DNA of 20,000 nucleotides from an uncultured virus (IMG/VR IMGVR_UViG_3300044631_001772) (IMGVR_UViG_3300044631_001772:53980-73979), one strand, 5' to 3'; shown: positions 1-20,000, counted from the first letter of the stretch. Notes: generated by a model from the sequence alone, not told the origin. Translations and numbers: made by a program.

Positions 1-1
1 A

Positions 2-1189
2 ATTCGTGAGAAAAAAGACCAGATTAAATCTCTTGAACTTAAGAAAGAAACTCTTAAGGATAAGATGAAGATGCAACAGAGTTTCATTGAGGAACTTGAA
101 AATCGTGGTAATGCCAATATCAATGCCAATAAAGAAAAGATTGTCAATTTAGATGCAGAAGTTGGCATTTATATGACCGAAAGTGCCAAAACCGAAGAGC
201 AGATTTTTACCTATACTAAAGAGCAGGAAGAACTCATTGGTGCCGATGATAAGTTAGTAAAACTAAACAATCTTAAGGGCAAAATATCACAGAAAGTATC
301 TGCTATTACCAAAGAACATAAGTTTTTCACAGAAAATACGGTCTGCCCCACTTGCACTCAAACAATTGAAGAAGAGTTTAGGTTAAATAGAATTGTACAC
401 GCTCAAAATAAAGCAAAGGAACTCCAGAAAGGTTTTCAAGAACTTGAGGAGACTATAAAGTTAGAACAAGAACGAGAGCGTCAATTCGCAGTTCTATCCA
501 AGGAGATTACGAAACTCAACCATGAGATTTCTCAAAACAATACTCGCATTTCACTCAACCAGAGACAAATCCGAGACCTTGAATCTGAAATTCAAACTAT
601 TACCCAAAACCTTGCAAACAGAAATACTGAGCATGAGAAGTTAGAAGAATTTCAAACCAATCTCCAAAAAACATTCGAAGACCTTTCAAAGAAAAAAGAA
701 GAAATCGTTTATTACGATTTTGCCTATTCCTTACTCAAGGACGATGGCGTTAAAACGAAGATAATCAAGAAGTATCTTCCGTTTATAAATCAGCAGGTGA
801 ATCGTTATCTTCAGATGATGGATTTTTATATTAATTTTGAATTGGATTCTGAATTTAATGAGAGTGTTAAGTCACCTATTCATGAAGATTTCTCATACTC
901 TTCATTTTCTGAAGGTGAAAAGGCAAGAATTGATTTGAGTTTGCTGTTTGCTTGGCGTGAAGTTGCAAGAGTCAAAAACTCCGTAAATTGCAATATTCTT
1001 TTATTTGACGAAGTTTTTGACTCTTCTCTTGATGGTTTTGGTGCGGATGAATTTTTAAAAATTATTAGATATGTGGTTAAAGATACTAATGTTTTTGTAA
1101 TTTCTCATAAAACAGACCTTCAAGATAAGTTTGATACGACTCTAAAATTTGAAAAGAAAAAAGGATTTTCTTATAAAACTGAATTATAA
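2..1189 (+). CDS. gp46: Recombination endonuclease ATPase subunit gp46 (SbcC/Rad50-like), 5' truncated by the window edge
   Basis: Frame is open from position 2 (IREKKDQIKS...). It has a coiled coil, a CPTC zinc hook, the signature SFSEGEKARIDL, Walker B/D-loop LLFDEVFDSSLD and H-loop VISH. Confidence 0.96.
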   Translation: MREKKDQIKSLELKKETLKDKMKMQQSFIEELENRGNANINANKEKIVNLDAEVGIYMTESAKTEEQIFTYTKEQEELIGADDKLVKLNNLKGKISQKVSAITKEHKFFTENTVCPTCTQTIEEEFRLNRIVHAQNKAKELQKGFQELEETIKLEQERERQFAVLSKEITKLNHEISQNNTRISLNQRQIRDLESEIQTITQNLANRNTEHEKLEEFQTNLQKTFEDLSKKKEEIVYYDFAYSLLKDDGVKTKIIKKYLPFINQQVNRYLQMMDFYINFELDSEFNESVKSPIHEDFSYSSFSEGEKARIDLSLLFAWREVARVKNSVNCNILLFDEVFDSSLDGFGADEFLKIIRYVVKDTNVFVISHKTDLQDKFDTTLKFEKKKGFSYKTEL

Positions 1190-1191
1190 GA

Positions 1192-1240
1192 CACTTTCTC
1201 AACTGGACTCCTTGACTTCCGTAAATACAGATAGTAATCT
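1192..1240 (+). promoter_or_regulatory. Sigma70-type early promoter with upstream palindromic element
   Basis: TTGACT (1212-1217), 17 bp spacer, TAATCT (1235-1240). CACTT-TCTC-AACTG lies at 1192-1205. Confidence 0.65.
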
Positions 1241-1261
1241 GTCCTCACAAGCACAAGACTA

Positions 1262-1396
1262 ATGCAAGTCCCCAACCGCTACCATCATTCTAAAAAGGAG
1301 CAGAAGCGGAAACTGAAACCGCAAGCACTTCGACAAGCAAAGGCACGACGCCAAGCACTCAAGAAAAAGCACTCCGAAAGGGGTGTTTTTTTATAA
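1262..1396 (+). CDS. Small very basic protein (44 aa), MQVPNRYHHSKKEQKRKLKPQALRQAKARRQALKKKHSERGVFL; not in the ORF track
   Basis: Translated by hand: ATG 1262 to TAA 1394-1396. It sits directly behind a sigma70-like promoter and fills the intergenic gap. Confidence 0.75.
   Translation: MQVPNRYHHSKKEQKRKLKPQALRQAKARRQALKKKHSERGVFL
1369..1392 (+). terminator. Intrinsic terminator inside the 3' end of the 44-aa ORF
   Basis: GCACTCC-GAAA-GGGGTG stem with a GNRA loop, followed by T7 (1386-1392). Confidence 0.8.
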
Positions 1397-1399
1397 ATA
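1392..1399 (+). promoter_or_regulatory. T4-type late promoter (gp55 sigma)
   Basis: Exact TATAAATA starting 27 nt before the ATG at 1419. Confidence 0.85.
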
Positions 1400-1418
1400 A
1401 CTCAAAAGTACTTGAAAG

Positions 1419-2312
1419 ATGAAAGTGAAAGAATATCTAGAATTAGTTGAGGCATATCAAAAAGTTTATGAACAACAAATTGGAGTTCCTTTAAAAGAAC
1501 CAACTGATCGTGCTGCAAAGGATCAACTTGAAAAAATGATACCCAAAGGAGAAAAGGTTCACACATTCAAGGGTGGGCTGCAAAAAGCACATTATGAACT
1601 AGAAGGTGAAGTTCTTGATGAAGATCTTTATGATGAAGTTTTAGATTATCTTATTAATGAGGGATGTACTTTAGAAGAATCAAACTATATTATGTCTTAC
1701 GTTGTGGAACAAGGAATGAATCCACAGGAAGTAATTGGTAGAGGAATTGCAAATATTCTTGGATTTGATAAACCACATCCAACTCAGGTTTTTGCCCAAG
1801 GATTGAGAAAAATGCTCTATCCAAATAAACCAAAAGAAGTTAAAGCTCCTAAAGCACCTGCTCCTAAAATAACAAAAACTGCTTCTCCAGCAGCAAAACC
1901 ACCAGCACCAACAAAACCAAATCCATATAGACCTGGTGCTACAGTTAGAGCAACTGGACCAAATATGGATAAGTTTCCAGAACTTCAACGATTTGCTGGA
2001 CAGGCAAGAAAAGTTGCTGAACCAGTTGCTAAAACTGCTGGTGCCGTTTCTGCGCTAAGAAATATTGCCAGTTCTGGTCGTGTTGGTGCTGCTGCTCCTG
2101 CTGCTGCTGTAATGGCACCCAAACCAGTTGGTGATGCCACATTAACTGGTGCTCTTAAGAGAGGAGATTATAAACCAAAACAAGGACCAAAAAATCCAGA
2201 TCAAGGTTTGACTAGAGCACAGTCTTTTGATAAGGCATATAAAACAGCAAAACAGAAGAGTGGAATGGGTTCTACTTTTACTTGGAACAACAAATCTTAT
2301 AAGGTTGCTTAA
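1419..2312 (+). CDS. Hypothetical late protein with acidic N-terminal part and Pro/Ala/Lys-rich basic C-terminal part; possible virion internal protein
   Basis: 297-aa ORF after a late promoter. It shares the LxEAYQxVY and D(L/M)(Y/F)..(V/I)L..L..EG motifs with the next ORF. Confidence 0.8.
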   Translation: MKVKEYLELVEAYQKVYEQQIGVPLKEPTDRAAKDQLEKMIPKGEKVHTFKGGLQKAHYELEGEVLDEDLYDEVLDYLINEGCTLEESNYIMSYVVEQGMNPQEVIGRGIANILGFDKPHPTQVFAQGLRKMLYPNKPKEVKAPKAPAPKITKTASPAAKPPAPTKPNPYRPGATVRATGPNMDKFPELQRFAGQARKVAEPVAKTAGAVSALRNIASSGRVGAAAPAAAVMAPKPVGDATLTGALKRGDYKPKQGPKNPDQGLTRAQSFDKAYKTAKQKSGMGSTFTWNNKSYKVA

Positions 2313-2313
2313 T

Positions 2314-2321
2314 TATAAATA
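2314..2321 (+). promoter_or_regulatory. T4-type late promoter
   Basis: Exact TATAAATA starting 27 nt before the ATG at 2341. Confidence 0.85.
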
Positions 2322-2340
2322 ACTAAAAAGTAGTTGTAAG

Positions 2341-2910
2341 ATGAACTCAAAAGAACTTCGTGCCCTTCAAGAAGCCTATCAGCAAGTTTATTCTTCTCAA
2401 GAGGAAGTAGAGCAACTTGATGAAGGTAGAACAACGAGTCTCAGTGCTCTTTCACGTGAATCTCAAAAGCGTAAAGAAGATAAGGAAAGAGGAAGACCAG
2501 AAACTAAGTCTGAAACTCACGGCAGATTAATGTTGGGTAAATTCCGTCCAGGAGCTTCTAAAGAGGAGAGAGCAGAAGGTGGTCGTGAGAGACTTAGAGA
2601 TAGGGGAAAAGTTCCTAAAAAAGGCGGTAAAGATATGTTTGAGCATATCTTGGAGCACCTAGTTGCCGAAGGTTATGCTGACACCAACAATGCAGCACTT
2701 GCTATTATGGCAAACATGAGTGAAGAGTGGAGGCAGAGTATTATTGAGCAAACCGCAAGAATTGATTATGTTCAGGATAAATTTAATCGTCAAAATGCTG
2801 AAAAATCTGGATCAGGTCTTACTTATATTCCAGGAAAACAAAATGCTGGACAAGCATTACAAAAGGCCAAAGAGTCTGCAAGACAAATGGGAAAACTTGA
2901 AGGTGCGTGA
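2341..2910 (+). CDS. Hypothetical late protein with motifs paralogous to 1419..2312; possible virion internal protein
   Basis: 189-aa ORF with N-terminal MNSKELRALQEAYQQVY and internal DMFEHILEHLVAEGYADTNNAALAIMANMSEEW. Confidence 0.8.
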   Translation: MNSKELRALQEAYQQVYSSQEEVEQLDEGRTTSLSALSRESQKRKEDKERGRPETKSETHGRLMLGKFRPGASKEERAEGGRERLRDRGKVPKKGGKDMFEHILEHLVAEGYADTNNAALAIMANMSEEWRQSIIEQTARIDYVQDKFNRQNAEKSGSGLTYIPGKQNAGQALQKAKESARQMGKLEGA

Positions 2911-2933
2911 GTCCACTTTTTAAACTGGTACAT

Positions 2934-2960
2934 AAGAGGGTTTCACCACCCTCTTTTTTT
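2934..2960 (+). terminator. Intrinsic terminator after the late gene pair
   Basis: AAGAGGG-TTTCACCA-CCCTCTT followed by a T run. Confidence 0.85.
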
Positions 2961-2961
2961 G

Positions 2962-2972
2962 TATGATAAATA
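2962..2972 (+). promoter_or_regulatory. Overlapping -10 box (TATGAT) and late-type promoter (GATAAATA)
   Basis: TATGAT at 2962-2967 starts 39 bp after the AACTG of the palindrome at 2914-2927. GATAAATA is at 2965-2972. Confidence 0.5.
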
Positions 2973-3009
2973 GTTGAACCTAATACGACGGCAATCTGTT
3001 AGGATGGTT

Positions 3010-3031
3010 AAGGCACTTTCGGGTGCCTTTT
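3010..3031 (+). terminator. UUCG-tetraloop hairpin, probably a weak terminator
   Basis: AAGGCACT-TTCG-GGTGCCTT-TT; the T tract is only 4 nt. Confidence 0.65.
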
Positions 3032-3035
3032 CCTG

Positions 3036-3043
3036 TATAAATA
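3036..3043 (+). promoter_or_regulatory. T4-type late promoter for the endonuclease gene
   Basis: Exact TATAAATA upstream of the ATG at 3068. Confidence 0.85.
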
Positions 3044-3067
3044 CTTATGCCGTTGTATTAGAGTAGG

Positions 3068-3787
3068 ATGAAAAATCCAAAAAGATTTTATACTTACGCT
3101 TATTTGCGTAAAGATGGAACTCCTTATTATATTGGTAAGGGCCAAAGAGATAGGGCATATAGTAAAAATCACATCAATATTTTTGTTCCACCAAAAGAAC
3201 GGATTTTGTTTTTAAAGAAAAATCTTTTAGAAGAAGAGGCATTTAATCACGAAAAGTATATGATTGCTGTTTTTGGTAGAAAAGATTTGGGGACAGGTAT
3301 TCTGCATAATAGGACAGAAGGTGGTGATGGAACATCAAATATAAGTGATATTACAAAGGAAAAAATGAGACAAAAAAAACTTGGTAAGTCCCTATCTCAA
3401 AAACATAGAGAAAAATTGAGTAAAGTTAGAAAGGGAAATAAAAGATGGAATAATGGTATAAAAGAAAAACTTTGTAAAGAATGTCCTGGTGATGGTTGGG
3501 TTCTTGGAAGAATTATATCAAACAAAGTAGGTGTTGAATATGGTAAATGGAATATTGGTAGAAAAGCAACACCAGAAACTTTAAAAAAACTTTCTAATAG
3601 AAGTATAAAATATGAATATACAATTCAAAGTCCTGATGAAAATATTTTCATTACTAATAATATGAAAAAATTTTGTGAAGAACATAATTTAACTGCTCGT
3701 TTAATGACTTCTGTTGCTCGTGGTAAGTATACAAACCATAAGGGTTGGAAGGTTGTGACAGTTGAGGAACTGGATAAAAAGGTGTGA
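3068..3787 (+). CDS. Free-standing GIY-YIG-type homing endonuclease with NUMOD3-like DNA-binding repeats
   Basis: FYTYAY...PYYIGKG..R nuclease motif, then HEK and LHNRTEGGDG. NUMOD3-like segments SDITKEKMRQKKLGKSLSQKHREKLS and GRKATPETLKKLS. AT-rich, with its own late promoter. Confidence 0.85.
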   Translation: MKNPKRFYTYAYLRKDGTPYYIGKGQRDRAYSKNHINIFVPPKERILFLKKNLLEEEAFNHEKYMIAVFGRKDLGTGILHNRTEGGDGTSNISDITKEKMRQKKLGKSLSQKHREKLSKVRKGNKRWNNGIKEKLCKECPGDGWVLGRIISNKVGVEYGKWNIGRKATPETLKKLSNRSIKYEYTIQSPDENIFITNNMKKFCEEHNLTARLMTSVARGKYTNHKGWKVVTVEELDKKV

Positions 3788-3811
3788 AGCGTTTTAAAGT
3801 TACCGTATAAT
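3759..3811 (+). promoter_or_regulatory. Promoter for the cobT-like gene: palindrome plus perfect -10
   Basis: CAGTT-GAGG-AACTG at 3759-3772 (inside the endonuclease 3' end) and TATAAT at 3806-3811. No good -35 is visible. Confidence 0.65.
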
Positions 3812-3834
3812 ACTCACATATCGCACACAACCAA

Positions 3835-5982
3835 ATGTCCGTTAAGTTTGAAGTCAAAGGGTCCCTTGCTCGTTTATTGGCGACGGAGGACCTTGTGGTG
3901 GAACATAAAAAGGTAGAAACTGCTTGTTTTAATGTCCATACAAGGGTATTGACCTTACCTATGTGGGAAAAAGCGAGTGATAATATTTACACCATGCTTG
4001 TCCTGCACGAAATTAGCCATGCCCTTTGGACCCCAAATTATGATTGGACTAAAGAATGTAAAGTCCCAGCGACTTTTGTAAATATTTGTGAGGATGTGCG
4101 TGTAGAAAAACTTTGTAAAAGAAAATATCCAGGTTCTCCTAAAAGTTTTTATAGTGGTTACAAGGAACTTGCCGATGATGACTTCTTTCAAATCAAAGAT
4201 GATAATGTAGAAACTTATAACCTTGCTGACCGTGCAAACCTGTGGTTCAAGATTGGCAATTATGTTGATGTGCCGATTGAGCGTGGTGAAGAGACTGAGA
4301 TTATCAAACTGATTGCTAATACTGAGACCTTTGCTGATGTGTTAATTGCTGCAGAAGCATTGTATAAGTATTGTAAGCAAAAGCAACAGGAAGAAACCAA
4401 GACTTCTCTGGATAGTCTTGAGTTGCAACAAAGTGGTGCCGATAATCAACCTGCTTCTGATTTTAGTGATCAGGAGCAAGGTGAGAGCGATCAACCTGAA
4501 ACTGAGGGTTCTGATCGTGCTTCCTCTTCTGAAGAAAATTCTCAGCAACAGCAACCTACGAATGAAGGTGGTGAGAAGAATGAGGAACCTGAAGTCAAAA
4601 CGATGGAGTCTCTTGAAGAGGCACTGAAAGAACTCGTCGGTACTAACCCTTATGAGAATGTTTATCTTGAACTGCCTCAACTTGATTTGACTAAAGTTAT
4701 TGTTCCCAATCAAGAGATTCATTCCAAGTGTAAAGAATCTTGGGATGACTTTCTTACAAGAAATGATTATAAGTATGAGAATATCTTTGGTGAAGTTGAT
4801 AAGCAGTATTTTGAATTCAAGCGTTCTGCTCAAAAGGAAGTCAACTATCTGGTGAAAGAGTTTGAGTGTCGCAAGGCAGCAGATTCCTATGCACGTGCAT
4901 CAACTGCCCGTACTGGCGTTCTGGACTGCTCCAAACTGCACACTTACAAGTATAATGAAGATATCTTCAGGAAGGTTACAACTCTTGCTGATGGTAAGAA
5001 TCATGGTCTGGTGTTCGTTCTAGACTGGTCTGGTTCTATGTCCAATGTGATGCTGGATACTGCCAAACAACTCTTCAATCTTATTTGGTTTTGTAAAAAA
5101 GTTGCGATTCCGTTTGAGGTCTATGCCTTCACCACTGATTATCCTCTTGTAAAGTATGATGTAGATGGTAAGGCAAACATTCGTGAACTTGCCTACAAGA
5201 AGAAAGATGGTCTTGTTCAGGTGGGTGAATGGTTCTCTATGATGAATCTTCTCACCAGCAAAGTGAATTCAAACACTCTGGAGGAGCAGATGAAAAATAT
5301 CTTTCGTCTTGCTAAGTCATTCTCTTATAATTCTCACTGCTACTATTCTACTCCTCTTGGAATGGGACTTTCAGGCACTCCCCTGAATGAGGCACTGATT
5401 TCTCTTCACCAGATTCTGCCTAAGTTCCAGAAGGAGAACAAACTGCAGAAAGTTCAGTGTGTGGTTTTGACTGATGGTGAGGGTTGCCTTGTGAAATATC
5501 ATCGTGAGGTTCAACGCCGCTGGGAGGATAACCCCTTTATGGGCACTGCTCATATTGGATCTAATGCCTTTCTTCGCGATCGTAAGACTGGAATGACCTA
5601 TTCTTGTGACTATGAGCATCAGGATTTCACTGAGGTTCTTCTTCACAATTTGCGGGACAAGTTTATTGATATTAACTTTATTGGTATTCGTGTTCTTGAA
5701 TCTCGTGATGCTGGCGCTTTTATTCGTCGCTACTGTGGATATTATGGTTCTGAGTATGATAAGGTAACGAACGCTTGGAAAAAAGAGAAAGCATTTATTC
5801 TTAAGAATTCTGGTTATCATTCCTACTTCGGTCTGTCTGCAAACACTCTTTCTCAGGAATCTGAGTTTGCTGTTGCTGAGGATGCAACAAAGGCACAAAT
5901 TAAATCCGCATTTGTGAAAAGTCTTAAAACTAAAAAAATGAATAAGAAAATTTTGGGTGAGTTTGTGGAACTTGTTGCTTGA
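3835..5982 (+). CDS. cobT: CobT-like protein: N-terminal HEXXH metallopeptidase-like domain, acidic linker, C-terminal vWA domain
   Basis: LHEISH motif, E/Q/S-rich linker, MIDAS motifs VLDWSGSM, SGTPL and VLTDGEG. Sits next to a cobS-like ATPase, as in T4-like cyanophages. Confidence 0.88.
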   Translation: MSVKFEVKGSLARLLATEDLVVEHKKVETACFNVHTRVLTLPMWEKASDNIYTMLVLHEISHALWTPNYDWTKECKVPATFVNICEDVRVEKLCKRKYPGSPKSFYSGYKELADDDFFQIKDDNVETYNLADRANLWFKIGNYVDVPIERGEETEIIKLIANTETFADVLIAAEALYKYCKQKQQEETKTSLDSLELQQSGADNQPASDFSDQEQGESDQPETEGSDRASSSEENSQQQQPTNEGGEKNEEPEVKTMESLEEALKELVGTNPYENVYLELPQLDLTKVIVPNQEIHSKCKESWDDFLTRNDYKYENIFGEVDKQYFEFKRSAQKEVNYLVKEFECRKAADSYARASTARTGVLDCSKLHTYKYNEDIFRKVTTLADGKNHGLVFVLDWSGSMSNVMLDTAKQLFNLIWFCKKVAIPFEVYAFTTDYPLVKYDVDGKANIRELAYKKKDGLVQVGEWFSMMNLLTSKVNSNTLEEQMKNIFRLAKSFSYNSHCYYSTPLGMGLSGTPLNEALISLHQILPKFQKENKLQKVQCVVLTDGEGCLVKYHREVQRRWEDNPFMGTAHIGSNAFLRDRKTGMTYSCDYEHQDFTEVLLHNLRDKFIDINFIGIRVLESRDAGAFIRRYCGYYGSEYDKVTNAWKKEKAFILKNSGYHSYFGLSANTLSQESEFAVAEDATKAQIKSAFVKSLKTKKMNKKILGEFVELVA

Positions 5983-5988
5983 TAAATA
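5981..5988 (+). promoter_or_regulatory. Late-type promoter variant
   Basis: GATAAATA overlaps the cobT stop codon and precedes the small ORF at 6013. Confidence 0.55.
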
Positions 5989-6012
5989 CTTTCAAGAATT
6001 ATACTAGGTCTA

Positions 6013-6147
6013 ATGAGTAGATTTACAGATTTACTTCAGGAAACACCCCCAGAAGTAACACCAGAACCAGAAGTAAAATCAGAATCGGTCAAGGTTGAAG
6101 AAGTTGTTGTTGAAAAACCGACAAAAGCAACTAAAAAGAAAAGTTAA
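6013..6147 (+). CDS. Small hypothetical protein (44 aa), MSRFTDLLQETPPEVTPEPEVKSESVKVEEVVVEKPTKATKKKS; not in the ORF track
   Basis: Translated by hand: ATG 6013 to TAA 6145-6147. Flanked by a late-type promoter and a terminator. Confidence 0.7.
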   Translation: MSRFTDLLQETPPEVTPEPEVKSESVKVEEVVVEKPTKATKKKS

Positions 6148-6166
6148 CAATGAACCTTACCTGAAC

Positions 6167-6221
6167 CACTTTTCAAACTGTCACAAGGGGCACTTGGTTG
6201 CCCCTTTTTTGTGTGTATAAT
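6167..6221 (+). promoter_or_regulatory. Promoter for the cobS-like gene: palindrome plus perfect -10, overlapping the terminator
   Basis: CACTT-TTCA-AACTGTCAC at 6167-6184 and TATAAT at 6216-6221. Confidence 0.65.
6185..6210 (+). terminator. Intrinsic terminator
   Basis: AAGGGGCA-CTTGGT-TGCCCCTT-TTTT. Confidence 0.85.
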
Positions 6222-6253
6222 AAGTCTGTTGAAACAAACCACCTAACTACATT

Positions 6254-7384
6254 ATGTCTCGCAAGTCCTCTGTGAACGACGCTCAACTGATTGAATCCAT
6301 CAAAGAACTTTATGGTTCCGAAATTACTTCTGGTGACCTGAAAGGTTTCTGTGCTTCTCGTAGTCTCAACTACCAGACTGTGACTCGTCGTTTGGAGCAA
6401 TTCAAGACTTCTCGTGGTCGTTGGAATCTGGAAGTGACTCAAGAACGTGTAGAAGAGATTGAACGTTCTTATCAAGCACCTCCCGCACTTCCTGCCGTGG
6501 AACAAAACCTGATCCCTGATAAAGATGATACCTTCGTCAAGTTTGGTAATTTTAACGATATTAAGAAAATTATTTCTTCCAATCTTTTTTATCCAACGTT
6601 CATTACGGGTCTTTCGGGTAATGGTAAAACGTTCAGTATTGAGCAAGCGTGTGCTCAACTTAAGCGTGAACTGATTCGTGTCAACATCACCATTGAGACT
6701 GATGAGGATGATTTGATTGGTGGTTTCCGTCTTGTGAATGGTGAAACTGCCTGGCATAACGGTCCTGTGATTGAGGCACTGGAACGTGGTGCAATCCTTC
6801 TGCTGGATGAGATTGACCTTGCTTCTAACAAGATTCTGTGTCTTCAATCTGTTCTGGAAGGTAAGGGTGTCTTCCTCAAGAAAATCGGCAAGTTCGTCAA
6901 ACCTGCTGCTGGATTCAACGTATTCGCCACTGCAAACACCAAGGGCAAGGGCAGCGATGATGGGCGCTTCATTGGCACCAACGTGCTCAACGAGGCGTTT
7001 CTAGAGCGTTTCCCTGTGACTCTGGAGCAGTCCTATCCTGCTCCTGCTACTGAGCAGAAGATTCTGGAAGGCATCGCTCTGGACCTTGGGATGGAGGATC
7101 GTGACTTCTGCAAGCGTCTGGTGGATTGGGGTGATATTATCCGCAAGACCTTCTATGATGGTGGTATTGAGGAAATCATCAGCACCCGTCGTCTGGTTCA
7201 TATCATTCGTGCTTACAGCATCTTCAACGATAAGGCAAAGGCAATTCAAGTCTGTGTGAATCGTTTTGATGAAGAAACCAAGACTGCTTTCCTTGAACTG
7301 TATGATAAGGTGGATGCTGATTTTGTGATGCCTTCACAACCTGAATTGACTGTAGAATACATTGACTATCCTCCTCAAATTTGA
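6254..7384 (+). CDS. cobS: CobS-like / MoxR-type AAA+ ATPase
   Basis: Walker A GLSGNGKT, Walker B LLLDEID, sensor ATANTKGKG, and NEAFLERF. Confidence 0.92.
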   Translation: MSRKSSVNDAQLIESIKELYGSEITSGDLKGFCASRSLNYQTVTRRLEQFKTSRGRWNLEVTQERVEEIERSYQAPPALPAVEQNLIPDKDDTFVKFGNFNDIKKIISSNLFYPTFITGLSGNGKTFSIEQACAQLKRELIRVNITIETDEDDLIGGFRLVNGETAWHNGPVIEALERGAILLLDEIDLASNKILCLQSVLEGKGVFLKKIGKFVKPAAGFNVFATANTKGKGSDDGRFIGTNVLNEAFLERFPVTLEQSYPAPATEQKILEGIALDLGMEDRDFCKRLVDWGDIIRKTFYDGGIEEIISTRRLVHIIRAYSIFNDKAKAIQVCVNRFDEETKTAFLELYDKVDADFVMPSQPELTVEYIDYPPQI

Positions 7385-7390
7385 TATAAT
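7362..7390 (+). promoter_or_regulatory. Near-consensus sigma70 promoter for the DUF3310-gp45 unit
   Basis: TTGACT (7362-7367), 17 bp spacer, extended -10 TGaTATAAT (TATAAT at 7385-7390). Confidence 0.85.
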
Positions 7391-7446
7391 TGGGGAAGGT
7401 AAAAATGTGCCTTCTCTTTATGATTGATTCGAATTTTACTATTACT

Positions 7447-7773
7447 ATGACTGAAAAAACAAATCATCTTTGGAAATACAACGAAGATAAAATCCTAAAA
7501 GATATTCAAGATTACGTGACTAGCACTTACGGCAGTCACTACTGTGGACATAATCAGCAGTATCAAGACATTCAAACAATTGACTTGATGGCGGCAAAAG
7601 ATCTTGCACCAGGATTCTGTCAGGCAAATATCTTAAAATATGGAAGTCGTTATGGTGATAAAGATGGACGCAACAAACGTGATTTGATGAAGGTTATTCA
7701 CTATGCTATGCTTCTTCTCCACTTCGATGGGCATTATTCTCGCAAAGATAATGGTCTTACTGAATTTCGCTGA
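7447..7773 (+). CDS. Conserved phage protein, DUF3310 (SaV-like) family; start may be 7420 or 7447
   Basis: Pattern HY...IQTID...GFCQANILKYGSRYGDKDGRNKRDLMKVIHYAMLL. The track start at 7390 overlaps the -10 box. Confidence 0.8.
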   Translation: MTEKTNHLWKYNEDKILKDIQDYVTSTYGSHYCGHNQQYQDIQTIDLMAAKDLAPGFCQANILKYGSRYGDKDGRNKRDLMKVIHYAMLLLHFDGHYSRKDNGLTEFR

Positions 7774-7775
7774 TT

Positions 7776-8462
7776 ATGAAACTTCCGAACAAAACTATGA
7801 AACTTTCTGACAATACTCTCGCACTTCTCAAGAACTTTGCTGGTATTAACAACTCGATTCTTGTGAAACAGGGCAATCGTCTTCGCACGATTTCTGTGGC
7901 AAAGAACATTCTTGCCGAGGCAGAGATTACAGAAGACTTCCCCCGTGACTTTGCGATTTATGATCTCAACCAGTTTTTGAATGGTCTGAGTCTTCATCAG
8001 GACCCTGATCTTGATTTCACTGAGGGATCTTACCTAAGCATCAAAGAAGGCAAACGTCGTGTGAAGTATTTCTTTGCAGACCCCAATGTGATCATTTCAC
8101 CCCCCGATAAGGACATTCAACTTCCTTCACAAGATGTTTGCTTCCAACTGGACAGCACTTCTCTGGAGAAACTGGTCAAGGCAGCAGCAGTATATCAACT
8201 CCCTGATCTCTCTGCGGTTGGTGAGAATGGTGTGATCAAACTGGTGGTTCGTGATAAGAAGAATGATACTTCTAACGAGTATGCCATCGTGGTTGGTGAA
8301 ACTGACAAGGAGTTTACCTTTAACTTCAAGGTAGAAAACATCAAGATTATTCCTGGTGCCTATGACGTGGTAGTGTCTTCTAAACTTCTGTCACAGTTCA
8401 CGAATCCTAAGTACAACCTCTGCTATTATATTGCTCTGGAACCTGATTCTACTTTTGGTTAA
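7776..8462 (+). CDS. gp45: DNA polymerase sliding clamp (start may be 7797)
   Basis: MKLSDNTLALLKNFAGINNSIL...FAIYDLNQFL...YYIALE, typical of T4 gp45, and in the expected gene order. Confidence 0.96.
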   Translation: MKLPNKTMKLSDNTLALLKNFAGINNSILVKQGNRLRTISVAKNILAEAEITEDFPRDFAIYDLNQFLNGLSLHQDPDLDFTEGSYLSIKEGKRRVKYFFADPNVIISPPDKDIQLPSQDVCFQLDSTSLEKLVKAAAVYQLPDLSAVGENGVIKLVVRDKKNDTSNEYAIVVGETDKEFTFNFKVENIKIIPGAYDVVVSSKLLSQFTNPKYNLCYYIALEPDSTFG

Positions 8463-8884
8463 TGGAATTCTTACTGTATCTTACTCCTCAAGCAAAAGAT
8501 ATTCTTAATCAAATCTATCGAGCAAAATATTCTGTTCTTGAAAATTTTGGATATTGTAGGAGTAACAAAAATCTTTTTGGATATGCAGATTTTGATAAAA
8601 AATTCATAATATGCACCAAAAATATTAAACGCAGTGGATTTGATCCAAAATTTTATATTAATGAAACTGTTTATCACGAAGGTACTCACGTTGGTCATTT
8701 TTGTAATGGATACAAACCATTTGGAATATCACTAAATGATATGCCTCTTCCATCCAATAAACTTCAAGATATTAAAAATTCTTTAAGTGCTTCTACTGCC
8801 CCTAGAAGAATTGAACACGAAGCATATTGGATGGAAGATAAACCTAACGAAGTTAAATATGTACTCCAAAAGTACTGTTTCTGA
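8462..8884 (+). CDS. Hypothetical protein with zincin-like HEXXH motif
   Basis: INETVYHEGTHVGH plus downstream IEHEAYWME. Start overlaps the gp45 stop (TAATG). Confidence 0.7.
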   Translation: MEFLLYLTPQAKDILNQIYRAKYSVLENFGYCRSNKNLFGYADFDKKFIICTKNIKRSGFDPKFYINETVYHEGTHVGHFCNGYKPFGISLNDMPLPSNKLQDIKNSLSASTAPRRIEHEAYWMEDKPNEVKYVLQKYCF

Positions 8885-8885
8885 T

Positions 8886-9080
8886 ATGAATGAAACTAAA
8901 ACAAGTTTGCCAGTTTTTATCACAAGTGATTGGGGGAAAATCTTTGGTTTTGTTTGGCATAATCAAGGATATTGTACTCCAACTGGTTTTAGTGGATATT
9001 GGGATGAACCAACAAAAAGAACCTGGACTATTATGCCAAAAGGAGTATTTCCTTTTGTGAGATTTGATAGAGTGAAATAA
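8886..9080 (+). CDS. Small aromatic-rich hypothetical protein (64 aa)
   Basis: ATG 8886 directly follows the upstream stop at 8884. The longer track ORF from 8787 would overlap the previous gene. Confidence 0.55.
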   Translation: MNETKTSLPVFITSDWGKIFGFVWHNQGYCTPTGFSGYWDEPTKRTWTIMPKGVFPFVRFDRVK

Positions 9081-9099
9081 CATTTGTAAGTTTTCTTTT

Positions 9100-9107
9100 T
9101 ATAAATA
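9100..9107 (+). promoter_or_regulatory. T4-type late promoter for the HNH endonuclease
   Basis: Exact TATAAATA upstream of the ATG at 9132. Confidence 0.85.
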
Positions 9108-9131
9108 CTTATACAGTTAGAAGATAATCAA

Positions 9132-9713
9132 ATGTATTGTTTGGAATGTAATTCTATTCTTGGCAAAAGACAAAGAAAATTTTGCTCTCGCAAATGTATG
9201 AATGTATATAATGCAAGAGAATTTGGTATGAAACACCGAGAAGAAAATCCAAACAGATACAAAGTTTGCAAAAAGTGCAATCAATCACTAAATCTTAATA
9301 AGTTTAGTTTAATTGAAAAATGGAATGTTAATTCTGGAACAAAAGACATTTGTAAGAAATGTTCTACAAAAATAAGACAAATTGAAAAATTAAACAGAGA
9401 TTGGAAAGTTGATGCTGCTAAACTTCTCTACAAAAACATCAAATCAAGATGCAAAAGAACTGGAAGAGAGTTTTCTATTGAATTGGAAGATATTATAATT
9501 CCAGAAAAATGCCCTGTATTTGGATTTGAGTTAAAAAGAGAAGACAAACAAACTTGGATGTATGCTCCGAGTGTAGATAGAATTGACAGTTCCAAAGGTT
9601 ATATAAAAGGAAATGTTACAGTTGTCAGTAGAAGAGCAAATATCTTAAAGAGAGATGCTACAGTTAAAGAGTTAGAACTACTTTTAAATTATTACAAAAC
9701 TTTGAGGAACTAA
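9132..9713 (+). CDS. Free-standing HNH (His-Me finger) endonuclease with N-terminal Cys zinc-binding motifs
   Basis: CxxC and CxxxC clusters (CLEC, CSRKC, CKKC twice). C-terminal CPVFG...PSVDRIDSSKGYIKGNVTVVSRRANILK is a beta-beta-alpha-Me motif. Confidence 0.82.
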   Translation: MYCLECNSILGKRQRKFCSRKCMNVYNAREFGMKHREENPNRYKVCKKCNQSLNLNKFSLIEKWNVNSGTKDICKKCSTKIRQIEKLNRDWKVDAAKLLYKNIKSRCKRTGREFSIELEDIIIPEKCPVFGFELKREDKQTWMYAPSVDRIDSSKGYIKGNVTVVSRRANILKRDATVKELELLLNYYKTLRN

Positions 9714-9715
9714 CT

Positions 9716-10225
9716 TTGAATATTTTTGTCACTTCACCATTTCCAGCAGAAAGTGCTATCGTACTTCCTGACCGTCACGTAACGAAAATGTCTCTTGAGT
9801 GCTGCCAAATGCTTTCTATCGTGGCATCTAAGTGGTATCACAACTATGGCACTCTTCCTAAAGCAGATGGAACCTCCTATGCAACTGAGAAGGGTGCCTT
9901 TCGCAATCATCCCTGCACTCAATGGGTAGCAAAGACTATTGACAATGCCTACTGGTTGATTAAGCACGGGATGAATCTCTGTGATGAGTACACTCTGCGA
10001 TACGGCAAGCAGCATTCGTGTTATAATACTCTTGTTGCCGCATACTACCTTTTTCCCAAAGGAAAGATTACTGAGGTGACTCCATTCGTTCGTGCTATGC
10101 CTGACGAATACAAATTTGATGAAAGCATTGATACATTTACTGCATACAAAATGTATATTGCTTCCAAACCCTGGGTTGCGGACAACTATCTCCGTATGCC
10201 AGAACGTAAACCAGAATGGGTGTAA
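9716..10225 (+). CDS. denV: Pyrimidine-dimer DNA glycosylase / endonuclease V family protein
   Basis: MNIFV...LPDRHVTKMSLECCQMLS...FRNHPCTQW...EYTLRYGKQH pattern. TTG start with GAGG at 9704-9707. Confidence 0.78.
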   Translation: MNIFVTSPFPAESAIVLPDRHVTKMSLECCQMLSIVASKWYHNYGTLPKADGTSYATEKGAFRNHPCTQWVAKTIDNAYWLIKHGMNLCDEYTLRYGKQHSCYNTLVAAYYLFPKGKITEVTPFVRAMPDEYKFDESIDTFTAYKMYIASKPWVADNYLRMPERKPEWV

Positions 10226-10227
10226 AT

Positions 10228-10275
10228 AATTCATTTACTAAATAGTATTATATTACGAGGTTTAGTAAATGAGTT
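10228..10275 (+). promoter_or_regulatory. Late-type promoter (ACTAAATA, 10237-10244) embedded in a hairpin that sequesters the start codon
   Basis: AATTCATTTACTAAAT (10228-10243) pairs with GTTTAGTAAATGAGTT (10260-10275), which includes the ATG at 10269. Confidence 0.8.
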
Positions 10276-10802
10276 GCGTTTATCAAATAAGAAACAAAAT
10301 AACAGGAGAAAATTACATAGGTTCTACTGAAAAGAATTATATGCTTAGATTTGCTAAACATATAACAATGTGTAATAGTAATAAAATGGATTGTCCTAAA
10401 CTTTATAACAATTTTTTAAAATATGGATATCATAATTTTACTATTGAAGTTGTCAAATGGATTCACGAAGGTGAAGACATTAAATCCGTGGAACAACAAT
10501 ACTGCGAATGGTTAAATCCTTCTTTGAATTCTTTGTGGGGAACGAAGCACACAAAAGATTCTATTGATAAAATGCGTAAGTCCCAAAAAGAATATTGGTC
10601 TAAAAATTCTCATCCAAGAAAAGGAGTTCCCTTTACTGAAGAGCATAAAAAAAATCTTTCAAAATCTATGGGAAAAAAATGCTATGTTGATGGTGTGATT
10701 TATGAATCTGTAAAAGAATGTGCTACAATACTTGGTATCCATAAAGATACTGTAAGTTGGAGAATGAGAAGTAAATCATTCGCAAACTATTATTACCTTT
10801 GA
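10269..10802 (+). CDS. Free-standing GIY-YIG homing endonuclease (Seg-like) with NUMOD3/NUMOD1-like domains
   Basis: CVYQIRNKITGENYIGS...RFAKH...EQQY...LNPSLN. NUMOD3-like HTKDSIDKMRKS and GVPFTEEHKKNLSKS. C-terminal helix-turn-helix YESVKECATILGI. Confidence 0.9.
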   Translation: MSCVYQIRNKITGENYIGSTEKNYMLRFAKHITMCNSNKMDCPKLYNNFLKYGYHNFTIEVVKWIHEGEDIKSVEQQYCEWLNPSLNSLWGTKHTKDSIDKMRKSQKEYWSKNSHPRKGVPFTEEHKKNLSKSMGKKCYVDGVIYESVKECATILGIHKDTVSWRMRSKSFANYYYL

Positions 10803-10818
10803 ACTTTTTATTTTGATT

Positions 10819-11769
10819 ATGAGCGATAACAATTCATTTTTGTTCGTAGAAAAATACAGACCTCAAACTATTGATGATTGTATTCTTCCAGATGATACAA
10901 AGAAAACATTTAATGATTTTGTCAGTAAGGGCGAGATTCCAAATCTTCTTCTTTCTGGACCTCCTGGTATTGGTAAAACTACAATTGCAAAAGCACTTTG
11001 TAATCAATTGGGTGCAGATTATTATGTAATTAATGGTTCTGATGAAGGTCGTTTTCTTGATACTGTAAGGAATCAGGCAAAAAACTTTGCATCAACAGTT
11101 TCACTAACAGCAGATTCTAAACATAAAGTTATTATTATAGATGAGGCGGACAATACGGGTAATGATGTTCAACTTTTGCTAAGAGCAAATATTGAAACAT
11201 TTTACAATAATTGTAGATTTATCTTTACCTGTAACTACAAAAATAAAATTATTGAACCTCTTCATTCCCGATGTGCTGTTGTTGATTTTAGTGTAAAGGG
11301 TAAAGAGAAGGCACAATTAGCAGGTTCTTTTTTCAAAAGATTGCAAAATATTCTTGATAATGAAAGAATTAAATATGATTCAAAAGTTCTTGCCGAACTG
11401 ATATCCAAGCATTTTCCTGATTTTAGGCGAGTTCTCAATGAATGCCAACGTTATTCTGTTGGTGGAGAAATTGACTCTGGTATTCTTGCATCCTTCTCTG
11501 ACATTGCCGTAAATGATCTCATTAAATACATCAAAGAAAAAAATTTCACAGAAGTCCGAAAGTGGGTGGTCGCCAACTTGGACAACGATTCTTCTATCAT
11601 TCTTCGCAGGGTTTATGACGCCCTTTATAGTGTTCTACTTCCCCAGTCTATCCCCGCTGCCGTTCTTATTATTGCTAAGTATCAATACCAAATTTGTTTT
11701 GTGGCTGACCAAGAAATTAATCTCCTAGCAGCACTGATTGAAATTATGGCAGAGTGTGAATTCCAATGA
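10819..11769 (+). CDS. gp44: Clamp loader large (AAA+) subunit; track start is 10813 (TTG), ATG at 10819 is more likely
   Basis: FLFVEKYRPQTIDDCILP, Walker A GPPGIGKTT, IIIDEAD, and the SRC motif. Confidence 0.96.
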   Translation: MSDNNSFLFVEKYRPQTIDDCILPDDTKKTFNDFVSKGEIPNLLLSGPPGIGKTTIAKALCNQLGADYYVINGSDEGRFLDTVRNQAKNFASTVSLTADSKHKVIIIDEADNTGNDVQLLLRANIETFYNNCRFIFTCNYKNKIIEPLHSRCAVVDFSVKGKEKAQLAGSFFKRLQNILDNERIKYDSKVLAELISKHFPDFRRVLNECQRYSVGGEIDSGILASFSDIAVNDLIKYIKEKNFTEVRKWVVANLDNDSSIILRRVYDALYSVLLPQSIPAAVLIIAKYQYQICFVADQEINLLAALIEIMAECEFQ

Positions 11770-11975
11770 ACCCCTATAAAATTGATGATAAACTTCTTAA
11801 AGAAGTTCCAGTGAAAACAACCCCTGAAAATGTAAAAGAGGCAAATGAGGCACTCTTTTATTCTAAAATGAATCTGCCACAAGCAGCAAAGCATTGTGGG
11901 ATGACTCAAAAAGAAATGAAACTCACTTTCTTTGAATACTTGAAGTATAACAAACCTGATTATGAAATCTCTTAA
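11766..11975 (+). CDS. Small hypothetical protein, possible helix-turn-helix
   Basis: 69 aa, overlapping both neighbours. MNLPQAAKHCGMTQKEMK resembles a helix-turn-helix. Confidence 0.75.
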   Translation: MNPYKIDDKLLKEVPVKTTPENVKEANEALFYSKMNLPQAAKHCGMTQKEMKLTFFEYLKYNKPDYEIS

Positions 11976-12834
11976 AACCCCGTTACGCTACCCTGGCGGA
12001 AAGTCCCGTGCTTGTGAAAAGATGGGTCCATACTTTCCAGACCTACGGAACTATGATGAATTTCGTGAACCATTTATTGGTGGTGGAAGTGTTGCGATAT
12101 ATATTACTAAAAAGTATCCCAGTTTGGATATTTGGGTAAACGATCTCTATGAACCTCTTGTAAACTTCTGGCAACAACTCCAGATGTTTGGGAATGATTT
12201 AAAGAACGAACTAGTTGATTGTAAACTTGCCTACAATACTCCTGAACTTGCTAAAGAACTTTTTTTAAAATCAAAGGAGCATATCAATGATGAGTCTGAA
12301 ACGAACTTTAATCGTGCTGTCGCTTTCTATATTGTTAACAAATGTTCTTTTAGTGGTCTTACCGAAAGTTCATCTTTTTCAGGGCAAGCAAGTAACTCCA
12401 ATTTTTCCCTGAGAGGAATTGAAAAATTGTCAGAGTATTCTAAGTTAATCGCTAATTGGCGTATAACTAATTACTCGTATGATTATCTAATGGATGGAAA
12501 CAAGAGTGCTTTTATGTATCTCGATCCTCCTTATGATATTAAGGACAATCTCTATGGGAATAAGGGATCAATGCACAAAAGATTTGATCACGATAAGTTT
12601 GCTGCTGATTGTGATTCTAATGATATGGACCAGTTAATCAGTTATAATTCGGATCAACTTGTAAAAGATAGATTTAAGAACTGGAACGCTGCTGAGTTTG
12701 ATCTAACTTACACGATGCGTTCCGTTGGTGAATATATGCGTGAGCAAAAACAACGTAAAGAACTCTTGCTTTTTAATTATGGAATTGAAGGACTGGTTAA
12801 ACTCGATCAATCAAACGAAACAGCACCTGATTGA
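11962..12834 (+). CDS. dam: DNA N6-adenine methyltransferase (Dam/D12 class)
   Basis: PLRYPGGKS, SAM-binding motif EPFIGGGSV, and catalytic YLDPPY. Confidence 0.93.
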   Translation: MKSLKTPLRYPGGKSRACEKMGPYFPDLRNYDEFREPFIGGGSVAIYITKKYPSLDIWVNDLYEPLVNFWQQLQMFGNDLKNELVDCKLAYNTPELAKELFLKSKEHINDESETNFNRAVAFYIVNKCSFSGLTESSSFSGQASNSNFSLRGIEKLSEYSKLIANWRITNYSYDYLMDGNKSAFMYLDPPYDIKDNLYGNKGSMHKRFDHDKFAADCDSNDMDQLISYNSDQLVKDRFKNWNAAEFDLTYTMRSVGEYMREQKQRKELLLFNYGIEGLVKLDQSNETAPD

Positions 12835-13159
12835 CGAAGACCCTTCACTTGAGAAGGAATATGCACCCTATATTATCAATCGCTGCTTTTCTGGGCACAT
12901 TGATTGTTTGATGTATGCAAATGAAATGAATCAATATCATTTCCTCCCAAAAAAGATGCAATATGACTTTTATATAAATAGTCTGAGGAAAAAGAAGAGA
13001 TTTTCTCCCTGGCTCCGTCAAGATAAAATCAAAGACCTTGATTATGTCAAACGTTATTATGGTTATAGTAATGAGAAGGCAAAACAAGCTTTGAGGATTC
13101 TTACTAAAGAACAACTAACATTTATTAAATCGAAATTTGAAACTGGAGGAACAAAATGA
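12779..13159 (+). CDS. gp62: Clamp loader small subunit
   Basis: MELKDWLNSIN...YAPYIINRCFS...LRKKKRFSPW...VKRYYGYSNEKAKQAL. ATG at 12779; located before regA. Confidence 0.92.
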   Translation: MELKDWLNSINQTKQHLIDEDPSLEKEYAPYIINRCFSGHIDCLMYANEMNQYHFLPKKMQYDFYINSLRKKKRFSPWLRQDKIKDLDYVKRYYGYSNEKAKQALRILTKEQLTFIKSKFETGGTK

Positions 13160-13596
13160 GTGTCGTTCAAGAACCTGAAGTGAAGTGGGCGCCCGACCAA
13201 ATGGTGGAAGTGATCCTTAATGAACCTGATGATTTTCTTAAGGTTCGTGAGACTTTGACCCGTATCGGAGTTGCTTCAAGAAAGGAAAAGAAAATCTATC
13301 AGTCTTGCCATATTCTACACAAGCAAGGTAGGTATTATCTCGTTCACTTTAAGGAACTGTTTGCTCTGGATGGCAAACACGCTAACCTGACTGTGAATGA
13401 TGTGCAACGTCGCAATCGTATCGCTCAACTTCTCGCTGATTGGGGTTTGATTGAGATTGTTGATGTTAAAAAGATTCAGGATATTGCTCCCCTGAATCAA
13501 ATTAAAGTTCTTGCCTATAAGGATAAGGGAGATTGGATTTTAGAGACCAAGTATAATATTGGTGCTAAAAAGAAAAAGGTGGAGGATGCCGAATGA
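13156..13596 (+). CDS. regA: Translational repressor RegA
   Basis: EPDDFLKVRETLTRIGVASRKEKKIYQSCHILHKQGRYYLVHFKELFALDG. Confidence 0.97.
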   Translation: MSVVQEPEVKWAPDQMVEVILNEPDDFLKVRETLTRIGVASRKEKKIYQSCHILHKQGRYYLVHFKELFALDGKHANLTVNDVQRRNRIAQLLADWGLIEIVDVKKIQDIAPLNQIKVLAYKDKGDWILETKYNIGAKKKKVEDAE

Positions 13597-13602
13597 AAAA
13601 GA

Positions 13603-13626
13603 GCGGGTTTTACACCCGCCTTTTTT
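13603..13626 (+). terminator. Intrinsic terminator after regA
   Basis: GCGGGT-TTTAC-ACCCGC followed by C and T6. Confidence 0.85.
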
Positions 13627-13634
13627 ATGTAAAG

Positions 13635-13703
13635 TGTTATAATTATATACGGATGCCGAAAGGGTCCACAAAAAACAAACTCGCTTTTTAAGGAGCTACC
13701 ATA
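13635..13703 (+). promoter_or_regulatory. hsp20 promoter (extended -10) and structured 5' UTR
   Basis: TGtTATAAT at 13635-13643. Hairpin GGATGCC-GAAA-GGGTCC at 13651-13667. CTCGCTT pairs with the SD AAGGAG within 13680-13695. Confidence 0.7.
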
Positions 13704-14144
13704 ATGACTAACCTTGCAACATCACGGTTTACTGCTGCGGATCTTCCTGCTTTGATGGAAAGAATCACTCGCAATAGTATTGGAATGGATGAATATTTTG
13801 ATCGTTTATTTAATCTTCACGAAACTACAACAAACTATCCCCCCTACAATCTTATTCAGGTAAATAATGTAGAGTCTCACTTAGAGATTGCATTAGCAGG
13901 ATTCAAGAAGGGAGAGGTCAATGTTTTCACAGAATATGGAAAGCTTTTTGTCGAAGGACAAAAATCAAATGCCGAAACGGATAGGACGTTTATCCACAAG
14001 GGAGTGGCTAGCAGAAGTTTTAAACGAGCGTGGACTTTATCCGACGACACAGAAGTTCGCGAAGTCACATTTGAAGACGGACTTTTACGGATCGTACTTG
14101 GGAAAATAGTACCAGAGCATCATACTCGTAAGGACTATCTCTAA
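13704..14144 (+). CDS. hsp20: Small heat shock protein (Hsp20/IbpA-like)
   Basis: NYPPYNL...LEIALAGF...FIHKGVASRSFKRAWTL...FEDGLLRIVL alpha-crystallin domain. Confidence 0.96.
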   Translation: MTNLATSRFTAADLPALMERITRNSIGMDEYFDRLFNLHETTTNYPPYNLIQVNNVESHLEIALAGFKKGEVNVFTEYGKLFVEGQKSNAETDRTFIHKGVASRSFKRAWTLSDDTEVREVTFEDGLLRIVLGKIVPEHHTRKDYL

Positions 14145-14167
14145 ATAGAAAAAAACTTAGTTGGGCA

Positions 14168-14347
14168 ATGAAAACTTTTCAGCAGTTTATGGAAAAAGTT
14201 GGGGATTTTGGAAATCCTCCTTTACCAACAAAAGAAAATTGCTATGGTAAAACTGTGAAATATGCTATGGCACCCAAAAAGAAAGTTTGTGCTCTCAATA
14301 CTGATAGTGGTTCTGGAGGATCTTCTGGTGATTCTGGTGGCGACTAA
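14168..14347 (+). CDS. Small late protein (59 aa) with a capsid-targeting-like N-terminus MKTFQQFME; not in the ORF track
   Basis: Hand translation MKTFQQFMEKVGDFGNPPLPTKENCYGKTVKYAMAPKKKVCALNTDSGSGGSSGDSGGD. A late-type box CTAAATA lies at 14141-14147. Confidence 0.75.
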   Translation: MKTFQQFMEKVGDFGNPPLPTKENCYGKTVKYAMAPKKKVCALNTDSGSGGSSGDSGGD

Positions 14348-14357
14348 ATAGAACTGA

Positions 14358-14416
14358 ATATCGTCGCCGCAGGGGAGCAACTGGCACAATCCAGTTTGAC
14401 GCTCCCCCATTTTTTT
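14358..14416 (+). ncRNA. Candidate small structured RNA or elaborate terminator
   Basis: Follows late-type ACTAAATA (14343-14350). GC-rich. Outer stem GGGGAGC/GCTCCCC, inner stem AACTGG/CCAGTT with a TGAC bulge, then a T7 tract. Confidence 0.4.
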
Positions 14417-14424
14417 GCTATAAT
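14396..14424 (+). promoter_or_regulatory. Near-consensus sigma70 promoter for the gp43-uvsX-gp41 unit
   Basis: TTGACG (14396-14401), 17 bp spacer, extended -10 TGcTATAAT (TATAAT at 14419-14424). A half-site AACTGGCAC starts at 14379. Confidence 0.85.
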
Positions 14425-14445
14425 GATCGAAGAGTACATCGTAAA

Positions 14446-14778
14446 ATGTCAATCAAGTTAGTACTATTAAAGTCTGGTGAAACTGTTATTTCTGATGCCA
14501 AAGAATTGATTTCTGGTGATAAGATATGTGGGTATCTACTTACGAAACCTCATAAAATAGAGACGAGAAAGGCATTTTTGTTGGTAGAAGAAAATGAAAA
14601 TTCAAAAGGTGATTTAGAAATTTCTTTGTCTCCTTGGATTATTCTAACCAGCGATGAACAAATACCAGTTCCGCCAGATTGGGTTGTTACGATTGTAGAA
14701 CCAATTCAAACTATTAAAGAAATGTATGAGGAAAAAGTAAATGTCGAAAACAGTGAAGTGTCTTTTACTGAAGGTTGA
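14446..14778 (+). CDS. Conserved hypothetical phage protein (small beta-rich fold)
   Basis: 110 aa, MSIKLVLLKSGETVIS...LSPW...VVTIVEP. Typical of the gene pair found before gp43 in T4-like cyanophages. Confidence 0.85.
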   Translation: MSIKLVLLKSGETVISDAKELISGDKICGYLLTKPHKIETRKAFLLVEENENSKGDLEISLSPWIILTSDEQIPVPPDWVVTIVEPIQTIKEMYEEKVNVENSEVSFTEG

Positions 14779-14995
14779 CAATGTAATTGTCACTGAGATT
14801 ATTGAAGTTGGTTCTGAACTTGGAGAACCAGATTGTAAACTAATTAATCCCTATAAAATTGATGCTGAGGGAAATTTAACTCCTTGGCCAGATGTATCTG
14901 ACCAAACAGAAATGATGATTCACTCCGATAGTATTCTTACTATTGTAAATCCTAAACCAGAAATTGTTGAAAAGTATCTTGAATTGACTGCATAA
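14741..14995 (+). CDS. Conserved hypothetical phage protein, distant paralog of the preceding gene
   Basis: 84 aa sharing the K..LLK, L..P, L.PW and TIV.P pattern with 14446..14778. Its stop overlaps the gp43 start. Confidence 0.85.
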   Translation: MSKTVKCLLLKVDNVIVTEIIEVGSELGEPDCKLINPYKIDAEGNLTPWPDVSDQTEMMIHSDSILTIVNPKPEIVEKYLELTA

Positions 14996-17496
14996 TGCGA
15001 TTTTATACAAATGTCCAGATGGTCGGGGACCACTTCTTGGTCCGTGGTTATGAAAATGGTAAACATTTCATGACCCGTGAGAAGTTTTACCCGACTCTTT
15101 TTGTTCCTTCAAAAAAGAATACTGAATATAAAACTCTGAATGGTGAATGTGTTGAACCAATTCAACCTGGAACAGTAAGAGAATGTAGAGAATTTATTAA
15201 GAAATATACTGATGTTCAAGGATTTTCAATTCATGGAAATGACCGATACATCTATCAATATATTTCCGAAACTTATCCTGAAGATGAAGTTAAGTTTGAT
15301 ATTAATAAAATCAAAGTAACAACAATTGATATTGAGGTTGCATCCGAGAATGGATTCCCTGATGTGGAAAGTGCCGCTGAAGAAGTGTTGCTCATTACAC
15401 TTCAAGATTATAATACAAAACAGATTCTTACTTGGGGTCTTGGTAAGTTCAATAATCAACAGAGTAATGTAAAATATCGTTCTTTTACAAATGAGCATGA
15501 TTTGTTGAACGACTTTATTAATTGGTGGATGATTGAGGAGAATACACCTGAAGTCATTACTGGTTGGAATAGTGAATTATATGATATCCCATACTTGGTT
15601 CGTCGTATAGATCGTGTTCTGGGAGAAAAACTCATGAAGCGTATGTCTCCATGGGGATTGGTAACTGAAAGTGAAACATTCATCTCTGGGCGTAAGCATA
15701 TTTCCTATGATATTGGTGGAGTAAGTCAACTTGATTATCTGAATCTTTATAAGAAGTTTACTTATAAGGCACAGGAATCTTATCGTCTTGACCACATTGC
15801 AAATGTAGAACTTGGTCAGAAAAAGTTAGATCACAGTGAGTTTGATACGTTCAAAGATTTCTACACCAAAGGTTGGCAGAAGTTTGTAGAATACAACATC
15901 ATTGACGTAGAACTTGTTGACCGTTTGGAAGACAAGATGAAACTCATTGAACTTGCTTTGACGATGGCGTATGATGCTAAGGCAAACTATGCTGATGTTT
16001 TCTCTCAGGTTCGTATGTGGGATACAATTATCTACAACTATCTGAAAAAGAAGAATATTGTGATTCCTCCAAACGTGAGGTCTGATAAAGATTCTAAGTA
16101 TGCTGGTGCTTATGTAAAAGAACCGATTCCTGGGGTGTATGATTGGGTTGTGAACTTTGACCTTAACTCACTGTATCCTCACCTGATTATGGGTTATAAT
16201 ATTTCACCAGAAACTTTGGTAGAAGAAAGGCACCCATCTGTTAGTGTCGATAAGATCCTTAACAAACAACTCACATTTGAAATGTATAAGGACTATGCGG
16301 TATGTGCTAATGGGGCAATGTATCGTAAAGATGTTCGGGGATTTCTTCCAGAGTTGATGGAAAAGATCTATGAAGATCGCACCATTTACAAAAAGAAGAT
16401 GCTTGCTGCTAAACAGGAGTATGAAAAGAAAAAGACAAAGGAACTTGAGAAGGAGATTGCTAGATGTAACAATATCCAAATGGCAAGAAAGATTCAACTT
16501 AACTCTGCCTATGGTGCTATTGGTAATCAGTATTTTCGTTACTTTAAATTAGCGAATGCTGAGGCAATTACTCTTTCTGGGCAAGTTGCTATTCGTTGGA
16601 TAGAAGAAAAAATGAATACTTATCTCAATAAACTTCTAAAAACTAAAGAGGTAGATTATGTTATTGCTTCTGATACTGATTCCATTTATCTCAATATGGG
16701 TCCTTTGGTTGAAACTGTATACAAGGGAAGAGAAAAAACTACTGAAAGCGTTGTTTCGTTCCTTGATAAGGTCGCTAAGGTGGAACTTGAAAAATATATT
16801 GAAAGTTGCTACCAAGAACTGGCGGATTATGTGAATGCATATGACCAAAAGATGCAGATGAAGCGGGAGAATATTGCTGACCGTGGAATCTGGACTGCCA
16901 AAAAGCGGTATATTCTCAATGTTTGGGATAGTGAGGGTGTTCGTTATGAAGAACCTAAACTGAAGATGATGGGTATTGAGGCAGTTAAATCCTCCACACC
17001 TGCTCCTTGTCGCCAGATGATTAAAGATGGTCTGAAACTAATGATGAGTGGAACTGAAGAACAGGTGATTAAGTTTATTGATAAGTGTCGTTCTGACTTC
17101 AAAAAACTGCCACCAGAGCAGATTGCTTTTCCAAGAACTGCCTCAGATGTTCGTAAATATCATTCCCATTCTGACATTTATATGAAGGGAACACCAATTC
17201 ATATTCGTGGAGCACTTCTCTTTAATCATTATATTAAAGAGAAAAAACTCACCAATAAATATTCACTTATTGGTAATGGGGAAAAGATTAAATTTATCTA
17301 CCTCAAAAAACCAAATATTATTCAAGAAAATATTGTCTCTTTCATTCAAGATTTTCCTTTGGAACTTGGACTTGACAAATATATTGACTATGAACTACAA
17401 TTTGAAAAAAGTTTTCTTGAACCACTTAAGTCCATTCTTGATGCAATTGGATGGAAAACAGAACATATAACAACCTTAGAGTCATTTTTTAACTGA
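14995..17496 (+). CDS. gp43: Family B DNA polymerase
   Basis: ExoI DIEV, ExoII GWNSELYD, ExoIII YNIID. Polymerase motifs FDLNSLYPH, KIQLNSAYG and SDTDS. Confidence 0.98.
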   Translation: MRFYTNVQMVGDHFLVRGYENGKHFMTREKFYPTLFVPSKKNTEYKTLNGECVEPIQPGTVRECREFIKKYTDVQGFSIHGNDRYIYQYISETYPEDEVKFDINKIKVTTIDIEVASENGFPDVESAAEEVLLITLQDYNTKQILTWGLGKFNNQQSNVKYRSFTNEHDLLNDFINWWMIEENTPEVITGWNSELYDIPYLVRRIDRVLGEKLMKRMSPWGLVTESETFISGRKHISYDIGGVSQLDYLNLYKKFTYKAQESYRLDHIANVELGQKKLDHSEFDTFKDFYTKGWQKFVEYNIIDVELVDRLEDKMKLIELALTMAYDAKANYADVFSQVRMWDTIIYNYLKKKNIVIPPNVRSDKDSKYAGAYVKEPIPGVYDWVVNFDLNSLYPHLIMGYNISPETLVEERHPSVSVDKILNKQLTFEMYKDYAVCANGAMYRKDVRGFLPELMEKIYEDRTIYKKKMLAAKQEYEKKKTKELEKEIARCNNIQMARKIQLNSAYGAIGNQYFRYFKLANAEAITLSGQVAIRWIEEKMNTYLNKLLKTKEVDYVIASDTDSIYLNMGPLVETVYKGREKTTESVVSFLDKVAKVELEKYIESCYQELADYVNAYDQKMQMKRENIADRGIWTAKKRYILNVWDSEGVRYEEPKLKMMGIEAVKSSTPAPCRQMIKDGLKLMMSGTEEQVIKFIDKCRSDFKKLPPEQIAFPRTASDVRKYHSHSDIYMKGTPIHIRGALLFNHYIKEKKLTNKYSLIGNGEKIKFIYLKKPNIIQENIVSFIQDFPLELGLDKYIDYELQFEKSFLEPLKSILDAIGWKTEHITTLESFFN

Positions 17497-17636
17497 TGGA
17501 TTTGCCTATTAACGAAAAAGAATTGAATACGATTATTAGTGCTATGAGATTGGGAGGAGATTCTGCACTCTATCAAAAATTATGGACTTATAAAATGAAC
17601 TATATTGATAAAAATGAAAATATGGAGAAAGAATGA
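17496..17636 (+). CDS. Small hypothetical protein (46 aa), MDLPINEKELNTIISAMRLGGDSALYQKLWTYKMNYIDKNENMEKE; not in the ORF track
   Basis: ATG overlaps the gp43 stop (TGATG) and its stop overlaps the uvsX start (ATGA), so it fills the gap exactly. Confidence 0.8.
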   Translation: MDLPINEKELNTIISAMRLGGDSALYQKLWTYKMNYIDKNENMEKE

Positions 17637-18637
17637 TGGATTTTCTTAAAGATATTGTAAAAGAAATTGGTGGTGAGTATACGCAACTTGCTTCCGACAT
17701 TGATGAGACAGAGACTTATGTTGATACAGGTTCATACATTTTTAATGCACTGGTTTCAGGTAGTGTATTTGGTGGTGTATCTGGGAATAAGATTACTGCT
17801 ATTGCTGGAGAGTCTTCTACTGGAAAGACTTTTTTCTCTCTCGCCGTGGTTAAGAACTTTCTTGATACTCATCCCGATGGTTACTGTCTCTACTTTGACA
17901 CTGAGGCTGCTATTACTAAATCTTTGATTGAATCTCGTGGAATTGATACTTCTCGTCTTGTGGTTGTCAATGTTGTTACTATTGAAGAGTTTCGTGGAAA
18001 GGCACTCAAAGCAGTAGACCTGTACTTAAAAAAACCTGAAGGAGAACGCAGACCGTGCATGTTTGTGTTAGACTCTTTAGGAATGCTTTCGACTGAGAAA
18101 GAAATCACTGATGCACTCAACGATAAACAAGTTCGTGACATGACTAAATCGCAACTTGTTAAAGGTGCATTCCGAATGTTAACTCTTAAACTAGGACAGG
18201 CAAATGTTCCACTCATTGTCACAAATCATACATACGATGTCATCGGAGCTTACGTACCAACGAAAGAAATGGGTGGAGGTTCTGGACTCAAATACGCAGC
18301 AAGTACGATCATTTATCTCAGCAAAAAGAAAGAGAAGGATGGAACAGAAGTGGTCGGCAATATTATCAAAGCTAAGACTGCTAAATCACGTTTGAGTAAG
18401 GAGAACAAAGATGTTGAAGTCCGTTTGTATTATGATGAGCGGGGCCTTGATCGTTACTATGGTCTTTTGGAACTTGGTGAGATTGGTGGACTCTGGAAGA
18501 ATGTAGCAGGACGCTATGAGATGGATGGTAAGAAAATTTATGCTAAGCAAATTCTTGCAAACCCAGAGGAATACTTTACTGAAGAAGTAATGCAAAAACT
18601 TGATGAGATTGCAAGGGAAGAGTTTAGTTACGGTTGA
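17633..18637 (+). CDS. uvsX: RecA-like recombinase UvsX
   Basis: Walker A AGESSTGKT, YFDTE, FVLDSLGML, VTNHTY and MGGGSGLKYAAS. Confidence 0.96.
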   Translation: MMDFLKDIVKEIGGEYTQLASDIDETETYVDTGSYIFNALVSGSVFGGVSGNKITAIAGESSTGKTFFSLAVVKNFLDTHPDGYCLYFDTEAAITKSLIESRGIDTSRLVVVNVVTIEEFRGKALKAVDLYLKKPEGERRPCMFVLDSLGMLSTEKEITDALNDKQVRDMTKSQLVKGAFRMLTLKLGQANVPLIVTNHTYDVIGAYVPTKEMGGGSGLKYAASTIIYLSKKKEKDGTEVVGNIIKAKTAKSRLSKENKDVEVRLYYDERGLDRYYGLLELGEIGGLWKNVAGRYEMDGKKIYAKQILANPEEYFTEEVMQKLDEIAREEFSYG

Positions 18638-18659
18638 TTATTTTTTATGGTTCTTATAA

Positions 18660-20000
18660 ATGGAAAGTGTTGAACTTACAGTTTTAAAAAATTTAATATT
18701 TAATGAAGACTATTCTCGAAAAGTAATACCTTTTATAAATCTAGAATATTTTGAAGATAATTCCCAAAAAATTATTTTTGAAGAAACTGTAAAATTTATT
18801 TTAAAATATAATTCTCAAATTACAACAGAATCTCTTTTAATTGAAATATCTAATAGAAAAGATATAAATGAAAGTGATATTAAATCTTTAACTTCTTTAA
18901 TTAATTCATTCGATTATCAACCATCCGATCAAAAGTGGTTAATTGACATCACTGAAAAATGGTGTAGAGATCGTGCCATTTATTTGGCTTTGATGGAATC
19001 AATTTATATTGCTGATGGTAAAGATGAAAAGAAGAACCGAGATGCTATTCCTTCAATTTTATCTGACGCTTTAGCAGTATCTTTTGATAATAATATTGGT
19101 CATGATTATCTATTAAATTATGAAGAACGATATGATTATTATCATAGGAAAGAAGATAAAATAGAGTTTGATTTAGAATATTTTAATAAAATTACTAAAG
19201 GAGGACTCCCCAATAAAACTTTGAATATTGCTTTGGCAGGAACTGGTGTTGGTAAATCTCTTTTTATGTGTCATGTGGCATCTTCGGTTTTAGTTCAAGG
19301 TAAAAATGTGTTGTACATTACTCTTGAAATGGCAGAAGAAAAAATTGCCGAAAGAATTGATGCTAATTTATTGAATGTTCCTATTCAACAATTGTCAGAA
19401 TTGCCAAAAGCAATGTTTGAAAGTAAAGTTAATACACTTGCAAATAAGACACAAGGATCTTTAATCATTAAAGAGTATCCAACTGCTTCTGCACATTCTG
19501 GTCACTTCAAGGCACTTCTTAATGAACTTGCTCTTAAGAAATCATTTAGACCTGATATTATTTTTATTGACTACCTTAATATTTGTGCTTCCTCTAGGCA
19601 TAAGGCAAATAGCTCTGTCAATTCTTATTCGTATATTAAGTCAATTGCAGAAGAACTTCGCGGTTTGGCAGTGGAATTCAATGTTCCCATTGTCTCTGCT
19701 ACCCAGACTACCCGCAGTGGTTATGGCAACTCTGATGTTGAACTTACTGATACTAGTGAGTCCTTTGGTCTCCCTGCTACTGCTGATCTTATGTTTGCCC
19801 TTATTAGCACTGAAGAGTTGGAGAATTTAGGTCAAATTATGGTTAAACAATTGAAGAATCGTTATAATGATCCAACAATTTATAAGCGGTTTATTGTTGG
19901 TATTGATAGGGCAAAAATGAGATTGTATGATTGTGAACAATCTGCTCAAAATGATATCGTTGATAATACTGAGTATTCAGAATCTAATGAAGATAAAACA
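18660..20000 (+). CDS. gp41: Replicative DNA helicase (DnaB-like), 3' truncated by the window edge; not in the ORF track
   Basis: ATG 18660, MESVELTVLKNLIFNEDYSRKVIPF. Walker A ALAGTGVGKS, YITLEMAEE, IFIDYLNI, SATQTTR and QLKNRY. Confidence 0.96.
   Translation, partial: MESVELTVLKNLIFNEDYSRKVIPFINLEYFEDNSQKIIFEETVKFILKYNSQITTESLLIEISNRKDINESDIKSLTSLINSFDYQPSDQKWLIDITEKWCRDRAIYLALMESIYIADGKDEKKNRDAIPSILSDALAVSFDNNIGHDYLLNYEERYDYYHRKEDKIEFDLEYFNKITKGGLPNKTLNIALAGTGVGKSLFMCHVASSVLVQGKNVLYITLEMAEEKIAERIDANLLNVPIQQLSELPKAMFESKVNTLANKTQGSLIIKEYPTASAHSGHFKALLNELALKKSFRPDIIFIDYLNICASSRHKANSSVNSYSYIKSIAEELRGLAVEFNVPIVSATQTTRSGYGNSDVELTDTSESFGLPATADLMFALISTEELENLGQIMVKQLKNRYNDPTIYKRFIVGIDRAKMRLYDCEQSAQNDIVDNTEYSESNEDKT

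What the first reader, a model, noticed from the sequence alone, without database searches (positions are those of the whole stretch)
1212..1399. Small basic ORF whose terminator ends transcription just before its stop codon: possible phage nonstop-mRNA / ribosome-rescue-type system
Seen in sequence: a self-contained unit of sigma70 promoter, 44-codon Lys/Arg-rich ORF and a GAAA-loop terminator. The T7 tract ends at 1392, while the stop codon is at 1394-1396, so a transcript terminating there would have no stop codon. The last residues (HSERGVFL) are simply the translated hairpin. Established: the alternative ribosome-rescue factors ArfA (E. coli) and BrfA (B. subtilis) are small basic proteins made from nonstop mRNAs truncated at an internal hairpin. 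tmRNA tagging destroys them unless trans-translation is saturated. Inference: this may be a phage ribosome-binding or rescue factor, or another tmRNA-gated protein. I see no convincing sequence homology to ArfA beyond a weak RYHH versus RYQH N-terminal resemblance.
Basis: partly seen in the sequence, partly recalled or inferred. Interest (0 to 1): 0.8.

Follow-up and report, generated by a model that had tools for sequence, protein, structure and literature searches.

The report
Cyanophage micro-gene ending inside its terminator
A tiny, very basic protein gene found in hundreds of cyanobacterial T4-like viruses runs straight through its own transcription terminator before reaching a stop codon, the layout bacteria use for back-up ribosome-rescue genes, but what the protein does is still unknown.

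Summary
ORF 1262-1396 (44 aa) is a real gene (phrog_3309): across 79 distinct DNA versions every third codon position varies while 36 residues stay conserved. Its last conserved codons form a 13-bp hairpin (-16.4 kcal/mol, z -6.4) followed by T7 (1386-1392). The stop (1394-1396) lies beyond it, inside a TATAAATA late-promoter-like box. Of 204 distinct relatives, 145 have the stop downstream of an in-frame hairpin, with unconserved tails. Of 37 other terminators in the same phages, 34 follow the stop. So the ArfA/BrfA-like "non-stop" anatomy is genuine and conserved in this clade.

It is not universal. At least 24 relatives stop normally, 9 are fused to a secreted protein, and 12 end at a tRNA gene.

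No sequence similarity to ArfA, BrfA or any solved protein was found, and no transcript ends could be mapped. Gating by trans-translation is plausible (about 0.4). A ribosome-rescue function is speculative (about 0.1).

This scan noted the same family, with the same reading, on other DNA (e1-5986224).

The parts
2..1189 (+). 3' part of the gp46-type recombination endonuclease gene (SbcC-like), upstream neighbour
   Evidence: phrog_77 E 1.2e-95. Annotated as recombination endonuclease subunit in S-SRM01 at the matching place.
1212..1240 (+). Sigma-70-type promoter-like site: TTGACT, 17 nt, TAATCT
   Evidence: Read. Not listed by the consensus scan because the -10 box matches only 3 of 6. TTGACn-N16-18-TAnnnT is conserved at this place in 18 of 140 relatives. 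Function is inferred.
1262..1396 (+). 44-codon ORF including stop; family phrog_3309
   Evidence: phrog_3309 E 1.4e-11. 343 protein clusters, all unnamed or 'hypothetical'.
1262..1369 (+). Conserved core, residues 1-36: PN(R/W)xHHSKK motif, LKPQA motif, then a basic helix
   Evidence: All 32 third codon positions vary. Ser TCN/AGY, Arg CGN/AGR and Leu CTN/TTR switches occur. Differing codon pairs: 32743 synonymous against 11464 non-synonymous. AlphaFold2 on 33 sequences: pLDDT 83.9, coil 1-11, helices 12-16 and 20-36. The core has 14 K+R against 1 D+E.
1363..1392 (+). Intrinsic-terminator hairpin (G/C core 1370-1375 / 1380-1385, GAAA loop) whose 5' arm is made of codons 34-38
   Evidence: -16.4 kcal/mol, z -6.4. 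Among 106 relatives, 76 distinct hairpin sequences each keep 8-14 pairs.
1386..1392 (+). T7 tract, where terminated transcripts are expected to end
   Evidence: 118 of 145 relatives have at least 6 T in the 9 nt after the stem. The 3' end itself is not mapped.
1394..1396 (+). First in-frame stop (TAA), one base after the T-tract
   Evidence: Its third base lies 11 nt after the last G/C of the stem.
1392..1399 (+). TATAAATA box (T4-type late-promoter-like) that supplies the stop codon and precedes the next gene
   Evidence: 5 matches in the window, all on the + strand, 1.4 expected. ATAAATA follows the T-tract in most relatives. That this is the T4 late-promoter consensus is recalled, not tested.
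1419..2312 (+). Downstream ORF (297 aa, no family), first of three ORFs inserted here relative to other phages
   Evidence: In other phages the small gene directly precedes the phrog_459 'peptidase' gene, which here lies at 3835-5982.

Best explanation
This is a self-contained early gene cassette of T4-like cyanophages. A host-type promoter drives a 36-residue conserved, very basic peptide: an N-terminal PN(W/R)xHHSKK motif, an LKPQA motif, then an amphipathic basic helix. An intrinsic terminator begins in the peptide's last conserved codons. The reading frame therefore runs through the hairpin and the U-tract, and the first stop lies at or beyond the point where transcripts end. In the window it is one base after the T7, inside the next gene's TATAAATA box. 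Elsewhere it lies up to about 90 nt further on.

Shown: the gene is real and under purifying selection. The in-frame terminator is conserved through compensatory change. The tail is unconstrained. This layout is peculiar to this gene among the phages' terminators.

Inferred: most terminated messages carry no usable stop codon. Ribosomes then run to the 3' end, and the yield of free peptide depends on how the host resolves non-stop complexes (tmRNA-SmpB tagging, ArfB, RqcH). The peptide would accumulate mainly when trans-translation is saturated, for example once infection floods the cell with broken mRNAs. This is the logic of arfA and brfA.

The peptide's own activity is unknown. My best guess is binding to RNA or the ribosome through its basic helix.
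For: Real gene: codon-level pattern in 79 distinct DNA versions. phrog_3309 match. 146 representative clusters at E<=1e-3, 343 clusters at 90% identity, and more than 540 relatives per IMG/VR scan.

Terminator inside the frame: window hairpin z -6.4. 145 of 204 distinct loci have the stop downstream of an in-frame hairpin of -8 kcal/mol or better. In 137 of them the stop's last base is at least 10 nt after the last G/C of the stem, and in 106 at least 13 nt. 76 distinct hairpin sequences keep pairing, with several pair types at each stem position. Tails occur in all three frames, for example ..GVFL..ASSFINI..VFFYK.

Peculiar to this gene: of 37 other terminators in the same record and flanks, 34 have the stop before the hairpin, 2 in it and 1 after. 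In-frame stops between core and T-run end: 0 of 76 hairpin types, against 9 and 8 of 76 in the other two frames.

A second kind of RNA end at the same place: in 12 loci the ORF ends -16 to +19 nt from the 5' end of a tRNA gene. The stop abuts or lies inside the tRNA in 8 of these.

Hosts have the machinery: in Table 1 of PMC11633108, of 162 cyanobacterial genomes 161 have smpB, 155 ssrA, 90 arfB, 0 arfA and 161 rqcH.

Design precedent: the arfA hairpin and the brfA terminator before the stop (PMC8012679, passages).
Against: No 3' end is mapped. In the window the stop begins 2 nt after the T-run, with its last base 11 nt after the stem, so some transcripts could include UAA. 30 of 145 relatives are similarly borderline (offset 10-11).

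The layout is not needed for the peptide to work. 24 of 204 relatives have ordinary stops without a hairpin. These include a set whose stop overlaps the next gene's ATG (ATGA) and a set with a semi-conserved ..LNVTxxSLS tail. A further 9 are fused in frame to a secreted protein. L155 and L231 have the stop inside the hairpin.

G+C-rich hairpins rarely contain stops anyway (about 11% in the other frames), so frame openness is weak evidence.

The loci are the best 80 of four biased queries, so the proportions do not describe the whole family.

Terminator read-through could supply stop-bearing messages.

Earlier notes of this scan report stop-less layouts for membrane microproteins too (unchecked). 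If true, the layout does not by itself point to ribosome rescue.
Confidence: 0.4

Rival explanations
1. Ordinary small early protein. The terminator overlaps the 3' end of the gene only because the genome is compact and the residues after position 36 do not matter. The protein is made from transcripts that include the stop, either because 3' ends lie a few bases beyond the T-tract or because of read-through. The non-stop fraction is tolerated waste.
For: Family members with ordinary stops, ATGA coupling to the next gene, or in-frame fusion show that the peptide functions when terminated normally. In the window the stop is 1 nt after the T7, and in 30 of 145 relatives the offset is only 10-11 nt. 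The stop comes from the adjoining promoter box, with no sign of selection on its position. The baseline frequency of stops in such hairpins is low.
Against: The other terminators of these phages almost always follow the stop (34 of 37), so compaction alone does not usually give this layout. In 106 of 145 relatives the stop ends at least 13 nt after the stem, and up to 99 nt. There, read-through would have to supply all product, yet the peptide stays under strong purifying selection.
Confidence: 0.35
2. One reading: the peptide is a phage-made alternative ribosome-rescue factor or other ribosome-binding factor. It would work like ArfA, BrfA or ArfT, inserting a basic segment into the empty mRNA channel of stalled ribosomes and perhaps recruiting a release factor.
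For: Same gene design as arfA and brfA. Small size and charge: 14 K+R in 36 residues, with a confident helix at 20-36. The review's authors expect further small release-factor-recruiting factors that sequence similarity cannot find, and note that ArfT has only about 40 residues (PMC8012679, passages). A pelagiphage gene (HTVC027P gp30) is reported to carry an ArfA domain, so phage-borne rescue factors have a precedent by annotation (PMC12753301, passage). Cyanobacteria lack arfA.
Against: No similarity to ArfA, BrfA, ArfB or SmpB by Pfam, NCBIfam, a PDB profile search or a six-frame scan. A KH pair near the C-terminus, conserved between ArfA and BrfA, is present in the window (K36-H37) but in only 22 of 145 hairpin-type relatives. 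In 9 relatives the same peptide forms the N-terminus of a secreted protein, which is odd for a ribosome factor. Nothing bears on ribosome binding.
Confidence: 0.1
3. Translation-sensing terminator or operon-end device. Because the frame covers the hairpin, a ribosome close behind the polymerase would hinder hairpin formation and allow early read-through into the downstream late genes. Alternatively, ribosomes reaching the 3' end would trigger non-stop decay of the gp46 operon message. The peptide would be secondary.
For: In 31 of 140 relatives the ATG overlaps the stop of a long upstream ORF (TAATG), so the small gene is the last cistron before the terminator. The hairpin is followed at once by a promoter box, recalling the composite terminator/promoter cassettes (PeSLs) of T4-like phages (PMC4122927, abstract and introduction passages).
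Against: A device of this kind does not need 36 conserved residues with Ser, Arg and Leu codon-family switches. No alternative antiterminator pairing is seen in the predicted transcript. The peptide persists in contexts without any hairpin.
Confidence: 0.1
4. Vestige: the ORF is a leftover N-terminal piece of the signal peptide of the longer secreted protein (phrog_3309 + phrog_767 fusion) and has no function of its own.
For: Long forms continue ..LKKKLLAASVVLVG..AHA|E like a signal peptide. phrog_767 starts at residue 33 of these. tRNA-adjacent short forms end ..KKKLLVLA, like a truncated hydrophobic core.
Against: Strong purifying selection in stand-alone forms across hundreds of contigs. 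Short forms far outnumber long ones in the sample: 9 long of 204. The window's tail (HSERGVFL) has no hydrophobic core.
Confidence: 0.03
5. Small non-coding RNA between promoter and terminator, the ORF being accidental.
For: A roughly 145-nt unit with a promoter-like site and a terminator. A-, C- and G-rich sequence with repeated AAGCAC words.
Against: No Rfam family at gathering score. The substitution pattern is that of a protein. Apart from the terminator the transcript folds little better than shuffles (z -2.3 for the whole).
Confidence: 0.01

Closest known systems
brfA (yqkK) of Bacillus subtilis
   Same: Small basic protein gene with a rho-independent terminator inside the reading frame before the stop, so the message is non-stop and output is controlled by trans-translation (PMC8012679, passages). 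The window and 145 of 204 relatives show the same anatomy.
   Different: No sequence similarity: the PDB profile search, which covers the BrfA chain of the entry named in the review, found only one chance hit at E 0.41. This is a phage gene, not a host gene. The conserved part is 36 residues, against about 62 for active BrfA. RF2 recruitment is untested. Some family members have normal stops.
arfA (yhdL) of E. coli, Pfam PF03889
   Same: A hairpin inside the ORF acts as terminator or RNase III site, giving a non-stop message. The product is a small basic protein. The tail of the full-length product is dispensable (PMC8012679).
   Different: The Pfam ArfA model does not match. The KH pair is not conserved in the family. 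The predicted structure is mostly one long helix.
PeSLs, composite terminator/promoter cassettes of T4-like phages
   Same: A stem-loop terminator directly abutting a promoter box at gene junctions of T4-type genomes (PMC4122927, abstract and introduction; PMC2839356, search listing only). Here the hairpin and T7 are followed at once by TATAAATA, or by ..TTTTGTATAAT in a sister group.
   Different: PeSLs are described as intergenic regulatory modules. Here the stem-loop is part of a conserved reading frame, and the promoter box supplies its stop codon. In the window the box is of the late type.
phrog_3309 / phrog_767 fusion proteins of Syn9, S-RIM8, S-RIM50 ('cAMP phosphodiesterase', gp5)
   Same: The same 36-residue module, 69-72% identical to the window's (PHROG hits).
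   Different: There it is the N-terminus of a 111-189-residue protein with a hydrophobic signal-peptide-like segment and a His-rich domain. There is no in-frame terminator.
Pelagiphage HTVC027P gp30 (ArfA-domain protein)
   Same: A marine phage gene annotated as an alternative ribosome-rescue factor, expressed early and late (PMC12753301, passage). It shows that phages can carry such factors.
   Different: It matches Pfam ArfA, and this family does not. Its gene layout was not examined here.

Membership tests
ArfA (Pfam PF03889) | Sequence match to the ArfA profile | tested here: not met
   No hit at E<=10 for the window peptide, 3 phage homologues and 13 further relatives. A six-frame scan of the whole 73,979-base record found none, while the E. 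coli control passes the cut-off.
ArfA / BrfA (non-stop rescue-factor genes) | Hairpin or terminator inside the ORF ahead of the stop, so that the mRNA is non-stop | tested here: met
   Anatomy only. Window hairpin 1363-1392, T7 1386-1392, stop 1394-1396. 145 of 204 relatives have the stop downstream of the hairpin. Transcript 3' ends are not mapped.
ArfA / BrfA | Conserved KH motif in the basic C-terminal part that lies in the mRNA channel | tested here: not met
   K36-H37 is present in the window, but KH occurs at that place in only 22 of 145 hairpin-type relatives and in 0 of 12 tRNA-type and 0 of 9 long forms. The motif is as described in PMC8012679.
ArfA / BrfA / ArfT | Binds stalled non-stop ribosomes and recruits RF1 or RF2 to release the peptide | not testable with these tools
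   Needs biochemistry or genetics.
ArfA / BrfA | Product level repressed by tmRNA-SmpB | not testable with these tools
   The RNA runs found hold contigs only over the gp46 part (900-1160) and nothing on the small gene.
BrfA (solved in complex with the ribosome) | Sequence similarity to the BrfA chain | tested here: not met
   The profile of 9 family members against 177,635 distinct PDB chain sequences gave one chance hit at E 0.41, a flagellar protein.
phrog_3309 (phage protein family, unknown function) | Match to the family profile over its length | tested here: met
   E 1.4e-11, residues 1-36 on profile positions 1-37 of 42.
Signal peptide of phrog_767-type secreted proteins | Hydrophobic core and AxA cleavage site after the basic region | tested here: not met
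   The window's tail is HSERGVFL, the translated hairpin. The long forms have LLAASVVLVG..AHA.
PeSL composite terminator/promoter cassette | Stem-loop terminator immediately followed by an early promoter between genes | tested here: inconclusive
   The hairpin and T7 are followed by TATAAATA, but that box is of the late type (recalled consensus) and the stem-loop is coding. A sister group has ..TTTTGTATAAT.
Known RNA families (Rfam 15) | Match at gathering score | tested here: not met
   0 matches in the whole window.

The most novel reading that the evidence does not exclude
T4-like cyanophages carry a widespread micro-protein made only when the host's trans-translation system is overwhelmed. 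It then acts on the translation apparatus itself, either freeing ribosomes stranded on the broken mRNAs that infection creates or blocking tmRNA-SmpB access. This would be a virus-owned, sequence-unrelated counterpart of ArfA, BrfA and ArfT in a host phylum that has no ArfA.
Probability: 0.1. Interest if true: 0.85.

Novelty: new variant of a known kind. Interest (0 to 1): 0.55.

Why it matters
In the review read here, genes expressed on purpose from stop-less messages are described for only two bacterial rescue factors, arfA and brfA (PMC8012679). This work shows the same layout conserved across at least 145 distinct versions of a gene in abundant aquatic viruses. The peptide is unrelated to ArfA and BrfA.

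If the layout is functional, it gives phages a built-in sensor of the host's ribosome-rescue capacity. It would also add a candidate to the small release or rescue factors that the review's authors predict cannot be found by sequence similarity.

If it is only compaction, it still warns that gene callers mis-handle this gene. S-RSM4 leaves it unannotated, DSL-LC03 annotates another frame, and S-WAM2 calls the 41-residue form a 'cAMP phosphodiesterase'.

The question is directly testable with cultured phages that have the hairpin form, S-SRM01 and DSL-LC03.

Tried and rejected
RNA evidence: one search found 8 metatranscriptome runs holding 6-9% of the sampled words. The four that were laid are contigs covering only the conserved gp46 part (900-1160) and nothing at 1172-1900. 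This gives no information on expression or 3' ends.

tblastn of the peptide against cultured phages found only S-SRM01, because the low-complexity filter masks the basic region. blastn had found 112 records.

RNAalifold on a MAFFT alignment of 49 hairpin regions predicted no pairs, because stems and loops differ in length. Per-sequence folds were used instead.

A first hairpin scan with fixed window lengths missed most hairpins. It was replaced.

The ESM Atlas gave only unnamed small clusters.

Literature: 'cyanophage'+'tmRNA' gave 89 papers, and none of the 15 listed deals with this. 'ArfA'+'BrfA'+'phage', the non-stop/terminator/bacteriophage search, the five-term cyanophage/non-stop search (768 papers, none of the 15 listed mentions cyanophage) and 'phage-encoded'+'ribosome rescue'+'ArfA' found no description of this gene family. 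A Syn9 transcript-mapping paper was sought and not found in the library.

Considered and dropped: resemblances recalled from memory to basic tails of other ribosome-binding proteins. No library hit supports them.

No complex prediction was run, because the report claims no binding pair.

Far-below-cut-off Shiga-toxin-B rows appear for an N-terminal extension of one distant relative (17 bits against cut-offs of 165-204). They are chance matches.

Full report
**What is there.** The window is the last 20 kb of a 73,979-base IMG/VR virus record, about 35% complete. It belongs to a T4-like cyanophage. The closest cultured relative at this locus is Synechococcus phage S-SRM01 (91% identity over 126 nt).

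- The gp46-type SbcC-like nuclease gene ends at 1189 (phrog_77).
- Next comes TTGACT (1212-1217), 17 nt, TAATCT (1235-1240).
- An ATG at 1262 opens a 44-codon frame that ends with TAA at 1394-1396.
- Codons 34-44 are a hairpin (1363-1375 paired with 1380-1392, GAAA loop) and a T7 run (1386-1392). The hairpin folds at -16.4 kcal/mol, z -6.4, and 0 of 200 shuffles fold as well.
- One base separates the T-run from the stop. The stop sits inside TATAAATA (1392-1399), 20 nt ahead of the next gene.
- That box occurs five times in the window, always on the + strand, against 1.4 expected. It equals the T4 late-promoter consensus (recalled, not tested).
- The simple consensus scan lists neither the promoter nor the terminator. 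The -10 box matches only 3 of 6. The stem probably swallows part of the T-run by pairing it with the upstream A-run.

**It is a real gene.**

- blastn found the central 110 nt in 112 cultured cyanomyovirus records, in several genomic contexts.
- Translations of nine of these loci gave the same peptide.
- PHROGs places it in phrog_3309, of unknown function (E 1.4e-11).
- A profile search of 1.84 billion representatives found 146 clusters at E<=1e-3, nearly all of 33-120 residues.
- The word-indexed search found 343 clusters, none with an informative name.
- In 79 distinct DNA versions of codons 4-35, all 32 third positions vary. Ser switches between TCN and AGY, Arg between CGN and AGR, and Leu between CTN and TTR. 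Differing codon pairs are 32743 synonymous against 11464 non-synonymous.
- This rules out an accidental frame or a pure RNA element. Rfam finds nothing either.
- AlphaFold2 on 33 sequences gives a coil for residues 1-11 and helices at 12-16 and 20-36, with mean pLDDT 83.9.
- The core has 14 Lys+Arg and 1 acidic residue.

**The terminator inside the frame is conserved.** I pooled all loci and removed duplicates, leaving 204 distinct ones. I then searched for the best hairpin near the end of the core.

| Class | Loci (of 204) |
|---|---|
| Hairpin of -8 kcal/mol or better, first in-frame stop downstream of its last G/C pair | 145 |
| No hairpin, ordinary stop | 24 |
| ORF ends at a tRNA gene | 12 |
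| Long fused form | 9 |
| Runs off the locus | 6 |
| Stop inside a hairpin | 5 |
| Stop before a hairpin | 3 |

- Of the 145, 118 have at least 6 T in the next 9 nt.
- The last base of the stop lies at least 10 nt after the stem in 137, and at least 13 nt after it in 106. It is 11 nt in the window.
- Of the 5 with the stop inside a hairpin, only L155 and L231 look like true terminators.
- About four of the 145 are probably spurious hairpins (L096, L103, L236, L296).
- An earlier, stricter pass on 156 loci gave 106 with the stop after the hairpin and 2 with it inside.
- Among those 106 there are 76 distinct hairpin sequences, each with 8-14 pairs. Several pair types occur at each stem position (for example GC 19, TA 18, AT 17, CG 15 at the fifth pair). 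Pairing is therefore kept while the sequence turns over.
- The tails are read in all three frames (..GVFL..ASSFINI..VFFYK). They end wherever the following A+T-rich promoter box offers a stop.

**Is that unusual?** Yes, for these phages. I applied the same terminator criteria to the rest of the record and to the flanks of all loci. Of 37 other terminators, 34 lie after the stop of the gene they follow, 2 overlap it and 1 precedes it.

Frame openness is weaker evidence. Between the core and the end of the T-run, none of 76 hairpin types has a stop in the coding frame, against 9 and 8 in the other two frames. Such G+C-rich stems seldom contain stops in any frame.

**Other forms of the family, which limit the claim.**

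- tRNA-linked (12 loci). The ORF ends -16 to +19 nt from the 5' end of a tRNA gene (Leu-UAA, Ile-UAU or Met-CAU). In 5 the stop lies inside the tRNA, in 3 it abuts it, and in 4 it lies 6-13 nt upstream. RNase P cuts at the tRNA 5' end (established knowledge). Eight of these 12 messages would therefore also end at or before their stop. This is a second, independent way to the same outcome, though tight packing of phage tRNA genes could explain it too.
- Ordinary stops. Eight loci end ..LEVIK with the stop overlapping the ATG of a roughly 60-residue acidic protein. A marine group ends ..LNVTxxSLS. Distant PNRYHNSGK-type relatives stop before or inside a terminator loop.
- Fusions (9 loci), among them Syn9 gp5 and the 'cAMP phosphodiesterase' of S-RIM8 and S-RIM50. 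The module is fused in frame to a hydrophobic, signal-peptide-like segment and a His-rich domain. phrog_767 begins at residue 33.

The peptide therefore works when terminated normally. The stop-less layout is a trait of a large clade, not of the whole family. Each scan kept only the 80 loci closest to its query, so these proportions are not a census.

**Upstream.** The window type, TTGACn-N16-18-TAnnnT, recurs in 18 of 140 hairpin-type loci with enough upstream DNA, and some have TATTAT as the -10 box. In 31 of the 140, the ATG instead overlaps the stop of a long upstream ORF (TAATG), with a TATGAT-like box inside that gene's end. A TAnnnT hexamer lies 12-32 nt before the ATG in 124 of the 140. 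I ran no control for so loose a motif.

**Comparison with the known.** According to the review PMC8012679 (passages read):

- arfA carries a stem-loop that terminates transcription or is cut by RNase III.
- brfA carries a rho-independent terminator before its stop.
- Both give non-stop messages whose product is repressed by trans-translation.
- Both share a KH motif.
- ArfT has only about 40 residues.
- Further small factors of this kind may exist that sequence similarity cannot find.

The anatomy here matches. Membership does not. The Pfam ArfA model, NCBIfam, a PDB-wide profile search and a six-frame scan with the ArfA model all fail, and the E. coli control of that scan passes. KH is present in the window but in only 22 of 145 hairpin-type relatives.

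Cyanobacteria have smpB (161 of 162 genomes), ssrA (155), rqcH (161) and often arfB (90), but no arfA (Table 1 of PMC11633108). The machinery that would act on such a message is therefore present in the hosts.

A pelagiphage gene with an ArfA domain has been reported (PMC12753301, passage). The hairpin-plus-promoter junction also recalls the PeSL cassettes of T4-like phages (PMC4122927, abstract and introduction).

**What I conclude.**

- Shown: a real, widespread, strongly conserved micro-protein gene. In the window's clade, its terminator starts in its last conserved codons and its stop lies beyond the U-tract.
- Inferred (about 0.4): most of its messages are non-stop, and its output is therefore tied to the state of the host's ribosome-rescue systems.
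- Nearly as likely (about 0.35): the overlap is tolerated compaction, and stop-bearing transcripts supply the protein.
- Speculative (about 0.1): the peptide itself acts on ribosomes.

Intrinsic termination is usually placed 7-9 nt after the stem (recalled). That would put the window's 3' ends at about 1392-1394, short of a complete UAA at 1396. Only mapping can settle this.

**Earlier notes of this scan.** A look-up by sequence showed that the same family was noted on another genome with the same reading (e1-5986224). I reached the reading independently and re-tested it here, but that note is not independent evidence. Other notes describe stop-less layouts in unrelated small basic genes and in membrane microproteins (unchecked). 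They made me more cautious about inferring a rescue function from the layout alone.

**Limits.** No transcript data could be obtained. No supplements were consulted. The literature searches cover only the held library.

Noticed in passing
window 1392-1399, 2314-2321, 3036-3043, 9100-9107, 12973-12980: TATAAATA occurs five times, always on the + strand (1.4 expected; 3 of 200 shuffles reach 5). The first three each lie about 20-25 nt ahead of an ORF start (1419, 2341, 3068). They look like T4-type late promoters (consensus recalled).
   Followed up: partly
window 1419-3787: Three ORFs sit between the small gene and the phrog_459 'peptidase' gene (3835-5982). In other phages these two genes are adjacent (L005, L053). 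The three ORFs are 1419-2312, 2341-2910 and 3068-3787. The third is homing-endonuclease-like (phrog_314, phrog_2081). The first two begin with a similar ..L.EAYQ.VY motif and may be paralogues.
   Followed up: partly
L003, L004, L006, L007, L090-L092, L111, L126, L149, L190, L226: In 12 phages the small ORF is the 5' leader of a tRNA gene (Leu-UAA, Ile-UAU or Met-CAU), often behind a TGCTATAAT extended -10 box. In 5 of them the ORF's stop lies inside the tRNA.
   Followed up: partly
L002, L008, L009, L095, L105, L151, L165-L169, L175: Long forms fuse the module to a signal-peptide-like segment and a His-rich ..TW.EFWEPF..HHHH domain (phrog_767, annotated 'cAMP phosphodiesterase'; a glycine-zipper Pfam hit in S-RIM50). 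All long forms examined keep ..RR..LK.. just before the hydrophobic core, which resembles a twin-arginine export motif (my reading, untested).
   Followed up: no
L096, L097, L113, L115, L119, L160: In phages where the small gene has an ordinary stop, that stop overlaps (ATGA) the start of a roughly 60-residue acidic protein (MTHYDKLID..EEFQ..WRASD). It is a possible partner of the basic peptide.
   Followed up: no
L004, L005, L007 (GenBank records): Annotation problems. S-RSM4 leaves the gene unannotated. DSL-LC03 annotates a different frame over it. S-WAM2 names the 41-residue stand-alone form 'cAMP phosphodiesterase protein', a name carried over from the fused forms.
   Followed up: yes
about 50-65 nt upstream of the ATG in many loci: A word like AAGTGTCA / AAGTGGCACA / AACTGTC(A/C)CAC recurs upstream of the small gene in unrelated contexts: inside the gp46 end, after a late-promoter box, and before tRNA-linked forms. 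It is unexplained and could be part of a promoter or a recombination joint.
   Followed up: no
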